Shown here: piece after piece, positions 1-64,000 of the stretch
Numbering within the stretch: position 1 is the stretch's first letter
How the letters are laid out: every line of letters begins with the position of its first letter
Sequence record: NC_054928.1
Source of the DNA: Escherichia phage vB_vPM_PD112
Length of the DNA stretch: 64,000 nucleotides
Strand: one strand, 5' to 3'
Program-made: the position numbers and the translations under genes
The notes under the pieces: generated by a model
The model's database searches: none
Told to the model about the DNA's origin: nothing
Seen by the model: the letters and a program-made list of their open reading frames with translations, nothing else

Positions 1-650
1 TGTTTTGAATTACTACGAATTGAACTACATCCGCCAGGAGCTTGTGCTTTTCCGGATACAACCAGATATTTGAACAAGGCCAAATGCGGATAACCTTGAT
101 TAATTAAATTGAGAAATGCATACATATCTTCGCATAAATCAATTTTTCCATACCCAATTTGTTCTGTTGTAAGTTTTCCAAGGTCATACCATGTATTCGT
201 GAATCCATATGAATTTTCACGATAATTACCCCAAGATGAAGTAATTTTAAAAATAGGTAGACGAGCATGGCCATGATAATACCCGCAATCCATGGCATCT
301 TCAACGTATTGAATCAATTCATAGAACTGTTCACGAGTTAATTGATTAATTTTATCTACGCAGCGACGATCATCTTTCTTTCGCATTGAACTCATACGAA
401 TAGTAGTATCATCATCGATCATCCAAATTCGTTGACCTGCATACATATCAGTAATTGCTTTACGAGTTCCAGCAATTCCATTAACATCATCAGGAATAGT
501 TACAATTTTAGCTCTAGACCCGTAAGCGTCATAATAAGCTTTTTCTTCATGTTCACGTACTACAATATGAGGTTCATAATCAGTCGGAAACATATCAAGG
601 GCAGAAACTGCCCCTACACGTTGATAGCTTGGAATTACGAATTGAATCAT
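1..650 (-). CDS. glycosyltransferase, N-terminal ~216 codons (gene runs off window start); DxD motif; occupies the T4 beta-gt locus but does not match T4 beta-glucosyltransferase
   Basis: Hand translation of minus strand from ATG at ~648-650 (MIQFVIPSYQRVGAVSALDMF...IWMIDDDTTIRM...), open to position 3; start overlaps gene 42 stop. Confidence 0.6.
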   Translation of the reverse strand, partial: MIQFVIPSYQRVGAVSALDMFPTDYEPHIVVREHEEKAYYDAYGSRAKIVTIPDDVNGIAGTRKAITDMYAGQRIWMIDDDTTIRMSSMRKKDDRRCVDKINQLTREQFYELIQYVEDAMDCGYYHGHARLPIFKITSSWGNYRENSYGFTNTWYDLGKLTTEQIGYGKIDLCEDMYAFLNLINQGYPHLALFKYLVVSGKAQAPGGCSSIRSNSK

Positions 651-1387
651 TTCCACTCACCGTTATAATCTTTTTTCGCAATATGAGTTTCACCAGTTTT
701 CCACCAATGGTCAACTAAATAAAACTGATTTTCGTAAACATGAAGACTTCCAACGTTCCATATAATAGAACCTGCTTTATATTGCCGCGATGGGTCGCCT
801 GCATTCAAATCAGATACTAATTTATCTAGTACGTATTTTTGCCATGCATAATCATTACGATAGCCTGCCCAGCAATCATTGCTTCTCATGTTAACAACCG
901 CATTGATTTTCTTGTCACGAATCAGGTACTGTACTGTATTCGTACACATGAAATCTGACATGCCATCTTTATTGTAGTCAAACTGCATGGATGGACGAGT
1001 ATAAATCATGATACCACGTCGAGAATCAGGATTTTGACCAAGTTCAGCTAAACACATGTCATACTGAGCATAGTTATCTTCTGACCAGATAGCCCAACCA
1101 TAATTCGAGTTAATTTCACCTTTAGAAGATGCTACCTGCTGCCAAATCTTTGGTGTTTCACCTGGAATATCTTTAACAAACAGACTTTGAGACTTATACC
1201 ATTCAAGTTCACGCTGAATGTATTCATCATTAAGAGCGCCAAAAATAAACGGTTCATCTGCTACAAATGATGCGCCAATAATTTCAATAGTTTTAACGCC
1301 AGTTTTATCAACTACGAAATCTTTTTCCTTTAATGCAAGCCCCAAATGAAGACGGATTTCTTCAACTGTCATAGAGTCACTAATCAT
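647..1387 (-). CDS. 42: dCMP hydroxymethylase
   Basis: 246 aa, same length and recognisable sequence as T4 gp42; synteny next to imm/43. Confidence 0.9.
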   Translation of the reverse strand: MISDSMTVEEIRLHLGLALKEKDFVVDKTGVKTIEIIGASFVADEPFIFGALNDEYIQRELEWYKSQSLFVKDIPGETPKIWQQVASSKGEINSNYGWAIWSEDNYAQYDMCLAELGQNPDSRRGIMIYTRPSMQFDYNKDGMSDFMCTNTVQYLIRDKKINAVVNMRSNDCWAGYRNDYAWQKYVLDKLVSDLNAGDPSRQYKAGSIIWNVGSLHVYENQFYLVDHWWKTGETHIAKKDYNGEWK

Positions 1388-1540
1388 TTAAACCTCAATT
1401 GATACATTCATATTTAACTTGTAACAGTAATAAACTCCAACCTAAAACAATAGTTGGAATCATAAGAGGAACCGTTACACTATAGTATATACTTATTATA
1501 ACCATCAAGATTAAAAGCAACACTGCTATAATTTTGCTTT

Positions 1541-1792
1541 TCATTCCTTCTCTCTGATGATAATTACCTGATTTGGCTGCGCAGACTTTTTAGTTTCACC
1601 TGCAATTGACCAAATAAATGTAATAAACCAACCAATAATTGACCAGTTAAACAGTAAAGATGTGAAAAAGATTCCTACTGTCGATTTTGACCCACGCATC
1701 AAGGCGATAAACCATGGAAGCATGTATATAATAATAGCCAACACGCCTGAAACTAAAACCATAAAAATTGAACCTGCTACTAAAGTTTCCAT
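1541..1792 (-). CDS. imm: superinfection immunity membrane protein Imm
   Basis: 83 aa, two hydrophobic segments, T4 Imm length and position. Confidence 0.85.
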   Translation of the reverse strand: METLVAGSIFMVLVSGVLAIIIYMLPWFIALMRGSKSTVGIFFTSLLFNWSIIGWFITFIWSIAGETKKSAQPNQVIIIREKE

Positions 1793-1799
1793 GTTTTCC

Positions 1800-2180
1800 T
1801 CACTTAGTCAAATTTTTTACACATGAATTATAAGAATTTACTACATACTCCATCGGAGCATTTTTACCAGTACGCCATTGGTAATTATTAGCCCAATTAG
1901 CCCAAAGCTCGGCGCAGTAGTTTTCAATTTTTTCTTCGCGTGTAATTACATCCGAATTACGATATGCTTGAGCAGATTCATCTGGACGAATAGCTTCGTC
2001 AAAATTCGCCTGCATTTGTTCTACTGTCTGTTTTGGAGCTTCTTTATAACACTTGACGTTAGGATTATAAAATTTGCTTGAACAGTTTACAATTTTTCCT
2101 ACATCAGACTGATTTACTACCGGTCCTTGAGCTACACAACCAGTAAGACCCAATGCAATAACCAAAATAGCGATTTTCAT
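1800..2180 (-). CDS. predicted lipoprotein (lipobox LTGC); probable ATG at 2180, track ORF extends to 2192 with TTG
   Basis: Signal peptide MKIAILVIALGLTGC; early promoter immediately upstream. Confidence 0.55.
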   Translation of the reverse strand: MKIAILVIALGLTGCVAQGPVVNQSDVGKIVNCSSKFYNPNVKCYKEAPKQTVEQMQANFDEAIRPDESAQAYRNSDVITREEKIENYCAELWANWANNYQWRTGKNAPMEYVVNSYNSCVKNLTK

Positions 2181-2214
2181 TTCATTCTCCAAATCCGTAT
2201 CAGTAGTTGATAGT

Positions 2215-2247
2215 TGTATAGTACCATGGAATAACAGGGATGTAAAC
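2215..2247 (-). promoter_or_regulatory. T4-type early promoter (-35 GTTTAC, 17 bp spacer, TG-extended -10 TACTATAC)
   Basis: Minus-strand read ...cacaaaactGTTTACatccctgttattccatgGTACTATACA; same motif recurs upstream of many minus-strand genes. Confidence 0.6.
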
Positions 2248-2330
2248 AGTTTTGTGAAAAAATTTTTAGGGAATCCAAAGGGTCCAGAATCATCTCTTTT
2301 TCATAAGTATAGATTTATATTACTTGTATG

Positions 2331-2351
2331 AAAAAGGGACCTGGAGGTCCC
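2331..2351 (-). terminator. stem-loop terminator downstream of gene 43
   Basis: gggacctggaggtccc inverted repeat followed by T-run on minus strand. Confidence 0.55.
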
Positions 2352-2364
2352 TAGATTTATTCTA

Positions 2365-5061
2365 TCAGCCAAACAGGAAGTCTAACGAAGCTTTTTCTTC
2401 ATAGTCCATGCCAGCCGATTCACACATACCCGCAAGCGGTTTAACAAACGATTTTTGGAACAAAGTTGAGTGGTCAATCCAAGATAGCACATCAGAACGA
2501 ATTTCTTTTGGAAGTTCTGTACCCGATGGCCAAGCAATGCACTTGTCACCAAATGGATTTCCCTCACGTAATGGAAGAACCATTACCTTATTTCCATCCA
2601 AAATTGGAGCTACACCTAGACCACTAACAGCTCGACGATAAGTTAGCACCCCACGAATATGGAACGGGCATTTAAATCCTGGCCAACCTTTATCATCATA
2701 TTTCGCTATATCATTCGCAGTTTTTACTTCAGCAATAACTTTATAGTCAAGTTGACGATATTCTTTCTCGAAGTTCTTGTAATATTCTTGGACAGACTCT
2801 TCACCTTCCTGAAGAATACGACGAATACTTTCTTCGAGAGCTTCTTGCACTGCTTTTGGTGTTGAACTCTGCTGAGTTTCCATACCCATGATTTTTAGAT
2901 GTGGTTCAGCAAATCGCTTATCTTCCATATCATAAACGTTCAGAGCATAACGTTTTTTCGCTTTCCAAAATCCACCGACACCCTTTGAACCAAGCGGAGG
3001 ACAAGAAATAGCTTCACGGTCCATATGCATCAGATGCTCGCGATTATTCATATAATCACATAACTCACGATATGCAACATCAATCATAGGTTCCATCTTT
3101 TTCTTACCGAACTGATTCATGAATTCAACTAAATCATTTTGTTCTTTAAAGCGGTCAAGACCTACTTTTTCAATAACTTTATCTACACAAACATATACCG
3201 AATCAGTATCACCCGCGGCGATGAAATCTTCATCATTAGTTCCGCATACTTTATTCAGATATTCGTTAATTTTACGAGCAATCCACTGAATACCAACTTG
3301 ACCAAAAATTGTGATAGCAGTAGCATTTCGCAAATCATAGTAACGGAAATGAATGTTACCAAGAGCACCATAAAGACTGTTAATAAGAATTTTACGGTTC
3401 AGCTGATTTGTGTTAGCAAGTGTAGCTGCTTTTTCACATTCTTCAATCAGACTATTGAGAACGGATTCGGTGTAATTCGATAGTTCATTTAAGAAATCAT
3501 CATTGAACTTAACATATCGTTCAACTTCTGGTTTAGTTGAACAAGACCCTGCGCCTTTCATAATAATCTTTTTAATAGCTTCGGCATTCATTTCTTCAGC
3601 GAACATTTTCTTTTTCCAATCTTTACGCTGGAAAAATACTTTAGCGATTTCCTTTGGAATGATACCTTCTTGATGCTTATCATACATCCATCCATTCGGA
3701 GAACAAGAATATTCATCACTCGGTTTAGGAGCTGTTCCTGCAATATATTCATGAATTGGATGAACTTTAAACTGCCCACGAATAGTCTCAGGACTAATGT
3801 TAACCTGACGAATAATGCTAGGATACAGAGACGTCAAGTCAAAACTCATAATATATCGACGAGCAATTGGTTTAGGTTCAAACACAAATGCACCCGGAAA
3901 ACTTTGTTTAACGTGCGAACCCTGTTGAGGAATAACCTTATGTTCACCTTTCAGTGAGTTAAAAATAATAGCGTCCCAAGTTTTAATAGGACTCATTACG
4001 CCAGAAAAAGGCATTTTAGCGTAATAAGACATACTTAAAACTAGATCGATAAACCCACGAATTTTATCAATTGCTTGAACTGATTCTACGTCAATGATGT
4101 TATAACTAATGTATCGTTGATGATTAGTCTCACGAAGTTTATTAATAGGACCATCATACGGTAATTTACCTTTTTTGGTTTCATGCTGAGCAACTGATTC
4201 CAAAGAGAATGACGGCAAATTAGTAAATGCGAATTTCTTATACAAATCTAAATAATCAAGAATAGATACGCCATCAATAGAATAAATTTCTTTGCTACCG
4301 TACACATTTTGAATTAGTTTAGATTTTACCCGACCGATTGGAGAGAAGCGTTTCATACTACGTTCGCCAAGAACCATTTTAACACGATTCATGATATACG
4401 GAACGTCAAATCCCTCAATATTCCAACCAGTAAAAATAGCAGGTCGTTTCTGTTCCCAGAGATTAATATATTCCATGAGCATATCACGCTCATTATCAAA
4501 TGGCATATAAATTACTCGGTCAAGAATTTCTTGAGGAACTTCATCACCACCTTCACAGTCAAGCTTAGCAGCTAACTTTGCATCCCATTTTGATACTGAA
4601 CCGTACATTGAATTCAAAAGGTCGAAAACATAAAAACGGTCATCAATTGAATCGTAATGAGTGATAGCATCAATTTCATATTCTGCTTTCATTGGGTCAG
4701 GAAATTTATCACCAGTAACCTCAATGTCACAGTTAGCTACACGAACAAATTTTCGGTCATAAACAATTTCTGAACCATATGTATCACTGATATAAGCGAG
4801 TTTAAAATCGTTCATACCGAGAGCTTCGAGACCGATGTCTTCCATTCGTTTCATCCAATCTCGTGCATCTTTCATTGATGGAAATTTTTGAGGAGCGCAA
4901 TTTTTACCATAAATGTCTTTGTATTTTGATTCTTCCTTACAGTGTCTAAACATAGTCGGAATATATTCTACTTCACGAGTACGTTCCTTTCCGTTTTCAT
5001 CAATATAACGTTCAACAATGTTATTTCCGACTGTTTCAATAGAGATATAAAATTCTTTCAT
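2365..5061 (-). CDS. 43: DNA polymerase (family B)
   Basis: 898 aa, T4 gp43 length and N-terminus MKEFYISIETVGNNIVERYIDENGKERT. Confidence 0.95.
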   Translation of the reverse strand: MKEFYISIETVGNNIVERYIDENGKERTREVEYIPTMFRHCKEESKYKDIYGKNCAPQKFPSMKDARDWMKRMEDIGLEALGMNDFKLAYISDTYGSEIVYDRKFVRVANCDIEVTGDKFPDPMKAEYEIDAITHYDSIDDRFYVFDLLNSMYGSVSKWDAKLAAKLDCEGGDEVPQEILDRVIYMPFDNERDMLMEYINLWEQKRPAIFTGWNIEGFDVPYIMNRVKMVLGERSMKRFSPIGRVKSKLIQNVYGSKEIYSIDGVSILDYLDLYKKFAFTNLPSFSLESVAQHETKKGKLPYDGPINKLRETNHQRYISYNIIDVESVQAIDKIRGFIDLVLSMSYYAKMPFSGVMSPIKTWDAIIFNSLKGEHKVIPQQGSHVKQSFPGAFVFEPKPIARRYIMSFDLTSLYPSIIRQVNISPETIRGQFKVHPIHEYIAGTAPKPSDEYSCSPNGWMYDKHQEGIIPKEIAKVFFQRKDWKKKMFAEEMNAEAIKKIIMKGAGSCSTKPEVERYVKFNDDFLNELSNYTESVLNSLIEECEKAATLANTNQLNRKILINSLYGALGNIHFRYYDLRNATAITIFGQVGIQWIARKINEYLNKVCGTNDEDFIAAGDTDSVYVCVDKVIEKVGLDRFKEQNDLVEFMNQFGKKKMEPMIDVAYRELCDYMNNREHLMHMDREAISCPPLGSKGVGGFWKAKKRYALNVYDMEDKRFAEPHLKIMGMETQQSSTPKAVQEALEESIRRILQEGEESVQEYYKNFEKEYRQLDYKVIAEVKTANDIAKYDDKGWPGFKCPFHIRGVLTYRRAVSGLGVAPILDGNKVMVLPLREGNPFGDKCIAWPSGTELPKEIRSDVLSWIDHSTLFQKSFVKPLAGMCESAGMDYEEKASLDFLFG

Positions 5062-5120
5062 AGATATTCCTTAGTTTATAGCCCGAGTTATTAGGCTCTT
5101 GATATATTATACTCCAATTA

Positions 5121-5136
5121 AGGGGCCGAAGCCCCT
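5121..5136 (-). terminator. GC-rich hairpin (gggccGAAGcccc type) downstream of regA
   Basis: aggggccgaagcccct perfect stem with GAAG loop; no strong U-run. Confidence 0.4.
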
Positions 5137-5139
5137 TGC

Positions 5140-5508
5140 TTAATTACCAATCGTATATTTAGGAACGAGTTTCCATTCATGTTTTTGTTTAAAAGAAATA
5201 ACTCGGAAGTTATTAGTTAAATCTTTCATAAAAGTTCTTTGACCAGGAACGATTTCAATTAGTCCCCAATCTTCTAATAGCCATGCAATCGAATCACGAC
5301 GAACTTCATCTTCTTCTGTCATTTCAACCTGGCGACCATCCATACGAAGCATTTCTTTAAAATGAACGATATAGTATAGTCCTTTTTTCTGGAGAATATG
5401 ACAGGATTGATACAGAACTTTATCTTTATTATTAGCAATTCCCATACGAGTCAGAGTTTCTTTAACTTTCAGAAAATCTTCAGGTTTTTTAAGAGTAATT
5501 TCAATCAT
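5140..5508 (-). CDS. regA: translational repressor RegA
   Basis: 122 aa, matches T4 RegA (MIEITLKKPEDFLKVKETLTRMGIANNKDK). Confidence 0.9.
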   Translation of the reverse strand: MIEITLKKPEDFLKVKETLTRMGIANNKDKVLYQSCHILQKKGLYYIVHFKEMLRMDGRQVEMTEEDEVRRDSIAWLLEDWGLIEIVPGQRTFMKDLTNNFRVISFKQKHEWKLVPKYTIGN

Positions 5509-5509
5509 T

Positions 5510-6073
5510 TTACCATTCCAATGCTAGTTTTTTGAGTTGTTTCTGTTCTTTTACATTCTTAGTCACTTCTTTCAAAAAATCATCCGTGACTAAACCTTTT
5601 AGTTCTTTTAATACTAAAGGAAGTTTTCCATTTTTAGTAAGAATTGATTTATAGTTAATTGCATCGTTTGTATTAACTTGATACCGCTTAGCAAGTAACT
5701 TAATAATCAATACTTCAGTAGAATCTTCGACCAGTTTTGCCCATTTACCATATCTTTTACCCCGAGGAACAGCAGCCATCAGATAATTAAAATGGGCTTC
5801 ATCGCTTAAACCTGATCCAATTAAATTCATAGCATATACAGCTGGCATGCACTCAGGAAATTGTGATAATGCATTCTCAACCATGTATTTTGAATAATCT
5901 TTTTGAGCAATAGAGCATTTAGTTTTATTATTAATAGCTCCAATTATTTCAAAAAACTCATTTTCAGCTTTTTCCTTAAAAGAATCAGCAGCAGATTGGA
6001 CAGCTGTCCAATCTTTTGAATACCAAGCAACTTGATGCTCGTTTAATTGAATATCATCTTCAAATAAGCTCAT
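5510..6073 (-). CDS. 62: clamp loader small subunit
   Basis: 187 aa, T4 gp62 length, between regA and 44. Confidence 0.85.
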
Positions 6074-6074
6074 A

Positions 6075-7034
6075 TCACTTCCACTGCATTTCGCATGCCA
6101 ATTGAATGAAAAGATATGCTAAATGTAATTCCGTATTAGCCGCAATTCCATGATACTGGTTATTTTCACCAACAATTTCATACATACGAATAATACTTTG
6201 CGGAGTTACGCGTGTATAAATTTCTTCGGCAAGTTTACCAACGAACCACGAATAATCAGCCGCATATTTTGGTGCTAAAGCTCTGAGTTGTTTAACATCT
6301 TTATTTTTGAGAGACTCAAGAACATCATCAATAGCACCACGATCGTTAGTAACCAGTGATAAAATACCAGCATCCAAAACACCTTTAGATGAATAACTAT
6401 CGAGCTCACCAATAGTTTTACGAAAATCAGGAAAATTCTTTTTAACCAAAGCTGCTACAACTTTCATATCAGCTATAGCAATTCCTTCACGCTTGCAGAT
6501 TTCAGTCAATCGACGAATCATCTGCTTCATCATTTCAATTTTATCTTCATCGGTCGGTTGACCGAATGTGATAACTCGACAGCGTGACTGAAGCGGTTTA
6601 ATAATACCATCAATATTGTTAGCAGTAATAATAATACTACAGTTTGAACTATAAGCTTCCATAAAGGAACGAAGATGTCGCTGAGATTCTGCTAACCCTG
6701 AACGGTCAAATTCATCAATAACGATTACTTTTTGACGACCATCAAATGAAGCGGCGCTGGCAAAATTAGTCAAAGGACCACGAACGAAATCAATTTTACA
6801 ATCTGATCCATTCACAAACATCATATCAGCATTTACATCATGACACAATGCTTTTGCTACAGTTGTTTTACCTGTTCCTGGAGAAGGAGAATGAAGAATA
6901 ATATGTGGAATCTTACCTTTACTTGTAATAGATTTAAAGGTTTCTTTATCAAAGGCGGGAAGAATACATTCATCGATAGTAGATGGACGATATTTCTGTT
7001 CAAGAATGTGTTCTTTTTCATTTACGGTAATCAT
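6075..7034 (-). CDS. 44: clamp loader AAA+ ATPase subunit; probable ATG at 7034 (MITVNEKEH)
   Basis: Walker [11 protein letters not shown], Walker B VIVIDEFD; T4 gp44 synteny. Confidence 0.9.
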
Positions 7035-7066
7035 AATTTCCTCATTCAAGTTTTAGTGTAAATTAT

Positions 7067-7084
7067 AAAGGGCCGAAGCCCTTT
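7067..7084 (-). terminator. hairpin terminator between genes 45 and 44
   Basis: aaagggccgaagcccttt inverted repeat immediately after gene 45 stop. Confidence 0.5.
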
Positions 7085-7085
7085 A

Positions 7086-7772
7086 TTAAAAATCGTGGGT
7101 AGAATCAGCTTCAAGAGCTACCACATAATTCGCGTGTTCACCTTCAAATTTAGCAGCACCTTGTTTACCTTTTGCCCAGAGCAGAAGTTTATAATTTCCT
7201 GGTTGCATTTTCATATTTGCCATATTGATAATGAAATTAAATGTATTTTCACCATCATAATCGCCAAGAGTCAAAGAATATTTAACACGAGTCAAAGCAG
7301 AATCTTCTACTTTATTAAAACCGTTAATTACGATTTTACCTTCTTTTACCGTGATAGCAATTGTATCAATTTGCAGACCACGAGATACACGCAACAGTTG
7401 TTGAAGGTCTTCAGCTTTAATTTCAGTAACAACAGATGCTACCGGGAATGGAATTGGTTTATTAGGAGCAACTACTGTACTCGGATCGGCTGCTGGCCAA
7501 AAAATTGTTGAGCGAGCATCAGCAATTTTAATATTACCATCTTCTGACTGGGAAATTTCTGCATCATCATTAACTAGAGACAGAATACCGAGAAAACCGT
7601 TCAAATCGTAAATTGCTACATCAAAATCAATAACGTCAGAAATATTTGCTTCAGCATAAGTTGTACCATTAACTGCACGAGTCATAATAAATTGACCAGA
7701 TTTAAGCATAATACCGGAGTTAATAGTAGCGAAATTTTTCAAAATATTCAGTGTATCTTTAGACAGTTTCAT
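7086..7772 (-). CDS. 45: sliding clamp
   Basis: 228 aa, T4 gp45 length and sequence. Confidence 0.9.
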   Translation of the reverse strand: MKLSKDTLNILKNFATINSGIMLKSGQFIMTRAVNGTTYAEANISDVIDFDVAIYDLNGFLGILSLVNDDAEISQSEDGNIKIADARSTIFWPAADPSTVVAPNKPIPFPVASVVTEIKAEDLQQLLRVSRGLQIDTIAITVKEGKIVINGFNKVEDSALTRVKYSLTLGDYDGENTFNFIINMANMKMQPGNYKLLLWAKGKQGAAKFEGEHANYVVALEADSTHDF

Positions 7773-7801
7773 GTAATTTCCTTCAATTCAAATGAGATTT
7801 A

Positions 7802-7827
7802 ATTTTATAACTAATTTAATAAAGCAA
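7802..7827 (-). promoter_or_regulatory. T4 middle promoter (MotA box TTGCTTTA, 12 bp spacer, -10 TAAAAT) upstream of gene 45
   Basis: Minus-strand read TTGCTTTAttaaattagttaTAAAAT. Confidence 0.5.
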
Positions 7828-8217
7828 TTAACGATTAAAATCAGCAGCAATTGTTTCCGCAACAATTTGAGCAGCAACAATTAGACGTTCATCTGCATTA
7901 CCGCAATAACCATCTTCAAGGCGTTCACCACATGAAGTCATAATAAATTTGGCACCAGCGTTTAGGGATTCTGTAGTATGTTTGCGCATTAGTTCAATCC
8001 ATTTATCACTCACTTCACGATCGATAGCTTCATAATACGCATGACGAGCAGGTGCAGATTTAATTTTGTTCTGAATAACTTCCATTGCGTTATCAGAAAG
8101 AGACAAAACCCATGCTCGACGAATTTTATTTTGGTTTTGTGGATTTGAATCAGAACGCACGTGTTTTGGCTGAATATCTTTTACATCAACAGTATAATTC
8201 ACAGTAATTTTAGTCAT
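7828..8217 (-). CDS. rpbA: RNA polymerase binding protein RpbA
   Basis: 129 aa, T4 position between 45 and 46. Confidence 0.8.
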
Positions 8218-8226
8218 AATACACCT

Positions 8227-8415
8227 TTAGTCATAATAATCAGTAACAGTCCAAGCTTCATTTCTATTGGACATTATTTTTGTATATTCTGATTTAAATG
8301 CATTCCTAAGCATAGATTCAGTAACTATATGCTCTTCATTAGAAAAATTATTTCTCAGAATATATCGTTTTATTTCAGGAATAGTTAATAGATGCTGTCC
8401 AGTTGAATATTCCAT
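8227..8415 (-). CDS. hypothetical protein (T4 45.2 position)
   Basis: 62 aa ORF, synteny. Confidence 0.5.
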   Translation of the reverse strand: MEYSTGQHLLTIPEIKRYILRNNFSNEEHIVTESMLRNAFKSEYTKIMSNRNEAWTVTDYYD

Positions 8416-8470
8416 GTTTTTCCTCCATAGAGATTATACTCTAATAAATTAAAGCATAATCTCTTATAAA

Positions 8471-10153
8471 TTAAACCATTACAGTAAATCGACCAACTTT
8501 CTTCATTTGAAGATGCTGACCATATTCTTGCGGGTCATGGTCTTTATGCGAAATTATAAAGACATTAGTGTTTTTCATTGAATTTATAATATTAGCTACA
8601 CCTTTAATACCTTCGGCATCAAATGACCCATCAAACACTTCATCAAGAATTAATGTACTAATACTAACACCAGATACGATAGAAGCAATATCACGCCAAG
8701 TAAATAAAAGAGCAATATCAATTCGTGCCTTTTCGCCTTCACTAAATGAAGCATAACTAAAATCTTCACGACCACGGGATTTAATTGTCTCATTAAATTC
8801 TTCATCTAATGTAAACACATAATCCGCTTCCATTATTTTAAGATAATGGTTAATCTGCTTATTAAATAATGGAATGTACTTTTTAATAATAGCACCTTTA
8901 ATACCAGAATCTTTGAGCATATCAGTCAAAATTCCTCGGTGGTATTTTTCCATTACTAAATTAGTTTTTGTCTTAACAATTTTATCAAGTTCTTCTTGAA
9001 GCAGTGCTATTTCATCAGCATGGTCAATAAACTCAGAAGATGCTTTTTCTATAGCCGCTTTAACCTTTTTGGCTTTATCTACCGTCGTGATTAGAGATTG
9101 CTTTTTATTGCGAATATCATTTGCCAACGTCTGCTGGGTTTTAATATTATCTCGGTATTCATCAACAAGAACTTTTAAATTATCACGATGCGTTGAAAGC
9201 TGTTCAAATGAATGCGTACATTCAGAAACTTTATCTTTAATTTTAGAAACAACTTTATCACCGGAACTTAATTGTGACAAACAGGTTGGACATAATCCAC
9301 CTTCGTGATACATATTAATGACTTTATTATACGAATCAATTTTTGATTTAATTAAAAATGCTTCTTGACCAATTTTATTAAATGCATCAGTCGGGTCTTC
9401 ATCTAAAACAATATTAACTAATCTTTCGTTAGCTTCTTCTATTTCCGATTTTAGTGTTCTAGCTTCTTTTGCCAAATCATCATACATATTTTGCAGACGA
9501 GTAAGGTTTTCACCAGACAATTTTTTCTGGCGTTCAACATTATCGTTATATATTTTAATTTGTTGGATAATACTATCTTTTTTAACATCAAGCACTTGGT
9601 TTTGTGAATTTAATTCACGTATTAGTGCTTTATTAAGCTTATCCATTTCAGCTAATGTTCCTACTTCGAGCAGGTCTTCGACGAGTTTTCTTCTTGCAGG
9701 AGTGGATAGGCCCATAAAAGGGGTATATCCAGCCGTGCCGAGTACGACGATCTGTTTGAAACTGGCGTATGACATTCCGATAAGCTGTTCAAATTCTGCT
9801 TGGAAATCTTTACTGCTGGCAGATTCATTAAGACGTGTACCGTTAACGGTGATTTCGAAAACATTTGGTTTTTGTCCTCTTTTGATATAGTACTTTTTCT
9901 CATCATATTCCATCCACAGTTCAACTAAAAGTTCTTTCTTATTTGTGCTGTTTATTAATTGGCCTTTCTTTACATCACGAAATGGCTTGCCAAAAAGCCC
10001 AAATGTGATGGCTTCTAACATAGTAGACTTACCACCGCCATTTCGTCCAGTAATAAGAGTTTTTTGAACCTTATCTAGTTGAATGTCAATCCCATTTTGA
10101 CCAACTGACATTATATTTTTATATTTTACTCTATTAAGTTTAAAATTCTTCAC
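8471..10153 (-). CDS. 46: recombination endonuclease subunit (Rad50/SbcC-like ATPase)
   Basis: 560 aa; P-loop GRNGGGKST, long coiled-coil, C-terminal ABC signature; T4 gp46 length. Confidence 0.9.
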   Translation of the reverse strand: MKNFKLNRVKYKNIMSVGQNGIDIQLDKVQKTLITGRNGGGKSTMLEAITFGLFGKPFRDVKKGQLINSTNKKELLVELWMEYDEKKYYIKRGQKPNVFEITVNGTRLNESASSKDFQAEFEQLIGMSYASFKQIVVLGTAGYTPFMGLSTPARRKLVEDLLEVGTLAEMDKLNKALIRELNSQNQVLDVKKDSIIQQIKIYNDNVERQKKLSGENLTRLQNMYDDLAKEARTLKSEIEEANERLVNIVLDEDPTDAFNKIGQEAFLIKSKIDSYNKVINMYHEGGLCPTCLSQLSSGDKVVSKIKDKVSECTHSFEQLSTHRDNLKVLVDEYRDNIKTQQTLANDIRNKKQSLITTVDKAKKVKAAIEKASSEFIDHADEIALLQEELDKIVKTKTNLVMEKYHRGILTDMLKDSGIKGAIIKKYIPLFNKQINHYLKIMEADYVFTLDEEFNETIKSRGREDFSYASFSEGEKARIDIALLFTWRDIASIVSGVSISTLILDEVFDGSFDAEGIKGVANIINSMKNTNVFIISHKDHDPQEYGQHLQMKKVGRFTVMV

Positions 10154-10413
10154 AAAAGATTCCTTTTAATGTATCTTTTAGACCATTCTATCATATCATC
10201 ATAATCTAAAAAGTATTCATCAAATTCAGCCATGCAAACAACACCTTGTGCTGCTTTTGATGTGATATAAATTATTCCAACATATCTAGAATCTTCTTCG
10301 GTGTAATCAATATTTGCTATGAATTCATCGTTAATGTCAAATGTCGAAAACTTCACAGTATGCATCCTTAATACAAGATACAGCCATATCTCGTAATGAT
10401 TTAGGTGTGTCAT
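10150..10413 (-). CDS. hypothetical protein (46.1 position); start uncertain
   Basis: 87 aa ORF overlapping neighbour. Confidence 0.4.
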   Translation of the reverse strand: MTHLNHYEIWLYLVLRMHTVKFSTFDINDEFIANIDYTEEDSRYVGIIYITSKAAQGVVCMAEFDEYFLDYDDMIEWSKRYIKRNLL

Positions 10414-10600
10414 TATCTAAAATGTTGAAGTTAAAAGATACAGCCCAGTCAGTGCATACCGTAACCTTTTTAATACAATTATCTTCAACCTCTAGCGGTT
10501 CAAACCAATATTCAATAATTTCTTTATGCCCAATATCATCTTTTACTTCGCATTCAAAATGCTGACTCATCATAACATTTTTAAATTCATCAAAAGTCAT
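10337..10600 (-). CDS. hypothetical protein (46.2 position)
   Basis: 87 aa ORF. Confidence 0.4.
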   Translation of the reverse strand: MTFDEFKNVMMSQHFECEVKDDIGHKEIIEYWFEPLEVEDNCIKKVTVCTDWAVSFNFNILDNDTPKSLRDMAVSCIKDAYCEVFDI

Positions 10601-11616
10601 TGTGTTGCCTCTACATATAACTGATTTGCATATTGAATAAGTGCTTCGCGGTCAGAATCAGTGATGTCTGGAATTGCATTAATGTATTCTTCCATCAACG
10701 TCTGAAGAGATTGAACTTCTACTTCTTCGCTATCATCTGACTCGACAGAGTTATCAATCTTTGACACAACTCGTAATGAATGCACAACTTTTTCTAGTTC
10801 AGATTCGAACTTCGTTAGATTTTTGTCTACTTCAGTTACTATAACACGTACTGATAGATTTGTAAAATCTTTATAGTCAATTTTTCCTTTAAATGGATAA
10901 TGAATTCTACGATGCCAGGTAGTATTGTTTGGAATAAATTCCATTCGTTCTGTTTCTGTATCAAACATCCAGAACCCACGAGGGTCATTCTCGTCACCTG
11001 CAGTTAGTGTCCATGGTGTCCCAATATATCTGACGTTAGCAGCCTCAGAGATAGTATGGAAGTGACCAGACCACACTTCTTTATAAGTCTTAAGGAAATC
11101 AGGTTCAAGACCGTGAGATTTCATTCCTTTATAAAAATAAAATCCATTCAGTTCCCAGTGACCAACACAAAAGGAAGCAGATGAAGTTTTAATATGTTCA
11201 AGAATTTCACCGGTATTTTCTTCACACATCCAAGGAATTAAATCAATCAAACACCCGTCAAAATCTACTGTAGTAGGCTTATCATATACTTTAACATTAG
11301 GATATTTAGCCAAAAGCTCAGTAGAAGCATTTGGATGCATTACATTTTTATAGTGGAGATCGTGATTTCCTACAATAGTATGTAATGTGATTCCAGCGTC
11401 ATCAAGCATTTGAACTATTTCACGGGCAAACTCCATAGTTTTATGCGTGATCGCTTTTCGTACATCAAAAATATCACCGTATTGAATCCAGGTAGTAATT
11501 CCATTTTTCTTAGAATATTCTATTGCTTGTTTAATTCCATCAATTTGAATACCGCGAATCCATTCATCATCAGCTTTAACGCCTAAATGCCAATCACCTA
11601 AATTTAAAATTTTCAT
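10597..11616 (-). CDS. 47: recombination nuclease subunit (Mre11/SbcD-like phosphoesterase)
   Basis: 339 aa; metallophosphatase motifs (GDWH, GNHD); T4 gp47 length. Confidence 0.9.
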   Translation of the reverse strand: MKILNLGDWHLGVKADDEWIRGIQIDGIKQAIEYSKKNGITTWIQYGDIFDVRKAITHKTMEFAREIVQMLDDAGITLHTIVGNHDLHYKNVMHPNASTELLAKYPNVKVYDKPTTVDFDGCLIDLIPWMCEENTGEILEHIKTSSASFCVGHWELNGFYFYKGMKSHGLEPDFLKTYKEVWSGHFHTISEAANVRYIGTPWTLTAGDENDPRGFWMFDTETERMEFIPNNTTWHRRIHYPFKGKIDYKDFTNLSVRVIVTEVDKNLTKFESELEKVVHSLRVVSKIDNSVESDDSEEVEVQSLQTLMEEYINAIPDITDSDREALIQYANQLYVEATQ

Positions 11617-11777
11617 ATATCAAGAACCGTCATTGAAATGCAAAATAAAATTATTGAAATAAACCCATCTGGTGTGCTAAAGAACCCAATCCAACACGCT
11701 CTGGTGAACAAATAAAACGCGAGAAAAAGTATCACATATCCAAGAAATATCATTATATCAAACTCCGTATAAAGCTA

Positions 11778-11794
11778 AAGGGCCGAAGCCCTTT
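11778..11794 (-). terminator. hairpin at end of a-gt
   Basis: aaagggccgaagcccttt overlapping the a-gt stop. Confidence 0.45.
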
Positions 11795-12995
11795 ATTTTG
11801 TAATAATGTCAAACTGCTCTTTAAAGCAGAAGCTTGAATCTTGGTGCTGATACAAAAATTCATAAGCTTTTTCGCGTTCACGGTCATAAAGAGCTCGGTC
11901 AGATGACAGTTCTTTAATACGTTCAAATGTTGATTCCATGTCATTTTCATCAAACCAAACGATACCGCTATCGTGCGAAATTAATGGAGTATTATCAACA
12001 CGGAATTTTAAATTTTCGCCAGTAGATTTCCAAAATACTGGAATTGTTCCACATGCACCAAGCTCGAGATGAGTATATTCTAAAGAACGCTGTAGATATT
12101 TTTTATCTAATTTACTCAGCTGATAACCAAATCCGGATTTACTCATGCGTTCAAGCATTTCGCTATTTACATAACGGTCGAGAATTTGCGTCGGCAAATT
12201 AGGAGCAATTTTAATTTGGTCTACTTGATGAAGACGATAATACTCGTATGGAATTCCTTTTTCTTTAATAGGAATGAAAGCTGGAGAACGTTCCAGACCT
12301 TCCATAATAGTACTTAGTCCTGCAGGTTTAAGATGTTTTTCGTGAAAATCAAACATCTGATAAAAGCCTTTCCATGTAGTAGTACGACCAATCCAACGGT
12401 TGATATTCATGTTAATTTCAGAAACATCTTTCCAGTAGGTTGATCGAACCTTCGCAATATCCATAGGAGGCTGAAAGTTATATACGGTCGGTGCTTCTTC
12501 AATATCATCAAACAGAGAAACAGTTTCCGGATACCATTCTTTCATCAAAACTTTATTAAAGTCACCATTATCAGAATGGCTAAAAATAACATCAGCTCGA
12601 CGAACAGTTTCTTCTAATCCCAAATTTCGGCGTAAAGAAAGAGAAGAATGGTCATGCTGATAAACTACAACACGAACCGAAGGTTTAATGTTATCAATAA
12701 TTTTTTTATAGTTATTAATAGTGTCTTCTTCTACTGAAGTAGCAGGAACTGAATTGATAATTAGAATATCACAATCATTTACCAACTTAAGTGTTTTATC
12801 GTATTCTTTTGCCAATAAAACCGGAATTGAAAATGACTTATAATCATGCGCGCAATTACGAGTAAATGATTTATCTTTAGCATAAACCAAAGTTACTTCA
12901 TGACCATTTTTAATAAACCAATCACGCTGCTCAAGAGAAAATTTAGTTACACCGCAACCTTCAAGACCTCGAGCCATAAAAATACATGCTTTCAT
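11793..12995 (-). CDS. a-gt: alpha-glucosyltransferase (HMC-DNA glucosylation)
   Basis: 400 aa, near-identical to remembered T4 a-gt with a few substitutions. Confidence 0.9.
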   Translation of the reverse strand: MKACIFMARGLEGCGVTKFSLEQRDWFIKNGHEVTLVYAKDKSFTRNCAHDYKSFSIPVLLAKEYDKTLKLVNDCDILIINSVPATSVEEDTINNYKKIIDNIKPSVRVVVYQHDHSSLSLRRNLGLEETVRRADVIFSHSDNGDFNKVLMKEWYPETVSLFDDIEEAPTVYNFQPPMDIAKVRSTYWKDVSEINMNINRWIGRTTTWKGFYQMFDFHEKHLKPAGLSTIMEGLERSPAFIPIKEKGIPYEYYRLHQVDQIKIAPNLPTQILDRYVNSEMLERMSKSGFGYQLSKLDKKYLQRSLEYTHLELGACGTIPVFWKSTGENLKFRVDNTPLISHDSGIVWFDENDMESTFERIKELSSDRALYDREREKAYEFLYQHQDSSFCFKEQFDIITK

Positions 12996-13019
12996 TTAAT
13001 ATCCTCATTGTTTTGGTTT

Positions 13020-13044
13020 ATTTTACCAAAAATTTATAAAGCAA
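13020..13044 (-). promoter_or_regulatory. candidate middle promoter for a-gt (MotA box TTGCTTTA, -10 TAAAAT)
   Basis: Minus-strand read TTGCTTTAtaaatttttggTAAAAT about 25 bp upstream of the a-gt ATG. Confidence 0.4.
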
Positions 13045-13046
13045 TA

Positions 13047-13064
13047 TAGGAGCCGAAGCTCCTA
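13047..13064 (-). terminator. hairpin (ggagccGAAGctcc)
   Basis: Inverted repeat taggagccgaagctccta. Confidence 0.4.
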
Positions 13065-13238
13065 TCCACATAATACACCATACAGAGGCTCATTAGAGCT
13101 TCTAAATTTTATACGTTTATATGTTATAGTTCCTTCTGCTTTAGCTTTATCATGAGACTCTTTAAAGCGCCTCATCATTTCTACTTTAGAGGAACGAATT
13201 TTATTATAATCTATTTCAGAAGTCTGGGTGTTCATCTT

Positions 13239-13445
13239 TCACAGTTGCCACCATTTTTTGACTTGATAAGAATCAACCCACACTTTCATATTAGGGTCTG
13301 CTCTTACAATAGGAGGATTAACTTCTTTAATTGAACTATCATGGTATTCTTTTTCAGAAATTTTCACGCAAAGATGACCATTCAAAGATTCAGTAAATCC
13401 TGCATTAATTTTAAGACGCTTGAATTTTACGTGTGTAAGCATCAA
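13239..13445 (-). CDS. hypothetical protein
   Basis: 68 aa ORF. Confidence 0.35.
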   Translation of the reverse strand: MMLTHVKFKRLKINAGFTESLNGHLCVKISEKEYHDSSIKEVNPPIVRADPNMKVWVDSYQVKKWWQL

Positions 13446-13728
13446 TCATATCCTCAATCTGCGATCTAGTAGTCTTCCAAAGAATACTGATGAGTTCATC
13501 GTTATATGGCTGTTTTAGAATATCCCGACTTTTCTTGATAGCATATTCGTATTGAGCAAAATTATTATTTTCAGCTGCAATCTGAGCGTGCTTATAAAGA
13601 CGATTCAGTTCGCGTTTGTTTTTAGACAATAACTTATTTGCTTTTCTTTCTGCTTCAAGACGGTTCTTTTCTTCAATAGAAGAAATAAGCTTTTCCACTT
13701 CATCATTAATTTCGGGTTTATCAGTCAT
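13411..13728 (-). CDS. hypothetical protein, coiled-coil
   Basis: 105 aa ORF. Confidence 0.45.
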   Translation of the reverse strand: MTDKPEINDEVEKLISSIEEKNRLEAERKANKLLSKNKRELNRLYKHAQIAAENNNFAQYEYAIKKSRDILKQPYNDELISILWKTTRSQIEDMIDAYTRKIQAS

Positions 13729-13729
13729 A

Positions 13730-13948
13730 TTATTTCTCTAATATAAAATAAAAATCATCATCTGTTAAATGATACCGATAGTTTAATTCTACACCATTAG
13801 ATTTAAAAGCGGTATCATACGGATTTTCTGGATCAATATCAATGTCAAGAGCTAAAACTTCCCTGAGATACATTTTAAGTAAATAGGGAATAGCTTCAAC
13901 TTCAGGTATTTCTTCCAAGAATCCGGAGAGGTTAATCGTTAGCCTCAT
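13730..13948 (-). CDS. hypothetical protein
   Basis: 72 aa ORF. Confidence 0.4.
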
Positions 13949-14489
13949 ATAAAAAATCCAAACTAGGAGAATCGTCTACAACACTTTTCTTTTCAGCCCC
14001 CGGTGTTCTATAGGTTGATTCTTCGTAATGCGTCATTTTATCGTAGATGTCTTGAATAAAAGTTTCATCTACTAACGCAACCATATCGTCGTCACGACTG
14101 TCATAGACATTGTGAACGAAGTAACTATATTTCTTTGCAACTTCCTTACGTTCTTTTTTAATACGCTGGACGAATGCATTAAAACAAGCTTGAGTTATAT
14201 ATGCATGTGGGTTTTTATATTTCGTTTCATCAAAATTATGAAGCCCCTTAATAGAAGCTTCTATACCATCTGCAATCATTTCTTGTTTCCAAGATTGGGT
14301 GTATCCTGAAAAGTTGAAACGTTTAGATAAGCCTTCTGCAATAAGCATAATGGCTAATCCGATAGTATCATTCTGACGAACTACTTTATTTGGGTCTTTA
14401 TTATTTGCTAATTCTGTTTTCCAATCAATAATAGCTTGTAAAAGCTCTTTATTGTTTACGTAATTATATTTAGGCTTAGTTTCTGACAT
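13932..14489 (-). CDS. 55: late transcription sigma factor gp55; probable ATG at 14489 ([10 protein letters not shown])
   Basis: Matches T4 gp55 (185 aa). Confidence 0.9.
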
Positions 14490-14567
14490 TTTCACCTCTT
14501 AGCTCAATTCATAGATCTATTATATCATAATATTTTAAGATCTATCTTAAAGCATAGAGGATATCAG

Positions 14568-14837
14568 TTATCTAAGTAAACAGTATGCTTGGAACACTTT
14601 CTCCATCATCTTTTTAAATTCATGAATATCTATGTAATGATCATTAATATCAGCACGATATAAAAAGTCTAAAAACTTTTCATGTGTGCTAACATATTCA
14701 CTTTCATTTAATTCAGAAACATGGCTTTCCCAATATCCAACACCAGTCTTATTTGGGAAAAATGAAATTTTCATATATTGGTCAACATAGAAAATTCCAT
14801 AATTTTCAATAGTAATAGAAATATTAATAAATTTCAT
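14568..14837 (-). CDS. hypothetical protein (55.x block)
   Basis: 89 aa ORF. Confidence 0.4.
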   Translation of the reverse strand: MKFINISITIENYGIFYVDQYMKISFFPNKTGVGYWESHVSELNESEYVSTHEKFLDFLYRADINDHYIDIHEFKKMMEKVFQAYCLLR

Positions 14838-15055
14838 GTATTCATCAACTTAGCCGCTTCAAGAGCTGCATCTAGTGAATCAAATTGATCGACATATTCA
14901 ATCAATTCGCCGTAATTAGCGTATAACCACCATTGGCTAAATTCATACTCAAGGATGAATCCATTTCCTTCAATTTGAGTTAAACCAATGCCGTTTGTAT
15001 TTACTTCATATCCGGCAAGACGCAAATCGTTAATAAGAGCTTCGTTCATATTCAT
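14834..15055 (-). CDS. hypothetical protein (55.x block)
   Basis: 73 aa ORF, coupled stop/start. Confidence 0.4.
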   Translation of the reverse strand: MNMNEALINDLRLAGYEVNTNGIGLTQIEGNGFILEYEFSQWWLYANYGELIEYVDQFDSLDAALEAAKLMNT

Positions 15056-15378
15056 ACCTTAGCAATTTTCAGGTCAGCAAATTTTTTCTTGCGTTGATTT
15101 TTCATACGACGAATAGTTTTATCAGAAATTTCATGCTTTTGATAAGCTTTAGATTCTACGCCAAAAGCTTTAACATCAAATTCTGACAAGATATATTGAA
15201 CCAACAATTCACGAATAGTATTTCGTCCAATTTTCTGATCATTCTGTTTCATCATCTGATGAAGCTCTTTTTCCCATTTATCCAAAATTTGAGGAGTTAC
15301 AATATCGCCTTTTTCTAGCAGAGAAACTACTTTATCATATGCATAAGAATTGATGGCGTTTTTAATTTGAATAGTCAT
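15052..15378 (-). CDS. hypothetical protein (55.x block)
   Basis: 108 aa ORF. Confidence 0.45.
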   Translation of the reverse strand: MTIQIKNAINSYAYDKVVSLLEKGDIVTPQILDKWEKELHQMMKQNDQKIGRNTIRELLVQYILSEFDVKAFGVESKAYQKHEISDKTIRRMKNQRKKKFADLKIAKV

Positions 15379-15416
15379 ACATTATCCTCAATTGCGTTAA
15401 AATTTTATTATCCAAA

Positions 15417-15432
15417 AAGGGCCGAAGCCCTT
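15417..15432 (-). terminator. hairpin (gggccGAAGccc)
   Basis: aagggccgaagccctt inverted repeat. Confidence 0.4.
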
Positions 15433-15631
15433 AGCTAAACTGTTTGGCGCCCTTCCAGCCTTCGTACATCATTGCGGCTGATATTAATATTGCCCCTGAA
15501 CAGCTTGAATATTTGTGATTCCAAAACCAGTTCAGAAAAACTTCGTCATCAATACCTTGGGCTATCATATTTTCAAAGAACTGACGACGAGCTTCGGCAA
15601 TTCGTTGCGATAATTTAGATTCAGGATTCAT
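15431..15631 (-). CDS. hypothetical protein
   Basis: 66 aa ORF. Confidence 0.35.
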   Translation of the reverse strand: MNPESKLSQRIAEARRQFFENMIAQGIDDEVFLNWFWNHKYSSCSGAILISAAMMYEGWKGAKQFS

Positions 15632-15847
15632 TTAAATTTTCCAATTGCCGTTTTCATCAATGAATTTAATCCAGTCATTTACTGACCACTTGGTCGTATC
15701 ACCTTTTGGAGCAACATTTAAAGTGTATAATCCTTGTTTAAAAAGCATACGTTTGATATTCATATTTTCCTCAGCTGTAACGATAGCACTCGTTTGATTT
15801 ACGTTTAGCAACTCGTTGAGAAGTATTATAATCAAAATCGTCATCAA
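15632..15847 (-). CDS. hypothetical protein
   Basis: 71 aa ORF. Confidence 0.35.
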   Translation of the reverse strand: MMTILIIILLNELLNVNQTSAIVTAEENMNIKRMLFKQGLYTLNVAPKGDTTKWSVNDWIKFIDENGNWKI

Positions 15848-16064
15848 TGTAAACTGATTTTTTCAACTTTCTTACTTCACTACGTAATTGACGATTTAAC
15901 TCATCTTTAACTTCTGAATCAATGCCTTTCATTCTACGCCATTTATCTGAGCGAAAAATGTTTTCAACCATATCTTTATGACTTACGCCATCAGGAGCTT
16001 TGCGCTTTCCAAAATAGTCATAATCACGTACTTTTAAATCTTTACGACGATATGTTTTACCCAT
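15771..16064 (-). CDS. hypothetical basic protein; start probably internal (MGKTYRRKD)
   Basis: Lys/Arg-rich ORF. Confidence 0.4.
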   Translation of the reverse strand: MGKTYRRKDLKVRDYDYFGKRKAPDGVSHKDMVENIFRSDKWRRMKGIDSEVKDELNRQLRSEVRKLKKSVYIDDDFDYNTSQRVAKRKSNECYRYS

Positions 16065-16239
16065 GGAGTTTAATTTCCTTAGCAACTGAACTAAATACAG
16101 CACGATCACAAATCATCTGTTTATGTAACTTAAGTATAAGATAATAAACTTCAAAACCGTTTACATAAGTAACACGAACAACATTACCATTAATAAAATA
16201 ATATTGTCCCTTTTTAATTTCTTTATCAACCACAACCAT
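16057..16239 (-). CDS. hypothetical protein
   Basis: 60 aa ORF with early promoter upstream. Confidence 0.4.
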   Translation of the reverse strand: MVVVDKEIKKGQYYFINGNVVRVTYVNGFEVYYLILKLHKQMICDRAVFSSVAKEIKLHG

Positions 16240-16265
16240 ATCAATTCCTCAAAGGTAATTCATAT

Positions 16266-16299
16266 GTTAATAATACCACAGTTTGAACTTGTTGTAAAC
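16266..16299 (-). promoter_or_regulatory. T4-type early promoter
   Basis: Minus-strand read GTTTACAacaagttcaaactgtgGTATTATTAAC. Confidence 0.55.
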
Positions 16300-16380
16300 A
16301 ACTTTGTGAAAAATATTTTAGGGAATGATAAGAAAGGAACGATAGCTTAGAATGGTAATATACAGAATGTGAAAAAGAAA

Positions 16381-16394
16381 GGCCCAGAGGGCCC
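16381..16394 (-). terminator. hairpin terminator followed by U-run
   Basis: ggcccagagggccc; minus-strand downstream tttcttttt. Confidence 0.55.
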
Positions 16395-16397
16395 GTC

Positions 16398-16718
16398 TTA
16401 ATCTTCTATGATATCTCTATCATATCCAAGTGAAATGAGAGTTTCTTTGAAGTGTTTAATGTTCTTTTGTCTAGAATCATTAATGAAAATGACTGGATAA
16501 CGAATGTTAAGAGATGTGAATCCAGCGCGTTTAGCAAGAGATACAATCAGTGGACGATCATACTCAATCTTACCATTATTTGTAAGAACTTTATAGAAAG
16601 TAAAAGGAGCATTGAGCTCCTTTAGAAGTTTTGTAACTGATTGACATCCAGGACAACGACCTACTTCATCTGGAATTCCATAGACTTCAATCTTATTCTT
16701 TGAGTTCGAGTTTTGTTC
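16398..16718 (-). CDS. nrdH: glutaredoxin-like NrdH; start uncertain (GTG at 16718 suggested, track ORF extends to 16850)
   Basis: CPGC redox motif and cis-Pro region YPVIFIN typical of glutaredoxin fold. Confidence 0.6.
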   Translation of the reverse strand, partial: EQNSNSKNKIEVYGIPDEVGRCPGCQSVTKLLKELNAPFTFYKVLTNNGKIEYDRPLIVSLAKRAGFTSLNIRYPVIFINDSRQKNIKHFKETLISLGYDRDIIED

Positions 16719-17004
16719 CACGAGAAATAATTCCTTGATAAGCCCAGTATGGCGGGTTAACAGAATCATCGCCAGAATTTTCTTCAGGAAAATAAACCTG
16801 GATAACAAATCCAGATGCATCAAAGGTAAAATAAACCGTAGGCAGTTCACCTAACAATTCAGCACGAGCATTAATTTCTTCGAGATCTCGTTCACGTCCA
16901 GCCCAAAAACTAGGATTTAGACTACATTCATAGAAATAATAGTCATTACCGAACATATCAAAACCCTTCCAACTCTCTACCACATATCGCTCAAAACTAA
17001 TCAT
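16693..17004 (-). CDS. hypothetical protein
   Basis: 103 aa ORF. Confidence 0.4.
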   Translation of the reverse strand: MISFERYVVESWKGFDMFGNDYYFYECSLNPSFWAGRERDLEEINARAELLGELPTVYFTFDASGFVIQVYFPEENSGDDSVNPPYWAYQGIISRGTKLELKE

Positions 17005-17006
17005 AA

Positions 17007-17222
17007 TTAGGCCTTTTTATCAAGAACAGCATTTAGTTTGTTAGTAATTTTATCCAGACGCTCATTGAACTCGCTAGAAGATAGTCCTTTTTCTGGAGAA
17101 ATTAAGCTAATCACGAAAAATATAGCAATAAAAGGAATAAGAAAAATAGCACCAACTGCCATAAACAAAAAGAACGTTACAGTTGTAAGAAAATCAGCTA
17201 AACCTTTACGAAATTTATACAT
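17007..17222 (-). CDS. small membrane protein (two TM segments)
   Basis: 71 aa, hydrophobic hairpin. Confidence 0.45.
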   Translation of the reverse strand: MYKFRKGLADFLTTVTFFLFMAVGAIFLIPFIAIFFVISLISPEKGLSSSEFNERLDKITNKLNAVLDKKA

Positions 17223-17337
17223 ATTTTACCCTTAATTGATTAACCAAGCATTGATAAGCACTAAACTATACTGTGAATAAAATTCTGGACCAAAATGAAA
17301 AATCATATCATTTATAGTATCCATAATGTAATTCAAT

Positions 17338-17808
17338 TTAATCATGTTTCCACACCCCATCGGTATTTGACCAAAGTCGCTGATTATCTGATCCTCGCCA
17401 CAGCTTTTTGGTCGGAAGATTTTTCTCATACTTCCCATCAATAATAACATCAACATATTTAAGCATTTCTAGTTGTTTAATATCTTCAAACTTATATCCT
17501 GTCCACAACCAAATGCTTTTATTGGGATAAAGATTTTTTACTGTTTGAACAATGCAATGAACATCATCTCGGTTATCAGGATAAAGAGGGTCTCCTCCAG
17601 TTATAGTTAATCCTTCTATATAATCATTATTCAAACATTCAATTAATTGTTCTAGTGTTTCACCAGTGAATGGAACGCCATTTCTAGCATTCCATGTTGA
17701 TTTATTATAACACCCTTCACATTTATGCAAACACCCCGTAACGAAAAGAACGACCCTGCATCCAGGGCCATTTACAAAGCAGCACGGGTATATTCTGTCA
17801 TAATTCAT
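17338..17808 (-). CDS. nrdG: anaerobic ribonucleotide reductase activating protein (radical SAM)
   Basis: Cys cluster CxxxCxxC (GCLHKCEGCYN); adjacent nrdD. Confidence 0.85.
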   Translation of the reverse strand: MNYDRIYPCCFVNGPGCRVVLFVTGCLHKCEGCYNKSTWNARNGVPFTGETLEQLIECLNNDYIEGLTITGGDPLYPDNRDDVHCIVQTVKNLYPNKSIWLWTGYKFEDIKQLEMLKYVDVIIDGKYEKNLPTKKLWRGSDNQRLWSNTDGVWKHD

Positions 17809-18047
17809 AATAATATCCAATTTTTCCAAGCTTCATCAGTAGAATTACAGCGTTTTAGTATAAGATGTCTAGAAACTTTTATGGCATTTGAGCACTTTTT
17901 AATTGAATCATATTTTAATAAAGCGGCACGAATCAATGTTCCTGACCCCATATAACCGTCATTTATGTTATCGGTGCTATGCGCACCGATATATTCCTTT
18001 GAATTAATTATATTTGTTATTTTATAAATTATATAATACCTATGCAT
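17805..18047 (-). pseudogene. truncated GIY-YIG homing endonuclease remnant (segB-like N-terminal half only)
   Basis: YIIYKITNIINSKEYIGAHSTDNINDGYMGSG parallels segB N-terminus; 80 aa, no DNA-binding domain; fills nrdG-nrdD gap. Confidence 0.5.
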
Positions 18048-19857
18048 GTTTTACTCGTTTTACCATTTCTTTCATTTTACCTAAATTCCATGGAACAACG
18101 CTAGGAGTTCCAAGATATCCGCATGTTCTTCTTATGGTGTTCATCTTTTTAGGATCAGTTTCTCCACAAATAGAACAAACAAATCCGTTCTCGGTTGGAG
18201 TCATTTCATGGGTACTTCCACACGTAAAACATTTATCTACTGGCATATTAACGCCAAAATAATCTAAATGTTGTGCAGCATAATCCCATACAGCCTCAAG
18301 GCCTTTTAGGTTATTTTTCATATCAGGAAGTTCAACATAAGAAATGTGACCGCCTGTCGCGATGAAATGATATGGGGCTTCGCGAGAAATCTTTTCAAAT
18401 GGAGTAATATTTTCTTCTACTGAAACGTGGAAACTGTTAGTGTACCAGCCTTTATCAGTAACATCTTTTACACTTCCATATTTTTCGGTATCAAGTTTAC
18501 AGAAGCGATAGCACAGGTTTTCAGCAGGAGTAGAATACAAGCTAAAAGCAAATCCGGTTCTTTCAGTCCACTGCTTAAGATGAGTATTCATTTTAGTTAA
18601 AATTTCTTGTCCAATATCACGACCGACAAGAATATTCAATTCGTGAATACCAATGTATCCTAGGGACACTGAACTTCTACCATTTTTAAATAACTCAATT
18701 ATATCGTCATCAGGTTTAAGACGAACCCCGAATGCACCTTCCTGGTAAAGAATAGGAGCAACAGTAGCTTTAACTCCTTTTAAGGAACTAATTCTACACA
18801 TCAATGCTTCAAAACATAAATCCATTCGTTCATTGAACAATTCGGCAAATTTCTGTTCATTGAACTGTGTTCCAATATAAGAATCTAATGCAATACGAGG
18901 AAGATTCAGTGTTACAACACCAAGATTATTACGTCCATCAAGAATTTCATTACCAGTCGAATCTTTCCATACGCCCAAGAAACTACGGCAACCCATTGGA
19001 GAAACAGGAATAGATGAACCGGTGATAGCTTTATTGTTCTTAGCCGAAATGATGTCAGGATACATTCTTTTGCTTGCGCACTCTAAAGCAAGCTGCTTAA
19101 TATCATAGTTCGGATCGTCTTTATAAAGATTAACACCTTCTTCAACGAACATAACAAGTTTAGGGAAAATAGGAGTTATCCCATCACGACCGAGACCTTT
19201 AATACGATTTTTCAGAATTGCTTTCTGAATCATTCGTTCAGTCCAGTCAGTTCCCGTACCAAATGTAATTGTTACAAAAGGAGTTTGTCCGTTTGAACTA
19301 AAGAGAGTATTTACTTCATATTCATAAGCTTGGAACGCATCGTATACGTCTTTTTCTGTTTTAGATTGGGCATAATTCAACGCATCAGTGATTTGCCATT
19401 TTTCCGCGTCCTCAATATGTTTCGCATAGGTGCGTTTAACATAAGGAGAAAGTACTTTATCTACATTCGCAAAAGTCGTTCCGCCATATTGATGAGAAGC
19501 AACCTGTGCAGTAATTTGTGCCATAATTGCAGTAGCAACGCCAATTGATTTAGGAGTTTCAATCTGTGCATTACCGAGCTTAAATCCGTTCTCAAGCATT
19601 CCTTTTAAATCTACTAAACAGCAATTAGTAAAAGGCAATGATATACTGTAATCTAAATCATGAAAATGAATTAACCCGGCATTATGAGCATTTACAATAT
19701 GGCTTGGAAGAATACTGCAAGCGATATGTTTAGAAACAATACCGGCCATTAAATCTCTTTTTGTTGGAAAGACACGAGAATCTTTGTTGGCGTTTTCGGT
19801 ATTTAATTCTTTATCTTTATTTGAAATAAAATTTAAAACATCTTTCTCTAAAGACAT
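18040..19857 (-). CDS. nrdD: anaerobic ribonucleoside-triphosphate reductase (uninterrupted, no intron)
   Basis: 605 aa contiguous ORF, T4 NrdD length; C-terminal Zn-ribbon CxxC...CxxC and glycyl-radical region. Confidence 0.9.
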   Translation of the reverse strand: MSLEKDVLNFISNKDKELNTENANKDSRVFPTKRDLMAGIVSKHIACSILPSHIVNAHNAGLIHFHDLDYSISLPFTNCCLVDLKGMLENGFKLGNAQIETPKSIGVATAIMAQITAQVASHQYGGTTFANVDKVLSPYVKRTYAKHIEDAEKWQITDALNYAQSKTEKDVYDAFQAYEYEVNTLFSSNGQTPFVTITFGTGTDWTERMIQKAILKNRIKGLGRDGITPIFPKLVMFVEEGVNLYKDDPNYDIKQLALECASKRMYPDIISAKNNKAITGSSIPVSPMGCRSFLGVWKDSTGNEILDGRNNLGVVTLNLPRIALDSYIGTQFNEQKFAELFNERMDLCFEALMCRISSLKGVKATVAPILYQEGAFGVRLKPDDDIIELFKNGRSSVSLGYIGIHELNILVGRDIGQEILTKMNTHLKQWTERTGFAFSLYSTPAENLCYRFCKLDTEKYGSVKDVTDKGWYTNSFHVSVEENITPFEKISREAPYHFIATGGHISYVELPDMKNNLKGLEAVWDYAAQHLDYFGVNMPVDKCFTCGSTHEMTPTENGFVCSICGETDPKKMNTIRRTCGYLGTPSVVPWNLGKMKEMVKRVKHA

Positions 19858-20669
19858 AATTCTAATTTATCCTTTTGAAATTCTTCGTCTAAATATGGGT
19901 TCCAACCCATTTTAAACCTTTTGATGAAATTATCAATTCTAAATTTCGGTAAGTTTAAATCCGCAAAAATAGATGATTTACTTTTAAAATCTGGACCTAA
20001 ATAATCATATAAAATTTCTGCGTATTTTAACCATAATATATAAGTACCAGATTTAATTGCTCTCGGAGTTTTCCAAGGTTTTACACCATACATCGGATTT
20101 CCACTTCCTTTATGCCTGATAGAAGATGAAATTCCAATTTTAATTTTAGCTTCCTCTGTATGCGAAAATCCATGATGTGGATTTTCTTTCCAGTATTTTT
20201 TAGAAGCTTCTGATATTTTCTTTCTGGCTAAATTAGTATGATGCTTTCCATAAAATCCATGATTTTTACCTTTATTACGATTTCTTTTAATCATGGTTAT
20301 TGATTGCTTTTTTCTAGTTTCTTTAGAAGGAGAAACACCGTATGTTGTAAATTGACCATTAGCATATGCTAAATTAAAATACTCTTTATTCCATATATCT
20401 TTTTCTATATTCTTTTGAAATTCAGCTTCAATGCTAGTTATTTGCTCATCTCCGACTAATTGAAAATATAATATTTCAACTTTCGGCGTTTCTTTCAACA
20501 GGGCTTTTTGAAATTCGGAAGATGACGAAGACGAATAATAAAATTTACCATTTTTATCAATAATATTCGTTCCGTCAAAAGTGCAATTGGTTTTACTTCC
20601 AATATAATAATACGGCGGGGTTTTAGCATTAATTCTACTAATAAATGATAGTTTATATACTACATTCAT
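19848..20669 (-). CDS. free-standing GIY-YIG homing endonuclease with NUMOD3-like DNA-binding repeats
   Basis: N-terminal VVYKL...YYYIGSKTN; repeats GKHHTNLARKKISEASK and GFSHTEEAKIKIGIS; wedged between 49 and nrdD with coupled overlaps. Confidence 0.65.
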   Translation of the reverse strand: MNVVYKLSFISRINAKTPPYYYIGSKTNCTFDGTNIIDKNGKFYYSSSSSSEFQKALLKETPKVEILYFQLVGDEQITSIEAEFQKNIEKDIWNKEYFNLAYANGQFTTYGVSPSKETRKKQSITMIKRNRNKGKNHGFYGKHHTNLARKKISEASKKYWKENPHHGFSHTEEAKIKIGISSSIRHKGSGNPMYGVKPWKTPRAIKSGTYILWLKYAEILYDYLGPDFKSKSSIFADLNLPKFRIDNFIKRFKMGWNPYLDEEFQKDKLELCL

Positions 20670-21139
20670 TTTAAACTCTTTCTAAGCTGCTTCTTAAATG
20701 AAGCTATTAATTGTGTTTTGGTGTCAGATTCATTATATTCAAATCCTCTTTGAAGCATCTCAGCCATCATTTCCTCTTTTCCTAAACGAGAAAATTCCTT
20801 TGATTTATCTCCAACGAAGTTAGGGTGAATATTATTTTGGGTGTAATCGGATTTTAAATAAGTAAGTAAATTTTCTAACCATTCAAGATAATCAACGCCT
20901 TGTCCCTTTAAGCCAGAACGATTAAATTTGTGTTTCATTTGACCTTCTGCAGCATTACACAGATTACAAAGCAATCCACGTACCTTTCCAGCTTTCGGTC
21001 CATTTAATTCATGGTCATGGTCAAGGTGATTAGCTTGAACATCAGGATTTAGTTCTCGTTGGCAAATTAAGCATTTACCGTTTTGTGCATTATAAAATTT
21101 TTGTTTTTCTTCTTTGTATAATTTGCCAGTCAATAACAT
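20666..21139 (-). CDS. 49: endonuclease VII (Holliday junction resolvase)
   Basis: 157 aa; matches T4 gp49 (CLICQRELNP...HDHELNG). Confidence 0.9.
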   Translation of the reverse strand: MLLTGKLYKEEKQKFYNAQNGKCLICQRELNPDVQANHLDHDHELNGPKAGKVRGLLCNLCNAAEGQMKHKFNRSGLKGQGVDYLEWLENLLTYLKSDYTQNNIHPNFVGDKSKEFSRLGKEEMMAEMLQRGFEYNESDTKTQLIASFKKQLRKSLK

Positions 21140-21357
21140 AATAAAACCCTTACCTTGAATAGATAAGGGTATTTATTATTTTCAAGTATTGTAAAACATT
21201 CGATGCAATCGCTTATATTGTCGAATCATCTTTTTAGTAGGACGAGAATAAGTTCCTACACAAGTGGTCATATTAGGGTCAGTAGGACTTCCTTTAATAA
21301 AAAGTTTCCAGACTTTACCACCATTTAACTTTTCAGTATAAATCAATTCAGTTTTCA

Positions 21358-21822
21358 TTAAAATGCTCGGTCAGAAAAAGAAATTTGAGTTTCAAGCCAT
21401 TCAATATATTCTGCCGCAGCTTGCATCAAATTTCCTTCATAACCATCGTTATTTTCTTGTGCAGCTAATTTAGCTAATGCATATGAAATACGTTCACCCT
21501 GAAAAGCGGCTTTAGGTTTATGAATAGCTTGATCAACTCGTTCTACGACTTCTTCAATTTCGCCATTTTCTACTGATTCAGTGTTCCACAAGCACCAATA
21601 GGCAGTTGGCTTATCGTAGATGTTAATAATCTTTCCATCAGAAAGTTCAATTTCAATAATTCCAATATCAGGTTCTATATCATCTTCACATTCTTTTACA
21701 AGTTCACGAACTTTAAAGACAGTACCTGCACTAAGTTCCGGCCAGTAATTACACAGCTCTTTATCAGCACGATTAATTCTAAACCACTTATCTACTGCAA
21801 TCATGTCCCATCTCCATATCAA
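21358..21822 (-). CDS. pin: protease inhibitor Pin-like
   Basis: 154 aa, T4 pin position after 49. Confidence 0.6.
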   Translation of the reverse strand: MIWRWDMIAVDKWFRINRADKELCNYWPELSAGTVFKVRELVKECEDDIEPDIGIIEIELSDGKIINIYDKPTAYWCLWNTESVENGEIEEVVERVDQAIHKPKAAFQGERISYALAKLAAQENNDGYEGNLMQAAAEYIEWLETQISFSDRAF

Positions 21823-21926
21823 TTATGTCATTTATTGTAGGTTCATTATATACTGTTTCTTCATCAGTGTAAACCGGTTCTTCCGGCTCTGGCTCTACAG
21901 TTTCCCATCTAACCGCCCACCAAGGT

Positions 21927-22136
21927 TTAACCCCGAAGCTTATTAAGTTCTTCATAATCAATCCAGGATTCTAGTCCTGATGGCAAATCATATTCAATTT
22001 CCCAAAGAAGTTCTTCAATTTTCTGAAGACGATCTAATTCTTCAGCTGGAATAGTAACCATTGACGGAGCTCTTGCTACATTAATATCGTAAATCATATT
22101 TACCCCAGTTTGACCATACAATCGCCGTATTTCCAC
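21927..22136 (-). CDS. hypothetical protein
   Basis: 69 aa ORF. Confidence 0.4.
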   Translation of the reverse strand: MEIRRLYGQTGVNMIYDINVARAPSMVTIPAEELDRLQKIEELLWEIEYDLPSGLESWIDYEELNKLRG

Positions 22137-22315
22137 TTAGAAATAGACTTTTCACCGTTAGAATAATAAACTTCGAGTTTAGCACGGTTATTTTTAATTT
22201 GAATAATCTTTGCTGTCATCAAAGTTCCATACCCATAATAAACTGCAACTTCATCACCTACATATACCGCGCTTCCGCGGTAGTCATGGATATAATCAGT
22301 TCCTTCGAGCATCAT
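22100..22315 (-). CDS. hypothetical protein
   Basis: 71 aa ORF. Confidence 0.4.
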   Translation of the reverse strand: MMLEGTDYIHDYRGSAVYVGDEVAVYYGYGTLMTAKIIQIKNNRAKLEVYYSNGEKSISKWKYGDCMVKLG

Positions 22316-22575
22316 TTAAAGTATTCCCGCAATTGGTCAAATCCACCAATATGACTTCCATCAGGAGCAAATACTTGTGGCATTGTCAAACCAATTTGAG
22401 TATCACGACCTAGTTTCGTCAGAAGCTCAGCGATTTTCTCATCATCAAAAACACCTTTTTCCGGCATAATATTGATAAATTCAAACGGCTGTTTCTTCAC
22501 AGTCAAAAGACGTTTTGCATTATCGCAATACACACATTTGTGTATGTTGCTATCATAACCATATACTTTAAACAT
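22312..22575 (-). CDS. nrdC: thioredoxin/glutaredoxin NrdC
   Basis: 87 aa, CVYC active site; T4 NrdC length. Confidence 0.85.
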   Translation of the reverse strand: MFKVYGYDSNIHKCVYCDNAKRLLTVKKQPFEFINIMPEKGVFDDEKIAELLTKLGRDTQIGLTMPQVFAPDGSHIGGFDQLREYFK

Positions 22576-22643
22576 ATTATTCCTTAATTCCTAATACTTG
22601 TTTAAAAGTCTCGTCGTAATCAAGACTTTGGCCCGTTTGTTCT

Positions 22644-22865
22644 TTATGTTTGTATAATATCACTTACTTCTGATAGCATATTTTTATATGAACGAGTTAA
22701 AGCTGATTTAAGCACGCTGTATCTATCAGGAAATTTACCATGTTCATTATAATAAGCTATTGCTAATTCACGGACTGCCTTTTCAGCAGTCTCCATATAT
22801 TCTTTACGCTTGGTCATTTTCTTCTCGGTTAAATCGGTGTTTGCAATGACGACATTTATATTCAA
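22644..22865 (-). CDS. hypothetical protein; start uncertain
   Basis: 73 aa ORF. Confidence 0.35.
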
Positions 22866-23121
22866 GCTCTGGTTTACGCCAGTTAATCAATTGGACCTGT
22901 TCAGTACCACATTTTGGGCAGTTCGGAACATTCTTAGAAGCCCTTTCGCGGCGTTCAACCATAACCATAATGGCATCCCAAGCAGGAGGTTTAAAGTCTA
23001 GATCGTCACAGCCATGAATCTTTCCACGCATTTCCAGATCGTCTTCTTCACCAGCCATAATGATTTTAATTAGACTGGAATTACTTGAAGCTGCAATATC
23101 TTCTAATAGACGCTTTTTCAT
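22804..23121 (-). CDS. zinc-ribbon protein
   Basis: CPKCG...CRHCKH four-Cys motif. Confidence 0.45.
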
Positions 23122-24044
23122 TTCAATACCTCAATAGCATTACGTAAACCATTTGCTTTTGCATTAAGAGCTTTTAACAATTTGGTATGTTCGGCAATCT
23201 GGACTTCAACTTCAATCAAACGAGCATTGAGATATTCGCGTTCTTCGCTCAAGTTATCAATCTTTTCTACTTTAGGTTCTTTTACAACTGGCTTATATGT
23301 ATTAGGGTTCTTCAGTTTAATTAGAATGCGTGAACTGTATAACATTGAACCATTATCTTCGGTTTCATCATACATTTCCACTACGTCCATCATCTCCACC
23401 ATCGTGCAGAGTTTATAAGACAGCGAACGAATAGTTTTGTTATGCTTATTAATTTCTCTAGCTGTCATGGTGCCGAGATTACGTGAGTAATAATAAGGAA
23501 CCTGGATATTAATTAATACTGATGAACCACCTGGCTTGTGTGTTACTTCATCAGCAATAACCCAGTCCTTAACATGAACTGTATTTGTACGGTCATCGCC
23601 CGCGGTAAATAGTTTACGAGCATGCTTAAAAAGCATATTCACTTGGTCATTGAATTGACAAGCGAATTTATCAGCAAATTTAGTTTCAGGAATGGTAGAT
23701 AACCAATCAGCTAAATGGGTCTTTTTAACATCGTTAACAATAGTAAATTCAACCAAATCGGTTATAGATGTCGCAGTTTTAATGAATCTCGGCTTCATAA
23801 AGTTTTTAATGTTATCGCGAGCTACAGTAGAAGATAACAGACGAGAACGTTTAAACCATTGAAGCAAATTGCCTAACGAATGAGAATAAGCGTTTTGAGT
23901 ATCTTTACAGATATGATTTTCCTGGCCAACATATTGAAGGAAATCACGAAGAATATTATTGATTACTGCTCTGTGCCCAATCTGATAATTACGGTGTTTA
24001 GTAATAAGACTGTCAAAATAATCAATATAATGTTTACGAGTCAT
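23118..24044 (-). CDS. hypothetical protein with C-terminal coiled coil; probable ATG at 24044 behind GAGGAG RBS
   Basis: ORF; RBS read on minus strand. Confidence 0.5.
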   Translation of the reverse strand: MTRKHYIDYFDSLITKHRNYQIGHRAVINNILRDFLQYVGQENHICKDTQNAYSHSLGNLLQWFKRSRLLSSTVARDNIKNFMKPRFIKTATSITDLVEFTIVNDVKKTHLADWLSTIPETKFADKFACQFNDQVNMLFKHARKLFTAGDDRTNTVHVKDWVIADEVTHKPGGSSVLINIQVPYYYSRNLGTMTAREINKHNKTIRSLSYKLCTMVEMMDVVEMYDETEDNGSMLYSSRILIKLKNPNTYKPVVKEPKVEKIDNLSEEREYLNARLIEVEVQIAEHTKLLKALNAKANGLRNAIEVLK

Positions 24045-24101
24045 ATTAATCTCCTCAGTAGAAAGTAAGAACATTATACCACATCCTTGCGGCAAAGTAA
24101 A

Positions 24102-25115
24102 CTAGTTCAGTGCATTTAGTGCATTGTTCAGTTTAGAACGTTGCTTCGTGAGATTTTTGACTTTTTCTTGAGCTTTTTCTAACATCTTTTCAGCTTCTAA
24201 CACTTCATTAGTTGCTTTAACGAGTTCATCATCTACTGCCTTAAGAGACTTCTCAATCGCGTCAGCGTGCCATTTTTCTACAGGTTTAAAATTTGAATTT
24301 TCAGTAGGAAGAAAATTCACTTTATTGAATTTCCATGCATTTTTATTACCTGAACTATACATCCAAAATTTAGGATCGTTTGATAAGTAATTGGATAAAT
24401 TTAAATTTAAGTTATCTTGCACTTCCTGCTTTTTCTCTTGCGTGACTTCGTCCTTTCTCAAAAAATCGTATTTAAATGAAACGATCATATCAAGTTCATA
24501 TGTTGTGTCTAAGAAATGCTGTGAAATCTTAGACTGAACAGCGGCAACAACATCCATATACTTAAATGCTTCTGTCAACTGCGATTTAAGGCATTCACAA
24601 ATTGAAAGAGAATTTTTTGTATTAGGTTTAAAGCTAATTCGTGCAGTTCTATTATTTTCTTTTAATGGTCTTACTTCCATCTGAAGAGTATAACCATCAA
24701 ATTTCAGATTCTTTAAGTTAATATCAGAACCTTTCAATCGACTCGCAGTTGATAAAATTTGTTTTAATTGTTTACGGAATAGAGCAATAAATCTCCATTC
24801 AAGACGATAATGATTTGGATTAAAAAATCCTGTTGATAAATCGACCTTACTTTGACCAACGCCTTGAACAAATAGAGGATTTTTATAATCAATAGTTTTA
24901 CAGAAATCGGTGAGCTGCTCACGAGCCGTCATTTGCGTAATATACCCTGCTTCGCTAAAATTACGCACCCATTCACTGCTATTCGTATACTTAAAGTGAT
25001 GAATAACACGATTAACTTTATCAGGGTCTAAATTATTTTCACACAAAAATGTCATAACATCACGAGTATAACTGGCATTACGAACCATATCTTCAATTTG
25101 AGAACGAGTTTTCAT
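24102..25115 (-). CDS. hypothetical protein with C-terminal coiled coil
   Basis: 337 aa ORF, AAGGAA RBS. Confidence 0.5.
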   Translation of the reverse strand: MKTRSQIEDMVRNASYTRDVMTFLCENNLDPDKVNRVIHHFKYTNSSEWVRNFSEAGYITQMTAREQLTDFCKTIDYKNPLFVQGVGQSKVDLSTGFFNPNHYRLEWRFIALFRKQLKQILSTASRLKGSDINLKNLKFDGYTLQMEVRPLKENNRTARISFKPNTKNSLSICECLKSQLTEAFKYMDVVAAVQSKISQHFLDTTYELDMIVSFKYDFLRKDEVTQEKKQEVQDNLNLNLSNYLSNDPKFWMYSSGNKNAWKFNKVNFLPTENSNFKPVEKWHADAIEKSLKAVDDELVKATNEVLEAEKMLEKAQEKVKNLTKQRSKLNNALNALN

Positions 25116-25123
25116 GGTGTTCC

Positions 25124-26014
25124 TTAAGATTTAAGTAAATCAACAATTTTAATTAACTTTTCACGCTCAGATTTAGCTTTACTACTCAATCCAGATAGTC
25201 TGAAAATTTCATCGTCATATTGTTGAATAGAAATATTCAGCTCTTCAATTTGCTTATTAAAATAATCAATTTGTTCAGAATGTTTTTCGTTACTACGAAC
25301 TGGTACAGGTTTTGTAGGCAATTTAGTTGAACTGGATTCATCCGGGCGATAAATTAAAATACAACTTGAACCAATCGGACATTTAGCACCAGACACATAT
25401 TCTAATGTTCCGGCTTCTTTTAAAACTTCAAAAGCTAAACAGAGATGATGACCCATATTGGCATAATCTGTAGAGTGAGCTCTGATGTAATAATCATCTC
25501 CACGAGTACTAAATTTAAAGCATTTAAGGTCTTCTGTATTATTGGTCTTAAAAATCATTTGTTTATCTAGACCTTTAGCTAATCGAGCGCCTAATGCTAA
25601 TAATCGTCGTTGATTTTCCCACAAATCCGCAATCATTTGGTCAAATGATAATTTCGGCATTAGTCGACCATAAAGGTCATATCCTTTATTATAATTACGA
25701 AGGATTTCACTCGCATTAATACGAGACAACGCTCCAATTTTATTAAGGGCTTTCATAATGCGATTAGATAAACTCATTCCAGACCCGTTTGGTCGCTGTA
25801 AATGTTTTTCTAATCCAAATCCAATATCAACTTTAAACTTATCTAAAATTTCGGCATGAACATCTTTATCAATAACATTCAAATCCAAAGTTGGGTTAAA
25901 TCTATGAAAAAATTTATCTGGCTCTCCACGACGAAATACAGTCCATTCATTCATCATTTTTTTATTAACTAAAGATTTAATTACTGTATTGACATTATTA
26001 ATTACTACTGACAT
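25124..26014 (-). CDS. hypothetical protein with C-terminal coiled coil; probable ATG at 26014 (track ORF starts at a GTG at 26050)
   Basis: ORF; GAGGAA RBS before MSVVINNVN. Confidence 0.5.
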   Translation of the reverse strand: MSVVINNVNTVIKSLVNKKMMNEWTVFRRGEPDKFFHRFNPTLDLNVIDKDVHAEILDKFKVDIGFGLEKHLQRPNGSGMSLSNRIMKALNKIGALSRINASEILRNYNKGYDLYGRLMPKLSFDQMIADLWENQRRLLALGARLAKGLDKQMIFKTNNTEDLKCFKFSTRGDDYYIRAHSTDYANMGHHLCLAFEVLKEAGTLEYVSGAKCPIGSSCILIYRPDESSSTKLPTKPVPVRSNEKHSEQIDYFNKQIEELNISIQQYDDEIFRLSGLSSKAKSEREKLIKIVDLLKS

Positions 26015-26021
26015 ATTTTCC

Positions 26022-26429
26022 TCACTCAATTTCAATTTTACTAAATACACAGAATATGATTGAACAGACTACATAAGCACCACACACAGATTGAACTAAT
26101 ACCATCCCAAAGAACCAAACAATATTATCAAACAGTGTCTGTTTTACGTCGAAAGGACGTAAACTTACAGTAATATTATCACCTTTTTCTATTGAAGAAT
26201 ACATCTCTGGGGAAATATATTCACTAAATCTATAACCGTCTTTGAGTTCATATACAGCAATAAACGATAAACTAGACCCCTTTCCTTGTGTTCCTGTAAT
26301 GGTATTAACTACAGTAACATCATAATCTTTATAATGCATATAATCATTAATTGCGTAATAACCGTATGCAACTACTACACATAAACAACATATCAATAAA
26401 TTCAATCTTTTAATTATCAACTGTTTCAT
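26022..26429 (-). CDS. small membrane protein (N- and C-terminal TM segments)
   Basis: 135 aa, hydrophobic ends. Confidence 0.45.
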   Translation of the reverse strand: MKQLIIKRLNLLICCLCVVVAYGYYAINDYMHYKDYDVTVVNTITGTQGKGSSLSFIAVYELKDGYRFSEYISPEMYSSIEKGDNITVSLRPFDVKQTLFDNIVWFFGMVLVQSVCGAYVVCSIIFCVFSKIEIE

Positions 26430-26484
26430 AATAATCTCAATTAAAAGGGCTTAGAACCATTATACCATCCTTGGTATAAAGCGG

Positions 26485-27012
26485 TTATGCGAGTACCGTC
26501 TTTAACCGTTCTTCAAACTTCCGAAGAGTATTTTGGCGTTCAGCTCTTTGCTTTTTGTAAGTTTCAATACGCTCTGAAATGAGAGTGTATCGTTCATTTA
26601 CTGATTCTTTCATAAAATCAGGAATTTCACGAGAAGCTTTAATCTCATCAAATTTATCAATAACAGCTTGCTCTTCAGCAATTAAGTTATCATACATTAA
26701 AATATCTTTCTTGATGAACTCAATATCTTCTTGAGTTACACGAGATAATTTAGATGCTTTATCCTTTTTGTACTGTTCGTTAGTATCACGAGACCAGTGT
26801 AATGTACGATTTTTATTCGTATTCTTATAAATTTCTACAATACCAATCTCATCGATAATAACGATCCAATTCCAATGGGATTTGTAAATTTGTCCTCCAT
26901 CAACCGTGATTTCACCTCCAATTGAGATGTCATTAAAGAACTTGCTTTGTGCTTCAGATTTAAATTTACCATCGTTATAATTTACCAAGTTGAAAATATC
27001 TTTAGCGTTCAT
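26485..27012 (-). CDS. hypothetical protein with C-terminal coiled coil
   Basis: 175 aa ORF; early promoter upstream. Confidence 0.5.
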   Translation of the reverse strand: MNAKDIFNLVNYNDGKFKSEAQSKFFNDISIGGEITVDGGQIYKSHWNWIVIIDEIGIVEIYKNTNKNRTLHWSRDTNEQYKKDKASKLSRVTQEDIEFIKKDILMYDNLIAEEQAVIDKFDEIKASREIPDFMKESVNERYTLISERIETYKKQRAERQNTLRKFEERLKTVLA

Positions 27013-27037
27013 TTTCTGTTCCTCCGTAGTTGATAGT

Positions 27038-27070
27038 TGTATAGTACCACAGAGGAACAGTCTTGTAAAC
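27038..27070 (-). promoter_or_regulatory. T4-type early promoter
   Basis: Minus-strand read GTTTACAagactgttcctctgtgGTACTATACA. Confidence 0.6.
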
Positions 27071-27072
27071 CA

Positions 27073-27387
27073 CTAAAAGAAACTTCTTTCACAATTTTTT
27101 CCACTAAACCATGCGCTCACTGCTTTCTTAGTCTCAGGAGCAGTGTTATCCATAAACCATTCAAAGGCAGCCTTTTTATGATTCTGGAGGGCTTCTCGGG
27201 CTTTAATCTGCTCACGGTCTATTAACACTAACATATGAGCCTTTCTTGTCACCATGGGCTTCTTATGATTTTTTGAATACTCCCAGTCATTTGTCCATCG
27301 CATTGTCGTTGCGAACTGAAATACAGCTTCTTTAATCTTAGTTTCGTAAATTTCACGAGCCTTTGAGTATAACATCACTACCTCCAT
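27073..27387 (-). CDS. hypothetical protein
   Basis: 104 aa ORF. Confidence 0.4.
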   Translation of the reverse strand: MEVVMLYSKAREIYETKIKEAVFQFATTMRWTNDWEYSKNHKKPMVTRKAHMLVLIDREQIKAREALQNHKKAAFEWFMDNTAPETKKAVSAWFSGKNCERSFF

Positions 27388-27477
27388 TCACCAGTTTAAT
27401 TCTAGTCATCTTTTTAATGGCAGTCCATATAATCTATTTCTGAACTGCCTTTTTGTCTTAGAAGGCCTCTTATGAAT

Positions 27478-28446
27478 TTATTTCAGAAGAGTAACCTCAG
27501 CAATTTCTTGCCAACCGTTTTTGTCGGTCATAATAAAGTCAGCAAGATAAAGTGCAGTACGCAGTGAAACATTGCGTAAACGGTTAACATTGACTTTCAT
27601 CCATGATAATGCTTTATAAGTTTCTTCATCAGAAAGACCGCGCTTTTGCATCATGTCGGTTGAAAGAATAACATCTTCAACCCTGACCATAATTTCTTCA
27701 TTAGTGTGAACACCCAAATCCAAATAAACTGAGCGGGATACTAATGCTTGTAAATGTGGAGCAAGTTTAGTACCACGGTCTAATTCGCGGTCAATGTCAA
27801 CGTTTGTGATAAAAACAATCGTTCCTTTAAATTCAAACTCACGCTCAATGCCTTTTTCTTCTAAGTAAGAAGATGCAGTGCTCCAGCAGACTTTACGGGT
27901 CTCTCCAGTGTCCAGAGCGGCTTTTAGAAGATTAAGAATGTCCATATCAGAGAAAACATCCACATCATCAATCAAAAGGACAGAATTCTCTTCACGATTA
28001 TTCCAAAGTTGTTCATAAAGACCGATACCGGAGATTTTACCGTTAATGCTTTTATATTCAATGTATCCATTATCATTTGCTTTATTCAAAGCTTTATCTA
28101 AAGAATACGTTTTACCAATACCTGCTGCACCAGAGATAATTAATGAACGAATGTTTCCGTTAATAATACCATTCGTCATCATTCCCATAACATTAAATCT
28201 TTTATTAATGCGGGTTTTCATATCTTCATACGATTCTTTAACTTCTTCAACTTTTACACCATCATATGAAATGTCTGATTTGTAAACCCAAACACCGCGA
28301 CGTTTACCGTCAATTTCAACAAAAACTTTACCATCTCCTTGTGCATCTACCGGAGCATTATCTGGGAACCATTCACCTAAGAGCTCAAAAGTTCCAGAGA
28401 TTTCTTTACCGAAGTAGATACCCTTATTGATAGTTACAGTTTTCAT
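27478..28446 (-). CDS. P-loop AAA-type ATPase with N-terminal extra domain; probable ATG at 28446
   Basis: Walker A GAAGIGKT, Walker B VLLIDDVD. Confidence 0.6.
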   Translation of the reverse strand: MKTVTINKGIYFGKEISGTFELLGEWFPDNAPVDAQGDGKVFVEIDGKRRGVWVYKSDISYDGVKVEEVKESYEDMKTRINKRFNVMGMMTNGIINGNIRSLIISGAAGIGKTYSLDKALNKANDNGYIEYKSINGKISGIGLYEQLWNNREENSVLLIDDVDVFSDMDILNLLKAALDTGETRKVCWSTASSYLEEKGIEREFEFKGTIVFITNVDIDRELDRGTKLAPHLQALVSRSVYLDLGVHTNEEIMVRVEDVILSTDMMQKRGLSDEETYKALSWMKVNVNRLRNVSLRTALYLADFIMTDKNGWQEIAEVTLLK

Positions 28447-28477
28447 TTTATTCTCCAATTTTACATTTGTTTTGATA

Positions 28478-28512
28478 GGGTAATAGTATCACACTACTAC
28501 CCTGCTGTAAAC
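28478..28512 (-). promoter_or_regulatory. T4-type early promoter
   Basis: Minus-strand read GTTTACAgcagggtagtagtgtgaTACTATTACC. Confidence 0.6.
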
Positions 28513-28515
28513 AAT

Positions 28516-28779
28516 TTATTTTAATGTTCGCCAAATTTTTACTGCTTCGCGACGAGATACTTCTACAGCTCCAAGTTCTACAGCTTTTTGGCGTCGCCGA
28601 GCGTGTAAGTCATAATGTTTAATGCGTTTATCTTGAAACCAAGAACGTTTCATTCCTATTGCTTCTGCCATTTCGTGAAGCTCTTCAATATCTCCATCAG
28701 TGAACATATGACAATTTTTAGTTGGATGACCGCGAAGTTTCCATCCATGATTCATTAAAACATCTACGTAAACTGTCAT
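28516..28779 (-). CDS. conserved hypothetical protein
   Basis: 87 aa ORF (…KHYDLHARRRQKAVELGA…). Confidence 0.45.
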   Translation of the reverse strand: MTVYVDVLMNHGWKLRGHPTKNCHMFTDGDIEELHEMAEAIGMKRSWFQDKRIKHYDLHARRRQKAVELGAVEVSRREAVKIWRTLK

Positions 28780-28959
28780 TGATTCTTCTCCAAATAAGTT
28801 TCGATAATTTTCTGAGCGAGATAAACTGCATTATCTTCAGTTGCATCTTCTAAGAAACTTTCAAAACACTCTGAAATTTCTTCTGTGTCAATCAACTTTT
28901 TTACTTCAATTGGTGTAATTTTCATTTTGTTTTTCCGTTTAAGTGTTTGTTTTGATAGT

Positions 28960-28992
28960 TGTATAGTACCATAAAGCTTTATGCTTGTAAAC
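28960..28992 (-). promoter_or_regulatory. T4-type early promoter
   Basis: Minus-strand read GTTTACAagcataaagctttatgGTACTATACA. Confidence 0.6.
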
Positions 28993-29022
28993 CGTTTTGT
29001 GAAAAATTTTTGAAATAAAAAA

Positions 29023-29040
29023 GGGAGCCCGAAGGCTCCC
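29023..29040 (-). terminator. intrinsic terminator
   Basis: gggagcccgaaggctccc hairpin followed by T-run on minus strand. Confidence 0.65.
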
Positions 29041-29042
29041 TA

Positions 29043-30056
29043 TCATTTATAATAACTTCGGTGGTTTTCAAGATAGACCTTCTCAAGGAAGTCATCCCAG
29101 AAACTCATGTCTACTGTTTTAGGCATACCGTTCTTAGAAGCTTCAGTAGATGCTGCTTCTACTTGATCGACCACATCTTCCAAAAACTCTTGAACCGTTT
29201 TAAATGGATGTTTACCCAACTTCACGTCAAGAATAAATGGAGCGTCTTGAAGTGGATAAACCAAGTCACCAGTTTTGTAAATTTCCAATAGTTGAAGTCC
29301 ACCACGACAAGCATGGCTCAGAGCTTTCCAGTCAATACCTTCGTTGGCTTTGGCCTTACGGGCACGTTCACCATATTCAGCATCTAATTTGTTCAGTGAC
29401 TGCTTAAGCTCAATAAGAGAAAGCGTTGTCTGATATTTACGACCCAACACAGTGTAGAACATTTGCGGGCCTGTTTTCTCATAATTATGGAACACCCATT
29501 CACAGAACTCGTTTTCTGGAAGACGATGCTTAATATCTTCAACTTTAGTGCGACGAAGTCTATCAGGGATTCCTTCTTGATAGTCGACCCACTGGTCAGG
29601 GATTTGATTAACTACTTTCAATACATCACGTAATGCGGCCAAACGAGAACCCTTGACACCGTATTTAGAAGCTTGCTTACGGACATATCCTAAATAGGAT
29701 TTCATGTTAGTCGTATAAAAACGAGAACGGTTGTCTTGAATAAACTTCCACACATCAGGCAAATCAGATTTAACCACTAGCTCAGGTGGAGTGTGAAGCA
29801 TATCTAATGCTACAGTTTCACCATCTGCTGCTAATTTAAAGAAATACTTAAGACTGTATAGTTCATGGTCAATATCATCTTTAGTGTTTTTAGATGATGT
29901 GTTGTTAGTGTTTTTACTCATGTGCTCTTTAACGTTTCCAATAAGAATATCACGAGCAGGAGGAACAAAGATTTCTTTAAAATCTACATCAGATTCTGGA
30001 GTAGAAGTTCCATAAAGATGACTACCAAAATAACTTTTCATTACTGTTTTCATCAT
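29043..30056 (-). CDS. Pol-beta-superfamily nucleotidyltransferase-fold protein
   Basis: N-terminal GSHLYGTSTPESDVDF (G-S...D-x-D) with downstream acidic residue; 337 aa. Confidence 0.55.
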   Translation of the reverse strand: MMKTVMKSYFGSHLYGTSTPESDVDFKEIFVPPARDILIGNVKEHMSKNTNNTSSKNTKDDIDHELYSLKYFFKLAADGETVALDMLHTPPELVVKSDLPDVWKFIQDNRSRFYTTNMKSYLGYVRKQASKYGVKGSRLAALRDVLKVVNQIPDQWVDYQEGIPDRLRRTKVEDIKHRLPENEFCEWVFHNYEKTGPQMFYTVLGRKYQTTLSLIELKQSLNKLDAEYGERARKAKANEGIDWKALSHACRGGLQLLEIYKTGDLVYPLQDAPFILDVKLGKHPFKTVQEFLEDVVDQVEAASTEASKNGMPKTVDMSFWDDFLEKVYLENHRSYYK

Positions 30057-30062
30057 TCAGCC

Positions 30063-30515
30063 TTATATTCCAATAACAGGACACACTTTAGCTTTACGAG
30101 CTTTTAAAAATTCAACGATAATCGATTTCTTGGGTTGAATAGGAGGTAAACCTTTATACGCCCTATCAATGTTTTCTACGTGTAAAGCATAATCCTTTTT
30201 CCATTTATAATCTTTATATTTTTCACGCAAATGTGCAGGAATAACAAATGAACCGATAATAAGTAAAACAACAAAAAGCGCAAGTATAAATGCCGATGGA
30301 AGAAGAATCCATAAACTACCGAAAATAAGCCAACGTTGTAGGCTTTCTGCACAAATAATTGTTAGCCCTACGAGTATAGCACATCCAAAAATAGAAACGA
30401 AAAATGTAGGAATGGCAATAGACCAAAAATATGCGCATAGTGTCTTAGGTCGTTGCCATTCATCGTTAAACAATTTGAATAATTTATAGTGCCAAGAGTT
30501 TTCATTAATAATCAT
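30063..30515 (-). CDS. membrane protein (two to three TM segments)
   Basis: 150 aa, long hydrophobic stretches. Confidence 0.45.
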   Translation of the reverse strand: MIINENSWHYKLFKLFNDEWQRPKTLCAYFWSIAIPTFFVSIFGCAILVGLTIICAESLQRWLIFGSLWILLPSAFILALFVVLLIIGSFVIPAHLREKYKDYKWKKDYALHVENIDRAYKGLPPIQPKKSIIVEFLKARKAKVCPVIGI

Positions 30516-30517
30516 AA

Positions 30518-31039
30518 TTATCCTTTCATTGAAGGTGTAACAGTTGTTAAATACTTAATCATAGCCTCAGCTTCTGATTTTGATAATGAAATTTCTCCAT
30601 TGTTTTGACGAATAGAAATAAAATCCGGATGACGGTCACCACCAGCTTTTAAAACACACATATAAGTATCAGTTTCATCTTCAATATTTGAAATGATTGA
30701 AGCAGTTCCACATGAATGCGGTTTTTGATAAATCAATACAGCTTTTCTTCCGCCATTTGACTGTTCATAAACTTTTAATACATCAAACAAATCACTTCTT
30801 TTATCAATAGCTAAAATGTTATTTTCATCTTCAATGTTAAATCCTTCGGATACTTCATAAAGTGTCACCCATAAATCGCCAATATCAATAACAGCGTTCA
30901 CTTTTCCATGACTTTCAAGAGCATGACAAATTTTCTTGATTTCGTCATAACTCATTTTAATAATATCATCTCCTTGACTAAGAAAGATGTCATTTTTAAA
31001 TTCAACACGAATTAAACCGCTTCCACTTGAAATAAACAT
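30518..31039 (-). CDS. hypothetical protein, paralogue of the next gene
   Basis: 173 aa; shares GFNIE..., IRQ... and C-terminal A-x-x-YL-x-V-P-M motifs with 31046..31609. Confidence 0.5.
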   Translation of the reverse strand: MFISSGSGLIRVEFKNDIFLSQGDDIIKMSYDEIKKICHALESHGKVNAVIDIGDLWVTLYEVSEGFNIEDENNILAIDKRSDLFDVLKVYEQSNGGRKAVLIYQKPHSCGTASIISNIEDETDTYMCVLKAGGDRHPDFISIRQNNGEISLSKSEAEAMIKYLTTVTPSMKG

Positions 31040-31045
31040 ATTTCC

Positions 31046-31609
31046 TCACTTTGAAATCATAGTTGGAATAACAGAATCAAGATAAGTCTTTAGCGCAATA
31101 GCTTCGTCTTTGGTAAATGTGACAATATGTGCTCGAGAATCATCAATTTGACGAATAGTTAAGACATCTCCTTCTTCATAGCATTTTGATACATTTAAAA
31201 CAGTTTCATCATTCTGATCGCACTGATCGCAAGCGTTAGTAATAATAGCATTGCAATTTTTAAGCCATTTTAAACTATGTTTTCTTTCATTAGAATAATA
31301 AAAATATTTAATGTAAGTTATAAAATTATCCCAATTATTAATTGATAAGCATATTGACTCGCTTTCAATGTTAAATCCTGGGCATAAAGAATAGAAATGA
31401 ATTTTATGCTCATCATTAATGCTTACAATTTTATCAGTATAAGGATATTCAATTTGGGTTAAATGAATGATTTCACTAGGCGTAAAATATAGCATATCGT
31501 CTTCTTGCGTCAAACGATACATGTTATTTACTTTTTCTATAGCCAATTCACCAAAAAGCGGACTAACTTCTAGTACTAATCGTTTCATATTAATCCTTTT
31601 TATTGGCAC
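31046..31609 (-). CDS. hypothetical protein, paralogue of the preceding gene
   Basis: 187 aa; shared motifs as above. Confidence 0.5.
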   Translation of the reverse strand: MPIKRINMKRLVLEVSPLFGELAIEKVNNMYRLTQEDDMLYFTPSEIIHLTQIEYPYTDKIVSINDEHKIHFYSLCPGFNIESESICLSINNWDNFITYIKYFYYSNERKHSLKWLKNCNAIITNACDQCDQNDETVLNVSKCYEEGDVLTIRQIDDSRAHIVTFTKDEAIALKTYLDSVIPTMISK

Positions 31610-31868
31610 GAATTTGTTCTAAAATTTTAGAATATTCCTTTGTATCAGATTTACGTACAATTGATACACTATAAGGCATACTATCGGTGTCTTTTATAAA
31701 GCGTTCCAAATGACACTCTAACAAAATTTCTGGATTATAAATCGTGTACATCAAATTACCTGTTGCTCCACGATATTGGCAGATTTCTACTGATTGAACA
31801 CCATTCCATAATTTTGTTAAAACTAAATCACCTACTTCTAATTTAGGAAAGCCCATGTTATTCACCAA
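31590..31868 (-). CDS. hypothetical protein
   Basis: 92 aa ORF. Confidence 0.4.
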   Translation of the reverse strand: MVNNMGFPKLEVGDLVLTKLWNGVQSVEICQYRGATGNLMYTIYNPEILLECHLERFIKDTDSMPYSVSIVRKSDTKEYSKILEQIRANKKD

Positions 31869-32043
31869 TTAAAGTTTCAATATAAGAATCAAGATTTACT
31901 TTAGCTTCTTCCATAAGAGTTTTGTATTTAATCTTGTTAGCATGTCCGGAGAAAGCTGATTCATCAATAATTGTTGATGTATGAACAGCTTTACTATACG
32001 TCTCAATTAATTCTCTTAATTTAAAAGCCTGCTCACTTGTCAT
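31858..32043 (-). CDS. hypothetical protein
   Basis: 61 aa ORF. Confidence 0.35.
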   Translation of the reverse strand: MTSEQAFKLRELIETYSKAVHTSTIIDESAFSGHANKIKYKTLMEEAKVNLDSYIETLIGE

Positions 32044-32171
32044 TACATACTCCTTTGAATAATATCAATAATGTTATTCACCAGATTATAAGTAAACATT
32101 GGGTAATTATATTGAATCATCACATACACAACAAACAAAACTTTCATTCTCTTCTCCTTGGCAGTTGACAA

Positions 32172-32205
32172 GATTACTATACCATAACCTTGCCAACTTG
32201 TAAAC
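32172..32205 (-). promoter_or_regulatory. T4-type early promoter
   Basis: Minus-strand read GTTTACAagttggcaaggttatggTATAGTAATC. Confidence 0.5.
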
Positions 32206-32370
32206 CATTAAATGACGTTTTCAATAAAATTCTGAAGCTTTGTATGAGCATCAACCATGATTTTCATTTCTTCTTTGGCGAAAGCTGTACCTCTTTCCCG
32301 AGCAGAACACTCATAGTCAGAAACTGCATTAGCATATTCTTCAATTAGTTTCATTAAAAACATCTGCTTT

Positions 32371-32565
32371 TCAGTTTTCATTATTCCACCTAATCATTTC
32401 AAGATATTGAACTAACTTAGCTTTGGATTTATCCAAATCCTTTTTAGCTGCTTCTATACCGTCGTATGAATATCCTTCACAATGCTCAACTGCCAATTGA
32501 TATGAATCTATTTCAATATCACGTGCTAATTTAATGATTTTTTCAAACTGTTCGCGTGTTAGCAT
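32371..32565 (-). CDS. hypothetical small helical protein
   Basis: 64 aa ORF. Confidence 0.35.
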   Translation of the reverse strand: MLTREQFEKIIKLARDIEIDSYQLAVEHCEGYSYDGIEAAKKDLDKSKAKLVQYLEMIRWNNEN

Positions 32566-32567
32566 AA

Positions 32568-32786
32568 TTAAACTCTCGTATTATGATCGATAATTTCATC
32601 AAGAAACATATCTAACGCTTCTACAGCATTATCAACTTTAGCTTCAAGTTCTTCAATACCTGATAAGGCAAAGTTAATGCGTTCCTCATCTGCTTTACGA
32701 ATTGAAGCCACTAATTCCTTGATTTTATCCGCTTGTTCGATACTAATCATTATTCCACCACATATGAAAGAGAGAATATTGCACAC
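32568..32786 (-). CDS. hypothetical small helical protein
   Basis: 72 aa ORF. Confidence 0.35.
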
Positions 32787-32938
32787 GCCATGTGAGTTGC
32801 AACTTCATCACACATATTATAACGTTTCTTAAGAAGTTCTACAAGTTCTTCACTAGTAACTTCATCCATGTCGACGAAAAAATCACCATTAATGATGACG
32901 TAGATATTTCCTTCTTGATTGAGTGCTTCAATTTTCAT
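32750..32938 (-). CDS. hypothetical protein; probable ATG at 32938 behind AGAGGAG RBS
   Basis: ORF; track version overlaps the promoter so start moved. Confidence 0.4.
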
Positions 32939-32963
32939 GATGTTCTCCTCTTTATCCGATGGT

Positions 32964-32996
32964 TGTATAGTATCACAGCTCAAATGGAAAGTAAAC
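32964..32996 (-). promoter_or_regulatory. T4-type early promoter
   Basis: Minus-strand read GTTTACtttccatttgagctgtgaTACTATACA. Confidence 0.55.
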
Positions 32997-33011
32997 CGGT
33001 AAAATGAAAAA

Positions 33012-33029
33012 AGTCTCCCGAAGGAGACT
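33012..33029 (-). terminator. intrinsic terminator
   Basis: agtctcccgaaggagact hairpin plus T-run on minus strand. Confidence 0.6.
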
Positions 33030-33033
33030 AATG

Positions 33034-33420
33034 TTATTCGAGGGAAAGAAGATACTTACTCTGGTAAAACATTCCAGTAATATCATCTATCGTGCTTTGA
33101 ATGGCTGGAGGCATTTCTTTATAAATGCTGTTAGATTGGTCTAGTATACGATCAATCATTTTAATTGTGTCGGTAGGAAGTTTACTGGCATCCGGAATTG
33201 ACGGCGTGTATTTTCTACCAGAATACCCCAAATATTGCTCACCAAATTTATCAATCAAATCTGGCAACTCGGAGAAAATAAAATCGTATGCTTTGTGTCT
33301 AGCATAATTTTTAGTTTCAAAATGCGCAGAATGAAAATAAGCTTGTGCAGCCATTAATAAACCTAAGTATTCATCTGCCTTTGAAGGTTTTCCACTTTGT
33401 GAAAAGTCGCTGAATTTCAT
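33034..33420 (-). CDS. hypothetical protein
   Basis: 128 aa ORF. Confidence 0.4.
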
Positions 33421-33710
33421 TCAGTCTCCAATTTAATGTTCATAATTCTAGCGTATGATTGTGCCATCTCCGCGCCTCGCTCTATACATTCAAAATCGGA
33501 AGAGCACGGGTCATTTTTATAAGTCGTTCGCATAAAACTATAGAACTGTTCAGATGATTCTACGCTTTTGTTTTCAAAAAGCATATAAACGTGTCTAATA
33601 CCAGATTCCATAAATTTATCAAAATGAGGATCGACATTCGCTTCAATCGGTGGAGATAAAGCAAACGCTAATCCTAGCATGGCAAATAGTGCCGTTGCTT
33701 TTAAGGCCAT
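33417..33710 (-). CDS. rI: lysis inhibition regulator rI (periplasmic antiholin)
   Basis: 97 aa with signal peptide MALKATALFAMLG; matches T4 RI. Confidence 0.85.
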   Translation of the reverse strand: MALKATALFAMLGLAFALSPPIEANVDPHFDKFMESGIRHVYMLFENKSVESSEQFYSFMRTTYKNDPCSSDFECIERGAEMAQSYARIMNIKLETE

Positions 33711-33722
33711 AAAGGCCTCCTA

Positions 33723-33935
33723 TCATTTTTGTCCTGTATTTACTTTATGCCGATGCACGGCCTTAACTTTATCAAGGTATTTTTCAAAATTTCGCAATCT
33801 AGTATAGTCTGCCGGAGATTGGTTGAGTGATACTTCTCGACGCAAAGCTGAAATGATATTTCCAACTTCCCTACGAATTTCATCTAATTGAAGAACAGTA
33901 AGATTGCGAAGTTGCTTTTCAGTTAATTGTAGCAT
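33723..33935 (-). CDS. hypothetical protein
   Basis: 70 aa ORF. Confidence 0.4.
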
Positions 33936-33977
33936 ATATACCCCTTTAGTTAGATAAACCTATTTATAACTTTTGCA

Positions 33978-34559
33978 CTAACCGAGCTTTTTAGTTAATT
34001 CATTCCAATGTTTTCTACACAAAGAAACATAAATTTCATCACCAATACAGATTTGATTACCTTCTTTAACGGGTGTTCCATCTTCCATTAATCGAGCTGT
34101 CATAATAGCTTTTTTACCACAATGACAAACTGCCTTTAGTTCAATAAGTTTATCTGCAATCGCCAAAAGTTCTTTAGAACCTTCAAATAATTTTCCGGCG
34201 AAATCAGTCCTTAGACCATAGGCCATAACAGGAACATTATATGTATCAACAATTCGGCTCAATTGATGCACCTGTTCAGTTTTTAAAAACTGGGCTTCAT
34301 CTACAAATACGCAATGAATATCTTTTTGTGCTTCAGCCCATTTATAGAACTCGAAAATATCCATATCATCTGTAATAATATTTGCTTCCTGCTTAATTCC
34401 AATGCGAGAAACGACTTCACAGACAGAATCGCGAGTATCAATAGCAGGCTTAAGAACTAATACACTCATTCCGCGCTCTTTATAATTATGCGCAGCAGTC
34501 AAAAGAGAAGCAGATTTTCCAGCATTCATTGCTGCATAAGTAAAAATTAAACTCGCCAT
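33978..34559 (-). CDS. tk: thymidine kinase
   Basis: 193 aa; P-loop AAMNAGKS; T4 Tk length. Confidence 0.9.
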   Translation of the reverse strand: MASLIFTYAAMNAGKSASLLTAAHNYKERGMSVLVLKPAIDTRDSVCEVVSRIGIKQEANIITDDMDIFEFYKWAEAQKDIHCVFVDEAQFLKTEQVHQLSRIVDTYNVPVMAYGLRTDFAGKLFEGSKELLAIADKLIELKAVCHCGKKAIMTARLMEDGTPVKEGNQICIGDEIYVSLCRKHWNELTKKLG

Positions 34560-34568
34560 ATCACCTTC

Positions 34569-34754
34569 TTAAAGCGTATTCACATAAGCTATTAATTCGT
34601 TTTCTTTCTTATCAAACCGATCAGCAAATTCTTCCTGCTGTTCGGGAGATAGCGGGCCGTATTCATCATAAAAGGTGTTTGCTTCTGTATGCTCATCTAG
34701 AAGTTCATGGATAAGCTCAAACAATTTATCTTTTTGTTCTTTACTCAGACTCAT
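34569..34754 (-). CDS. hypothetical acidic protein (tk.1 position)
   Basis: 61 aa ORF. Confidence 0.4.
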   Translation of the reverse strand: MSLSKEQKDKLFELIHELLDEHTEANTFYDEYGPLSPEQQEEFADRFDKKENELIAYVNTL

Positions 34755-34920
34755 ATATTAATTTCCAGGAGTTTTAAAATAATTCGCTTTTGCTTAAATA
34801 TTTCCATAGTTAAATGACCAGTATCTTTTTGACCGATTCCAATGGCAAAACCTTTATTGACAGCGAGTTCAATTAAATTATCAAGCTCACGTAACACTTC
34901 ATACTGTAACTCAGAACTAT

Positions 34921-35133
34921 TCATTTCGGTTTACCTTCTTTAACGAAATCTGGATAAGGATAAAATCCCGAATAAAATCCTTCACCTTTATGATTGATGC
35001 ATCCTTTATTAGAACAATAGCACCAATAATCGAAATCACAAGCCATTTCATCGTTGCATAAAGCAAAAACAACTGGCCATTTACACTTTTCACAATGGGC
35101 ATTTTTAAGAATACTAGTTTGGCTCATAACCAT
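34921..35133 (-). CDS. Cys-rich small protein (tk.2 position)
   Basis: 70 aa with about 10 Cys. Confidence 0.4.
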   Translation of the reverse strand: MVMSQTSILKNAHCEKCKWPVVFALCNDEMACDFDYWCYCSNKGCINHKGEGFYSGFYPYPDFVKEGKPK

Positions 35134-35351
35134 GTAACCTTTAAGCAGTATTCTTCTACATGCTGTTTACGACCTTTCTTATCAATAAAGGTATATTCAA
35201 CGAATGTTCCAATGTAGTCTTTATCTACGTCATGTGGACTATTAATTGGGCATTTAGTACGGCAAATGCGTTCCCATTGACGAATAATTACTGCCTTATT
35301 CTTTGGGTCATATGGATGTGGATAATGTATATTCATAATAATGGTTCCCAA
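35124..35351 (-). CDS. hypothetical protein (tk.3 position)
   Basis: 75 aa ORF. Confidence 0.4.
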   Translation of the reverse strand: MGTIIMNIHYPHPYDPKNKAVIIRQWERICRTKCPINSPHDVDKDYIGTFVEYTFIDKKGRKQHVEEYCLKVTWL

Positions 35352-35800
35352 TCAACAATCACAATTTCTAATTTAGAGGAATATGTATCTAAAATCCCCT
35401 CAATAATATCCCAGTTCCCTTTACCTATGCCTGCACCAATCCTAGGCATATAGATTGTAGGTTTAATCAGTTTATTTTCACCAAACTCATTTAATTCTAA
35501 CATACAATTCATTAAAGCGGAATACTCAAAATTTGGCCCTGGTTGAAATTGAGTATAAAGGTTGAAGCAATACGCTTTATGAGTCCTAAAGTATTTTTCA
35601 TAGACTGAGTAAGAACCAAGTTTAGTTACATCACCCCATTCAGTCTGTAATTTATCAGCTTCCAAAATTTTAGGGAAAGCTTTGGTTAATTGACCCGCTA
35701 CGCCTGAACCCATAGTATGAAAACAATTGCATCCATGCGCAATATTTTTACCTTCAGCGAAAAGGGCGACAATATCGCCCTTGATATATTTTACAATCAT
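35333..35800 (-). CDS. macro-domain protein (predicted ADP-ribose binding/hydrolase; tk.4 position)
   Basis: Macro-domain-like signature AHGCNCFHTMGSGVAGQL and RIGAGIG glycine-rich loop. Confidence 0.55.
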   Translation of the reverse strand: MIVKYIKGDIVALFAEGKNIAHGCNCFHTMGSGVAGQLTKAFPKILEADKLQTEWGDVTKLGSYSVYEKYFRTHKAYCFNLYTQFQPGPNFEYSALMNCMLELNEFGENKLIKPTIYMPRIGAGIGKGNWDIIEGILDTYSSKLEIVIVDWEPLL

Positions 35801-36144
35801 CTAGTACTCAATCCTCGATTATAAGAATCTACCAAACGGTCAACCATTGAATGACAAGCGGCTTTATCTTTCTCCTCCGCAACTGAACATTCTAAGGTAT
35901 TCCACTTTTTAGCATATCGTTTTAATAATGTATCGTTTTTGTATCTGCTTGATTTATCTCTTTCTCCGTCTTTATATGCATATATTAATTTCTGCGCAAA
36001 TTCAGCTTGGCATGCTTTATTTTTCCCACAATAATCTGCCGCAGTGCGATTTACATACTCTCTAATTTCAGTATATGATGTATTTGCTAACGCAGAAGCA
36101 GAAAATGAAATTAATCCTATACATAAAACCAAAATTTTAGTCAT
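35797..36144 (-). CDS. vs: Vs (valyl-tRNA synthetase modifier) homologue, secreted-type N-terminus
   Basis: 115 aa, T4 vs length and position. Confidence 0.55.
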   Translation of the reverse strand: MTKILVLCIGLISFSASALANTSYTEIREYVNRTAADYCGKNKACQAEFAQKLIYAYKDGERDKSSRYKNDTLLKRYAKKWNTLECSVAEEKDKAACHSMVDRLVDSYNRGLSTR

Positions 36145-36682
36145 TTACTATTTCCAAAAGTTTATTATTTTTAAGGTAATTAGCCTTTTCTAGGACTTCA
36201 GAAGCATATTTAGAACCTGCTTTAACATTCCATCCCGAATTATAAGAGGATATTGCCTTTCTTATATCGCCCTTATGTATATTTAACCAATAAGAAAGTT
36301 CAATGTACGCCCAGGAAGCTGAATTGGACCGTTTATTCAACATTCTTTTTATTTCAGCATCGGTCATATTATAACCAAGTTCCTTAACTCTCGCTCGCAT
36401 AGTAGGCAAATAATTTTGGAACATTCCATAAGCGTGATGCTTTGGTTTAGATTTTAAATTAACTCCGGCAGAGCTTTCTTGCCATAAAATAGCAGCCATT
36501 ATATGACCTAATCCACCCTTGTGGATATTTTTATGTGTTTTATATTTTCCATCCTTAGAAAATTGTTCCCCGAATTGATACGCGTAACGCATGTTATCGA
36601 GTTGGACATTACTGAAAGTATGCTCGGAGCTATGTGCCATCATTGAAATGGCCAATAGACCAGCGAGTAGTGCTTTTCTCAT
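36137..36682 (-). CDS. secreted lysozyme/transglycosylase-like protein (vs.1 position)
   Basis: Signal peptide MRKALLAGLLAISMMAHS; 181 aa. Confidence 0.45.
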   Translation of the reverse strand: MRKALLAGLLAISMMAHSSEHTFSNVQLDNMRYAYQFGEQFSKDGKYKTHKNIHKGGLGHIMAAILWQESSAGVNLKSKPKHHAYGMFQNYLPTMRARVKELGYNMTDAEIKRMLNKRSNSASWAYIELSYWLNIHKGDIRKAISSYNSGWNVKAGSKYASEVLEKANYLKNNKLLEIVND

Positions 36683-36689
36683 GCTTACC

Positions 36690-37151
36690 TCATTGAGTTT
36701 TAATTACTGCTTTAGAAGCCTTTCCTGGTAAACGACGACTGTTGATAATTGCCATCCTACATTGAAGTGACGGGTCTTTGAACTTCGCGTTAGGTTTACA
36801 AACTGTAAATCCAAGCCAAAGATTTCCATCTGTGATTTCTAAACGTCCAGGACGATATTCAACCCCATCAATAAAATCCTCGTCAATGTCAGGACGCGGA
36901 GGCATACTCAGGAATTCATTAACTTCTAAAACATGGTCTTTTATTTTGTGGAATAATTCAAAAACATATGTCTCATCAATCTCCCGTTGAATTGCACGGT
37001 CAAGAAGATGCTGAGAATATTTTAGATGAAACGATGAGACCCCTGCTGCTTTTGATGCCTCACGAATCTCATTGTTAATTTGACGAAACTCCGACTCAAA
37101 GTGACGACGGAGCTTATTTCGACGGATAAAAACTTCTGTATTGATAGTCAT
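36690..37151 (-). CDS. regB: site-specific endoribonuclease RegB
   Basis: 153 aa, matches T4 RegB (MTINTEVFIRRNKLRRHFESEF). Confidence 0.9.
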   Translation of the reverse strand: MTINTEVFIRRNKLRRHFESEFRQINNEIREASKAAGVSSFHLKYSQHLLDRAIQREIDETYVFELFHKIKDHVLEVNEFLSMPPRPDIDEDFIDGVEYRPGRLEITDGNLWLGFTVCKPNAKFKDPSLQCRMAIINSRRLPGKASKAVIKTQ

Positions 37152-37175
37152 GTTATTCTCCTCTTAACTGATAGA

Positions 37176-37208
37176 AAAATTATACCACAGTCAAGAGGAA
37201 AAGTAAAC
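37176..37208 (-). promoter_or_regulatory. T4-type early promoter upstream of regB
   Basis: Minus-strand read GTTTACttttcctcttgactgtgGTATAATTTT. Confidence 0.6.
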
Positions 37209-37210
37209 AG

Positions 37211-37531
37211 TTATTCTTTAAATCTAATCAATTTATTCATAGACTTTGAAACTTCTGCACGAACCTCATGTAGATTTTTGAGCTGTTCAAGACGCTGCTC
37301 ATAGTAAGCAATTTCATCTTCTTCGAGACAGTCCTGTGAATCTTCTTTAAGATAACGTGCATAGTCCTGGAAAGCGTTACGGACTACTTCCTGGAAGTCA
37401 TCAAGACTTTGAATTTTCTTAGGAGCAACAGATACACGACGAGGGGCAGTATAATACTCATAACCAAACCCTGCACTTAATTGAGCCATTAATATTTTTC
37501 CTCTGGTTGGAACACAGCACGACAAGCCCAC
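37211..37531 (-). CDS. hypothetical protein (vs.3 position); start probably internal
   Basis: 106 aa ORF. Confidence 0.4.
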
Positions 37532-37755
37532 ATACTGGCTTCTTTGAGTTTCGTTTTAGCAATAGTTAACTGATCAAGACTTTCAGCATAATTCTTCGCG
37601 AATTCACAGTCTTCACAATTATCTAACGCTTCCCAAAATTCATCATATAAAGCATCAAAGATAAGTCCTAAACGAACTTCAGCGTCTTTGATAGCATTCG
37701 CTTTACTGATTTTATCGTCAGTATGTGGCTTATAACCTTTAATGTCTTCAATCAT
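37489..37755 (-). CDS. hypothetical small helical protein at the vs.4 position; possible Acb2-type anti-CBASS sponge by synteny only
   Basis: 88 aa; sixth-to-first ORF count after regB matches T4 vs.3-vs.8. Confidence 0.35.
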
Positions 37756-37969
37756 ATTTTACTTCCTCACCTGTTCCCAAATCATATTCAACTAAACGAA
37801 TAGGTTCATGAATTCCATATCCTTGAACAGAAATTTCTGTCGTAGGATAAATTCCATCAATATCGCCCATATTCCACGCTTCATTAAATTGCTGTTCGCC
37901 TGAATTACTAAACCACTCGGCGAAAGCATTTAGCACATCTTCAGAACCTTCAATAATTATCTTTGCCAT
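37748..37969 (-). CDS. hypothetical protein (vs.5 position)
   Basis: 73 aa ORF. Confidence 0.4.
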   Translation of the reverse strand: MAKIIIEGSEDVLNAFAEWFSNSGEQQFNEAWNMGDIDGIYPTTEISVQGYGIHEPIRLVEYDLGTGEEVKYD

Positions 37970-38331
37970 TACAAACTCTCAGTAAAGGTACGAGCAATAA
38001 CGTCGCGTTGCTGTTCCGGAGTCAGAGAGTTAAAGCGAACTGCGTATCCGGATACACGGATGGTCAGCTGCGGATATTTTTCCGGATGCTTAACTGCATC
38101 TTCCAGAGTTTCACGACGCAGAACGTTTACGTTCAGGTGTTGACCACCCTCAATTTTAACTGTAGGCTGTGTTTCAATTTCAATTTCACGGGCATGCAAA
38201 CCATAGAAAATTTCTGGGTCTACAAAAGAGTCCTCTTTAAAGGTTTTAGAGACAATAATTCGTGCTTGAATACCATCTTCAAAATAAATAGTACCTTTAT
38301 GTGTGCCTTCAAGAATTTGATATGCTTTCAT
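37969..38331 (-). CDS. hypothetical protein (vs.6 position)
   Basis: 120 aa ORF. Confidence 0.45.
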
Positions 38332-38338
38332 ATAAACC

Positions 38339-38719
38339 TCAATTAGAAAATAAATTTATCCAAGATTGTTCTTTAATTAAAAATGGCTCAGAATCATATG
38401 CCATTAAACTCTGTGTGATTAGTCCTTTAAAAGGCCCATCAATAAATTCCATGGTAAAGTATGGAATTTTATTCATTAATCTCGCATTAGGAGCAGTACA
38501 TAAAACTCTGCATCCTTTGAATACGCCTTTTTGCAATTTGTATTGCTTAGGATAAAATTCGCTTAAAATGTTATTTTTTGCCAAAATTTCAAAATGATTC
38601 ACCAATTTATTTTTAATAGTTTTTGGTGAAAAATAAAGATATTCGAAAAGCTGAGTGTCTGTCATCATTGCATTCCGATTACGAAAAACTGTGGACGAGT
38701 AATACCACCAATGCAGCAT
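38339..38719 (-). CDS. hypothetical protein (vs.7 position); start probably internal
   Basis: 126 aa ORF. Confidence 0.4.
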
Positions 38720-39255
38720 TTACTATTGCAGCAGTGTTGCACAGTTTCAATATGAATATCGTAAATTTTATCCATATCAGGAGATTTAACAGGCTCATCG
38801 ATTATATACAAAATTCGAGAAAGCGATAAACCTCTGAACTTGCTACCTCTATTACCAACAAAACTACGGACAGAATCAGTAAATAAACGGAATCGAATAT
38901 CATCGCTAGAATAACGAGAAAATTCTTTTTTAATGCGGCCCGCAGAAATTTTAGCGTAAGCTGAAGTATTAGAAAGAACAATAACTGTTCCACCATCATA
39001 CAACCAATTAGCGGCAAAATTAGTTACTGCAGTTGATTTACCAGATTGTCTGCCACCATCTAAACGAAGTGTACAATATTCTTTAAATAAATGCGACGAA
39101 TCAGGTACATAAAATCCACTATTACAAATTTCTTCTACTCTAGCATCAGAATGGTGTGTAAAAGCATTCATCAGGGATAGATAAGGACCAGTTAAAAATG
39201 TTCTCATTTTATTCTCTCTAAATTTGGGCCATTCCATGGCGCATGAATTGTCCAT
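38665..39255 (-). CDS. P-loop NTPase (vs.8 position)
   Basis: Walker A GGRQSGKST, Walker B ILYIIDEP. Confidence 0.5.
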   Translation of the reverse strand: MDNSCAMEWPKFRENKMRTFLTGPYLSLMNAFTHHSDARVEEICNSGFYVPDSSHLFKEYCTLRLDGGRQSGKSTAVTNFAANWLYDGGTVIVLSNTSAYAKISAGRIKKEFSRYSSDDIRFRLFTDSVRSFVGNRGSKFRGLSLSRILYIIDEPVKSPDMDKIYDIHIETVQHCCNSKCCIGGITRPQFFVIGMQ

Positions 39256-39348
39256 TTCTGTATTTACCCATTACCGCACTTGGGCTCGACCTTATTACAG
39301 GTTGGCGGGAATCCCTCACAGAATCATGAGGTCCAGGTTGTTCCCATG

Positions 39349-39822
39349 TTATTTGAACGATTTAACGTACTGAATAGAACCTTTACTATTCACGAAAGCG
39401 ATTTTACCATTTTTATTATACATGGTAGCAGTACGCTGATAACCATAAGTTTGTTTACCAGATTGATAACCAACTAATGCGAAATTATCTTCACCCATTT
39501 TATTCTGTTTAGCGCGAATACGTTCATGTCCATGCGCCATAAGAACCTTAGCATCACCAGTTGCAATGGATCGACGAGTTTTTTCATCTTCAACTGTATT
39601 AACAAAATCATCAAATGAATCAAATTTAGCATGAGATTTATTATACAGTTTTCCATCTACTGCATAATTATATCCCTGTACATCCATCTCAACTTCTGTG
39701 CCATCATCTAATACAGCAGTAATTTTCTGTCCTTTTTTAAATTTCAAAAGATCAGTAAAAGATTCAGCAATAATTTGAGAATTAATAGCTGCTTCAGTAA
39801 TAAATTCTTGATATGTTTTCAT
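39349..39822 (-). CDS. capsid internal protein (IP) with N-terminal capsid-targeting sequence
   Basis: N-terminus MKTYQEFITEAA is the T-even IP targeting leader; early promoter upstream; 157 aa. Confidence 0.7.
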   Translation of the reverse strand: MKTYQEFITEAAINSQIIAESFTDLLKFKKGQKITAVLDDGTEVEMDVQGYNYAVDGKLYNKSHAKFDSFDDFVNTVEDEKTRRSIATGDAKVLMAHGHERIRAKQNKMGEDNFALVGYQSGKQTYGYQRTATMYNKNGKIAFVNSKGSIQYVKSFK

Positions 39823-39862
39823 ATGTTTCCTTTAAATGTAAATATTTTAATTAGTAACTGTG

Positions 39863-39895
39863 AATATACTATCACAGTTCTAGGAGAAAGTAAAC
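39863..39895 (-). promoter_or_regulatory. T4-type early promoter
   Basis: Minus-strand read GTTTACtttctcctagaactgtgaTAGTATATTC. Confidence 0.55.
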
Positions 39896-39899
39896 AACT

Positions 39900-40430
<531 letters not shown>

Positions 40431-40886
40431 TTAAAAGAGGTTGTTCATTATTCGGTAAAGTGAAGGACCCATCACATATTGCCACTGAGTACGAGGAATA
40501 AGAGCAAAAGCGTCCATCTCTGGAATCATAACGCCATCTTTATTTTCAAAATAAGACTCGCAATGGCAATTTCTAAACATCTCATGCTCTACTGGAATCG
40601 TATAATAAAATAACTGTAAGTCTTTATTACTAGAATATTTAAATACACCTAGGTCTTCTAGAAGGTCTGGATTATAATTGCTAAAACCAGTCTCTTCTAA
40701 ACATTCTCTTCGTGCTGCATCTAGTACGCTTAAATCAGAATTTTCTACGCGGCCCTTTGGGATATCCCAGCGATGTGCCATCATTCCAGGCTTACGAGAA
40801 CCAGTAACCCGTCCCATGAATAAATCTTTATCTTCGGTCATAAAGATAATACCAGCTGATAGTGTTTTCATTTTAATTTCCTGCAT
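40431..40886 (-). CDS. nudE: Nudix hydrolase
   Basis: 151 aa; Nudix box GRVENSDLSVLDAARRECLEETG. Confidence 0.85.
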   Translation of the reverse strand: MQEIKMKTLSAGIIFMTEDKDLFMGRVTGSRKPGMMAHRWDIPKGRVENSDLSVLDAARRECLEETGFSNYNPDLLEDLGVFKYSSNKDLQLFYYTIPVEHEMFRNCHCESYFENKDGVMIPEMDAFALIPRTQWQYVMGPSLYRIMNNLF

Positions 40887-41356
40887 TCAGTGATAAAGTT
40901 ATTTAAATTTTGAGTATATTTCTTTTCATCAAAAATCTTTTGTTGTCTGCGTAGCCGCCATGGCATTTCAATGAACGTGTACCATATCCCAGATAATATT
41001 GCTGCTGTAAAAATATTAACAAGTATGGTTAAAAGAATCCAATCTCCTATTCTGTCCATTGGATTTTTTATAAAAAAGTAAAATACGAATGATGTCACAG
41101 GAAGACTAATAATATACCACAGAATCATAATCTTATCTGTGAACCAATCAGCGTTCGTTAATTTAGCGCGACCATTATGAATACACACGAATTTATCATC
41201 TGTTGCAGTAGATGGCTTAACTGGTTGATATCCCATTCTAAACTCCCTAATCAGCAAATTTTTCATATCTTCGGAACAGCCATTCCAGTCAACTCTATCA
41301 ACTGGAATGCCATCATCCCCATCATCTAAATCATACCAGCGAGTTTTTAAAATCAT
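40868..41356 (-). CDS. membrane protein, member of F-[IV]-x-[ED]-C-R-K tail family (e.2 position)
   Basis: Two TM segments; C-terminus NNFITECRKLK. Confidence 0.5.
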   Translation of the reverse strand: MILKTRWYDLDDGDDGIPVDRVDWNGCSEDMKNLLIREFRMGYQPVKPSTATDDKFVCIHNGRAKLTNADWFTDKIMILWYIISLPVTSFVFYFFIKNPMDRIGDWILLTILVNIFTAAILSGIWYTFIEMPWRLRRQQKIFDEKKYTQNLNNFITECRKLK

Positions 41357-41715
41357 CTGATTTTCCTACAATCACTTACAAACTCTTTCATTGATTCATT
41401 TTCAATATAAGACATGTAGTTATTATATTCTTTTAATTGTATTTTGTAATCCTTTTTTCTTTGCCAATTTATTTTAAAATTATCATAATGAAAATATAAC
41501 ATGGTACCAAAGAATGAAAATAATGAAATCGCTATAGTAAAACGAAGTTCACTCCAAACCTCTGTTATAATTGCTGAACCATCGATGTTTAAAATAATAC
41601 AGTCAATCATTAATCCAATAAGACTACCCGCAAGAGCTGTAAATACTGATACAGCAAGAATTAATAGTGCCTCAGGAAACGAATATTTGACTTTATTTAG
41701 TTTTGGCTTTTGCAT
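41353..41715 (-). CDS. membrane protein, same tail-motif family (e.3 position)
   Basis: Two TM segments; C-terminus KEFVSDCRKIR. Confidence 0.5.
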   Translation of the reverse strand: MQKPKLNKVKYSFPEALLILAVSVFTALAGSLIGLMIDCIILNIDGSAIITEVWSELRFTIAISLFSFFGTMLYFHYDNFKINWQRKKDYKIQLKEYNNYMSYIENESMKEFVSDCRKIR

Positions 41716-42089
41716 CGTGATTCCTTAACAAATTTCATAATTTCATCAAATTCATACGCAGCAAGTTTAAGCTGATGTTCTTTTTTAATCTTTTTGCACT
41801 GGGCTTTCCACTCACGTACGCGTTTACGATAATGTCTTCCTTGATACCAGTATCCTACCCAATTTACAGGTACTAATAAAAGCGGAATTATTAATGGAAG
41901 AATTAGTGTTGCTCCAAATATTGCACCAGATTCAATATCAGTCATAACGTCTATAACCATTCCAGCAATCAGCAGAATCACAAATGATACAGCTACCACA
42001 GGACCTATTAATACATCAGTAGGAATTAGCTGACGCTTTAGTTCATACTTCACAGGTTTACTTGGAAGGTATAGTGATGGCTTTGACAT
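41697..42089 (-). CDS. membrane protein, same tail-motif family (e.4 position); probable ATG at 42089
   Basis: Two TM segments; C-terminus MKFVKESRCKSQN. Confidence 0.5.
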   Translation of the reverse strand: MSKPSLYLPSKPVKYELKRQLIPTDVLIGPVVAVSFVILLIAGMVIDVMTDIESGAIFGATLILPLIIPLLLVPVNWVGYWYQGRHYRKRVREWKAQCKKIKKEHQLKLAAYEFDEIMKFVKESRCKSQN

Positions 42090-42666
42090 ATTCTCTACAT
42101 TCCTTAACAAATTTTTCTAGTAATAAATCGCTTTCAAAATTAGGATTTTCCACGAATTTATCAAAAAGATCATCAACAATAGTCAAGATATTCTTTTTAC
42201 TAAGAATACGCTTATTTTCATATTTTGTTTCAGAATCAACTATAAGAGTAAAGAAATATTTCTTTCCCTGAAATTTTACCGTAGTATCAATATAGAACAA
42301 ATTTGACTTTTGTAAATTACGTTTAAACCATGCGTCACTTAAACTATAAACGCCAAGATAATCATAATCGTCGTTTAAATAACAAACTGTCCATTCAGGA
42401 GAAATGAAATCAGTAAATTCAACATCAAAATCACACGTCAATGAATGAATTGATTCAATACTTTTAATGAGTATTCCAGGGCGTATTAAAGACTTTTTAC
42501 CTCTATAAAATCTTCCAGAAAGACTTTCATCAGTTTCATACGAAGAGCCCCAATAGTAATTACGTCCTTCTGCCATACGTTTAAGAGCATTTAGTAATTG
42601 GTCTGGAACATCAACTTGTCTTTGGAACTCTTCAAACATTGAATTGAAATCATTTTGCATTCTCAT
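42058..42666 (-). CDS. soluble protein carrying the same C-terminal motif (e.5 position)
   Basis: 202 aa; C-terminus EKFVKECREYVKAITIPSK. Confidence 0.5.
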   Translation of the reverse strand: MRMQNDFNSMFEEFQRQVDVPDQLLNALKRMAEGRNYYWGSSYETDESLSGRFYRGKKSLIRPGILIKSIESIHSLTCDFDVEFTDFISPEWTVCYLNDDYDYLGVYSLSDAWFKRNLQKSNLFYIDTTVKFQGKKYFFTLIVDSETKYENKRILSKKNILTIVDDLFDKFVENPNFESDLLLEKFVKECREYVKAITIPSK

Positions 42667-42686
42667 TCCTATTTACTCCAAGTAAT

Positions 42687-42702
42687 AGGGGCCGAAGCCC
42701 CT
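42687..42702 (-). terminator. hairpin (ggggccGAAGcccc)
   Basis: aggggccgaagcccct inverted repeat. Confidence 0.4.
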
Positions 42703-42707
42703 TATCA

Positions 42708-43301
42708 TTATTTCAGAGAATTAATATATTCCTGGACATCGGCAGAGGTGGTTTCAACCCCAGAAATATTACCATTAAAGGTTTCAACTCGAGCAAGAGT
42801 ATCTTCAATATCAACCTTGGTCAGTGCTGCAATTTCAACTACATCATCAGCAGTACTAATTCCAAGGGCATTTGCCGCACGAGTTTCACGGATATATTCC
42901 AATTTAACTGCAAGTTCTTGGCGAGCATCATCTAACTCAACTACTTTCTTGGCGATTTCAATTCGCATTTCAGCATAACCATCAGCTTTAGTAGTCAACT
43001 GCTCAGCTGTTCGACGATATAGTAAACCGAGCTTAGCATGCATTGTTACATCTTGACCTTCGGAAAGAAGTTTGCGAATTTCACGCTCTTTTGATTCGGC
43101 TTGTCGATTCTTTTCGATAACAAGTTCACGAATACGTTTTTCTTCATTAATAGATTTAACAGAAGCAGTTTTTAGGTCTTTAATTTTATCAAGAAGTTTT
43201 GCTGCTGCAGCAGTATACTGTTCTTCGACAGATAGATTTTTAGCCATAGCAGAACCAAGTTTAGTGCGAATAAACTCAACAATTTTCTTCAGTGTGTTCA
43301 T
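42708..43301 (-). CDS. coiled-coil protein, possibly PspA/IM30-like (e.6 position)
   Basis: 197 aa, predicted helical coiled coil throughout; composition resembles PspA. Confidence 0.35.
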
Positions 43302-43344
43302 AGTATTTCCTTAGGTTAATTGAGATTTAAAATCTGCGGAAGAA

Positions 43345-43875
43345 TTATATCCCATTATTTGAGAGATGTAAACTATTTTTAATTTTACAAATTCGTTCAG
43401 CTTCATCGATAGCAGCATTAATAATGCTTTTAGCTATAGGAGTACTAATACTAGTAGCTTTTACACTTAACACGATTTCTTTATCTTTACCAGGCCAACC
43501 CCACGATTTTTCACCGTGAGTGCCTTTAATTACAGCAGACACCTCAAGTGAGCATCCATTATCACATGTTTTTACATTAACAACCCAAGGGTCACTTTTC
43601 TCAATCGGTTTCTCAATCGGTTTATCCCAGTAAATATTAAGAATACGTGGAACATCAAATTTGGCAGGACAAATCTTAACCGTAAGACCTTCGCTTTCTA
43701 GCCAATTAATAAGAGGGCGTTCATACAGGCGACGATGTGGGCTTGGGATTCGACAAGCCTTATGTCCGTTGCTTGCGGCTTCACTAAGCTGTTCTAATAC
43801 CTGCTTTTGCATTATTGATAAAATACCATCAAAAGATTTTTCGGAAGTTTCATTCAGTTCAGTATAAAGAGACAT
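43345..43875 (-). CDS. hypothetical protein (e.7 position)
   Basis: 176 aa ORF. Confidence 0.45.
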   Translation of the reverse strand: MSLYTELNETSEKSFDGILSIMQKQVLEQLSEAASNGHKACRIPSPHRRLYERPLINWLESEGLTVKICPAKFDVPRILNIYWDKPIEKPIEKSDPWVVNVKTCDNGCSLEVSAVIKGTHGEKSWGWPGKDKEIVLSVKATSISTPIAKSIINAAIDEAERICKIKNSLHLSNNGI

Positions 43876-43930
43876 AACAGTTTCCTCAAGTTATAGGCTC
43901 ATAATATCTCAATCATGAGCCTGTGTAAAC

Positions 43931-44194
43931 TTATTTCATATTATTGAAATATTCTTCTGCGATTTCGTCGTTATCGTGGTAAACTTTAGAAGACAGTTTA
44001 ACATAACCTTCTGCTGTGAACATGTTAATCACAACCTTTACAGTATACCACTGACCATCTTCATTACCCATTACTGCGTAAGTTTCAAACATCGGATGGT
44101 CAGGACCGATAACTTTAATATCATTCACTGTACGACCGAAATCTTCTGAAACGCATTTCATAAAGAAGTTGAACAGCTCACCGTAATTATCCAT
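43931..44194 (-). CDS. hypothetical protein (e.8 position); probable ATG at 44194 behind GGAG RBS
   Basis: ORF; track version overlaps the promoter so start moved. Confidence 0.45.
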   Translation of the reverse strand: MDNYGELFNFFMKCVSEDFGRTVNDIKVIGPDHPMFETYAVMGNEDGQWYTVKVVINMFTAEGYVKLSSKVYHDNDEIAEEYFNNMK

Positions 44195-44234
44195 TTCATT
44201 CTCCAAGTTGTTTTCTGTATCAGTAGTTGATAGT

Positions 44235-44268
44235 TGTATAGTACCATGGAAGAACAAGGATGTAAACA
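44235..44268 (-). promoter_or_regulatory. T4-type early promoter
   Basis: Minus-strand read GTTTACatccttgttcttccatgGTACTATACA, near-identical to the one at 2215. Confidence 0.6.
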
Positions 44269-44403
44269 GTTTTGTGAAAAAATTTTTAAAAAGTTTTAGG
44301 GAATTCTAGGGCGGGGAGGGGCAATTAAAAGATAGGATAATATATTATAAAGGGTATAAACTAAATGATGCCTAGAGAGGTCCAGAAAGGCCTAGATACC
44401 AAA

Positions 44404-44427
44404 AGCCCCAACCTTTCGGCTGGGGCT
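44404..44427 (-). terminator. intrinsic terminator
   Basis: agccccaacctttcggctggggct hairpin plus U-run on minus strand. Confidence 0.6.
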
Positions 44428-44434
44428 AAGAATG

Positions 44435-44908
44435 TTATTTGATTTGTTTAGCAGACCAAATGCGGTCTTTGATAATTTTTTGGATGTCTTCAACATATTC
44501 AAGAGAGTGAACATGTGGGTTATCTTTGAAACTATAAGCACGAGCTAACTTTTGGCCTTCAGTTTTGATTACTAAAAGCTCTTTAAGGATAGCTTCATAT
44601 CTGGAGATAATTCCTTTAACGATATTTTTCTCTTGTGTGACTTTAGGATCTGCTTTAGGAGCAGGTTTACCCGAAGCCTTTGCAAAAGCAGCGCCAGTAG
44701 CAACTAAACTTTTCCAGGCCATACTAACTGCATTTCCCGTAAATCCTTCTGCTTTCATGTCGCGAGCAAACTGGAATCGTGATTCGTCAGAAGCATCTTT
44801 ATAGGAATATTTACCCGCTGCAATGGCTGCTTTTGCGACAGCTTGAATTTCGGTGCTAGATGCTTCATTTAACACCGCTTCATTTAAAAATTGAGCATAT
44901 GATTTCAT
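44435..44908 (-). CDS. internal-protein-like gene with capsid-targeting leader
   Basis: N-terminus MKSYAQFLNEA parallels the IP leader MKTYQEFI.EA; 157 aa, Ala/Lys-rich. Confidence 0.55.
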   Translation of the reverse strand: MKSYAQFLNEAVLNEASSTEIQAVAKAAIAAGKYSYKDASDESRFQFARDMKAEGFTGNAVSMAWKSLVATGAAFAKASGKPAPKADPKVTQEKNIVKGIISRYEAILKELLVIKTEGQKLARAYSFKDNPHVHSLEYVEDIQKIIKDRIWSAKQIK

Positions 44909-44960
44909 CTTATTTCCTGTTCTAATTCGTGGATTTAATATATTATATTTATACTAAAAA

Positions 44961-44982
44961 GCCCCAACCTTTCGGTCGGGGC
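44961..44982 (-). terminator. intrinsic terminator downstream of the tRNA/stable RNA cluster
   Basis: gccccaacctttcggtcggggc hairpin plus U-run on minus strand; copy of the 44404 hairpin. Confidence 0.6.
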
Positions 44983-45029
44983 TAAGCCTTGCGGCAACCT
45001 TGTAGGGGTTCCACCTGCTAAGGCAAGTG

Positions 45030-45300
45030 TTTGTACGAAACGCCGGGATTCGAACCCGGTTATTAAGTAGTTGACGCTACTCAATATTTTTAAAAGGCCA
45101 TATCTCGACCATATCCGAACGTTCCGTCAAAAACGCTACTCGGCTTACGGCAAAGATATTTCCTCGAATCGATAATTTGGTGCGCCGTTTCTGCTGTGAT
45201 GTAAGAGGGCATCAACAAATCATAAAGATTTATTAACACAATTCCTTACCCAGGGAACATCAGTCCGACGACTTACCGGTAGCGACCCGGTTTCTTGTTT
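45030..45300 (-). ncRNA. stable small RNA region (T4 species 1/2-like RNAs); boundaries approximate
   Basis: No ORF; tRNA-like T-arm GGTTCGAATCC and long complementary stems between the terminator and tRNA-Arg. Confidence 0.35.
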
Positions 45301-45377
45301 GGTCGAGGCAGAAGGATTCTAACCTTCAACCAACGGATTAGAAATCCGTTGCTCTATACAATTGAGCTATGCCCCGT
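45301..45377 (-). tRNA. tRNA-Arg (anticodon UCU)
   Basis: Hand-folded cloverleaf on minus strand, 7 bp acceptor stem, CCA encoded. Confidence 0.7.
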
Positions 45378-45379
45378 AA

Positions 45380-46045
45380 TTAAAATTTCATTTTTCGACC
45401 TTTAAACCATCCTTCTGGAATTGGGTCAGTTTTCTTAATACGTTTAGAAACTTTTTCATCTAATGAATGAATCCACATCATGCCAAATTGGGAATTCTTT
45501 TCACCTTGTTGGTGTTTATTTCTGGCGTGAGATTCTTTCATTTTATTAATAGTTTCAGGAGTATGATGCTTATTTAAAAATCTGCTATTATTTAAAAATT
45601 TTTCCCTGTATTCAGGAGTTGACCACAAGCGTTTAAATACATTTGAACCATTTTTACGATATTTTTCTTGAAGTAAAATATCATTTTTAAAACGTGACTT
45701 AAACGATTTAGCTCCTTTTAAACTAGCGTCTTTCTTCTGATTTAGCATCTCAGGAATATTTATATGATCCCATCCACCTTCACCGCCAAGTTTTAAATTA
45801 TACACATCAGGTCTATTTAAAAACTCTTCTGTGACAATATTTTTCTCGGCTTCAAGCATAGATTCTTTATCGTCAAAATATTCTAATATTTCTTTAGAAA
45901 AATTTTCTATACCATACCTGTCTTGGGCTCTTTTTAATAATTTACCAGAACCCATATATCCATCATCTAAATTTTCGGTAGAATGCACACCAATATAAAT
46001 TTTATTATTAATTTTATTTGTTATTTTATAAGCGTAATGGAACAT
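45380..46045 (-). CDS. segB: GIY-YIG homing endonuclease SegB
   Basis: 221 aa; YKITNKINNKIYIGVHST...GYMGSG; inside the tRNA cluster as in T4. Confidence 0.85.
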   Translation of the reverse strand: MFHYAYKITNKINNKIYIGVHSTENLDDGYMGSGKLLKRAQDRYGIENFSKEILEYFDDKESMLEAEKNIVTEEFLNRPDVYNLKLGGEGGWDHINIPEMLNQKKDASLKGAKSFKSRFKNDILLQEKYRKNGSNVFKRLWSTPEYREKFLNNSRFLNKHHTPETINKMKESHARNKHQQGEKNSQFGMMWIHSLDEKVSKRIKKTDPIPEGWFKGRKMKF

Positions 46046-46086
46046 AAATATCTCCTATTTCTAAGAGTATTTATGTTCCCAAAATA

Positions 46087-46160
46087 TGACCCAGACCAGA
46101 TTCGAACTGATAACCTTTCCCTTATGAGGGGACTGCTGCTAACCATTGAGCTACAGGGCC
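46087..46160 (-). tRNA. tRNA-Ile (anticodon CAU)
   Basis: Hand-folded cloverleaf; T-loop TTCGAAT; anticodon loop CTCATAA. Confidence 0.6.
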
Positions 46161-46166
46161 TTGATA

Positions 46167-46239
46167 TGCTGATTGACGGAATCGAACCGCCGACCTTCTC
46201 ATTACAAGTGAGTTGCTCTACCTACTGAGCTAAATCAGC
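46167..46239 (-). tRNA. tRNA-Thr (anticodon UGU)
   Basis: Hand-folded cloverleaf; anticodon loop CTTGTAA. Confidence 0.7.
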
Positions 46240-46246
46240 GAAATTA

Positions 46247-46333
46247 CGGAGGCGATAGGATTTGAACCTATGAGTCGCCGGAGCGACTGCCGGTTTTCAA
46301 GACCGGTGCATTAAACCACTCTGCCACGCCTCC
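46247..46333 (-). tRNA. tRNA-Ser (anticodon UGA), long variable arm
   Basis: Hand-folded; anticodon loop CTTGAAA; 87 nt. Confidence 0.7.
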
Positions 46334-46335
46334 AG

Positions 46336-46409
46336 TCTCCGTGGCAGGATTTGAACCTACGACATTCTGCTCCCAAAGCAGACGCTCTACCAAACTGAGC
46401 TACACGGAG
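46336..46409 (-). tRNA. tRNA-Pro (anticodon UGG)
   Basis: Hand-folded; anticodon loop TTTGGGA. Confidence 0.7.
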
Positions 46410-46421
46410 TAAATTAAATTT

Positions 46422-46493
<72 letters not shown>

Positions 46494-46499
46494 AAACTT

Positions 46500-46586
46500 T
46501 GGTACGAGAAGTGGGACTCGAACCCACAAGGAAATCATTCCGCAGCATTTTAAGTGCTGTGCCTTTACCAATTTGACCATTCTCGC
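46500..46586 (-). tRNA. tRNA-Leu (anticodon UAA), long variable arm, CCA encoded
   Basis: Hand-folded; anticodon loop CTTAAAA. Confidence 0.7.
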
Positions 46587-46592
46587 TCTATA

Positions 46593-47201
46593 TTATTTAT
46601 TACGTGAAAAAGATTGTTCTATCAATTCTGGACACTTTCGTTCTATCCATTTTCTAGCTTTTTGTGGGCTTATACCTATTATTTTAGCAGCTTTACTAAC
46701 CCATCCAAATTTAGAATAATCGATTTTAACTAATTCTTCGTAAATTTCATCAGTTAAAATCTTTTCATTAATATTTACCAGTAAATGATATAATTTATTA
46801 TCATTAGCAATTTTAATGAATCTTTTATAGTTTCCGCCTTTACTTAAACCTAATGAAGTAATTGCAGATGATATAGTAGCCGAATTTAATAGTGCGTTTA
46901 AAATTTCTTCATCACTAACATTATAACGCTTTTTATTATTTTTAATATTTTTACCAGCAAAAGTATCAGTTTGCGAATGGCAATTTGGACATAATAATCT
47001 TAAATTTGATTTAAGATGATTTTTGTTATTTCCATCAATATGGTCTAATTGCAGAACAATATGCTTATTTTGCCATTTTGAAATTTTACAAATTGCGCAC
47101 TCATATGGAAAAATATTTTCTTTTATTATTTTATCTTTCAGCTTTCCTGTACTAAAATTTGGATGTTTTCCTTCAAAAATTTCAGCTAATTTAGTATCCA
47201 T
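46593..47201 (-). CDS. HNH homing endonuclease (Mob-like); probable ATG at 47201
   Basis: HNH motif LQLDHIDGNNKNHLKSNLRLLCPNCH; ends 7 nt from tRNA-Leu. Confidence 0.65.
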   Translation of the reverse strand: MDTKLAEIFEGKHPNFSTGKLKDKIIKENIFPYECAICKISKWQNKHIVLQLDHIDGNNKNHLKSNLRLLCPNCHSQTDTFAGKNIKNNKKRYNVSDEEILNALLNSATISSAITSLGLSKGGNYKRFIKIANDNKLYHLLVNINEKILTDEIYEELVKIDYSKFGWVSKAAKIIGISPQKARKWIERKCPELIEQSFSRNK

Positions 47202-47311
47202 AATATGATTCCCAATTATTAACAAAGGCTCTCAAGCAAGAACCCTTGATGATAGAGGGTATTAATCAGTGCGATATGAGTTAATAATAACAAATAATTC
47301 TTAAAGCATAT

Positions 47312-47599
47312 TTACCATTTATAATAATACATATTTACGATGCATTCAAGACCCAAAGGATTCTTGAAAATATCATATTCAAGAGGACCTTTTTCCGTTT
47401 CAATAAAGAAATCAAAATTTACTGTATTAAATTTACGGTCTTCCTTCACTAATTTAACTTGAGAAGATGAACGATCAATGTAAACCTTTTCAACTTCAAA
47501 ACATGTTAAAATGCCATAATCATCAATCAAGACTTTAGCTGCTTCTTGATCATATTTATATCCATTTTCAATGGATGATACTTTCGCATAAAGAATCAT
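47312..47599 (-). CDS. hypothetical protein
   Basis: 95 aa ORF. Confidence 0.4.
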   Translation of the reverse strand: MILYAKVSSIENGYKYDQEAAKVLIDDYGILTCFEVEKVYIDRSSSQVKLVKEDRKFNTVNFDFFIETEKGPLEYDIFKNPLGLECIVNMYYYKW

Positions 47600-47601
47600 T
47601 A

Positions 47602-47985
47602 TCAGCCTTCATCAACAATAGTGTGAGTATGGGCATTTACGATTTGCCACCAGTCAAAACTATCGCCAAATCGTTTTGATTTATTGTCTTCAATAATTTG
47701 GCGTAATTCATCTTCTGTTTCAGCATACGCAATCAAATCATCATATCCACCACGAGGATAATAATTATCACCTGCAAAAAGTAAAAAGTTTGGTTTAATG
47801 TTATTGAACTCTTCAAGAGTAATAACTTTTCCTGACGGTTGAACAATCTCTACATATTTATATCCCAATTTTTGAGCAGCATCTACTGCTTCAAGCAGGG
47901 TATCATGAGCCCATCCAATTTGGCAATCTGGCTTTTCAGATGGATTAGCCTGATAATCCGCGTACACTTTATACATTCTATTCAC
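47602..47985 (-). CDS. hypothetical protein
   Basis: 127 aa ORF. Confidence 0.45.
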   Translation of the reverse strand: MNRMYKVYADYQANPSEKPDCQIGWAHDTLLEAVDAAQKLGYKYVEIVQPSGKVITLEEFNNIKPNFLLFAGDNYYPRGGYDDLIAYAETEDELRQIIEDNKSKRFGDSFDWWQIVNAHTHTIVDEG

Positions 47986-48163
47986 CTTTAGAAATTTTAT
48001 CCATAACGATAGCGATTAAACCAATTAAAAATGCTACTACAAGTGAAAAAACATTTTCTGCTGTAGTCAATAATCCGCATATAAATCCAACAAACATTGA
48101 AAAACTAAAAGCGGAAACAGAAATTGCAATAGCAACATTTCGAATTAATTCACAACGTTTCAT
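47978..48163 (-). CDS. small membrane protein
   Basis: 61 aa, hydrophobic. Confidence 0.4.
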   Translation of the reverse strand: MKRCELIRNVAIAISVSAFSFSMFVGFICGLLTTAENVFSLVVAFLIGLIAIVMDKISKGE

Positions 48164-48187
48164 TTTATTCTCCTCAGTAGTTGATAG

Positions 48188-48221
48188 GGTAATAGTATCA
48201 CAACTAAAACCCTATGTAAAC
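48188..48221 (-). promoter_or_regulatory. T4-type early promoter
   Basis: Minus-strand read GTTTACAtagggttttagttgtgaTACTATTACC. Confidence 0.55.
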
Positions 48222-48233
48222 AACTTTGTGAAA

Positions 48234-48491
48234 TTATTTTAAATCTTCTAATCGTTTCTTCATCTTAGAACCGTTCTTAGCGATTTCGCCTGCATCAGAG
48301 CATAATGCTAAAAGCGCTTTAACTTTAGTTTGGTCTCCTTTAAAAGATGAAGGATCGACTGCAGCAGCAAGTTCTTTAATACGAGAGAAAAGACGCTCAG
48401 CTTCAGCTAAAGCCATTCCAAGCTTTACTTCCATACCATGAGAAGATTCAGTAATAGTAGTTTTTGTAGCAAACTCTTTGAAAGTTTTCAT
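48234..48491 (-). CDS. internal protein at the ipI locus (leader MKTFKEF)
   Basis: 85 aa; IP-type leader; position immediately before 57B as for T4 ipI. Confidence 0.6.
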   Translation of the reverse strand: MKTFKEFATKTTITESSHGMEVKLGMALAEAERLFSRIKELAAAVDPSSFKGDQTKVKALLALCSDAGEIAKNGSKMKKRLEDLK

Positions 48492-48517
48492 TTTATTTTC
48501 CTAATTAATTTTGATGA

Positions 48518-48551
48518 GATAATAGTATCACTACCTCATCAACGTGTAAAC
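48518..48551 (-). promoter_or_regulatory. T4-type early promoter
   Basis: Minus-strand read GTTTACAcgttgatgaggtagtgaTACTATTATC. Confidence 0.55.
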
Positions 48552-48563
48552 AACTTTGTGAAA

Positions 48564-49260
<697 letters not shown>

Positions 49261-49261
<1 letters not shown>

Positions 49262-49974
49262 TATAGTACCTTTAGTGTATTTTTAATTTTAGAAAAAAGT
49301 TCTTCAAGAGAACCATCGTTTGTAATTACTAAATCGCCATCACGAATTGGCAATCCAGCTTCTGTAATATGAGTATCATTGGATTTTTGACCAGGACGAA
49401 CTACATGAATTACTGTAGCACCCATCGCCCTAGCCGCATCCATTTCATGATCTTGACGAGTATCAGGAACGATATAATAATCATAACCTGAGTTAAATTT
49501 ATCAAGATAATCTAAAGCAAATAATTTTACCCAATACATGCGGTCGAAGTTATTAACAATCAAATCCGTACCTAGGGCTTGCATCAGACGACGGACTGAC
49601 CATTGATCTTCAATATTATTTATAACGTCAGCAATCTTGTTAAATGCTACGAAATTAACTGCGTCATCAAAAACAAACACACCTTTAATTGGGCTTTTAC
49701 TATTAAGATAGCAAAATGCTTGTTCCATAATCGTAATTACTTCTAATTTAGTCAGATTTAAATTAGTCTCACGATCATAGTCAATTCCTTCAAACTCTTT
49801 ACGAGTTAAACAAGGATAGTCAGTGTTTGCTGCAAATACACCCCATGCATAAGCCAATGCATCCTTAATAGGACCAGCAAGTTGATATTTAACTGCAGAA
49901 TAATTATTCATAATAAAATCTGCAGTAGTATCTTTTCCACTACGCTTTACACCACTTAAAAAGATTAGTTTCAT
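49261..49974 (-). CDS. 1: deoxynucleoside monophosphate kinase
   Basis: 237 aa; P-loop GVKRSGKDT; close to T4 gp1. Confidence 0.9.
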
Positions 49975-50023
49975 ATGTTTCTCCTCAAATTTAGTTAAGA
50001 TTATAACACATGAAACTGAAGCA

Positions 50024-50554
50024 TTAAACTTCTGCTATAATTTTGCCATCTTTTTCTACTTGAAAATACGTATAAGGAATCGTTGCTGTACATACTAAAG
50101 CCGGGTCTGAATCTTCAGTGTAGCTAAATTCTACTTCAGACAGGTCAGAAACCCAAGGCTTATAAAAATTTATTGACATCACGATTTCAGTTTTACTATT
50201 ATCTAAAATGTAAAGCGTAATGTATTCAGGACCTGTTTTTTGGGCAGTATTTTCGCCTGTAAGATAGTTACTAGTTCCTAGCATCCATTCATACATTCCT
50301 ATCCACGACTTAAGTTCTTCATCAACTATAAATCTCACAATGAGTGGGTCGTACTCAAATGTAACACCTGGACGTTGTGCTCGGCCTAGTCCAAACGGCC
50401 CAGTCACGGTATCAGTAACAGGTATTCTAATTCCTGGAATAGGAACTGATTGAGCATTTAAAGTAAAAGCAGATGTAGTATTACTATGTGGTATTGATAC
50501 TACAAAGTTAGTTGTATTTGCTTGGTTAAAAATTTGTTGTAGTGCTTGTGACAT
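50024..50554 (-). CDS. 3: tail completion / sheath stabiliser gp3; ATG at 50554 (MSQALQQIF)
   Basis: 176 aa from the internal ATG behind GAGGAA RBS; T4 gp3 length. Confidence 0.85.
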   Translation of the reverse strand: MSQALQQIFNQANTTNFVVSIPHSNTTSAFTLNAQSVPIPGIRIPVTDTVTGPFGLGRAQRPGVTFEYDPLIVRFIVDEELKSWIGMYEWMLGTSNYLTGENTAQKTGPEYITLYILDNSKTEIVMSINFYKPWVSDLSEVEFSYTEDSDPALVCTATIPYTYFQVEKDGKIIAEV

Positions 50555-50660
50555 ATATTCCTCATAATGCTTTATAAATGTTGGTGGTATAATGGGTCTA
50601 AGTCCCTTCCATTCAATTCCAATTAGAACAAACAATAGAAAAGAATGGAAGATAATAGAA

Positions 50661-51485
50661 TTAGATATTTGACCAGACTTTGTTTGCAGAGAAACGTTTT
50701 CCTTTTGAAACGAACTGCTGAAGTGGCATCAACACAACGTTCGCCCAGTCTTTCGGGGCGATTTCAACAAGGCTACCCATAATATTACCAGGTATATATG
50801 CCTTAATCATTTGGTCTGCACCCCTAAATCCTTTCACTTGACTCCAATCAATTTTTAATTTTGTTTTATTAGTAATAGTAGGTGTATTTGAATATTGCTT
50901 TAAAAGCTCTTCTAGGAATTGCTGACGAGCTTTAGGTGGAATATAGTGCAAGTTTAATCCATACATTAAATTGTGTTTACCTAAACCGAGGTAAATTATC
51001 AAAGGAAATTTATCCCAGTAAGGAAGAGTTTCCTTGTGTTTAGCATCATAAGCAAAAGCATATATTCGTCCCGGCTGCGGGCGAACAACTTTATGTCCTT
51101 TTACCTGCTTAATAGTTTCAGCAAACCACTTTCTGGTTTTATTATTAATTGCTGCGCCTTCATTACGAATTTTATCACGCAATGTTTGTCTGAATGAATT
51201 TATCATAAGCAGTTGTCTTTCTTGCTTATTGAGTTTATTCATTGGTTTTGATTCAAGCTTTTGAATCTTTTCGGCTGTTTTAATTCCTGAAGCATATTTT
51301 GACATTGCCGAAGTAAACGTAGAGTATTTGATTCCTCTTTCTTCAGCAAATTGCTTTCCTGTCATTCCTTTTGCTTTGGCCTTTTTGTATTCAAGACCTA
51401 TCTGAATCCATTTCTTTTCGTTTAATGATTGCTTAACCTTTGGAACTTGGGGAGTGCTTTCATTAATTATTTGAAAAATAGCCAT
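50661..51485 (-). CDS. 2: DNA end protector gp2
   Basis: 274 aa, T4 gp2 length and synteny. Confidence 0.85.
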
Positions 51486-51937
51486 TATGCCCCCTTAAAG
51501 CCAAGAGCTCGTAATCCATCTTCTGTTAAAATTCTAAATTTTATTCCACGCTTTTCAGCTAAAGCTTGCGCTGCTTTCCATTTGTCAGTATTAACAGAAT
51601 ATGTATAAATTTCATTCATAAATCTTTTCTTCGCTGCAGTTGTTAGATGTGCCGGTTTAACTGGTGGTTGTGTTTCTTTTTTAGGTTTTATTTCAATAAA
51701 AAATTCTTGTCCAGAAGAATCTTTCATCCAAATATCCATGAAGTATCTACGTTTTTTCCCTTCTGCATTACAAAAATAAGGAATTACTGCTGTTTCACTA
51801 CCCCATGCAATAATTTCTGGATTTTTATCTAACCATTCAAAAAAGAATTTTTCCCAATTTGATCTATACGTAATTTTTTTAGGGTCACCTCTATATTTTG
51901 ATATATTTTTAGGAACCCATTTTCCAGAATATGCCAT
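51485..51937 (-). CDS. 4: head completion protein gp4
   Basis: 150 aa, T4 gp4 length and synteny. Confidence 0.85.
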
Positions 51938-51948
51938 TGGATTCTCCT

Positions 51949-51956
51949 TATAAATA
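51949..51956 (+). promoter_or_regulatory. late promoter TATAAATA for gene 53
   Basis: Exact TATAAATA about 30 bp upstream of the gene 53 ATG. Confidence 0.6.
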
Positions 51957-51963
51957 GATAATA

Positions 51964-51971
51964 TATTTATA
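51964..51971 (-). promoter_or_regulatory. late promoter TATAAATA on minus strand for gene 4 (divergent pair)
   Basis: Plus-strand tatttata is the reverse complement of TATAAATA, upstream of gene 4. Confidence 0.45.
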
Positions 51972-51984
51972 AACAGGAGGGCCC

Positions 51985-52575
51985 ATGCTCTTTACATTTT
52001 TTGATCCGATTGAATATGCGGCCAAAACGGTGAATAAAAACGCGCCGACTATTCCTATGACAGATATTTTTAGAAACTATAAAGACTATTTTAAACGCGC
52101 TCTTGCGGGATATCGCTTACGTACTTATTATATCAAAGGTTCACCACGCCCGGAAGAATTAGCAAATACTATATATGGAAATCCGCAGTTGTATTGGGTT
52201 TTATTGATGTGTAATGATAATTATGATCCGTATTATGGATGGATTACTTCGCAAGAAGCTGCTTATCAAGCATCTATACAAAAATACAAAAACGTAGGTG
52301 GAGACCAAATAGTATATCATGTGAATGAGAATGGTGAAAAATTTTATAATTTAATATCATACGATGATAATCCATATGTTTGGTATGACAAAGGCGATAA
52401 AGCTAGAAAATATCCTCAATATGAAGGAGCACTTGCTGCGGTCGATACGTATGAAGCTGCTGTTCTTGAAAATGAAAAACTTCGTCAAATAAAAATAATA
52501 GCAAAATCAGACATCAATTCATTTATGAACGACCTTATACGTATAATGGAGAAATCTTATGGAAATGATAAGTAA
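51985..52575 (+). CDS. 53: baseplate wedge protein gp53
   Basis: 196 aa, T4 gp53 length. Confidence 0.9.
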   Translation: MLFTFFDPIEYAAKTVNKNAPTIPMTDIFRNYKDYFKRALAGYRLRTYYIKGSPRPEELANTIYGNPQLYWVLLMCNDNYDPYYGWITSQEAAYQASIQKYKNVGGDQIVYHVNENGEKFYNLISYDDNPYVWYDKGDKARKYPQYEGALAAVDTYEAAVLENEKLRQIKIIAKSDINSFMNDLIRIMEKSYGNDK

Positions 52576-54331
52576 TAACCTTAATTGGTTTGTTGGTGTT
52601 GTTGAAGATAGAATGGACCCATTAAAATTAGGTCGTGTTCGTGTTCGTGTGGTTGGTCTGCATCCACCTCAAAGAGCGCAAGGCGATGTAATGGGTATTC
52701 CAACCGATAAATTACCATGGATGTCAGTTATTCAACCTATAACTTCTGCAGCAATGTCTGGAATTGGAGGTTCTGTTACAGGACCAGTAGAAGGAACTAG
52801 AGTTTATGGTCATTTTTTAGACAAATGGAAAACTAACGGAATTGTCCTTGGCACGTATGGTGGGATAGTTCGCGAAAAACCTAATAGACTTGAAGGATTT
52901 TCTGACCCAACTGGGCAGTATCCTAGACGTCTAGGAAATGATACTAACGTATTAAACCAAGGCGGAGAAGTAGGATATGATTCGTCTTCTAATATTATCC
53001 AAGATAGCAATCTAGACACTGCGATAAATCCTGATGATAGACCATTATCAGAAATTCCAACTGATGATAATCCAAATATGTCAATGGCTGAAATGCTTCG
53101 CCGTGATGAAGGATTAAGACTAAAAGTTTATTGGGATACAGAAGGATATCCGACAATTGGTATTGGTCATCTTATCATGAAGCAGCCAGTTCGTGATATG
53201 GCCCAAATTAATAAAGTTTTATCAAAACAAGTTGGTCGTGAAATTACCGGAAATCCAGGTTCTATTACAATGGAAGAAGCGGTAACTTTATTTGAACGTG
53301 ATTTAGCTGATATGCAACGTGACATTAAATCACATTCTAAAGTTGGCCCAGTTTGGAAAGCAGTTAATCGTTCTCGTCAAATGGCATTAGAAAATATGGC
53401 ATTTCAGATGGGTGTTGGCGGTGTAGCTAAATTTAACACAATGTTAACTGCTATGTTAGCCGGAGATTGGGAAAAAGCATATAAAGCCGGTCGTGATTCA
53501 TTGTGGTATCAACAAACAAAAGGCCGTGCATCCCGTGTTACCATGATTATTCTTACAGGCAATTTGGAATCATACGGTATTGAAGTGAAAACGCCAGCTA
53601 GGTCTTTGTCTGCAATGGCTGCTACTGTAGCAAAGTCTTCTGACCCGGCTGACCCTCCTATTCCGAATGATTCGAGAATTTTATTCAAAGAACCTGTTTC
53701 TTCATATAAAGGTGAGTATCCGTATGTTCACACAATGGAAACTGAAAGCGGTCATATTCAGGAATTTGACGATACCCCGGGACAAGAACGATACAGATTA
53801 GTTCATCCGACTGGAACATATGAGGAAGTATCACCGTCAGGAAGAAGAACAAGAAAAACTGTTGATAATTTGTATGATATAACAAATGCTGATGGTAATT
53901 TTTTGGTAGCCGGTGATAAAAAGACTAACGTCGGTGGATCAGAAATTTATTACAACATGGATAATCGTCTCCACCAAATAGATGGAAGCAATACAATATT
54001 TGTGCGTGGCGACGAAACGAAAACTGTTGAAGGTAATGGAACTATCCTAGTTAAAGGTAATGTTAAAGTAGTTATTCAAGGAACAGCAGATATAACTGTT
54101 GAACAGGAAGCATACATAACTGTTGAAAAAGACACGACTGTTAATGTTAACCAAAACGCAGACATAAGTGTTAAAAATAAAGCAACTGTTAATGCTGAAA
54201 ATATGGATGTCAACGTTGAGCAAGATTTAAATTTTTCAGCGACAAATATTAATTTAAGTGCATCTAATACTGTTCATATGGATGGCGGGGTTCTTTCTAA
54301 AGTATCAGGTGGAAACGTACAGGTTGGTTAA
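52559..54331 (+). CDS. 5: baseplate hub / tail lysozyme gp5 with divergent C-terminal beta-helix
   Basis: N-terminal OB and lysozyme domains match T4 gp5; 590 aa versus 575 in T4 and a different C-terminal sequence. Confidence 0.9.
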   Translation: MEMISNNLNWFVGVVEDRMDPLKLGRVRVRVVGLHPPQRAQGDVMGIPTDKLPWMSVIQPITSAAMSGIGGSVTGPVEGTRVYGHFLDKWKTNGIVLGTYGGIVREKPNRLEGFSDPTGQYPRRLGNDTNVLNQGGEVGYDSSSNIIQDSNLDTAINPDDRPLSEIPTDDNPNMSMAEMLRRDEGLRLKVYWDTEGYPTIGIGHLIMKQPVRDMAQINKVLSKQVGREITGNPGSITMEEAVTLFERDLADMQRDIKSHSKVGPVWKAVNRSRQMALENMAFQMGVGGVAKFNTMLTAMLAGDWEKAYKAGRDSLWYQQTKGRASRVTMIILTGNLESYGIEVKTPARSLSAMAATVAKSSDPADPPIPNDSRILFKEPVSSYKGEYPYVHTMETESGHIQEFDDTPGQERYRLVHPTGTYEEVSPSGRRTRKTVDNLYDITNADGNFLVAGDKKTNVGGSEIYYNMDNRLHQIDGSNTIFVRGDETKTVEGNGTILVKGNVKVVIQGTADITVEQEAYITVEKDTTVNVNQNADISVKNKATVNAENMDVNVEQDLNFSATNINLSASNTVHMDGGVLSKVSGGNVQVG

Positions 54332-54332
54332 T

Positions 54333-56369
54333 ATGAATTATAACGAAATTGTTGATGAATTAGTTGATACCATACAATCAGCTTGTTCAATTATTCCCGA
54401 AGGTTATTATAGACGAGTTAAATGGGAATTATACAATCCCAATAAAGAAATGATTCAACCCGATAATGGGGTTGAATGGGACACTGAAATTATTAAATTA
54501 GATACCCATCTTTACACCGAAAATCCATTTGGTCATTCTTCTGATACATTTACTGAATCATCTGATGGAGAAACCCAAACTGGTGTTTTTTGTCATAAAA
54601 TCGGCGTGTATTTTCCAACTCAAACTGCGTTAGAAGATTACGTTGAACAAATTGGTGCAACTTTACTTCCAGGTAATACTTGGTATGGTGCTGATTTATC
54701 GAAACGTGAATTTTTTAAAACTGAAATTGAATATGATATGTATCGCATTGAAAATCGCGGAGGTACATGGCATCATACGGGTCCTAGAATAGATGCTAGG
54801 ACAATGATCGGTGTTAACAATGACTATACAATGTATGTTAACTTTAACGGTTTAGGAGATTATAGAAGAGCATATTTAAAATATTATGAAGATAAACCAT
54901 GCACATATGTCGGTTTAACACTAAATTTAAATATAGATACATCAATTCCCGGTATTCCTTATTCACCTCCATCAATTATTGGAGAGCTTCCACTTAATGC
55001 AATTTCATGCGTTAATTTTACTGCCCAATTTCCATACAATGGCTTAACATCTGCAATTATTGAGGCTTGGAACACCTCAAGAGATTCATTTAAACTATAT
55101 TGGGATATGTTGCCTGGTATGCCGGCAATTAGCGGAAGTGATTTTGAAAAATATTTTAATTCGGCATATACACATTTATCTGTAGCAATGGAAGAGCTTG
55201 GAAATTCGGCAATTGCCATGTGTCAATATGTTCAGCAACAAGCCTTTATGGTTTTTAAAAATTCTGTTTCACAAGTTCTAAATATTGTCGGTGGCGGATG
55301 GGATTTATTAAAAAGTTTTTTACCTAAAATAACAATAATGGGCATATCTATTGATATTGAAGATTTATGTACATCAACAGATGGTGTTCAAAAATTGAAG
55401 GAAACCTTTGAAAATTTTAATCTGGAAGATACTATTAGTTCAATTTATTCTGCAATGGGTTCTGCATATGACTATTCTATAGAACGCGTTAAAATGTATT
55501 CGCGGGATTTAGTTGATGCAATAACAGATTTATATGATTGGGCCTGGTCAAAATTAATGATGGCCGGTGTCGCTTTATCAAAATTATGTGTTGATTTAGC
55601 ACAAATCTGGAGCATGCCACCAATTATTCCAAATCCAGTGTGGTCTGTTATCACTTTAGTGAAGGAAATGATGAAACAAATTCCTCCATTAGATATGATT
55701 ATGTCAGGTAATTTTCCTGGATTTACTGCTTCTGATGTATATCAGATGGTTATGTCTATCGTATCTGAAAAAATTAAACAAGTTTATACTAAAATAGAAT
55801 CATTAAAAACCCAAGCATTGGATGTATGGAATGAAATTAAACTAAAAACACAGGAATATAAAAAGCAAACGATTGAATTTAAACAATATTTATCAGGAAT
55901 GGCTGAAAAGGTTGAAGATGAAATAACTATAGCAAAAAAGAAAGCGTTACAAGAAGCTGAATCCGCTTTAAATGTTTTAAAGGATAAATATAACAGTATT
56001 AAAGACTTGATAAAAAATAAACAGATTTCTGTGTCTGATGTATTAGATTTAGCTTTGACTGAATTTCGAAAAATTCCATTAATTTCACAAATGGAATCAT
56101 TATTATCTTTAGCTGGAGCATCTATCGATGATATAATGAAAGTATATGAAAATAGCGTTACTAAAGCAAAATCATTATATCACGAATTCACCGATGGCGC
56201 TCGGTCAATGAAAGATCTATGCAAATCATTATACAATCAAATTTCGACTTTATGTTTGAGTAAGGTTGTGCAATGGATTAATAAAATGCTTGGAATATTT
56301 GGATTAAGTATTACATTTCCAACAGTATCAATATGCATTCCATGCTTAAAAACTCCTATGAGGAATTAA
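54333..56369 (+). CDS. unassigned large late-strand protein (678 aa) between genes 5 and 6
   Basis: ATG 2 nt after gp5 stop; stop 1 nt before gene 6 ATG; internal hydrophobic segments and a Lys/Glu-rich coiled-coil; no match to any T4 baseplate protein I know. Confidence 0.6.
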   Translation: MNYNEIVDELVDTIQSACSIIPEGYYRRVKWELYNPNKEMIQPDNGVEWDTEIIKLDTHLYTENPFGHSSDTFTESSDGETQTGVFCHKIGVYFPTQTALEDYVEQIGATLLPGNTWYGADLSKREFFKTEIEYDMYRIENRGGTWHHTGPRIDARTMIGVNNDYTMYVNFNGLGDYRRAYLKYYEDKPCTYVGLTLNLNIDTSIPGIPYSPPSIIGELPLNAISCVNFTAQFPYNGLTSAIIEAWNTSRDSFKLYWDMLPGMPAISGSDFEKYFNSAYTHLSVAMEELGNSAIAMCQYVQQQAFMVFKNSVSQVLNIVGGGWDLLKSFLPKITIMGISIDIEDLCTSTDGVQKLKETFENFNLEDTISSIYSAMGSAYDYSIERVKMYSRDLVDAITDLYDWAWSKLMMAGVALSKLCVDLAQIWSMPPIIPNPVWSVITLVKEMMKQIPPLDMIMSGNFPGFTASDVYQMVMSIVSEKIKQVYTKIESLKTQALDVWNEIKLKTQEYKKQTIEFKQYLSGMAEKVEDEITIAKKKALQEAESALNVLKDKYNSIKDLIKNKQISVSDVLDLALTEFRKIPLISQMESLLSLAGASIDDIMKVYENSVTKAKSLYHEFTDGARSMKDLCKSLYNQISTLCLSKVVQWINKMLGIFGLSITFPTVSICIPCLKTPMRN

Positions 56370-56370
56370 A

Positions 56371-58350
56371 ATGACAACTCCTGTAAATTATCAATTAACA
56401 AGAACAGCAAATGCTATTCCCGAGATATTCGTCGGGGGTACATTTGCTGAAATAAAACAAAACCTCATTGAATGGCTTAATGGCCAAAATGAATTTTTGG
56501 ATTATGATTTTGAAGGCTCAAGATTAAACGTTCTGTGTGACCTTTTAGCTTATAATACATTATACATTCAGCAGTTTGGTAATGCTGCCGTATATGAAAG
56601 CTTTATGCGTACTGCTAATTTGCGTAGTTCAGTAGTTCAAGCTGCACAAGATAATGGATATTTACCTACTTCAAAATCAGCTGCTCAAACTGAAATTATG
56701 CTAACTTGCACAGACGCATTGAATAGAAATTACATTACTATTCCTCGCGGTACTCGCTTTTTAGCATATGCAAAAGATACTTCCGTTAATCCTTATAACT
56801 TTGTATCTACCGAAGATGTTATTGCTATTCGCGATAAAAATAACCAATATTTTCCGCGTTTAAAATTAGCCCAGGGACGTATAGTAAGAACTGAAATCAT
56901 TTATGATAAATTAACACCTATTATCATTTATGACAAAAATATAGATAGAAACCAAGTTAAGCTGTATGTTGATGGAGCAGAATGGATTAACTGGACAAGA
57001 AAGTCAATGGTTCATGCTGGTTCTACATCAACAATTTACTACATGCGTGAAACTATTGATGGAAATACTGAATTTTATTTTGGTGAAGGTGAGATTTCCG
57101 TTAATGCGGCAGAAGGAGCATTGACCGCTAATTATATTGGAGGTCTTAAGCCTACCCAGAACTCTACGATTGTTATTGAGTACATCAGTACTAACGGCGC
57201 GGATGCGAATGGCGCAGTCGGATTTTCATACGCAGATACATTAACAAATATAACTGTCATCAATATTAATGAAAATCCAAACGATGACCCAGATTTTGTT
57301 GGGGCAGATGGCGGCGGTGATCCAGAAGATATTGAGCGTATTCGCGAATTGGGTACTATTAAACGTGAAACCCAGCAACGATGCGTAACTGCGACTGACT
57401 ATGATACATTCGTTTCAGAGAGATTTGGTTCTATTATTCAAGCAGTTCAGACTTTCACTGATTCTACTAAACCTGGTTATGCATTTATTGCTGCTAAACC
57501 TAAATCAGGTCTGTATTTAACTACTGTACAGCGTGAAGATATTAAAAATTATCTCAAAGACTATAATTTAGCTCCTATTACACCATCAATTATTTCTCCT
57601 AATTACCTTTTTATTAAGACTAATTTAAAAGTCACATATGCTTTAAATAAGCTGCAAGAATCCGAACAGTGGCTCGAAGGTCAAATAATTGATAAAATTG
57701 ATCGTTATTATACCGAAGATGTAGAAATTTTTAATTCATCTTTCGCTAAATCTAAGATGTTGACATATGTAGATGATGCAGATCATTCTATCATTGGCTC
57801 ATCCGCGACAATTCAAATGGTACGTGAAGTACAAAACTTCTATAAAACGCCTGAAGCGGGTATTAAATACAATAATCAAATAAAAGATCGTTCTATGGAA
57901 TCTAATACGTTTTCATTTAATTCCGGACGAAAGGTTGTAAATCCTGATACTGGCTTAGAAGAAGATGTATTATATGACGTTCGTATAGTATCAACAGACC
58001 GAGATTCTAAAGGAATTGGTAAAGTTATTATTGGTCCATTTGCTTCTGGCGATGTTACAGAAAATGAAAACATTCAGCCGTATACAGGCAACGATTTTAA
58101 CAAATTAGCAAATTCTGATGGACGCGACAAATACTATGTTATCGGTGAAATAAATTATCCAGCTGATGTTATTTACTGGAATATCGCTAAAATTAATTTA
58201 ACATCTGAAAAATTTGAAGTTCAGACTATTGAATTATATTCTGACCCAACCGATGATGTTATCTTTACTCGCGATGGTTCACTGATTGTATTTGAAAATG
58301 ACTTACGTCCACAATACTTAACTATCGATTTGGAGCCTATATCACAATGA
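56371..58350 (+). CDS. 6: baseplate wedge protein gp6
   Basis: 659 aa (T4 gp6 is 660), synteny. Confidence 0.9.
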   Translation: MTTPVNYQLTRTANAIPEIFVGGTFAEIKQNLIEWLNGQNEFLDYDFEGSRLNVLCDLLAYNTLYIQQFGNAAVYESFMRTANLRSSVVQAAQDNGYLPTSKSAAQTEIMLTCTDALNRNYITIPRGTRFLAYAKDTSVNPYNFVSTEDVIAIRDKNNQYFPRLKLAQGRIVRTEIIYDKLTPIIIYDKNIDRNQVKLYVDGAEWINWTRKSMVHAGSTSTIYYMRETIDGNTEFYFGEGEISVNAAEGALTANYIGGLKPTQNSTIVIEYISTNGADANGAVGFSYADTLTNITVININENPNDDPDFVGADGGGDPEDIERIRELGTIKRETQQRCVTATDYDTFVSERFGSIIQAVQTFTDSTKPGYAFIAAKPKSGLYLTTVQREDIKNYLKDYNLAPITPSIISPNYLFIKTNLKVTYALNKLQESEQWLEGQIIDKIDRYYTEDVEIFNSSFAKSKMLTYVDDADHSIIGSSATIQMVREVQNFYKTPEAGIKYNNQIKDRSMESNTFSFNSGRKVVNPDTGLEEDVLYDVRIVSTDRDSKGIGKVIIGPFASGDVTENENIQPYTGNDFNKLANSDGRDKYYVIGEINYPADVIYWNIAKINLTSEKFEVQTIELYSDPTDDVIFTRDGSLIVFENDLRPQYLTIDLEPISQ

Positions 58351-61300
58351 CAGTAAAAGCACCTTCAGTCACTAGTCTCAGAATTTCCAAGTTATCCGCA
58401 AATCAGGTGCAAGTACGCTGGGATGACGTTGGTGCTAATTTCTACTATTTTGTAGAAATCGCTGAGACAAAAACAAACTCGGGGGAAAATCTCCCGAGTA
58501 ATCAATACAGATGGATTAACTTAGGATATACTGCAAATAACAGCTTCTTTTTTGATAATGCTAATCCATTGACATCGTACATTATTAGAGTAGCTACAGC
58601 TGCGCAGGATTTTGAGCAGTCTGATTGGATTTATACCGAAGAGTTTGAAACTTTTGCTACAAACGCTTATACATTTCAAAACATGATTGAAATGCAATTA
58701 GCTAATAAATTCATTCAGGAAAAATTTACTCTTAATAATTCTGATTATGTCAATTTTAATAATGACACTATAATGGCTGCATTGATGAATGAATCATTTC
58801 AATTCAGCCCGTCATATGTTGACGTTTCATCAATAAGTAATTTTATTATTGGTGAAAATGAGTATCATGAAATACAAGGTTCTATTCAACAAGTATGTAA
58901 GGATATTAACCGAGTTTATTTGATGGAATCAGAAGGGATTCTATATCTTTTTGAGCGTTATCAACCTGTAGTTAAAGTATCTAACGATAAAGGACAAACC
59001 TGGAAAGCTGTAAAGCTCTTCAATGACCGCGTAGGATATCCTTTATCTAAGACTGTATATTACCAATCTGCAAACACAACATACGTTCTAGGATACGACA
59101 AGATTTTCTATGGCCGCAAATCTACTGATGTTAGATGGTCAGCTGATGATGTCAGATTTAGTTCGCAGGATATAACATTTGCTAAACTTGGCGACCAATT
59201 ACATCTAGGATTTGATGTAGAAATTTTTGCCACTTACGCGACTTTGCCAGCTAATGTATACCGCATTGCAGAAGCTATTACTTGCACCGATGATTACATT
59301 TACGTTGTCGCCAGAGACAAAGTTAGATACATAAAAACGAGTAATGCACCTATAGATTCTGATCCATTATCTCCGACATATTCGGAAAGACTTTTTGAAC
59401 CTGATACAATGACTATAACTGGAAATCCTAAAGCAGTATGTTATAAAATGGATTCTATCGGTGATAAAGTTTTCGCTCTTATTATCGGAGAAGTTGAAAC
59501 ATTAAATGCTAATCCTAGAACATCAAAAATAATTGATTCTGCCGATAAAGGAATATATGTTTTAAATCATGCCACGAAAACATGGAAAAGAGTTTTTGGC
59601 AACACTGAAGAAGAAAGAAGACGTATTCAACCTGGATATGCGAATATGTCAACTGATGGTAAATTAGTTTCTCTGTCTTCGAGTAATTTTAAATTTTTAA
59701 GTGATAACATTGTTAATGACCCTGAAACTGCAGCGAAATATCAGTTAATCGGTGCTGTTAAATATGAATTTCCTCGTGAATGGCTAGCTGATAAGCATTA
59801 TCATATGATGGCATTTATAGCAGATGAAAAATCTGATTGGGAAACTTTTACACCTCAGCCGATGAAATACTACGCTGAACCATTCTTTAACTGGTCTAAA
59901 AAATCTAACACACGCTGTTGGATAAACAACTCTGACAGAGCTGTAGTAGTTTATGCTGATTTAAAATACACCAAAGTTATAGAAAATATTCCGGAAACAT
60001 CACCGGATAGATTAGTTCATGAATACTGGGATGATGGTGATTGTACGATAGTAATGCCAAATGTTAAATTCACGGGATTTAAAAAATACGCGTCTGGGAT
60101 GCTTTTTTATAAGTCTTCTGGTGAAATAATTTCTTACTATGATTTTAACTATCGAGTGAGAGACACTGTCGAAATTATTTGGAAGCCAACTGAAGTGTTT
60201 TTAAAAGCATTTTTACAAAACCAAGAGCATGAGACTCCTTGGTCACCAGAAGAAGAGCGTGGACTAGCTGACCCCGATTTAAGACCATTAATTGGCACAA
60301 TGATGCCTGATTCTTATTTGCTACAGGATTCGAATTTTGAAGCATTTTGCGAAGCATATATTCAGTATCTTTCTGATGGATATGGAACTCAGTATAACAA
60401 TTTACGAAATTTAATTCGTAACAAATATCCACGAGAAGAGCATGCATGGGAATATTTGTGGTCAGAGATATATAAAAGAAACATTTATTTAAATGCTGAC
60501 AAACGTGATGCTGTTGCAAGATTTTTCGAATCACGCAGCTATGATTTTTATTCTACTAAAGGAATTGAAGCATCATACAAATTTCTTTTTAAAGTTCTTT
60601 ATAATGAAGAAGTTGAAATTGAAATTGAATCTGGGGCTGGTACTGAATATGATATAATCATTCAATCTGATTCTTTGACTGAAGACTTAGTAGGACAAAC
60701 GATTTATACAGCTACAGGAAGATGTAATGTTACTTATATAGAAAGAAGTTATTCTAACGGTAAATTGCAATGGACCGTAACTATTCATAATCTTTTGGGA
60801 AGATTAATTGCCGGTCAAGAAGTTAAAGCAGAAAGACTCCCTAGTTTCGAAGGCGAAATTATTCGCGGGGTTAAAGGAAAGGATTTGCTTCAAAATAATA
60901 TAGACTATATTAATAGAAGTCGATCATATTATGTAATGAAAATTAAATCCAATTTACCTTCTTCCCGCTGGAAATCTGACGTTATTCGTTTTGTTCATCC
61001 AGTAGGATTTGGATTTATAGCAATTACTCTTTTAACAATGTTTATTAATGTCGGTTTAACTCTTAAACATACAGAGACTATAATTAATAAATACAAAAAC
61101 TATAAATGGGATTCTGGATTGCCTACTGAATATGCTGATAGAGTAGCTAAATTAACTCCAACCGGTGAAATTGAGCATGATTCAGTAACAGGCGAAGCAA
61201 TTTATGAACCTGGCCCAATGGCTGGTGTAGAATATCCTCTTCCTGATGACTATAATGCTGAAAATAATAATTCAATATTTCAAGGTCAATTGCCATCTGA

Positions 61301-61445
61301 ACGACGTAAATTAATGAGTCCTCTATTTGATGCATCTGGAACAACATTTGCACAATTTAGGGATTTAGTTAATAAACGTCTAAAAGATAATATAGGAAAT
61401 CCAAGAGACCCTGAAAATCCAACACAGGTTAAAATAGATGAATGA
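58347..61445 (+). CDS. 7: baseplate wedge protein gp7
   Basis: 1032 aa, T4 gp7 length. Confidence 0.9.
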   Translation: MTVKAPSVTSLRISKLSANQVQVRWDDVGANFYYFVEIAETKTNSGENLPSNQYRWINLGYTANNSFFFDNANPLTSYIIRVATAAQDFEQSDWIYTEEFETFATNAYTFQNMIEMQLANKFIQEKFTLNNSDYVNFNNDTIMAALMNESFQFSPSYVDVSSISNFIIGENEYHEIQGSIQQVCKDINRVYLMESEGILYLFERYQPVVKVSNDKGQTWKAVKLFNDRVGYPLSKTVYYQSANTTYVLGYDKIFYGRKSTDVRWSADDVRFSSQDITFAKLGDQLHLGFDVEIFATYATLPANVYRIAEAITCTDDYIYVVARDKVRYIKTSNAPIDSDPLSPTYSERLFEPDTMTITGNPKAVCYKMDSIGDKVFALIIGEVETLNANPRTSKIIDSADKGIYVLNHATKTWKRVFGNTEEERRRIQPGYANMSTDGKLVSLSSSNFKFLSDNIVNDPETAAKYQLIGAVKYEFPREWLADKHYHMMAFIADEKSDWETFTPQPMKYYAEPFFNWSKKSNTRCWINNSDRAVVVYADLKYTKVIENIPETSPDRLVHEYWDDGDCTIVMPNVKFTGFKKYASGMLFYKSSGEIISYYDFNYRVRDTVEIIWKPTEVFLKAFLQNQEHETPWSPEEERGLADPDLRPLIGTMMPDSYLLQDSNFEAFCEAYIQYLSDGYGTQYNNLRNLIRNKYPREEHAWEYLWSEIYKRNIYLNADKRDAVARFFESRSYDFYSTKGIEASYKFLFKVLYNEEVEIEIESGAGTEYDIIIQSDSLTEDLVGQTIYTATGRCNVTYIERSYSNGKLQWTVTIHNLLGRLIAGQEVKAERLPSFEGEIIRGVKGKDLLQNNIDYINRSRSYYVMKIKSNLPSSRWKSDVIRFVHPVGFGFIAITLLTMFINVGLTLKHTETIINKYKNYKWDSGLPTEYADRVAKLTPTGEIEHDSVTGEAIYEPGPMAGVEYPLPDDYNAENNNSIFQGQLPSERRKLMSPLFDASGTTFAQFRDLVNKRLKDNIGNPRDPENPTQVKIDE

Positions 61446-62442
61446 TTCAAGTGTTATCTATCGTGCGATAGTTACTTCAAAATTTAGAACAGAAAAAATG
61501 TTGAATTTTTATAATTCAATTGGAAGTGGTCCGGATAAAAACACTATCTTTATCACATTTGGAAGATCAGAACCGTGGTCATCAAATGAAAATGAGGTGG
61601 GCTTTGCTCCACCTTATCCCACCGATTCTGTATTAGGTGTAACTGACATGTGGACTCATATGATGGGAACCGTGAAGGTTCTTCCATCTATGCTTGATGC
61701 AGTTATTCCTCGTCGAGATTGGGGAGATACTAGATATCCGGATCCATACACATTTAGAATTAACGATATTGTAGTGTGTAACTCAGCTCCTTACAACGCT
61801 ACCGAATCAGGCGCAGGCTGGTTAGTATATCGTTGTTTAGATGTTCCTGATACCGGAATGTGCTCAATTGAGTCTTTAACTAATAAGGATGAATGCCTTA
61901 AGTTAGGTGGAAAATGGACTCCTTCTGTTAGGTCAATGACTCCTCCTGAAGGTCGAGGAGACGCGGAAGGAACAATCGAACCTGGAGACGGGTATGTATG
62001 GGAATATCTTTTTGAGATTCCGCCTGATGTATCTATAAACAGATGCACGAATGAATATATCGTGGTTCCTTGGCCTGAGGAATTAAAAGAAGATCCGACT
62101 AGATGGGGGTATGAAGATAACCTCACTTGGCAGCAAGATGATTTTGGATTAATTTACCGGGTTAAGGCAAATACTATTCGTTTTAAAGCATACTTAGATT
62201 CAGTTTATTTTCCTGAAGCTGCATTGCCAGGAAATAAAGGATTTAGACAAATATCGATAATCACGAATCCTCTTGAAGCTAAAGTTCATCCAAATGACCC
62301 AAACGTTAAAGCTGAAAAGGATTACTATGATCCGGAAGATTTAATGAGGCATTCGGGCGAAATGATTTATATGGAAAATAGGCCACCTATTATTATGGCA
62401 ATGGATCAAACAGAAGAAATCAATATTCTGTTTACATTTTAA
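61438..62442 (+). CDS. 8: baseplate wedge protein gp8
   Basis: 334 aa, T4 gp8 length. Confidence 0.9.
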   Translation: MNDSSVIYRAIVTSKFRTEKMLNFYNSIGSGPDKNTIFITFGRSEPWSSNENEVGFAPPYPTDSVLGVTDMWTHMMGTVKVLPSMLDAVIPRRDWGDTRYPDPYTFRINDIVVCNSAPYNATESGAGWLVYRCLDVPDTGMCSIESLTNKDECLKLGGKWTPSVRSMTPPEGRGDAEGTIEPGDGYVWEYLFEIPPDVSINRCTNEYIVVPWPEELKEDPTRWGYEDNLTWQQDDFGLIYRVKANTIRFKAYLDSVYFPEAALPGNKGFRQISIITNPLEAKVHPNDPNVKAEKDYYDPEDLMRHSGEMIYMENRPPIIMAMDQTEEINILFTF

Positions 62443-62447
62443 ATTAA

Positions 62448-62470
62448 GGGAGCCCATGGGCTCCCTTTTT
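62448..62470 (+). terminator. intrinsic terminator after gene 8
   Basis: gggagcccatgggctccc hairpin followed by ttttttc. Confidence 0.7.
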
Positions 62471-62474
62471 TCTT

Positions 62475-62482
62475 TATAAATA
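62475..62482 (+). promoter_or_regulatory. late promoter TATAAATA for gene 9
   Basis: Exact TATAAATA about 25 bp upstream of the gene 9 ATG. Confidence 0.6.
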
Positions 62483-62506
62483 CTATAAACTCATAAGGAA
62501 ACCGCT

Positions 62507-63373
62507 ATGTTCATTCAAGAACCAAAGAAATTGATTGATACCGGCGAAATTGGTAACGCTTCTACTGGTGATATCTTATTCGACGGTGGTAATAAAATTA
62601 ATAGTGATTTTAATGCAATTTATAACGCGTTTGGCGATCAGCGTAAAATGGCAGTAGCAAATGGAACTGGAGCAGATGGCCAAATTATCCATGCTACTGG
62701 ATATTATCAAAAACACTCTATTGCAGAGTACGCAACTCCAGTAAAAGTTGGCACTAGGCATGATATTGATACCTCTACTGTAGGTGTTAAAGTTATCATT
62801 GAAAGAGGCGAACTCGGCGATTGTGTTGAATTCATTAACTCTAATGGATCAATATCAGTTACTAATCCTTTGACAATTCAAGCTATTGATTCAATTAAAG
62901 GTGTTTCAGGTAATTTGGTAGTAACTAGCCCATATAGTAAAGTTACTTTACGTTGTATTTCATCTGATAATTCTACGTCAGTTTGGAATTATTCTATTGA
63001 AAGTATGTTTGGCCAAAAGGAATCACCGGCCGAAGGTACATGGAATATTTCTACATCTGGGTCAGTTGACATTCCATTATTTCATCGTACTGAATATAAC
63101 ATGGCTAAATTGTTAGTTACATGCCAATCAGTAGATGGAAGAAAAATTAAAACGGCAGAAATAAATATTCTTGTAGATACTGTTAATTCAGCGGTCATTT
63201 CTTCTGAATATGCTGTCATGCGAGTTGGGAATGAAACCGAAGAAGACGAAATCGCTAATATTGCATTTAGTATTAAAGAAAATTATGTAACGGCGACTAT
63301 AAGTTCTTCAACTGTCGGTATGAGAGCAGCAGTTAAAGTTATCGCTACGCAGAAAATCGGGGTGGCTCAATAA
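62507..63373 (+). CDS. 9: baseplate protein gp9 (long tail fibre socket)
   Basis: 288 aa, T4 gp9 length (MFIQEPKKLIDTGEIGNASTGDILFDGG). Confidence 0.9.
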   Translation: MFIQEPKKLIDTGEIGNASTGDILFDGGNKINSDFNAIYNAFGDQRKMAVANGTGADGQIIHATGYYQKHSIAEYATPVKVGTRHDIDTSTVGVKVIIERGELGDCVEFINSNGSISVTNPLTIQAIDSIKGVSGNLVVTSPYSKVTLRCISSDNSTSVWNYSIESMFGQKESPAEGTWNISTSGSVDIPLFHRTEYNMAKLLVTCQSVDGRKIKTAEINILVDTVNSAVISSEYAVMRVGNETEEDEIANIAFSIKENYVTATISSSTVGMRAAVKVIATQKIGVAQ

Positions 63374-64000
63374 TGAAACAAAATATTAATATCGGTAATG
63401 TTGTTGATGATGGTACCGGTGACTACCTGCGTAAAGGTGGTATAAAAATAAATGAAAACTTTGATGAACTTTATTATGAACTTGGTGATGGAGATGTTCC
63501 ATATTCAGCCGGTGCCTGGAAAACTTATGATGCTTCATCTGGACAAACACTAACGGCAGAATGGGGAAAATCATATGCCATTAATACTTCGTCTGGAAGA
63601 GTAACTCTACAACTTCCTAAAGGAACTGTTAATGATTACAACAAGGTAATTAGAGCTAGAGACGTATTCGCTACATGGAACATCAATCCAGTTACTTTAG
63701 TAGCTGCTTCCGGAGATACAATTAAAGGGTCGTCATCGTCAGTTGAAATTAATATTCAATTTAGTGATTTAGAGCTCGTTTATTGCGCTCCAGGACGTTG
63801 GGAATATGTCAAAAACAAACAAATTGACAAAATTGTTAGTTCAGATATTAGTAATGTAGCTCGCAAAGAATTTTTAGTTGAAGTTCAAGGACAAACTGAC
63901 TTTTTAGATGTTTTCAATGGAACTAGTTATAATGTCAATAACATCAGAGTAAAACATCGTGGTAACGAATTGTATTACGGTGATGTATTTAGCGAAAATA
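63373..64000 (+). CDS. 10: baseplate protein gp10, N-terminal part (runs off window end)
   Basis: ATG overlapping gp9 stop (TAATG); MKQNINIGNVVDDGTGDYLRKGG; open to window end. Confidence 0.85.
   Translation, partial: MKQNINIGNVVDDGTGDYLRKGGIKINENFDELYYELGDGDVPYSAGAWKTYDASSGQTLTAEWGKSYAINTSSGRVTLQLPKGTVNDYNKVIRARDVFATWNINPVTLVAASGDTIKGSSSSVEINIQFSDLELVYCAPGRWEYVKNKQIDKIVSSDISNVARKEFLVEVQGQTDFLDVFNGTSYNVNNIRVKHRGNELYYGDVFSEN

Follow-up and report, generated by a model that had tools for sequence, protein, structure and literature searches.

A C-terminal peptide motif on unrelated small proteins encoded downstream of e.6 in T-even phages

Introduction

T4 is the best-studied large phage, and its genes e.2 to e.6 are still annotated as hypothetical. 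Several described systems offer points of comparison. In the Psp and Lia systems, an ESCRT-III-like effector is combined with small membrane anchors, PspA with PspB and PspC and LiaH with LiaI. Short C-terminal peptides dock other proteins onto a common hub, as do the clamp-binding tails of the T4 replication and late-transcription proteins and the C-terminal tail of SSB. Class II holins have two transmembrane (TM) helices, an N-in/C-in topology and a charged C-terminal tail, and are encoded beside the endolysin gene. Finally, promoter-early stem-loop (PeSL) cassettes were reportedly proposed by Arbiol et al. in 2010 for modular shuffling in the hyperplastic regions of T4-type genomes.

Here we describe the e locus of Escherichia phage vB_vPM_PD112 in a window of 64,000 nucleotides, the whole stretch of DNA analysed, together with a sample of 31 full-length Tevenvirinae loci. 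A literature search by gene name returned main texts without relevant content, only the supplement of the CRISPRi-ART study being informative.

Gene Order and Membrane Topology

The four open reading frames (ORFs) under study are the T4 genes e.2, e.3, e.4 and e.5. All are on the minus strand, so that in the direction of transcription they lie upstream of nudE and not after it, as the first-pass annotation had it. The features are, in window coordinates and in the order of transcription:

43344..43372, minus strand: early-promoter-like site 5' of e.6, GTTTACA - 17 nt - TATAAT, 11/12 consensus matches (a consensus match only)
42708..43301, minus strand: e.6, 197 aa, predicted all-helical with an N-terminal helix and a long hairpin
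42687..42702, minus strand: GC-rich hairpin with a UUCG loop (GGGGC-UUCG-GCCCC) in the e.6/e.5 spacer, read from the sequence
42058..42666, minus strand: e.5, soluble protein of 202 aa, 32-nt overlap with e.4
42094..42120, minus strand: e.5 tail motif, LEKFVKECR
41697..42089, minus strand: e.4, two-TM membrane protein of 130 aa, 19-nt overlap with e.3
41715..41741, minus strand: e.4 tail motif, IMKFVKESR, a Cys-less variant
41353..41715, minus strand: e.3, two-TM membrane protein of 120 aa, ATGA stop/start overlap with e.2
41365..41391, minus strand: e.3 tail motif, MKEFVSDCR
40868..41356, minus strand: e.2, 162 aa, ATGA overlap with nudE
40880..40906, minus strand: e.2 tail motif, LNNFITECR
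40431..40871, minus strand: nudE (Nudix hydrolase; PF00293, E 6e-14), end of the overlapping chain, without the tail motif

The reading frames overlap from e.5 through nudE, and e.6-e.5-e.4-e.3-e.2-nudE is apparently an early operon, the promoter-like site being probably, as judged from its sequence, the start of the e.6-to-nudE transcription unit. No T-run follows the hairpin of the e.6/e.5 spacer on the coding strand. The true start of e.4 is MSKPSLYL and not the TTG upstream. The window has an intact e.2, a gene that the T4 reference carries in disrupted form and that some relatives have lost by deletion. The coding character of the ORFs is conserved: a tblastn search retrieved e.3 from 666 phage records and e.4 from 681, almost always at full length.

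Kyte-Doolittle profiles place two hydrophobic helices in e.2 (78-96 and 107-125), e.3 (17-35 and 57-75) and e.4 (31-49 and 57-75) and none in e.5, which agrees with the earlier description of three of the four products as two-TM proteins. In e.2, the hairpin comes after a 77-aa soluble N-terminal part and is followed by the tail. The loops between the helices of e.2-e.4 are short and contain 0-2 Lys/Arg, and the C-segments contain 9-15, bearing out the basic tail described after the hairpin. These counts obey the positive-inside rule, which would place the tails in the cytoplasm. In the membrane proteins, the tail comes after a two-TM hairpin and a stretch rich in Lys/Arg; in e.5, it ends a soluble domain.

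The Tail Motif and Its Distribution

A C-terminal F-[IV]-x-[ED]-C-R-K motif had been ascribed to all four genes. It is exact in e.2 (NNFITECRKLK) and e.3 (KEFVSDCRKIR), whereas e.5 has E for the final K and e.4 has Ser for Cys; the tails of e.4 and e.5 are MKFVKESRCKSQN and EKFVKECREYVKAITIPSK, and all four read exactly as they had been quoted. The tails in the window match those of T4 e.2-e.5, and NLNNFITECRKLK is an example of the tail peptide. What they have in common is a C-terminal helix of 10-20 residues with the signature h-x-x-F-[IV]-x-x-C-[RK]. We defined the FIxxC[RK]-tail set as same-strand genes downstream of e.6 with h-x-x-[FW]-[IVL]-x-x-C-[RK] in the 16-25 C-terminal residues; e.2, e.3 and e.5 belong to it, and e.4 belongs as a Cys-less variant. 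The e.4 orthologues systematically have S, I, V or M where the others have Cys, and the Cys found nearby in the window's e.4 (RCK) arises where the gene overlaps the start codon of e.3.

The motif is rare outside the locus. Relaxed to [FWY][IVL]..C[RK], it occurs in 5/321 ORFs of the window, namely e.2, e.3, e.5, thymidine kinase and a spurious ORF, and the thymidine kinase match (YVSLCRK, gene at 33978-34559) was judged coincidental. A scan of the whole T4 genome found no motif near a C-terminus beyond e.2, e.3 and e.5. In the 31 loci, where co-occurrence was counted from the e.6 side, the strict motif was present in the last 16 aa of 88/418 ORFs downstream of e.6 versus 0/410 upstream. Together, these counts reject a chance or low-complexity origin of the tail. 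Each locus has 3-5 tail-motif genes, except for one with a single such gene; e.6 precedes them in every Tevenvirinae locus examined, and the first gene after e.6 bears the motif in 29/31. The motif was also found in distant loci, including those of the Aeromonas phages 31 and ZPAH1, and two very distant e.6 homologues are followed by no tail-motif genes.

Unrelated Bodies Behind a Common Tail

The four genes had also been taken for consecutive paralogues. Profile-profile comparison with hhalign did not support a single tandem family, as homology of the bodies was found for the e.3/e.4 pair only. These two align with a probability of 95.9% over 114 columns, and still 83% after removal of the tail, and e.3 and e.4 are thus, by sequence, paralogues. 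The 88% obtained for e.2 versus e.3 comes from 21 columns of the tail only, the probability falling to 1% for the bodies; e.2 versus e.4 gives 5.5%, and e.5 has 9-16 columns in common with e.2, e.3 and e.4, again in the tail only. All four are assigned to different PHROGs. Across the loci, the proteins stripped of their tails form at least 23 BLAST clusters, 14 hydrophobic (mostly two-TM) and 9 soluble, and for most pairs of families the columns found in common by hhalign are confined to the tail.

The body of e.5 matched nothing in Pfam, NCBIfam or PADLOC, its profile matched nothing in the PDB, and in PHROGs it matched families of unknown function only (phrog_2607); it carries the database listing PF26876. 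The AF2 model of this body is poor (pLDDT 60), and its Foldseek comparison with the PDB (TM about 0.2) is meaningless.

Selection on the Peptide and the Double Use of Its Codons

The tail motif is genuine and under selection at the level of the peptide. The Cys codons are evenly split (TGT 46, TGC 46), all six Arg codons are used (CGT 27, AGA 26, AGG 18, CGC 9, CGA 6, CGG 1), and third positions of the tail codons carry only ~0.1-1.0 bit of information; because codons vary this freely, the target of selection is the peptide and not an element of the RNA or DNA. A further hydrophobic residue at position -3, outside the search pattern, is present in 80/92 distinct tail-coding segments. Very few residues are invariant within each family (14-32% identity), and those of the motif are among them. 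In e.5 (14 sequences, 13-48% identity), F186, C190 and R191 are invariant, besides M1 and N98 only; the invariant residues of e.2 include F154, C158 and R159, those of e.3 include F112 and C116, and those of e.4 are F120, K122, E123, R125 and C98.

The same codons overlap the initiation region of the next gene, a double role that was missed in the first-pass annotation, whose observation of the tail was otherwise real and indeed understated. In e.5, the K-E codons AAGGAA provide e.4 with its Shine-Dalgarno sequence, the e.4 ATG following in ..GAATATG.., and AAGGAA in the e.4 tail (again K-E) does so for e.3, whose ATG lies in ..CGATGC... In e.3 and e.2, the R-K codons AGGAAA are the Shine-Dalgarno sequences of e.2 and nudE, respectively. 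Ribosome-binding sites are annotated at equivalent places in phages 107 and 55, the one in phage 107 being the e.5/e.4 equivalent. Since the next gene has its Shine-Dalgarno sequence and its start within the tail codons, positions 3, 4 and 7 are biased to K-E, K-G or R-K, and a bias to K, E and G is indeed seen there across loci.

Could the tail then be a mere coding shadow of translation initiation, the peptide itself having no role? Each tail does contain a Shine-Dalgarno sequence with an ATGA or longer overlap, and similar nucleotides would yield similar amino acids. However, the conserved F, I/V, C and R lie outside the Shine-Dalgarno codons, their third positions are free to vary, as is even position 1 of the Arg codon, and F, C and R stay invariant in families of 14-20% protein identity. 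Moreover, the place of the Shine-Dalgarno sequence within the motif shifts between genes (positions 3-4 for e.4 and e.5, 6-7 for e.2 and e.3), and the motif is retained where that sequence lies elsewhere: in phage SP18, the e.5-like tail FIAECRE has no Shine-Dalgarno-like sequence, and AAAGGGG serves the likely start further downstream. The codon statistics and the shifting position of the Shine-Dalgarno sequence largely refute a ribosome-binding-site artefact as the sole explanation, and we consider a functionless shadow very improbable.

The tail codons also take part in recombination. Phages L006, UFV-AREG1 and 236Ecol005PP have no e.2, and their e.3 tail is chimeric, with the 5' part of e.3 joined to the 3' part of e.2 (..GATTGCAGGAAATTAAAATGA-nudE). 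The three junctions are identical and possibly represent one inherited event. The e.4 and e.5 tails have 16 identical nucleotides in common, AAATTTGTTAAGGAAT. Tail codons also act as short direct repeats at which whole gene units, as in the clean deletion of e.2, are lost in frame and presumably gained as well. The tail might be a relic and tool of cassette shuffling, a functionless peptide copied at each unequal recombination between tail repeats; a tandem duplication unit offset from the gene boundaries would indeed give all copies the same tail. The chimeric junctions and the 16-nucleotide repeat fit this explanation, with the reservation that a single inherited event would count once. On the other hand, tails of different genera are retained as amino acids but have little nucleotide identity, and F, C and R could not have stayed invariant over deep divergence without purifying selection acting on the peptide, which makes shuffling an improbable reason for the tail as such.

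What the Tail May Do

With the motif conserved as a peptide on unrelated bodies, the most parsimonious interpretation is a partner common to all of them, as had been suggested at the outset from the Cys-Arg-Lys residues. We tentatively propose, with a probability of about 45%, that the tails of e.2-e.5 are a C-terminal docking helix for one common partner, e.6 being the best candidate; both the docking and the choice of e.6 are inferences. The tail would be a module attached to many unrelated bodies, always in genes after e.6, and docking would take place on the cytoplasmic side of the inner membrane, with the same partner for all tail proteins. The two-TM proteins would tether this partner; its regulation, or competition for it, would fall to the soluble ones. 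Alternatives to e.6 are a host protein and binding of the tails to one another.

Gene e.6 is always adjacent to the tail-motif genes in the Tevenvirinae loci examined. With the e.6 model, Foldseek ranked eight Vipp1/PspA structures first, the fold match being ambiguous: the predicted fold may be of ESCRT-III (Vipp1/PspA) or BAR-like type. By sequence, assignment of e.6 to PspA/IM30/Vipp1 was rejected. At E up to 1, Pfam gave no match for e.6 or 36 homologues, comparison with E. coli PspA by hhalign gave 0.4%, a profile search of the PDB gave nothing, and an exhaustive profile search retrieved only 46 proteins, all e.6-like.

The e.6 protein contains no Cys and therefore does not explain the invariant Cys of the tail. 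The absence of the tail Cys in the e.4 lineage and the two very distant e.6 homologues without tail-motif genes behind them count against docking to e.6. We considered whether the Cys beside Arg/Lys might itself be a reactive or liganding site, binding a metal across several tails, sensing redox state or undergoing covalent modification. The Cys is the most strictly conserved position, its two codons are used equally, and there is one such conserved cytoplasmic Cys per protein, e.4 retaining another, C98. Against this, a single Cys per chain makes no site alone, the e.4 lineage has S, I, V or M in its place, and no known Cys-motif family of Pfam, NCBIfam or PHROGs was matched; such chemistry therefore seems unlikely. 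Cys chemistry and docking are not mutually exclusive.

The helix could also lie on the inner leaflet as an amphipathic membrane-targeting element, like the C-terminus of MinD or FtsA. Its hydrophobic residues at positions -3, 1, 2 and 5 with Lys/Arg on the flanks, the replacement of Phe by Trp in some tails and a hydrophobic moment of 0.36-0.48 would suit such a role. Its mean hydrophobicity is, however, negative (-0.15 to -0.48), an extra anchor would be needless in two-TM proteins, and invariant Cys and Arg are unexpected for lipid binding, so that we give this idea very little credence.

Function and Significance

The first-pass annotation regarded these genes as superinfection-exclusion, envelope-interference or defence-interference factors. 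They are indeed small, fast-diversifying, dispensable early membrane proteins, and knock-downs of T4 e.2-e.6 had no fitness effect on laboratory E. coli (CRISPRi-ART supplement), which is typical of accessory host-specific genes and makes any function conditional. However, BLASTP against T4 Imm, Sp, Ac, holin T and RIII gave nothing better than E = 1, PADLOC found no match for e.2-e.6 at E up to 0.1, and the presence of soluble proteins with the tail, as well as the tie of the gene set to e.6, would be left unexplained. An exclusion or defence role is neither supported nor refuted by these results, and we give it a low probability.

Carried further, docking onto e.6 would suggest a phage module for membrane remodelling or protection, in which an ESCRT-III/PspA-like or BAR-like e.6 scaffold receives fast-diversifying adaptors (e.2-e.5 together with 20 or more further families) plugged in through a Cys-containing helix, the two-TM adaptors tethering and the soluble ones regulating it, and in which the tail repeats permit in-frame swaps. 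This is a speculative extension that we regard as unlikely in its full form.

Whatever the partner, one peptide signature joins 3-5 genes per genome across all T-even genera, which gives a handle for assigning an uncharacterised gene block to one pathway and for finding that partner. The DNA of the locus is under three constraints at once, as peptide motif, ribosome-binding site of the next gene and recombination repeat, a combination that accounts for the ability of the region to diversify quickly with its overlapping frames kept unbroken. If the partner is e.6, and if e.6 is PspA/Vipp1-like, the locus would encode a phage counterpart of the host membrane-stress machinery.

Comparison with Known Systems

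Class II holins resemble e.3 and e.4 in architecture and in closeness to gene e. They differ in that an early-promoter-like site precedes the e operon and that soluble tail proteins do not fit a holin; furthermore, T4 already has holin T, to which the e genes show no similarity. The likeness to PeSL cassettes lies in the short boundary repeats, the plastic T4-type region and the gain and loss of small genes, the e.2 deletion junction falling in the tail repeat. Unlike PeSLs, the repeat of the e genes is coding and conserved as a peptide instead of a promoter/stem-loop, and its nucleotides are not conserved across genera.

The order of the e locus recalls the Psp and Lia systems, since a protein modelled as a helical hairpin is followed by small integral membrane proteins with putative cytoplasmic tails. 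Nevertheless, e.6 is unrelated to PspA in sequence, the Pfam and NCBIfam models of PspB, PspC and LiaI gave nothing above noise for e.2, e.3 and e.4, and no FIxxCR tail is known from Psp systems. A survey of Psp proteins does not mention phages (PMC11237479). With the hub-docking peptides, finally, the e-gene tail has in common that it is short, at or near the extreme C-terminus and conserved on unrelated proteins, which implies competition for one site; it differs in that its motif is distinct, its hub is only putative, and its carriers, many of them membrane proteins, are all encoded in one operon.

Gene order and expression signals

The window belongs to a Tequatrovirus, vB_EcoM_IME537 being 99.2% identical to a 3.1-kb query (window 40300-43400), and T4 e, nudE and e.2-e.6 are collinear with the window genes:

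42708-43301, minus strand, e.6
42687-42702, hairpin GGGGC-UUCG-GCCCC between e.6 and e.5
42058-42666, minus strand, e.5
41697-42089, minus strand, e.4
41353-41715, minus strand, e.3
40868-41356, minus strand, e.2
40431-40871, minus strand, nudE
39900-40394, minus strand, e (lysozyme)

Directly upstream of e.6 lies a sequence match to a T4-early-type promoter (GTTTACA-17-TATAAT). The hairpin has no T-run on the coding strand; it resembles an element for RNA stabilisation or processing more than a terminator. Successive reading frames, beginning with e.5, overlap (32, 19, 4 and 4 nt), the arrangement expected for translational coupling. All of e.2-e.6 and nudE scored "Not Fit" by CRISPRi-ART (PMC11879866, supplementary file 15) and are dispensable on laboratory E. 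coli. Some deposited phage annotations name two genes in this block 'sulfurtransferase', which none of the family searches supported.

A portable C-terminal tail

The tails quoted for e.2-e.5 in the first-pass annotation were all confirmed as written, as were two hydrophobic helices in each of e.2, e.3 and e.4, whose loops carry few or no Lys/Arg and whose C-segments are rich in both; e.5 has no hydrophobic helix, and no usable structure or homologue was found for its body. The resemblance goes far beyond chance: the relaxed pattern occurs in only 5 of 321 window ORFs (e.2, e.3, e.5, thymidine kinase and one spurious ORF), and a T4 scan agrees, the near-C-terminal motif being restricted in that genome to these e genes. 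Thymidine kinase (33978-34559, minus strand, 193 aa), the sole other real window gene fitting the pattern, has YVSLCRK eleven residues before its C-terminal end, which was judged coincidental.

The same annotation had taken the four genes for paralogues, a claim that held for one pair. Profile-profile comparison of e.3 with e.4 gave 95.9% over 114 columns (83% with tails removed), and both start M-x-K-P-x-L; they are true paralogues. Between e.2 and e.3 only 21 tail columns are common, and between e.5 and any membrane protein of the set only 9-16. The four proteins fall into four separate PHROGs, and none had a family in the Pfam copy used. With tails removed, the carriers form at least 23 BLAST clusters, 14 hydrophobic (mostly two-TM hairpins) and 9 soluble. 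The tail is a portable module and not the mark of one paralogue family.

Distribution and conservation of the motif

The motif extends far past the four genes first described and is tied to the region downstream of e.6. We compared 34 IMG/VR loci anchored on e.6 (e.6 identity 54-100%), joined by three annotated phages of other genera. Of 943 same-strand ORFs, 122 had the relaxed motif in their final 25 residues, and every one of these lay downstream of e.6. In the full-length subset (31 loci), the strict motif ended 88 of 418 ORFs downstream of e.6 and 0 of 410 upstream (26 versus 9 ORFs for the Cys-less variant); 30 of the 31 had three to five Cys-motif genes, and in 29 of the 31 the first gene after e.6 has the motif. 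Tail-motif genes also directly follow e.6 in loci with ~48%-identity e.6 and in Aeromonas phages 31 and ZPAH1; they are absent from this position at two far more distant e.6 homologues.

Codon usage in 92 distinct tail-coding segments shows selection at the peptide level. Cys is encoded equally by TGT and TGC (46 each), Arg by all six codons (CGT 27, AGA 26, AGG 18, CGC 9, CGA 6, CGG 1) and Phe by TTT (62) or TTC (25), with Trp now and then instead; third positions carry low information. A hydrophobic residue stands at -3, outside the search pattern, in 80 of the 92, and the hydrophobic spacing -3, 1, 2, 5 indicates a single helix face. At identities down to 14-32%, each orthologous family has very few invariant positions, and these include residues of the motif: F186, C190 and R191 in the e.5 superfamily, F154, C158 and R159 in e.2, F112 and C116 in e.3, and F120, K122, E123 and R125 in e.4.

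In each case the tail codons extend into the following gene's initiation region, so that the similarity could be that gene's ribosome-binding site showing through. The Shine-Dalgarno is AGG AAA (the R-K codons) in e.2 and e.3, seven bases ahead of the ATGA overlap, and AAG GAA (the K-E codons) in e.4 and e.5, and other annotators have marked ribosome-binding sites at these positions. However, the motif position that it takes differs from gene to gene: Mosigvirus e.3 ends in FIKECRK with the Shine-Dalgarno at K-E, whereas e.3 of the T4 type has two additional residues and its Shine-Dalgarno is shifted to R-K, with F, C and R unchanged. The ribosome-binding site explains part of the similarity but does not account for the conserved residues.

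Recombination at the tail repeats and novelty

The tail-coding repeats are also sites of recombination. In three T4-like genomes e.2 has been removed by an exact, in-frame deletion that retains the ATGA overlap with nudE. Each of the three has a chimeric e.3 tail, whose 5' part comes from e.3 and whose 3' part is the e.2 tail that leads into nudE; the switch falls inside TG[TC]AGGAAA, so that e.3 ends in CRKLK. Since the three junctions are identical, they may represent a single inherited event. The e.4 and e.5 tails have 16 identical bases in common.

In one of these genomes lacking e.2 (T4-like contig L006), a frame change also shortens e.5 (6636-7073) to 145 aa, which removes its tail. The T4 reference e.2 (NC_000866, record positions 67472-67960; annotated length 102 aa) runs through frames 0, 2 and 0 relative to the window's intact 162-aa ORF, either a compensating frameshift pair or an old sequencing error, and its C-terminal fragment retains NNFITECRKLK coding.

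The novel finding is a C-terminal motif, kept at the peptide level across protein families and linked to e.6, that is superimposed both on the initiation region of the following gene and on repeats used in recombination. No literature on the motif or an e.6-PspA link was found, which is weak evidence of novelty because most subscription journals lay outside the search. The exclusion role proposed in the first-pass annotation is hypothetical. Comparison with T4 Imm, Sp, Ac, T and RIII revealed no similarity, and a PADLOC search returned zero matches.

Another tandem family, not present in the window, occupies this region in several genera, among them Mosigvirus and Gaprivervirus. It consists of small soluble proteins (65-105 aa) that all end G-x-W-[VI]-S-S-S-x-x-C immediately before the stop codon, with TAAGGAA..ATG often leading into the following gene. 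Among the comparison loci it occurs at:

L003, 3357-4151
L004, 3691-4479
further in L012, L021, L025, L030, L038 and L047

A candidate partner and comparison with known systems

The tail is best explained as a putative docking helix that would bind one shared partner in the cytoplasm; a common partner had been suggested in the first-pass annotation and is still plausible. The leading candidate is e.6; alternatively, the tails may associate with one another, or the partner may be a host protein. The docking explanation leaves the invariant Cys unaccounted for: e.6 contains no Cys, and the motif Cys is missing from the e.4 lineage. The predicted e.6 model, of moderate quality (pLDDT 77), comprises an N-terminal helix, a hairpin of 55 + 60 residues and three short helices. 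The top eight Foldseek matches were Vipp1/PspA structures (E 3e-3 to 1.4e-2), whereas all sequence-based tests for PspA were negative, and an ESCRT-III-like scaffold is for this reason a lead and not a result.

In its order, with a helical-hairpin protein ahead of small membrane proteins whose tails are predicted to be cytoplasmic, the locus resembles both PspA with PspB/C and LiaH with LiaI (PMC11237479 and general knowledge). None of its components passed a test for membership in those families.

Follow-up and report, generated by a model that had tools for sequence, protein, structure and literature searches.

Does the reading frame between e.8 and the tRNA gene cluster of Escherichia phage vB_vPM_PD112 encode a protein that travels in the phage head, and what might such a protein do? 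The question was raised by a first-pass annotation of 64,000 nucleotides of this genome (NC_054928.1; hereafter the window), which placed the frame at 44435-44908, quoted its product as starting MKSYAQFLNEA, read this start as the capsid-targeting sequence of T-even internal proteins, and took the gene for an extra, lineage-specific one with no counterpart at this position in T4. The window is a segment of a Tequatrovirus (T4-like) genome. Both the coordinates and the quoted start agree with its listing of open reading frames, and alignment to T4 confirms the position between e.8 and the tRNA cluster. The features discussed below are collected in Table 1.

Table 1 Features of the rnaC-e.8 interval and of related or neighbouring genes, in window coordinates
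Feature	Position	Strand	Remarks
Ip4 homologue	39349..39822	-	starts MKTYQEFITEA; phrog_3155 'internal virion protein'; ipII/ipIII locus; second leader-bearing gene
e.5	42058..42666		counterpart of a gene depleted in Bas37
e.6	42708..43301		counterpart of a gene depleted in Bas37
176-aa ORF	43345..43875	-	replaces e.7
e.8 homologue	43931..44194	-	downstream flank; 255/264 nt identical to T4
30-nt direct repeat, downstream copy	44401..44430	-	cassette terminator; 93% identical; stem 44404-44427
Whole ORF	44435..44908	-	stop codon included; phrog_2280 match
Predicted long antiparallel helical hairpin	44438..44632	-	residues 93-157; residues 88-155 in the AlphaFold model
Lys/Pro/Ala-rich linker	44633..44683	-	residues 76-92; low model confidence
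Predicted small helical N-terminal domain	44684..44860	-	residues 17-75; residues 18-71 in the AlphaFold model; the region shared most widely within the family, with motifs GKYSY and AWKS
FLNEA-VLNEA tandem repeat	44861..44890	-	residues 7-16
AVLNE	44864..44878	-	codons 11-15; 5-residue tandem repeat of FLNEA; second L-x-E motif
Leader MKSYAQFLNE	44879..44908	-	codons 1-10; capsid-targeting-sequence-like; Y4, F7, L8 and E10 present
AGGA (Shine-Dalgarno)	44915..44918	-	6 nt before ATG
TATAAATA (T4 late-promoter consensus)	44946..44953	-	directly after the T-run of the upstream terminator; ends 37 nt before ATG
30-nt direct repeat, upstream copy	44957..44986	-	intrinsic terminator of the tRNA/rnaD/rnaC transcript; stem 44960-44983
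rnaC (species 1 RNA)	45034..45172	-	upstream flank; 138/139 identical to T4
tRNA-Arg	45300..45376		beyond rnaC and rnaD
210-aa ORF	46593..47225	-	at the T4 tRNA-Gln position
Ip5 homologue	48234..48491	-	starts MKTFKEFATK; phrog_3499 'internal head protein'; ipI locus; third leader-bearing gene; counterpart of a gene depleted in Bas37

A conserved gene of T4-like phages between rnaC and e.8

The frame is an ATG ORF of 157 aa on the minus strand, with the N-terminus MKSYAQFLNEAVLNEASS and a precursor mass of 17.3 kDa. Its DNA is 99.8% identical to that of phage vB_EcoM_CE1, and its protein is 99.4% identical to RB32ORF133c. Comparison with four orthologues (from RB32, UTI-E4, RB27, and a Mosigvirus) gave dN/dS values of 0.02-0.13 at dS up to 2.2, from which it follows that the gene is real and subject to purifying selection. 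The protein matches the profile phrog_2280 ("unknown function") over residues 1-157 with E = 2.9e-60, and RB14ncORF136c, P0011, and P0019 match the same profile. Sequence-profile searches against Pfam, NCBIfam, and PDB returned nothing significant, and 1.84 billion cluster representatives searched with a profile yielded no more than 13 relatives, each of phage type.

The rnaC-e.8 interval matches 760 phage records, 451 of which are covered over at least 80% of the interval, cassette included, while tblastn finds the ORF protein in 510 phage records. The gene is syntenic across Tequatrovirus, Mosigvirus, and Jiaodavirus, with a distant relative in a Yersinia phage and a weak one in a Serratia phage (Foldseek E = 5.5e-3); some distant relatives carry a different C-terminal module. 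A gene present in some 450-510 phage records and syntenic in three genera is not lineage-specific, as had been supposed. Its wide distribution makes it old and widespread, and the classical phages are the exceptions. Approximately 100 names of family members were inspected, and apart from a single UniRef entry, 'Internal head protein', from Klebsiella phage KPKp, they consist of "hypothetical" and "uncharacterized" labels.

Some copies are frameshifted or truncated (93-111 aa, or matched by tblastn in two pieces), namely P0006, P0008, and P0009 as well as those of fPS-65, vB_EcoM_FJ1, and 235Ecol030PP; these decayed copies are consistent with a dispensable accessory gene that is lost in some lineages. 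In a 2.9-kb Logan contig, a 94-aa protein (P0014) joins the N-terminal part of a Trna.3 homologue, in the same reading frame, to the C-terminal 32 residues of the ORF protein, which implies a natural deletion over trna.2, the whole tRNA cluster, segB, and rnaC/rnaD.

The N-terminus resembles the capsid-targeting sequence of internal proteins

Mutagenesis of IPIII showed that the first 10 residues are enough for packaging, with targeting mainly via residues 4 and 7 and processing via residues 8 and 10; gp21 cuts after L/I-x-E (review PMC9026906). All four mapped positions are kept in the ORF, which has Y4 and F7 at the targeting positions and L8 and E10 at those of gp21 processing. When the leader is aligned with those of the T4 internal proteins, the similarity seen in the first pass holds, with 6/11 identities to IPII/IPIII and three conservative changes among the 5/11 positions that differ.

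The first 11 residues of frames in the window were scored against the leaders of IPII, IPIII, Ip4, Ip7, and Ip9. By this score the ORF ranks second among 528 ATG frames of at least 50 aa, the Ip4 homologue standing above it and the annotated Ip5 homologue below; these two are the other leader-bearing genes of the window. The exact tail probability of the score is 2.7e-7 per N-terminus, so that approximately 1.4e-4 such frames would be expected by chance in the window. A relaxed regular expression for the leader was run on the window and on the loci of T4, RB32, T6, T2, one Mosigvirus, and one Klebsiella phage, where it matched annotated ip genes, members of this family, and unannotated ORFs at the two ip-locus positions of the Klebsiella phage, and nothing else. 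By alignment, by score, and by functionally mapped residues, the match to the T-even capsid-targeting sequence is upheld.

The leader is conserved in the family. In an alignment of 12 members that share 26-83% identity with the window protein, M1 and F7 do not vary, at least 90% have L8, and position 4 is always Y or F; F7 and L8 stay invariant or nearly so even among relatives at 26-39% identity. All 19 leader variants among 77 retrieved sequences fit the pattern, bar two mis-started entries. The leader shares no more than 22 of 33 nucleotides with ipIII, so the conservation lies at the protein level. This nucleotide count, together with the lack of similarity upstream, led to rejection of the idea that another ip gene had recently donated the leader.

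The gp21 motif is present as L8-N9-E10/A11 and a second time as L13-N14-E15/A16, with a small residue after each. Residues 5-15 have pLDDT below 50 in the AlphaFold model, which fits an exposed propeptide. The FLNEA-VLNEA tandem repeat doubles the cleavage motif; some alleles are without it (MKSYAQFLNEASASDVR), and others have a shorter leader (MKSYAEFLTEQ).

The predicted mature protein is basic and helical

Cleavage would leave a mature product of 142-147 aa (15.6-16.1 kDa, pI about 9.6, 19 Lys, no Cys), starting with AVLNEASSTEIQAVAK after a cut at E10 or with ASSTEIQAVAK after a cut at E15. It contains a single internal L/I-x-E site (LKE, residues 108-110). The AlphaFold model of the ORF protein (mean pLDDT 75.7) predicts a small helical domain and a long helical hairpin separated by a Lys/Pro/Ala-rich linker, whose composition is kept across the family and whose sequence is not. 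For the C-terminal hairpin the family has at least one alternative module, and fold searches with the model returned generic hairpins only.

The named internal proteins resemble each other in the leader only, and those from ip4 onward were reportedly defined by Repoila et al. in 1994. Between the mature part of the ORF protein and Ip1-5, Ip7, and Ip9, no similarity was detectable (hhalign probability at most 3%). Ip8 and Ip10 come from descriptions of the ipI locus, and the RB32 annotators worked with those sequences and gave the ORF no name; a search for ip4-10 sequences in the supplements of Silas et al. found none.

The gene forms a self-contained cassette, and T4, T2, and T6 have a single-terminator site

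On the minus strand, rnaC is followed by a terminator hairpin, TATAAATA, AGGA, the ATG with the ORF, a copy of the terminator, and the e.8 upstream region, and alignment to T4 places rnaD and then tRNA-Arg beyond rnaC. The gene is a self-contained cassette of terminator, TATAAATA, Shine-Dalgarno sequence, ORF, and terminator repeat. The annotators of RB32 noted a "34 bp imperfect direct repeat" and named Ip4, Ip5, Ip7, and Ip9, leaving the ORF hypothetical.

The octamer TATAAATA was dropped as evidence by itself, its count in the window being equal to chance (11 observed vs 11.06 expected). Its placement directly after the terminator recurs in the window, in RB32, in RB27, and in a Klebsiella Jiaodavirus with otherwise unalignable flanks, and versions with one mismatch are found in the Mosigvirus copy and before the 187-aa neighbour described below. 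Canonical ip genes have no TATAAATA within 90 nt upstream, and for this reason the regulation of the gene is probably unlike theirs.

In T4, T2, and T6, the site has a single terminator hairpin, and the junction is exactly as expected from deletion of the cassette. A tblastn search with the ORF protein found no match in these three genomes, so T4 has no such gene here, in agreement with the first-pass annotation. The three sites look like deletion products, from which a 556-nt cassette may have been lost by recombination between the terminator copies.

The site accepts more than one cassette

In RB14, the same site holds a different ORF of 187 aa, RB14ncORF136c, which starts MKTYAEFLTEA. BLAST aligns it with the window protein in the leader only; it is a phrog_2280 member and shares a C-terminal helical region with the window protein (hhalign probability 72%). 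The 187-aa gene occurs in 165 records, often in tandem and downstream of the 157-aa gene (UTI-E4; IMG/VR contigs), each tandem gene with its own promoter-like motif and terminator; it was sought in the window and is absent there. Across phages the site holds zero, one, or two leader-bearing genes, the 187-aa type standing alone or in tandem, and one IMG/VR contig has the site empty. In the Klebsiella phage scanned for the leader, ORFs that carry it stand at the ipI position, at the rnaC-e.8 site, and next to e.

An IMG/VR contig of 170,336 bp (L013) carries, behind the same terminator and TATAAATA, a 184-aa membrane-like ORF (MKLLKYLSWILLVPLDFISMILAVILAPF...) that has no leader. The idea that the site is exclusive to internal proteins was rejected on account of this contig.

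The rnaC-e.8 site is a hotspot for presumably late cassettes, mostly but not exclusively of leader-bearing genes. The picture of an "extra" gene in an otherwise fixed map has to give way to that of a site with variable content. Silas et al. (2025) count two Ip loci (PMC12373910); the rnaC-e.8 site looks like a third, so far unrecognised, internal-protein locus.

Two further ORFs nearby lie where T4 has other genes. The 210-aa ORF has a weak HNH match (Pfam E = 0.005), homology to T4 ends exactly at the 5' end of tRNA-Leu, and ARAGORN finds seven tRNAs in the window, none of them for Gln. The ORF recurs in Bas37 under the label 'putative homing endonuclease', and it looks like a homing endonuclease in place of a tRNA gene. 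The 176-aa ORF has no Pfam match and replaces e.7, a replacement that the RB32 annotation records for RB32ORF130c.

Transposon data from Bas37 and anti-restriction precedents

Phage KarlGJung (Bas37) carries an orthologue, bas37_0244, that is identical to the window protein at 152 of 157 residues (97%). This orthologue is dispensable on K-12 BW25113, where 29 of its 34 TA sites were disrupted and it was classed as non-essential (HIDEN-SEQ preprint 2025). In the HIDEN-SEQ host comparison, covered here for four isolates, its log2FC was -0.11 on CFT073, -0.30 on CFE299, -0.14 on CFE303, and 0.00 on CFE331, with an adjusted p of 1 throughout; these data record no fitness effect of the gene on K-12, which has McrBC, or on the four UPEC clinical isolates. 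A null phenotype in these five hosts is compatible with inhibition of a host defence and lends it no support, neither favouring nor excluding it.

The adjacent bas37_0243, of the 187-aa type (KarlGJung locus L019, 1501-2064), had one of 48 TA sites disrupted and was classed as 'Essential' (HIDEN-SEQ). Its mean insertion count is 0.2 vs about 430-660 in both flanking genes. The class was given although T4, T2, T6, and the window phage are without the gene, a point on which the authors are silent; toxic truncated products, a phage-specific dependency, and a technical artefact are possible explanations. Three other Bas37 orthologues were strongly depleted in the comparison of K-12 with CFT073 at an adjusted p of 0, namely those of Ip5 (bas37_0261, log2FC -2.09), e.5 (bas37_0239, -3.62), and e.6 (bas37_0240, -6.49). 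This depletion hints at host-specific roles of Ip5, e.5, and e.6.

To our knowledge, all internal proteins characterised so far (Ip1, Ip2, Ip3, and Bas37_0260) inhibit type IV restriction enzymes. Ip1, Ip2, and Ip3 each inhibit a distinct GmrSD, while ip4-10 gave no reproducible GmrSD inhibition, and therefore a leader is no guarantee of an anti-GmrSD role; another five GmrSD systems that act against T-even phages are still without a known inhibitor (PMC12373910). Bas37_0260, a leader-bearing protein from the ipI locus, inhibits McrBC (HIDEN-SEQ preprint).

Discussion

We consider it likely that the product of the ORF is an internal head protein of T4-like phages that had not been named before, and for it we infer late transcription, packaging, cleavage, and injection. 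An autonomous late cassette would have entered the genome immediately behind the terminator that closes the tRNA/rnaC transcript. The first 10 residues of its product would serve as a capsid-targeting sequence and bind the gp22 scaffolding core during prohead assembly, where gp21 would cut after Glu10 and/or Glu15, both in the context L-N-E/A. The resulting basic, Lys-rich protein of approximately 15.6 kDa would then stay in the head with the DNA and be ejected with it into the cell. A polymorphic cassette locus and dispensability in the laboratory, both traits of ip genes, are found for this ORF; the traits of the prohead scaffolding core (gp22, gp67, gp68), which is required for assembly and receives many gp21 cuts, are not. 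A literature search for virion proteomics or an N-terminal sequence of any family member, covering RB32ORF133c, fHe-Yen9-01, the fPS phages, and Tequatrovirus proteomes, found none.

The closest known precedents, T4 IPII and IPIII, share with the ORF the leader pattern (MKTYQEFIAE/A against MKSYAQFLNE/A, with an aromatic residue at position 4, Phe at 7, and L/I-x-E at 8-10), small size, dispensability, and a place in a variable region close to e and to the tRNA genes. They differ in their unrelated mature sequence, in their locus (that of the ORF being rnaC-e.8), and in the late-promoter consensus, which lies directly upstream of the ORF and is missing from the 90 nt before canonical ip genes. 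IPII and IPIII are inhibitors of two distinct GmrSD type IV restriction enzymes. The window's own Ip4 is likewise a 157-aa protein with a leader and is an internal virion protein in the RB32 and PHROGs annotation, but its similarity to the ORF protein stops at the leader and its gene lies downstream of e, at the ipII/ipIII locus.

Within the family, the 187-aa protein (RB14ncORF136c, RB69ORF148c-149c, bas37_0243) has the same insertion site, a matching leader (MKTYAEFLTEA), membership of PHROG 2280, a K/P/A-rich middle, and the C-terminal helical region in common with the 157-aa protein. Its N-terminal domain, however, is unrelated by BLAST, its terminator is its own and different, and in the Bas37 HIDEN-SEQ data it is the 'Essential' member of a pair in which the 157-aa gene is non-essential. 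Bas37_0260 (Ip6-like, 77 aa) offers another parallel: it too is a hypothetical protein with a leader, from a Tequatrovirus other than T4, and was recognised via its N-terminal signal, and it demonstrates that unnamed leader-bearing proteins can inhibit type IV restriction. It differs from the ORF in its origin at the classical ipI locus, in its sequence, which is unrelated, and in a phenotype that has been demonstrated, whereas the ORF orthologue in Bas37 showed none in the hosts covered here. What is new here is a probable internal protein from a locus that earlier counts of ip loci do not include.

As to function, neutralising a host defence at DNA entry would be the likeliest role, since the characterised leader-bearing proteins (Ip1, Ip2, Ip3, and Bas37_0260) all block type IV restriction enzymes; we put this forward tentatively, at somewhat less than even chances. 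The defence targeted would most plausibly be a type IV restriction enzyme. The dN/dS of approximately 0.1 does not bear the mark of a fast arms race and counts against an anti-defence reading.

Two other accounts of the gene deserve consideration. The ORF product might be an accessory of the prohead core or a DNA-condensing protein, targeted to the scaffold, perhaps bound to DNA via its K/P/A-rich linker, and active in head assembly or DNA packing instead of against a host defence. Such a role would suit the predicted all-helical fold with its long helical hairpin, the linker composition conserved across the family, the strong purifying selection, and the contacts that lysines of T4 internal proteins make with DNA phosphates (PMC3012670), as well as the 'Essential' class of the family neighbour bas37_0243 in HIDEN-SEQ and, in the data for four isolates, a bas37_0244 with no host-specific phenotype. 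We nevertheless find it unlikely: T4, T2, and T6 build heads without the gene, bas37_0244 is dispensable, and the mature part has one internal L/I-x-E site only, as against core proteins that are cut into many fragments.

Improbable, too, is a late cytoplasmic protein that is never packaged, with a leader-like start owed to shared ancestry or recombination of translation-initiation regions and devoid of targeting function. Differences from IPII/IPIII at 5/11 leader residues speak for it, as do the literature search that turned up no virion evidence, a promoter layout unlike that of canonical ip genes, and the late cassette without a leader at the same site in one contig. Yet the residues conserved down to 26% identity are exactly the four for targeting and cleavage, the leader is only 22/33 nucleotides identical to ipIII, and a second, different protein with the same leader occupies the same site. 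That the ORF is a mere chance frame in an intergenic insertion and no functional gene, as its label of hypothetical in hundreds of records might invite one to think, is refuted by the selection analysis (dN/dS 0.02-0.13 at dS up to 2.2) and has next to no probability given a frame conserved across several genera, the phrog_2280 match at E = 2.9e-60, and a Shine-Dalgarno sequence and terminator of its own.

An internal head protein at this site, our preferred reading, bears on T4-like phages at large. The family is found in most sequenced T4-like phages, including therapy phages and phages of the BASEL collection, and is labelled hypothetical almost everywhere; it is absent from T2, T4, and T6, the three model phages that supplied the definition of internal proteins. 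Its recognition offers screens one more candidate for an injected effector and a third cassette locus, for which the naturally "empty" T2, T4, and T6 are ready-made test beds. The capsid-targeting sequence has been used to load foreign proteins into T4 heads, and if the leader described here is functional, the known sequence tolerance of that signal would be widened.

A more far-reaching possibility, which we regard as speculative and on balance doubtful, is that rnaC-e.8 is a third ip locus of the Tevenvirinae and that phrog_2280 proteins are injected inhibitors of defences outside the cover of Ip1-3 and Bas37_0260. If this is true, each of the five GmrSD clades that act against T2, T4, and T6, and for which no inhibitor is known, would be a candidate target, and the absence of the gene from these three phages could explain part of the difference in host range between them and most wild T4-like phages.

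Follow-up and report, generated by a model that had tools for sequence, protein, structure and literature searches.

The closest described counterpart of the locus reported here is segB of phage T4, a free-standing homing endonuclease gene that sits in the same tRNA operon and replaces tRNA genes of relatives. SegB preferentially cuts inside the tRNA-Asn gene of T2L, which T4 does not have at the place occupied by segB. In T4 x T2L crosses the enzyme drives its own inheritance, with about 1.25 kb of T2L tRNA genes excluded (PMC2330249). The preferred cut site lies within one of the tRNA genes that segB displaces, and SegB homing removes the tRNA genes of the rival. A beneficial side effect of SegB has also been reported, and a phage tRNA-Tyr counters Septu, a tRNA-cleaving host defence (PMC13096335). 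HNH homing endonuclease genes are known in tRNA arrays as well, namely in cyanobacterial L-arrays, in mycobacterial clusters and in phages (PMC8421152, PMC6582537), and these reports describe neither the replacement of a specific tRNA nor a tight abutment on a tRNA 5' end. Among the T-even phages, the MobA-E and Hef genes of T4 are free-standing HNH endonuclease genes showing presence/absence polymorphism, and according to the title of PMC1275590 Hef and SegH replace mobE and mobC at their loci. Our literature search found no paper on the HNH gene analysed below or on the replacement of tRNA-Gln that goes with it, and both are unmentioned in the SegB paper (PMC2330249) and in the 2026 SegB/Septu paper (PMC13096335). 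We rate the gene as an uncharacterised new instance of a known phenomenon, a tidy and expected one.

The DNA studied here is a stretch of 64,000 nt from Escherichia phage vB_vPM_PD112 (NC_054928.1), called the window in what follows. Its minus strand carries a tRNA operon of Tequatrovirus (T4-like) type, in synteny with T4 66-78 kb, and the features that concern us are collected in Table 1. ARAGORN detects exactly seven tRNAs in the 64 kb, all on the minus strand (Arg, Ile, Thr, Ser, Pro, Gly and Leu), and the Rfam tRNA covariance model (E<=1, positions 44000-48600) gives the identical set. These are the same seven that an earlier note on this DNA had folded from the letters, and its claim that tRNA-Gln is absent upstream of tRNA-Leu, where T4 has it, agrees with every search made. 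ARAGORN reports no tRNA-Gln in the whole 64 kb, the covariance model has zero matches at E<=1 in 46587-48600, and T4 tRNA-Gln as a BLASTN query (word size 7, whole window) yields one weak generic match of 32 nt, which falls inside tRNA-Leu. The finding of tRNA-Gln in this interval by a proper tRNA scan had been set beforehand as a possible refutation, and the scans detect none there. The segB gene lies between tRNA-Arg and tRNA-Ile, the same as in T4, while relatives lacking segB carry tRNA-Tyr and tRNA-Asn, and in most cases also tRNA-His, at that position; rnaC and rnaD come after tRNA-Arg. Two homing endonuclease genes, segB and the HNH gene, are present in the tRNA cluster of the window. 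Relatives with neither gene have 11 tRNAs, and this phage, with both, has 7 of the 11. Counted the other way, four of 11 tRNAs are lost here to two homing endonuclease genes, and in RB18 tRNA-Pro is lost to a third, segB-like gene.

Table 1. Features around the tRNA-Gln position of the window, in order of coordinate
Feature	Position	Strand	Basis or remark
tRNA-Arg	45300-45376	-	ARAGORN
segB, GIY-YIG homing endonuclease gene	45380-46045	-	PF01541, E 1.8e-5
tRNA-Ile	46087-46160	-	ARAGORN call Met-CAT; homologue of T4 gene annotated tRNA-Ile
tRNA-Leu(UAA), resident T4-type gene	46500-46586	-	ARAGORN, Rfam, T4 alignment
Spacer between HNH stop and tRNA-Leu nt 1, 6 nt (TATAGA)	46587-46592	-	Sequence, T4 alignment
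HNH endonuclease ORF, 202 aa, 609 nt	46593-47201	-	ATG 47201-47199, TAA 46595-46593
Spacer between relic and ATG, 4 nt (TATT)	47202-47205	-	Sequence, T4 alignment
tRNA-Gln relic, first 9 nt	47206-47214	-	Window TGGGAATCA, T4 TGGGAATTA
tRNA operon transcript leader, common to T4	47215-47277	-	T4 alignment
Candidate T4 middle (MotA-dependent) promoter	47284-47308	-	By eye against the published consensus
trna.2 homologue, upstream flank in common with T4	47312-47599	-	ORF list, T4 synteny, PHROG

A three-way alignment of T4, the window and slur03 defines what happened at the tRNA-Gln locus. At the homologous position T4 has tRNA-Gln 1 nt upstream of tRNA-Leu. Read in the direction of transcription, the window is nearly identical with T4 through trna.2, the 97-nt intergenic leader and nt 1-9 of tRNA-Gln, after which the two diverge, and identity restarts precisely at tRNA-Leu nt 1 (GCGAGAA), the tRNA-Leu 5' end being the downstream junction. 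Between these two points 65 nt of T4 (tRNA-Gln from nt 10 to its end, and the 1-nt spacer) correspond to 619 nt in the window, a cassette composed of TATT, the 609-nt ORF and TATAGA, the last of which is polymorphic (TATAAC in other genomes with the cassette). The tRNA-Leu gene differs from that of T4 solely by C72 to T, giving G1.U72. The relic comprises the 5' acceptor strand and nt 8-9 with the pairing partner gone, and its position 8, the universal U8, is T in 4 and C in 6 of ten genomes with the cassette. A stub that lacks its partner strand and varies at U8, as a dead remnant does, indicates that tRNA-Gln was there first, and judging from the alignment the HNH cassette very probably replaced it. 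The earlier note had proposed aligning the locus with T4 and T2 and had suggested an endonuclease insertion linked to the loss or replacement of a tRNA gene. The comparison with T4 bears this out as an exact swap, in which a 9-nt relic is kept, the remainder is replaced and tRNA-Leu is left untouched, and to which is added a strict coupling of the two alleles among phage records. Its description of an intact HNH gene abutting tRNA-Leu also stands, while the gap of 7 nt that it gave is a coordinate difference, and 6 nt lie between. Microhomology may have made the left junction, as is suggested by the 5' UTR of the cassette in the related metagenomic loci L005 and L006 (TAATTGGAAT) set against the tRNA-Gln 5' end (TAATTGGGAAT). 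The similarity between the two reads TAATTGG(G)AAT.

Based on this definition of the two alleles, we then looked at their distribution. In INPHARED, 62 phage records carry the HNH gene (at least 95% amino-acid identity), all as full-length matches, and about 441 records have tRNA-Gln in the T4-type arrangement; records with both or with neither are not found in the sampled listings. The HNH allele is present in about 12% of Tequatrovirus records, and for annotation it accounts for the genomes of this genus, again about 12%, that are without tRNA-Gln. T2L has tRNA-Gln. We extracted ten loci with the HNH gene (window, slur03, MLF4, EC.W14-2, pSe_SNUABM_01, JEP6, Ozark, ACG-C40, HY03 and teqhad) and eight without it (T4, wV7, RB5, G29, Pinarejo, RB18, slur13 and PYps11T), and the interval between conserved anchors is 622 nt in 10 of 10 of the former and 68 nt in 8 of 8 of the latter. 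The same relic junction is seen in a 168-kb metagenome contig, and the junctions are the same in all 12 copies read, which include this contig and the ten extracted loci; there was therefore one ancestral event. An intermediate allele, with intact tRNA-Gln followed by the HNH start, is not found by a pattern search of IMG/VR, a collection nearly without Tequatrovirus (3 matches to the tRNA-Gln/tRNA-Leu junction and 0 to the HNH junction), and in the metagenome search for such an allele the only match is the same relic junction. In GenBank the gene is labelled 'HNH endonuclease', 'homing endonuclease' and 'F-TflIV' or 'F-TflIV-like', the similarity to T5 TflIV being already annotated in the records of ACG-C40, BP32 and Ec_O157kw. 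Far from being confined to this genome, the arrangement is a common allele.

The open reading frame of the HNH gene extends over 46593-47225 on the minus strand with a TTG start, but translation probably begins at the ATG at 47201, which is the start given in the annotations of slur03, ACG-C40 and other relatives. The protein has a full-length match to phrog_14736 'HNH endonuclease' (E 5e-124) and matches further HNH PHROGs, including phrog_10822 (2.5e-29), as well as the PADLOC 'HEase' model (2.8e-19), while the match to Pfam HNH PF01844 is weak (E 0.005, 17.3 bits versus a gathering cutoff of 21.4). In an alignment with eight relatives of 38-69% identity, D53-H54, N66 and H75 are invariant, and so are the zinc ligands C35/C38/C71/C74, the CxxC...CxxC pair of the McrA/colicin-like subclass. 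The zinc-bound HNH core is N-terminal (residues about 30-80). In the AlphaFold model (pLDDT 80, pTM 0.39), a beta hairpin (51-54/67-70) is followed by a helix (72-76), and the C-terminal half is helical; a conserved C-terminal motif, GWVSKAxKIxGISPQKxRKW, is helix-turn-helix-like in appearance. A search of PDB sequences with the family profile gives zero matches, and Foldseek of the model against PDB gives no significant whole-chain match, with ScoMcrA, EcoKMcrA, Cap5 and Gme HNH domains as the top local, non-significant matches; the model contributes no evidence that the motifs do not already give. Pfam shows no GIY-YIG domain in this protein, unlike the neighbouring product of segB. Taken together, the residues and profile matches identify the product as an HNH nuclease.

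Among named proteins, the closest relative is HegA/F-TflIV of phage T5, with 35% identity over 170 aa (residues 16-184; BLASTP E 2e-22). The similarity takes in the HNH core as well as the helix-turn-helix-like motif of the C-terminal half, and the relationship is distant, HegA alone having an N-terminal extension of about 55 aa and missing about 25 residues of the middle region. Like the ORF of the window, hegA lies co-oriented in a tRNA region, 24 nt after tRNA-Ile2, in another phage family and next to other tRNAs. With MobA-E and Hef of T4 the gene shares its free-standing nature and its presence/absence polymorphism, while the loci differ and sequence similarity is undetectable, as judged from the counts of tblastn matches. 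The tblastn search at E<=1e-3 matches only 83 'Escherichia' records, against about 460 Escherichia phage records matched by tRNA-region DNA; as those T4-like genomes should have mob genes, we reject, on this count-based inference, that the gene belongs to the T4 Mob family. Compared with SegB, the fold (HNH versus GIY-YIG) and the position in the operon are different, and the activity and homing of SegB were shown by experiment whereas homing of the HNH gene is proposed from sequence and analogy. By this analogy the HNH gene behaves like SegB, from outside the SegB family.

Related HNH genes show where such genes tend to reside. Relatives with 68% and 58% identity (P0002-P0004) are found at the syntenic position in uncultured T4-like contigs, in the order gp2, gp3, dNMP kinase, 57A, 57B, trna.4/.3/.2-like genes, followed by the HNH gene, which heads the tRNA cluster. 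In one of them, locus L004, the 68%-identical relative starts 14 nt downstream of an intact tRNA-Gln(UUG), while in L005 and L006 there is no tRNA-Gln near the HNH gene; the non-coding stretches after the HNH genes of L004-L006 match no Rfam family. More distant full-length relatives in two IMG/VR loci (L022, L056) are also located downstream of tRNA-Gln(UUG). We sampled 76 distinct IMG/VR loci that encode this HNH domain. In 67 of them tRNAs occur no more than 1.5 kb away, and of the 321 tRNAs 278 point in the same direction as the HNH gene. A tRNA 5' end lies -40 to +20 nt from the HNH stop in 26 of the 76 loci. Among these 26 abutting tRNAs, 14 are tRNA-Leu against a background of 17% (binomial p about 3e-5, only indicative since the loci are non-independent). 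Abutting tRNA-Leu is a habit of this HNH clade. As tRNA-Gln and tRNA-Leu are 1 nt apart in the T4-type arrangement, insertion 3' of tRNA-Gln and insertion 5' of tRNA-Leu amount to one and the same site.

As for expression, the HNH ORF appears to have no promoter of its own and to sit behind the operon leader and a candidate middle promoter, consisting of a MotA box TGCTTTA (47308-47302), a 12-nt spacer and a -10 element TATTAT (47289-47284), a sequence that is identical in T4 upstream of tRNA-Gln. The sigma-70/terminator scan gives nothing above background, MotA promoters being outside the model of that scan. Since the ORF lies behind the leader and promoter of the operon, the tRNA precursor should carry it as its first cistron; the ORF would be transcribed from the operon's own promoter and leader, and RNase P cleavage at tRNA-Leu would set the 3' end of the HNH mRNA 6 nt past the stop codon. 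The GGGA of the relic is the sole Shine-Dalgarno-like element before the ATG. The leader folds into an 11-bp hairpin at 47223-47248 (z -2.1, weak), and the GGG of the relic can pair with an upstream CCC in the fold of leader and start region (z = -2.1). With a z of -2.1, such leader/relic pairing is too weak a basis for a claim that translation is controlled by it.

Our preferred reading, which we hold with good though not full confidence, is that a free-standing HNH homing endonuclease related to HegA/F-TflIV took the place of tRNA-Gln and spreads by homing. One ancestral recombination, probably illegitimate, set the 619-nt cassette in place of the 65 nt. Thereafter the enzyme would cut or nick the tRNA-Gln allele brought in by a relative infecting the same cell, within the 65 nt or beside them, and repair from the genome carrying the HNH gene would copy the cassette and delete tRNA-Gln, while that genome itself would be immune by deletion. 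This follows the logic of SegB and tRNA-Asn in T4 x T2L crosses. The alleles are identical outside the 65 nt, and hence an allele-specific target must involve nt 10-73 of tRNA-Gln or the junctions; the target is placed at tRNA-Gln only because the HNH allele lacks that stretch. There are phage HNH enzymes, I-HmuI and MobE among them, whose nicks lie at a distance or which cut both alleles. The relative in L004 lies beside an intact tRNA-Gln, which means that tRNA-Gln as such is not necessarily the target and that the site may be the junction. That homing is active and directed at the tRNA-Gln allele is, by analogy, a proposition toward which the balance tips only slightly.

The diversity of the cassette bears on how it spreads. 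Among ten cassettes, all 16 of 16 variable ORF sites are synonymous, where the synonymous fraction of possible transitions in the ORF is 34% (P about 4e-8 for 16 of 16), and no truncated copies exist among the 62 records. This pattern indicates strong purifying selection on the HNH ORF. Across these ten genomes the cassette has a mean pairwise diversity of 1.1% (max 2.1%) versus 4.4% (max 8.3%) for the adjoining trna.2, making the cassette about 4-fold less diverse. At least nine ICTV Tequatrovirus species are represented among the ten genomes, in a patchy distribution that points to an active mobile element, and several flanking haplotypes surround the cassette, each found also in genomes without it. 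For example, teqhad and MLF4, which have the HNH gene, and RB18, which does not, have in common an additional ORF of 170 aa that lies between trna.2 and the cassette/tRNA position; despite this different upstream haplotype, the junctions in teqhad and MLF4 are those of the other copies. In addition, slur03 (with the gene) is similar in its flanks to slur13 (without it). The lower diversity and the varied flanking haplotypes together imply that the cassette is younger than its surroundings and was moved between backgrounds by homologous exchange.

What drove this exchange is where a first alternative comes in, namely that the cassette is a passive passenger, replaced into the locus once and since then inherited by vertical descent or moved by ordinary T4 recombination, with the nuclease no longer driving its spread. 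In the comparison of the 10 loci having the HNH gene with the 8 lacking it, neither flanking SNPs linked to the gene nor conversion tracts are found, and in the closest pair of opposite alleles (ACG-C40 and G29) the differences are even on both sides. With no diagnostic SNP or co-conversion tract, general recombination could have moved the cassette without the nuclease, and the very high general recombination of T4 could give the same picture as homing; the presence of the cassette in only about 12% of records suits such a passenger too. A useless ORF should, however, decay, whereas here the substitutions are exclusively synonymous, the catalytic residues are intact, truncated copies are absent from the 62 records and the diversity of the cassette lies 4-fold below that of the gene next to it. 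We therefore regard the passenger as unlikely, and from these patterns a nuclease-driven spread of the cassette as likely.

A nuclease kept for what it does to competitors, damaging the tRNA regions of co-infecting phages (marker exclusion), or kept for some other function, with self-copying secondary, would also be expected to stay under purifying selection. The persistent tie of the HNH clade to tRNA arrays in many unrelated phages would fit this second alternative, as would the beneficial side effect reported for SegB (PMC13096335). The gene is, however, not core, being absent from about 88% of Tequatrovirus records, its target is putative, and a benefit of this kind overlaps with homing rather than excludes it. 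We give this explanation a rather low probability. It is very improbable that the polarity is the reverse, with the HNH allele ancestral and tRNA-Gln a later insertion in the T4 lineage: related HNH genes are old residents of the locus in other T4-like lineages, which is nothing specific, while against it the genomes with the HNH gene keep the tRNA-Gln 5' stub without its partner strand and with U8 free to vary, and most records carry the tRNA-Gln allele, of which there are two diverged forms and which a distant T4-like contig has at this locus too. As a newcomer tRNA-Gln is rejected in view of the partnerless stub, the variable U8 and its majority status. Finally, a divergent tRNA-Gln that is present and was missed is hardly conceivable, as it is refuted by ARAGORN, the Rfam covariance model at E<=1 and BLASTN at word size 7, all negative, and a conserved ORF fills the interval.

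Returning to homing as the preferred reading, a wider form of it can be put forward only tentatively, and we find it doubtful: the HNH lineage may act as a tRNA-junction-specific gene drive at the tRNA-Gln/tRNA-Leu boundary, inserting itself while deleting tRNA-Gln, and together with SegB-type elements it may be a main force on the tRNA sets of T4-like phages. If this were true, the target would be a boundary that is hard for the phage to mutate, the abutment of the clade on tRNA-Leu 5' ends would reflect target recognition and not mere safe-harbour insertion, and selfish nucleases would stand in direct conflict with what phage tRNAs do in anti-defence and in translation. A systematic erosion of phage tRNA sets by homing endonuclease genes is plausible, and it would be moderately interesting if the target of the enzyme were demonstrated. 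Should the enzyme be inactive or non-specific, the locus would simply add to the polymorphic homing-endonuclease insertions already known from T-even phages. If homing holds, the locus would provide a new site-specific nuclease that is compact, at 202 aa, and whose natural target is defined. Since phage tRNAs are now known to work against host defences that cleave tRNAs (PMC13096335), the question of tRNA repertoires has gained in relevance. With homing true, one small operon would hold two unrelated homing endonucleases, each erasing different tRNA genes of rivals, and it would offer a simple natural system for how selfish nucleases shape the tRNA repertoires of phages.

In the tRNA operon of PD112, the tRNA-Leu carries a C72 to T change that makes its first pair G1.U72, and the spacer between tRNA-Leu and tRNA-Gly has a 1-nt insertion. 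Both changes are also found in pSe_SNUABM_01 and HY03, and are absent from the other genomes compared, with or without the HNH endonuclease gene. Two further ORFs of the window differ from T4, which has ipI at the place of the 85-aa ORF and no gene at that of the 157-aa ORF; both are ordinary T-even polymorphisms. The features are located in the table below.

Location of the features in the window and in the compared loci
Feature	Locus	Position (nt)	Description
C72 to T in tRNA-Leu; Leu-Gly spacer insertion	window	46499-46503 region	
85-aa ORF	window	48234-48491	match to phrog_3499, T6 Ip5-like (PHROG family 'internal head protein')
157-aa ORF	window	44435-44908	beyond rnaC; phrog_2280, RB32ORF133c-like
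tRNA-Gln(UUG), example	L016	2060-2132	
Non-coding DNA, ~400 nt	L004	4604-5009	between HNH relative and a tRNA-Met
Non-coding element, ~105 nt	L005, L006	4610-4715 in each	immediately 3' of HNH stop codon
T-arm/acceptor-like sequence	L005, L006	3700-3730 in each	GGTTCGAATCC...; just 5' of 57-aa DUF1328 ORF
segB-like GIY-YIG ORF	L019, RB18 (NC_054906)	1238-1888	flanked by tRNA-Ser and tRNA-Gly

Among the Tequatroviruses that lack the HNH gene (L001 and L015-L021), two alleles of tRNA-Gln(UUG) are present, in which the whole 5-bp anticodon stem is swapped in a fully compensatory manner while the remainder of the tRNA is identical. The stem is AUAGC/GCUAG in T4 and wV7, and CUGGA/UCCAG in RB5, G29, RB18, slur13, Pinarejo and PYps11T.

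Non-coding DNA is also seen beside the HNH relatives of three uncultured T4-like contigs, L004, L005 and L006. The stretch in L004 is GC-richer and starts, 3 nt past the HNH stop codon, with GCGAGAC, which resembles the 5' end of tRNA-Leu; no tRNA is called in it and no Rfam match is obtained. Either a decayed tRNA-Leu or a structured RNA of unknown type could account for this stretch. The shorter element is nearly identical in L005 and L006 despite the differing coding DNA of the two contigs, and matches no Rfam family. Neither ARAGORN nor Rfam gives a tRNA call for the T-arm/acceptor-like sequence of the same two contigs; it possibly represents a piece of a tRNA or an end that resembles one.

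As for the distant HNH-domain relatives in IMG/VR (L022-L101), most are extended at the N-terminus by about 70 aa and squeezed tightly between two tRNA genes, and in several loci (L033, L039, L043 and L050) the ORF overlaps the downstream tRNA-Leu by 10 nt.

Finally, the segB-like ORF of phage RB18 occupies the position held by tRNA-Pro in other Tequatroviruses, and tRNA-Pro is missing from the RB18 tRNA cluster. After the HNH gene and segB, this ORF is the third example of a homing endonuclease gene found in the place of a tRNA gene in the T4-type tRNA operon.

Follow-up and report, generated by a model that had tools for sequence, protein, structure and literature searches.

The 85-codon gene between 57B and trna.4 in the window (the whole stretch of 64,000 nucleotides of phage vB_vPM_PD112 that was analysed) is, judged by the full-length match of its product to named proteins, ip5, an already known and very common allele of the T-even phages, which takes the place that ipI occupies in T4. 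In our analysis, the explanation that accounts for the locus as a whole, and that we consider probable, is that ip5 represents an interchangeable cassette for an internal protein (IP), the product of which would be packaged, cleaved and injected and would then block a host nuclease, probably a GmrSD enzyme of another subtype. The features of the locus are listed in Table 1.

Table 1 Features of the ip5 locus. Positions refer to the window.
Feature	Position	Strand	Basis
ip5 coding sequence, 85 codons and TAA	48234..48491	-	ORF list; identity to RB32 Ip5 and the CrRp10 protein; PHROG 3499
Leader, putative capsid-targeting propeptide, codons 1-15, MKTFKEFATKTTITE	48447..48491	-	Alignment with the T4 IPI leader MKTFKEFTSTTTPVSTITE
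Predicted mature Ip5, 70 aa	48237..48446	-	Physico-chemical values; AlphaFold model
Shine-Dalgarno AGGA, 8 nt before the ATG	48499..48502	-	Read from the sequence; identical upstream of T4 ipI
69-nt direct repeat, upstream copy	48511..48579	-	Repeat family D1; promoter-like match; hairpin
69-nt direct repeat, downstream copy, serving trna.4	48181..48249	-	Repeat family D1; promoter-like match; hairpin
57B, upstream neighbour, Acb1 anti-CBASS family	48564..49019	-	Pfam PF23474 Acb1, E=3e-60; position of T4 57B
trna.4 homologue, 61-aa hydrophobic protein, downstream neighbour	47978..48163	-	PHROG 1692, E=6e-35

The window is Tequatrovirus genome. Its gene order is that of T4 (NC_000866), with segB (45380-46045), the tRNA cluster, the homologues of trna.2, trna.3 and trna.4, ip5, 57B, 57A and genes 1, 3, 2, 4 and 53, and the closest DNA match of the ip5 stretch itself was found in Citrobacter phage CrRp10 (99.1%). 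IP genes lie either between 57B and trna.4 or between denV and e, and ip5 is located in the former position, like ipI in T4. The sequence-only reading, which had placed the gene where T4 ipI lies, was therefore right in this respect, since the 85-aa ORF has 57B and trna.4 at its sides as in T4; the element upstream of trna.4 and the 5' end of this gene differ from T4 trna.4 by a single mismatch. That the 85-codon ORF is a genuine gene and no chance ORF can be deduced from the full-length match to PHROG 3499 and from the tblastn matches of its mature part to 493 phage genomes. An ORF of 44 aa on the plus strand (48438-48572) was rejected, because it lacks support and the gene on the minus strand explains the region. 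Since 57B belongs to the Acb1 anti-CBASS family, two counter-defence genes, 57B and ip5, would lie next to each other at this locus. 57B is called 'RNA ligase' in RefSeq records despite its match to Pfam PF23474 (see Table 1).

The product of the gene is identical in 85 of 85 residues to Ip5 of phage RB32 (YP_803083), the record of which carries the text "similar to RB15 T6 T2 RB70 Ip5, RB69ORF127c, replaces ipI", and it is likewise 100% identical to the 'internal head protein' of CrRp10. PHROG 3499 ("internal head protein") matches with E=1e-49 over positions 1-85 of 85, and in UniRef the proteins of T2 and RB70 (Q38378), with 92-99% identity, are named 'Ip5 internal head protein'. The 70 residues of the predicted mature form were found by tblastn in 493 phage records, compared to 292 phage records with mature T4 IPI. 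Of these 493 records, 267 show at least 90% identity (230 at least 99% and 37 between 90 and 99%), and the remaining 226, which are about 54% identical, are all of the RB69 (Mosigvirus) type. In the same comparison, the mature part was 100% identical in T6 and 98.6% identical in T2. The gene was named ip5 in the 1990s and is annotated in RefSeq phage records. The ip5 genes of RB32, T2, T6 and RB70 resemble the one of PD112 in the protein, in the 57B-trna.4 locus and in the flanking elements; in RB32, however, Ip9 and Ip7 come after Ip5 in this slot, whereas Ip5 stands alone here. A word-indexed search of 5.8 billion proteins for relatives returned 5 near-identical proteins and nothing else, an exhaustive phmmer search of 1.84 billion cluster representatives gave 3 clusters, which correspond to Ip5 and two proteins at 40-41% identity, and no bacterial or distant viral relatives were found in either of the two. 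As far as these searches reach, the Ip5 family is very narrow.

The comparison with T4 IPI divides Ip5 into two parts. Residues 1-7, MKTFKEF, agree fully with those of T4 IPI (NC_000866) and conform to the capsid-targeting N-terminus MKT(Y/F)xEF, and I13-T14-E15 at the end of the leader aligns with ITE19 of T4 IPI and corresponds, at the level of the sequence motif, to the (L/I)-x-E of gp21 that closes a propeptide. The leader comprises 15 residues, compared to 19 in T4 IPI, and is retained by every Ip5 allele and homologue, whereas the residues next to it vary. BLASTP aligned residues 1-22 of Ip5 with residues 1-26 of IPI (14 of 26 identical) and nothing beyond, and Ip5 did not match the Pfam family PF11634 (IPI_T4) even at E<=1; T4 IPI itself, which served as a positive control, scored E=7e-54 over its mature residues 20-95. 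Thus, T4 IPI is like Ip5 with regard to the slot, the promoter region, the ribosome-binding site and the propeptide (MKTFKEF...TITE), and mature IPI* is also similar in size and in its basic pI, whereas the mature domain of T4 IPI shows no detectable similarity to that of Ip5. Both the IP-type leader and the unlikeness of the mature part to T4 IPI had been noticed in the sequence-only reading and hold up, as the alignment with T4 IPI did not reveal high identity. Its description of a divergent internal protein is correct in so far as another internal protein occupies the ipI slot, but does not apply in the sense of a diverged form of IPI, because the mature domain belongs to a separate named family, Ip5.

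Two more (L/I)-x-E motifs, LAE30 and IKE40, are located inside the predicted helix 1, and the final processed form of Ip5 is therefore uncertain. A scan of the 64-kb window for the motif MKT(Y/F)xEF identified two ORFs only, Ip5 and Ip4, from which the IP repertoire would consist of these two proteins, with no Ip1, Ip2 or Ip3 in the window. Ip4, the second capsid-targeted protein, is encoded at 39349-39822 on the minus strand (157 aa, leader MKTYQEFITE) and adjoins the lysozyme gene e (39900-40394). It shows 100% identity to 'ipIV' of phage GiZh and a match to Pfam DUF7412; 469 phage records contain it, among them those of Klebsiella phages at about 69%.

The Ip5 precursor has a mass of 9.3 kDa, and for the 70-residue mature form we computed 7.5 kDa, a pI of 9.2 and a net charge of about +2.6; T4 IPI* comprises 76 residues and has a pI of 9.0. 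AlphaFold predicts a disordered leader and two long helices (17-44 and 54-84, precursor numbering) that form a hairpin, with a mean pLDDT of 71 and hence moderate confidence, the input alignment being shallow with 5 near-identical sequences. IPI* reportedly has a compact mixed alpha/beta fold, from which the Ip5 hairpin, as modelled with a pLDDT of 71, would differ. When the Ip5 model was compared with the PDB and BFVD using Foldseek, no match was obtained at E<=0.001; the matches to the LSD1 tower and to de novo designs were set aside as generic antiparallel helical hairpins, which are uninformative on function. A sequence search of the PDB returned E values of at least 0.76 only (designed helical repeats and NusG), and scans of Ip5 against Pfam and NCBIfam yielded only noise (DUF7890, E=0.08; Paxillin, E=0.16).

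RB69ORF127c and related Mosigvirus proteins (P0006, P0007) are true homologues of Ip5, with 38-46% identity over the full length and, by tblastn, about 54% in the mature region; for RB69ORF127c the identity is 46% over the full-length precursor. These homologues share with Ip5 the type of leader and both helices (KLGxAL.EA..L..RI.ELA ... EEIAKNG..K.RLE), and they exceed it by 9-12 residues at the C-terminus. RB69ORF127c (2438-2719 of the RB69 stretch analysed) is encoded at the other IP locus, with e and denV as neighbours, and not between 57B and trna.4. Members of one IP family thus move between the two loci and, depending on the genus, sit at either of them, as expected for a shuffled IP.

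At the DNA level, the sequence is nearly identical to the T4 ipI locus from the 3' end of 57B through the intergenic region and the ribosome-binding site to the ITE codons of the leader, a stretch that comprises about 150 nt in front of the gene in addition to the leader; a 12-nt indel in the leader is the only difference within this shared 5' part. The similarity to T4 collapses across the mature coding part and returns abruptly at TTTCACAAAGTTGTTTACA, which is the start of the element preceding trna.4. This alignment shows a cassette swap between ip5 and ipI. In PMC3012670, PMC2839356, PMC9026906 and PMC12373910, the polymorphism of the ipI locus, with a conserved leader and differing mature proteins, is credited to Repoila et al. 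1994.

The two copies of the 69-nt direct repeat that bracket ip5 are 81% identical and contain an exact 31-nt core, GATTTAAAATAATTTCACAAAGTTGTTTACA, at 48545-48575 and 48215-48245. Both copies comprise the last three codons and the stop codon of the respective upstream gene, an A/T-rich stretch, promoter-like boxes (GTTTACA, a 17-nt spacer and TGnTACTAT) and a hairpin around the -10 box. In the upstream copy, the sequence of which is also present upstream of T4 ipI, the -35-like GTTTACA is located at 48551-48545 and the -10-like TGnTACTAT at 48527-48522 (promoter-like match at 48550-48522, with TG), and the hairpin spans approximately 48541-48512 (arms TGATGAG/CTCATCA, -15.5 kcal/mol); the hairpin of the downstream copy lies at 48182-48211 (arms ATAGGGT/ACCCTAT, -19.3 kcal/mol). 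As promoter boxes and a stem-loop occur at either side of the variable gene, the repeats can be regarded as putative PeSL-like elements, and the same architecture is found before Ip4 here and after Ip9 and Ip7 in RB32. The hairpin of the Ip4 element, at approximately 39830-39875, has the arms AACTGTGA/TCACAGTT. The arms of these three IP-locus hairpins are unrelated, but their position relative to GTTTAC and TGnTA(C/G)TAT is the same, and it seems that structure rather than sequence is maintained.

Arbiol et al. 2010 (PMC2839356) attributed the shuffling of IPs to PeSL-like elements, which are proposed to mediate it and the first observation of which, at the two IP loci, they credit to Repoila et al., and described the IP-associated elements as analogues, not homologues, of PeSLs, with T4 early promoters and weaker, A/T-rich stems without polyG/polyC tracts. 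The ip5 repeats fit this description of IP-associated elements that differ from the PeSLs of RB49 and phi1 (PMC2839356), and they are like the PeSL cassettes of these two phages in the upstream stop codon, the A/T-rich stretch, the promoter boxes, the stem-loop over the -10 box, the Shine-Dalgarno sequence and ATG of the next gene and in flanking a variable gene. The late-promoter consensus TATAAATA was not found directly upstream of ip5, the nearest occurrence on the coding strand being located at 49617-49624 inside gene 1; because the upstream sequences are nearly identical, T4 ipI is likewise without an adjacent late promoter.

The end of Ip5, DLK plus TAA (48234-48245), is nucleotide-identical to the end of 57B (48564-48575), and both lie within the 31-nt core of the repeat. 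Taking into account that the Mosigvirus homologues have longer C-termini, the C-terminus of the Tequatrovirus Ip5 seems to have arisen at a recombination junction within the repeat. According to our proposal, ip5 would be exchanged between phages by homologous recombination, for which the promoter, ribosome-binding site and leader would serve on the 5' side and the repeated promoter/stem-loop element on the 3' side.

With respect to the route of the protein, we propose that the 15-residue leader would direct the Ip5 precursor into the prohead scaffolding core and that the prohead protease gp21 would cut after Glu15 (I-T-E), thereby freeing a basic 70-residue two-helix protein. Mature Ip5 would remain in the head with the DNA, would be injected along with it and, in the cell, would bind and block a host nuclease that attacks the incoming glucosyl-hydroxymethylcytosine DNA. 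IP propeptides are described to target the prohead core, for which the first 10 residues of IPIII suffice, and gp21 to cut after the Glu in L/I-X-E (PMC9026906). Since the promoter region and the leader of ip5 are so similar to those of T4 ipI, expression, packaging, cleavage after Glu15 and injection would be expected to proceed alike.

The most probable target of Ip5 would be a type IV restriction enzyme of the GmrSD family, of a subtype other than those of T4 Ip1, Ip2 and Ip3, and we give the inhibition of such another GmrSD subtype slightly better than an even chance. It is our best guess because all three T4 IPs inhibit GmrSD enzymes, each of them one distinct enzyme and without cross-protection (PMC12373910): IPI acts on the GmrSD enzyme of E. 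coli CT596, and Ip2 and Ip3 act on GmrSD-ECOR21 and GmrSD-ECOR17. The inhibition of a GmrSD enzyme by IPIII is also reported in PMC9391042. T4 Ip2 and Ip3 belong to the class in which Ip5 can be placed by its sequence, i.e. capsid-targeted, injected and non-essential proteins with an MKT(Y/F)xEF leader, whereas they differ from Ip5 in being encoded in the other IP locus (denV-e) and in their unrelated mature sequences. The mature form of Ip5, which is small and basic like IPI* (pI 9.2 vs 9.0), provides a supporting analogy. The earlier statement that the variants set which modification-dependent restriction is evaded applies to T4 Ip1, Ip2 and Ip3 (PMC12373910), while for Ip5 it is an extrapolation. 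In the searchable literature we found neither a paper on the function or host target of Ip5 nor a proteomic report on it.

T2 and T6 are restricted by GmrSD-ECOR21 and GmrSD-ECOR17 (PMC12373910). Given that both phages carry Ip5, lack Ip2 and Ip3 and are restricted nevertheless, Ip5 does not block the ECOR21 and ECOR17 enzymes at its natural dose, nor does it replace Ip2 or Ip3. The CT596 enzyme, the target of IPI*, likewise restricts these two phages. That the GmrSD enzymes of ECOR21 and ECOR17 restrict T2 and T6 (PMC12373910) would also agree with Ip5 being an injected anti-defence protein that has its target outside the GmrSD family, be it a further early-acting system directed at modified T-even DNA, by sensing or by attack, or a defence of an unrelated kind. 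The predicted all-helical hairpin, which has neither sequence nor Pfam family in common with IPI, would be compatible with such a target, as would the neighbouring gene 57B, which encodes an anti-CBASS Acb1 and makes the locus one that is not for restriction alone. We nevertheless consider a non-GmrSD target unlikely, since three out of three IPs with known targets act on GmrSD and this family is enormously diverse, with very specific inhibitors (PMC12373910), so that a further GmrSD subtype is the simpler expectation. The combined proposition that Ip5 neutralises a defence not yet tied to any IP (another GmrSD subtype or a non-GmrSD system acting on modified DNA) and has a helical-hairpin fold unrelated to that of IPI* appears doubtful to us when taken as a whole.

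In T4 heads, internal proteins number about 1000 molecules and lie embedded in the DNA (PMC3012670), and a small, basic protein such as mature Ip5 (pI 9.2, net charge about +2.6) could in principle be a generic head filler, which would contribute to charge neutralisation, packing or ejection and the allelic variety of which would reflect neutral drift. The net charge is modest, however, and in 230 genomes the mature part has an identity of 99% or more, with both helices kept down to Mosigvirus homologues of 40-46% full-length identity, which suggests a specific fold under selection. In addition, every IP tested so far had a specific target (PMC12373910), and we therefore judge a role as mere filler to be distinctly improbable. 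It is most improbable that the leader is vestigial and that Ip5, made early from a sigma-70-like promoter, acts unpackaged in the cytoplasm of the producing cell, because, even though an early-type promoter-like site is the only one directly upstream, with no TATAAATA, the sequence upstream and the leader are nearly the same as in T4 ipI, the product of which is a documented head protein (PMC9026906), and this leader is kept throughout the Ip5 alleles and homologues, in contrast to the variable residues next to it.

As a sequence finding, ip5 adds nothing to what is known, as the gene is present in hundreds of genomes and the cassette-type polymorphism has been described. Its value is rather that of a pointer, given that phage records with Ip5 outnumber those with T4 IPI and that the classic phages T2 and T6 have the gene. 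With Ip1, Ip2 and Ip3 each matched to a GmrSD enzyme, a target of Ip5 would extend this map and, once found, would help to predict which hosts therapeutic T-even phages can infect.

Apart from the IP genes, the window contains an HNH endonuclease gene at 46593-47225 on the minus strand (PHROG 14736, E=6e-124), which, with its flanks (46500-47311), is located exactly at the site of tRNA-Gln in T4. Of the tRNA-Gln gene, approximately the first 8 nt (TGGGAAT) are left in the alignment with T4, and ARAGORN predicted 7 tRNAs in the whole window, none of which is a tRNA-Gln. In Citrobacter phage CrRp10, a homing endonuclease is annotated at the same place as the HNH gene.

Follow-up and report, generated by a model that had tools for sequence, protein, structure and literature searches.

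A Recombinant Gene 5 with a Donor-Type Tip and an Adjacent Gene for a Putative Large Spike-Tip Protein in Escherichia Phage vB_vPM_PD112

Introduction

The gp5 protein (baseplate central spike and tail lysozyme) of Escherichia phage vB_vPM_PD112 raises the question of how a spike protein that resembles that of T4 over its enzymatic part can have a C-terminal tip unlike that of T4, and whether this end belongs together with the gene that follows it. The locus was analysed in a stretch of 64,000 nucleotides of sequence record NC_054928.1 (hereafter, the window), in which all positions are counted from its first letter. A preliminary description of this stretch had read the N-terminal OB and lysozyme domains as those of T4 gp5, had judged that the last 100 residues or so, from about position 53900 onward, do not match the T4 C-terminus, and had connected this change, in a protein of 590 rather than 575 residues, with a replacement of the downstream gene, since PAAR or other tip proteins dock on this end.

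Spikes capped by something other than a PAAR protein have been described in T4 relatives. The phages RB43, RB16, and Lw1 do not have gene 5.4, and orf205w, which encodes a protein of approximately 690 amino acids, sits where genes 5.1–5.4 would be (PMC12407873, Mattenberger et al., bioRxiv 2025). A 17.7 Å cryo-EM map of the RB43 spike displays a larger density at the tip; an AlphaFold model of orf205w, itself of low confidence, can be placed in this density, and the assignment is tentative (PMC12407873). Moreover, in an AF3 model of the gp202 and gp203 proteins of Klebsiella phage Helios, the last β-strand of gp5 lies against the base of a large protein (PMC13611949, Viruses 2026;18:942).

The T4-Type Body of gp5

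The gene 5 ORF (52559–54331, plus strand) encodes 590 amino acids, versus 575 in T4 and in the T4-like phage ime09, and occupies the position expected in a late baseplate operon, flanked by gene 53 upstream (51985–52575; gp53, PF11246) and by gp6 downstream. In Pfam searches with the protein, Gp5_OB (PF06714) matches residues 33–173 (E 2.3e-65) and Phage_lysozyme (PF00959) matches residues 183–310, with additional matches to PDB chains of T4 lysozyme, while Gp5_C is found at residues 484–506 and the matches to Gp5_C and Gp5_trimer_C reach no further than residue 540. Codons 1–502 (52559–54065, plus strand), which comprise the OB domain, the lysozyme domain, and the proximal β-helix, are of T4 type, with 96% DNA identity to T4.

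This likeness stops abruptly. BLASTP against gp5 of ime09 displays only scattered substitutions through residue 502 (..GNGTILVKGNV) and no similarity beyond, a multiple alignment with T4 gp5 breaks after the same residue, and in approximately 500 Tequatrovirus records the match is confined to nucleotides 1–1507 of gene 5. The 73 C-terminal residues of T4 type (..SSGQYTIDGSRIDIG) are absent from the window gp5, which past residue 502 has only a weak octad resemblance to them. The Pfam matches and the near-identity to residue 502 thus agree with the T4-like OB and lysozyme domains of the preliminary description, the ORF length agrees with its 590 residues, and the alignments with T4 and other Tequatrovirus gp5 sequences, which lose similarity from residue 503 on, confirm the different C-terminus that it described. 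However, the divergent span, although correctly placed at the C-terminus, had been drawn too wide, since it covers 88 residues (54066–54331) and not about 100, and the first 166 nucleotides of the interval that had been proposed (53900–54065) are ordinary T4 sequence.

The Donor-Type Tip

Residues 503–590 and the stop codon (54066–54331, plus strand) constitute a tip of donor type, with 11 octads that end in VSGGNVQVG and form a putative docking platform. This tip is closer to that of the Dhakavirus Bp7 (81–84% DNA identity and 90% amino acid identity) than to that of T4 (29–52% DNA identity). Counted from N478, the octad region of the window gp5 comprises 14 octads plus 1 residue, versus 12 plus 2 in T4 and 13 plus 1 in RB43, and the new 88-residue end is 15 residues, or approximately two strands, longer than the T4 end, which at the usual strand spacing would extend the helix by roughly 10 Å over that of T4.

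In the analysis of β-helix repeats, the octads stay in register up to the final residue, with a lag-8 hydrophobicity autocorrelation of 0.43. Beyond residue 509, Gln, Lys, or Asn stand where the VxG pattern of T4 has its glycine (VEQE, VEKD, VNQN, and VKNK), and the tip contains none of the three tryptophans found in that of T4. From these features of the sequence, we infer that the new end is still a triple-stranded β-helix of trimeric geometry. The final strand VSGGNVQVG (the last 9 residues) is the best-conserved segment of the tip among 13 homologues, as expected of a docking platform. An identical C-terminus (100%) is found in 8 database records, and homologues are present in 214 records; thus, the difference from T4 is due neither to chance nor to sequencing error.

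Cassette Boundaries and Crossovers

The gp5 tip and the gene for a 678-aa protein that follows it form one block, a cassette of approximately 2.3 kb that extends from 54066 to about 56382. In blastn against T4, 51400–54065 matches at 96% and 56361–58600 at 95.5%, with no match between them, and 90-nt bins register a drop in T4 identity at 54068, from 0.94 through 0.52 to 0.29, and a return from 0.21 to 0.93 at 56361. The identity to Bp7, in 90-nt bins as well, is 44–77% over the rest of gene 5, climbs from about 0.6–0.7 to 0.81–0.84 on entering the tip, and is approximately 0.7 across most of the downstream gene. At the protein level, the gp5 body, the tip, and the 678-aa ORF are 62–67%, 90%, and 74% identical to their counterparts in Bp7 and 73–83%, 74–75%, and 60–61% identical to those in KM16 (Moonvirus); the body resembles KM16 more than Bp7 and the tip resembles Bp7 more than KM16, as expected of a chimera.

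The junction alignment delimits the left crossover to the interval AATGTTA (54059–54065, plus strand), which covers codons N501–V502 and the first base of codon 503 and is identical in the window, T4, and Bp7. To the left of it, through 54058, the window has the sequence of T4 and not that of Bp7, and from 54066 onward it is of Bp7 type and differs from T4. This interval lies in a 24-nt repeat, GTTAAAGGTAATGTTA, which corresponds to the last octad (VKGN) conserved between both types of gene 5. The right crossover is placed at about 56380–56383, in codons 4–5 of gene 6. The first four codons of this gene (MTTP; 56371–56382, plus strand) are of donor type and read AGGAATTAAAATGACAACTCCT as in Bp7, without the Asn3 codon of T4, and the sequence is of T4 type from GTAAATTAT onward. 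The rest of gene 6 (baseplate wedge; 56383–58350 of a gene that spans 56371–58350, plus strand) is the T4-type right flank, with 95.5% DNA identity to T4. As its first four codons are of donor type, gp6 is slightly chimeric too; it begins MTTPVNY and has 659 amino acids, versus MANTPVNY and 660 amino acids in T4, and the ribosome-binding region is also of donor type.

The cassette takes the place of the 73 terminal codons of T4 gene 5 and of genes 5.1, segC, 5.3, and 5.4 (PAAR), and supplies 88 codons and one gene for a 678-aa protein. Judging from these alignments, gene 5 is a recombinant, in which the tip and the downstream ORF come in one block from a double crossover.

The left crossover is located near an annotated replication feature of T4. 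oriE is reported to include evenly spaced 12-nt iterons and is annotated at T4 79355 (NC_000866), inside gene 5, which corresponds to about 53955 of the window, approximately 110 nt upstream of the breakpoint. In T4, a 24-nt repeat with the core GTTGAAGGTAAT occurs at least six times (79402–79569) and encodes VEGN/VKGN octads, and we take these 24-nt-spaced repeats to be the reported 12-nt iterons of oriE. A comparison of 53955–54192 with T4 79355–79569 indicates that the window keeps only two GTTGAAGGTAAT copies, at 54026 and 54050, that the cassette removes the distal three to four, and that the left crossover falls within the repeat array. A minus-strand ORF (53685–53885) lies at the position of T4 repEA (T4 79085–79237), in the T4-type part of gene 5 and outside the cassette.

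Nothing at the gene 5–6 locus corresponds to T4 SegC, a GIY-YIG homing endonuclease. This protein does match elsewhere in the window, at 45770–46042 (minus strand; 55% identity, E 2e-31) and at 17910–18044 (minus strand; 51% identity, E 7e-12), and the former region corresponds to a “homing endonuclease” that the annotation of phage SG1 places inside its cluster of tRNA genes. In addition, the large terminase gene of SG1 is annotated in two pieces (39544–40437 and 41011–42396) with an “endonuclease” CDS between them (40424–41023), which looks like the insertion of a mobile endonuclease or an intron.

Carriers and Origin of the Cassette

The T4-type part of gene 5 has matches in 515 records, and only 8 of these contain the cassette, namely BYEP01, sutha, SG1, JEP6, F26, G8, and two RefSeq duplicates. 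A false C-terminus could result from a frameshift, from mis-assembly, or from a chimeric contig, but such an artefact is so improbable here that it was rejected: no point in its support was found, these GenBank/RefSeq records come from several countries and contain the same 590-aa gene and cassette at 97.4–99.1% identity, and the octad periodicity remains intact in the reading frame up to the stop codon.

In a comparison of the window with the six carriers (n = 7; 54026–56441 region, with gp53/gp5 and gp6 as flanks), pairs of sequences differ by a mean of 0.37% within the cassette and of 3.4–3.8% in both flanks, segregating sites amount to 9.9 per kb versus 75–79 per kb, and the tract of low diversity stops within approximately 60 nt of both junctions. 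Diversity is thus about tenfold lower in the cassette than on either side of it, as would follow from a single recent acquisition. These sequence data suggest that it was followed by spread into diverged backbones or by later reshuffling of the flanks, and possibly by selection.

The same figures bear on the idea that the end of gp5 diverged in place, by rapid C-terminal evolution within Tequatrovirus, for example under diversifying selection on the end that contacts the membrane, and without recombination. Tips that contact receptors or membranes often evolve fast, and the similarity between the gp5 proteins of RB43 and T4 drops sharply toward the C-terminus (PMC12407873). Nevertheless, divergence in place is highly improbable and was rejected, since the boundaries are step-like and not gradual (94% to 52% to 29% within 180 nt), the likeness to the donor lineage is concentrated in the tip (81–84% DNA identity to Dhakavirus versus 44–77% for the rest of gene 5), and the neighbouring genes were replaced in the same block, whose diversity is ten times below that of the flanks.

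The closest relative of the ORF in a protein-database search (Logan assemblies) has 72–73% identity and is encoded on a Dhakavirus-like contig that contains the tip of Bp7, and a search for a closer donor among the nearest relatives in Logan assemblies, P0002 and P0003, yielded gp5 tips with 90% and 82% identity. Dhakavirus is not the direct donor, because its ORF is too divergent, and, as the nearest sampled relative is only Dhakavirus-like (tip 90%, ORF 72–74%), the donor is unsampled. By sequence relationship, the donor is a T4-like phage outside Tequatrovirus with its nearest sampled relatives in Dhakavirus. No paper mentioning this chimera was found, and the papers on F26 and BYEP01 are silent on the spike.

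The 678-aa Downstream Protein

In place of T4 genes 5.1, segC, 5.3, and 5.4, the window contains a gene (54333–56369, plus strand) for a 678-aa homologue of RB43 orf205w, a putative large spike-tip protein. The match has 42% identity, covers residues 1–673 (99% of the length), and falls at RB43 108265–110325, which is RB43ORF205w. The protein has no Pfam hit, a profile search against PDB gave 0 hits, Foldseek found nothing in PDB below E 0.09, and the search against BFVD recovered only members of the same family. In 5.8 billion proteins, the family comprises 65 clusters at 90% identity, nearly all of them with proteins of 660–720 amino acids, and the source names of the clusters are all T4-like phages, except for one entry labelled Enterobacter.

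A confident AF2 model obtained with 60 homologues (pLDDT 87, pTM 0.80) displays a mixed α/β region to about residue 280, a helical bundle at residues 285–655, and a C-terminal strand at residues 664–673; the longest single helices comprise 55 residues and measure approximately 80 Å. Residues 621–660 are among the best-conserved segments of the protein. Residues 652–672 (GIFGLSITFPTVSICIPCL), which overlap the end of that segment, are the most hydrophobic ones (Kyte–Doolittle 19-residue mean of 1.76) and are predicted to form a β-strand and not a helix; this hydrophobic stretch could be a docking patch or a membrane-active element.

Linkage of Tip and Large Protein, Loss of PAAR, and Expression Context

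The 92-aa tip and the 678-aa protein, used as tblastn queries against 50,697 phage records, were each found in 214 records, and the two sets, compared by organism and host, have the same breakdown. The identities of both decrease in parallel, from 90/72% to 45/42%: after the Tequatrovirus carriers (tip 100%, ORF 99.4–99.9%) come Dhakavirus (90% and 72–74%), KM16 (74–75% and 60–61%), Proteus phages (about 58% and about 55%), and the RB43 group (41–45% and 42%). The match of the RB43 group to the 92-aa tip is full-length (approximately 45%, E 1e-17, tblastn) and shares the ending GG(N/T)VQVG. The T4-type tip and gp5.4, in turn, are each present in more than 1,200 records, with nearly equal counts per enterobacterial host genus. 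The linkage between tip and ORF could partly be a matter of adjacency and not of docking specificity.

Searches by tblastn of the 64-kb window and of the whole SG1 genome (169.8 kb) found no homologues of gp5.4, gp5.1, or gp5.3, with a best E of 3.5 for the PAAR protein gp5.4 across both; such searches would miss a highly divergent PAAR elsewhere in the genome. As a positive control, the three queries recover the ime09 genes at 94–100% identity, with 100% for gp5.4. Relocation of the PAAR gene to another part of the genome was rejected on the same grounds, as tblastn gave no match in the window or in SG1.

The genes of the locus are tightly packed: the stop codon of gene 5 is separated by 1 nt from the start of the ORF, the stop of the ORF is separated by 1 nt from the start of gene 6, and genes 53 and 5 overlap. 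The late-promoter motif TATAAATA lies upstream of gene 53 (51949–51956, plus strand), with no further copy on the plus strand until 62475; since the motif occurs in the window as often as expected by chance, the argument lies in where this copy sits and not in the number of copies. This position and the tight packing fit co-expression of the genes in a late baseplate operon, as judged from their arrangement. A scan of 53700–54600 for promoters and terminators remained below the shuffled expectation and revealed nothing of note.

The association between the tip change and the replacement of the downstream gene, which the preliminary description had regarded as consistent, is thus upheld by the single recombinant block, the matching breakdowns of the 214 records, the loss of PAAR, and the tip density of RB43, the last of which bears on docking in this phage only by analogy. 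The functional idea behind it agrees with the view in the literature.

Proposed Mechanism

In the most probable reading of the chimeric gp5 and its cassette, the last strands of donor type would serve as a platform for one copy of the 678-aa protein, replacing the PAAR cap. Codons 503–590 arrived as the left part of the cassette, which removed 5.1, segC, 5.3, and 5.4. The left crossover took place in the VKGN octad, the last DNA homology between both types of gene 5, and the right one in the first codons of gene 6; the exchange probably begins 88 codons before the stop because the DNA homology ends there. The β-helix, lengthened by approximately two strands with respect to T4, would present its invariant last strand GGNVQVG as a flat platform, on which one molecule of the large protein, itself mostly helical, would dock instead of PAAR, thereby giving a tip of RB43 type. 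Both this docking and any effect on envelope penetration are proposals.

The tip swap might also be needless for docking. The 88 codons would then have been carried along from the nearest homology, at codon 502, and a tip of T4 type would serve the large protein equally as a docking site. The location of the left crossover in the last conserved octad, after which the T4-type and donor-type DNA diverge, is in line with such hitch-hiking, and so is the fairly generic nature of the spike–tip interface, a hydrophobic patch zipped by main-chain hydrogen bonds, given that foreign PAAR proteins have been grafted onto T4 gp5-β (PMC12407873). However, hitch-hiking seems unlikely, since the tip type and the large protein occur together across lineages that are 40–45% identical, with no mixed combination among the 214 records whose breakdowns were compared, and since conservation within the tip is highest in its last strand. 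Attempts to produce the RB43 tip protein with gp5-β failed (PMC12407873), which also argues against it, albeit weakly, as expression fails for many reasons.

Beyond the platform function of the donor-type strands, a more speculative extension, which we consider rather doubtful, is that the tip and the large protein are a self-contained and exchangeable membrane-penetration module that recently entered Tequatrovirus and spread through diverged backbones by altering the way in which the envelope is crossed. Dependence on the LPS core or on PpiD is described for the T4 gp5–gp5.4 tip. A helix of approximately 80 Å, as in the model, could span the periplasm and reach or insert into the inner membrane via the hydrophobic and conserved C-terminus, and the module might lift this dependence.

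Significance and Comparison with Known Spike Systems

As this natural chimera shows, the final 88 residues of gp5 and the gene next to them can be moved together onto a genuine T4-type spike and yield viable phages, and the putative docking determinant is narrowed to residues 503–590. Moreover, the carriers and the approximately 500 Tequatroviruses of PAAR type offer a near-isogenic comparison within the best-studied phage genus, which could be used to probe the role of a large helical tip in envelope penetration, host range, and fitness.

With respect to the gp5–gp5.4 spike of T4 (PDB 4KU0, 1K28, and 5IV5), the OB domain, the lysozyme domain, and the β-helix to residue 502 are nearly identical in the window, and in T4, as presumably in the window, a monomeric cap sits on the flat end of a trimeric β-helix. 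In contrast to T4, the last 73 residues are replaced by 88 unrelated ones without Trp and without the VxG glycines, the PAAR gene is absent, and the putative cap is approximately seven times larger than PAAR and has neither a PAAR motif nor a match to the PAAR fold. Among sampled phages, Dhakavirus (Bp7, SP18, and WG01) comes closest to the cassette, with an equal number of octads, a tip with 90% amino acid and 81–84% DNA identity, and an ORF with 72–74% identity, whereas the gp5 body of the window is only 62–67% identical to that of Dhakavirus.

The RB43-type spike (RB43 orf204 and orf205w, RB16, Lw1, and Helios) has the common gene order 53–5–large ORF–6, and it shares with the window a gp5 that ends in GG(N/T)VQVG, a protein of approximately 680–690 amino acids directly after it that begins as α/β and continues as helical, the absence of 5.1 and 5.4, and a β-helix, predicted in the window, that is longer than that of T4. 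Over their last 60 residues, the gp5 proteins of RB43 and T4 share only 15% identity, and the RB43 helix is one strand longer than that of T4 (PMC12407873). Unlike in RB43, a Pseudotevenvirus, the gp5 body and the genomic background of the window are of T4 type (96% DNA identity), and the tip and the ORF are 41–45% and 42% identical to those of RB43, with a predicted helix one octad longer. Furthermore, in comparison with RB43, the module of the window is a recent introgression with mapped crossovers. To our knowledge, the RB43-type tip is the only non-PAAR spike cap described among T4 relatives. Thus, the kind of spike tip found in this locus is already known, and what is specific to it is the double crossover that placed the module in Tequatrovirus.
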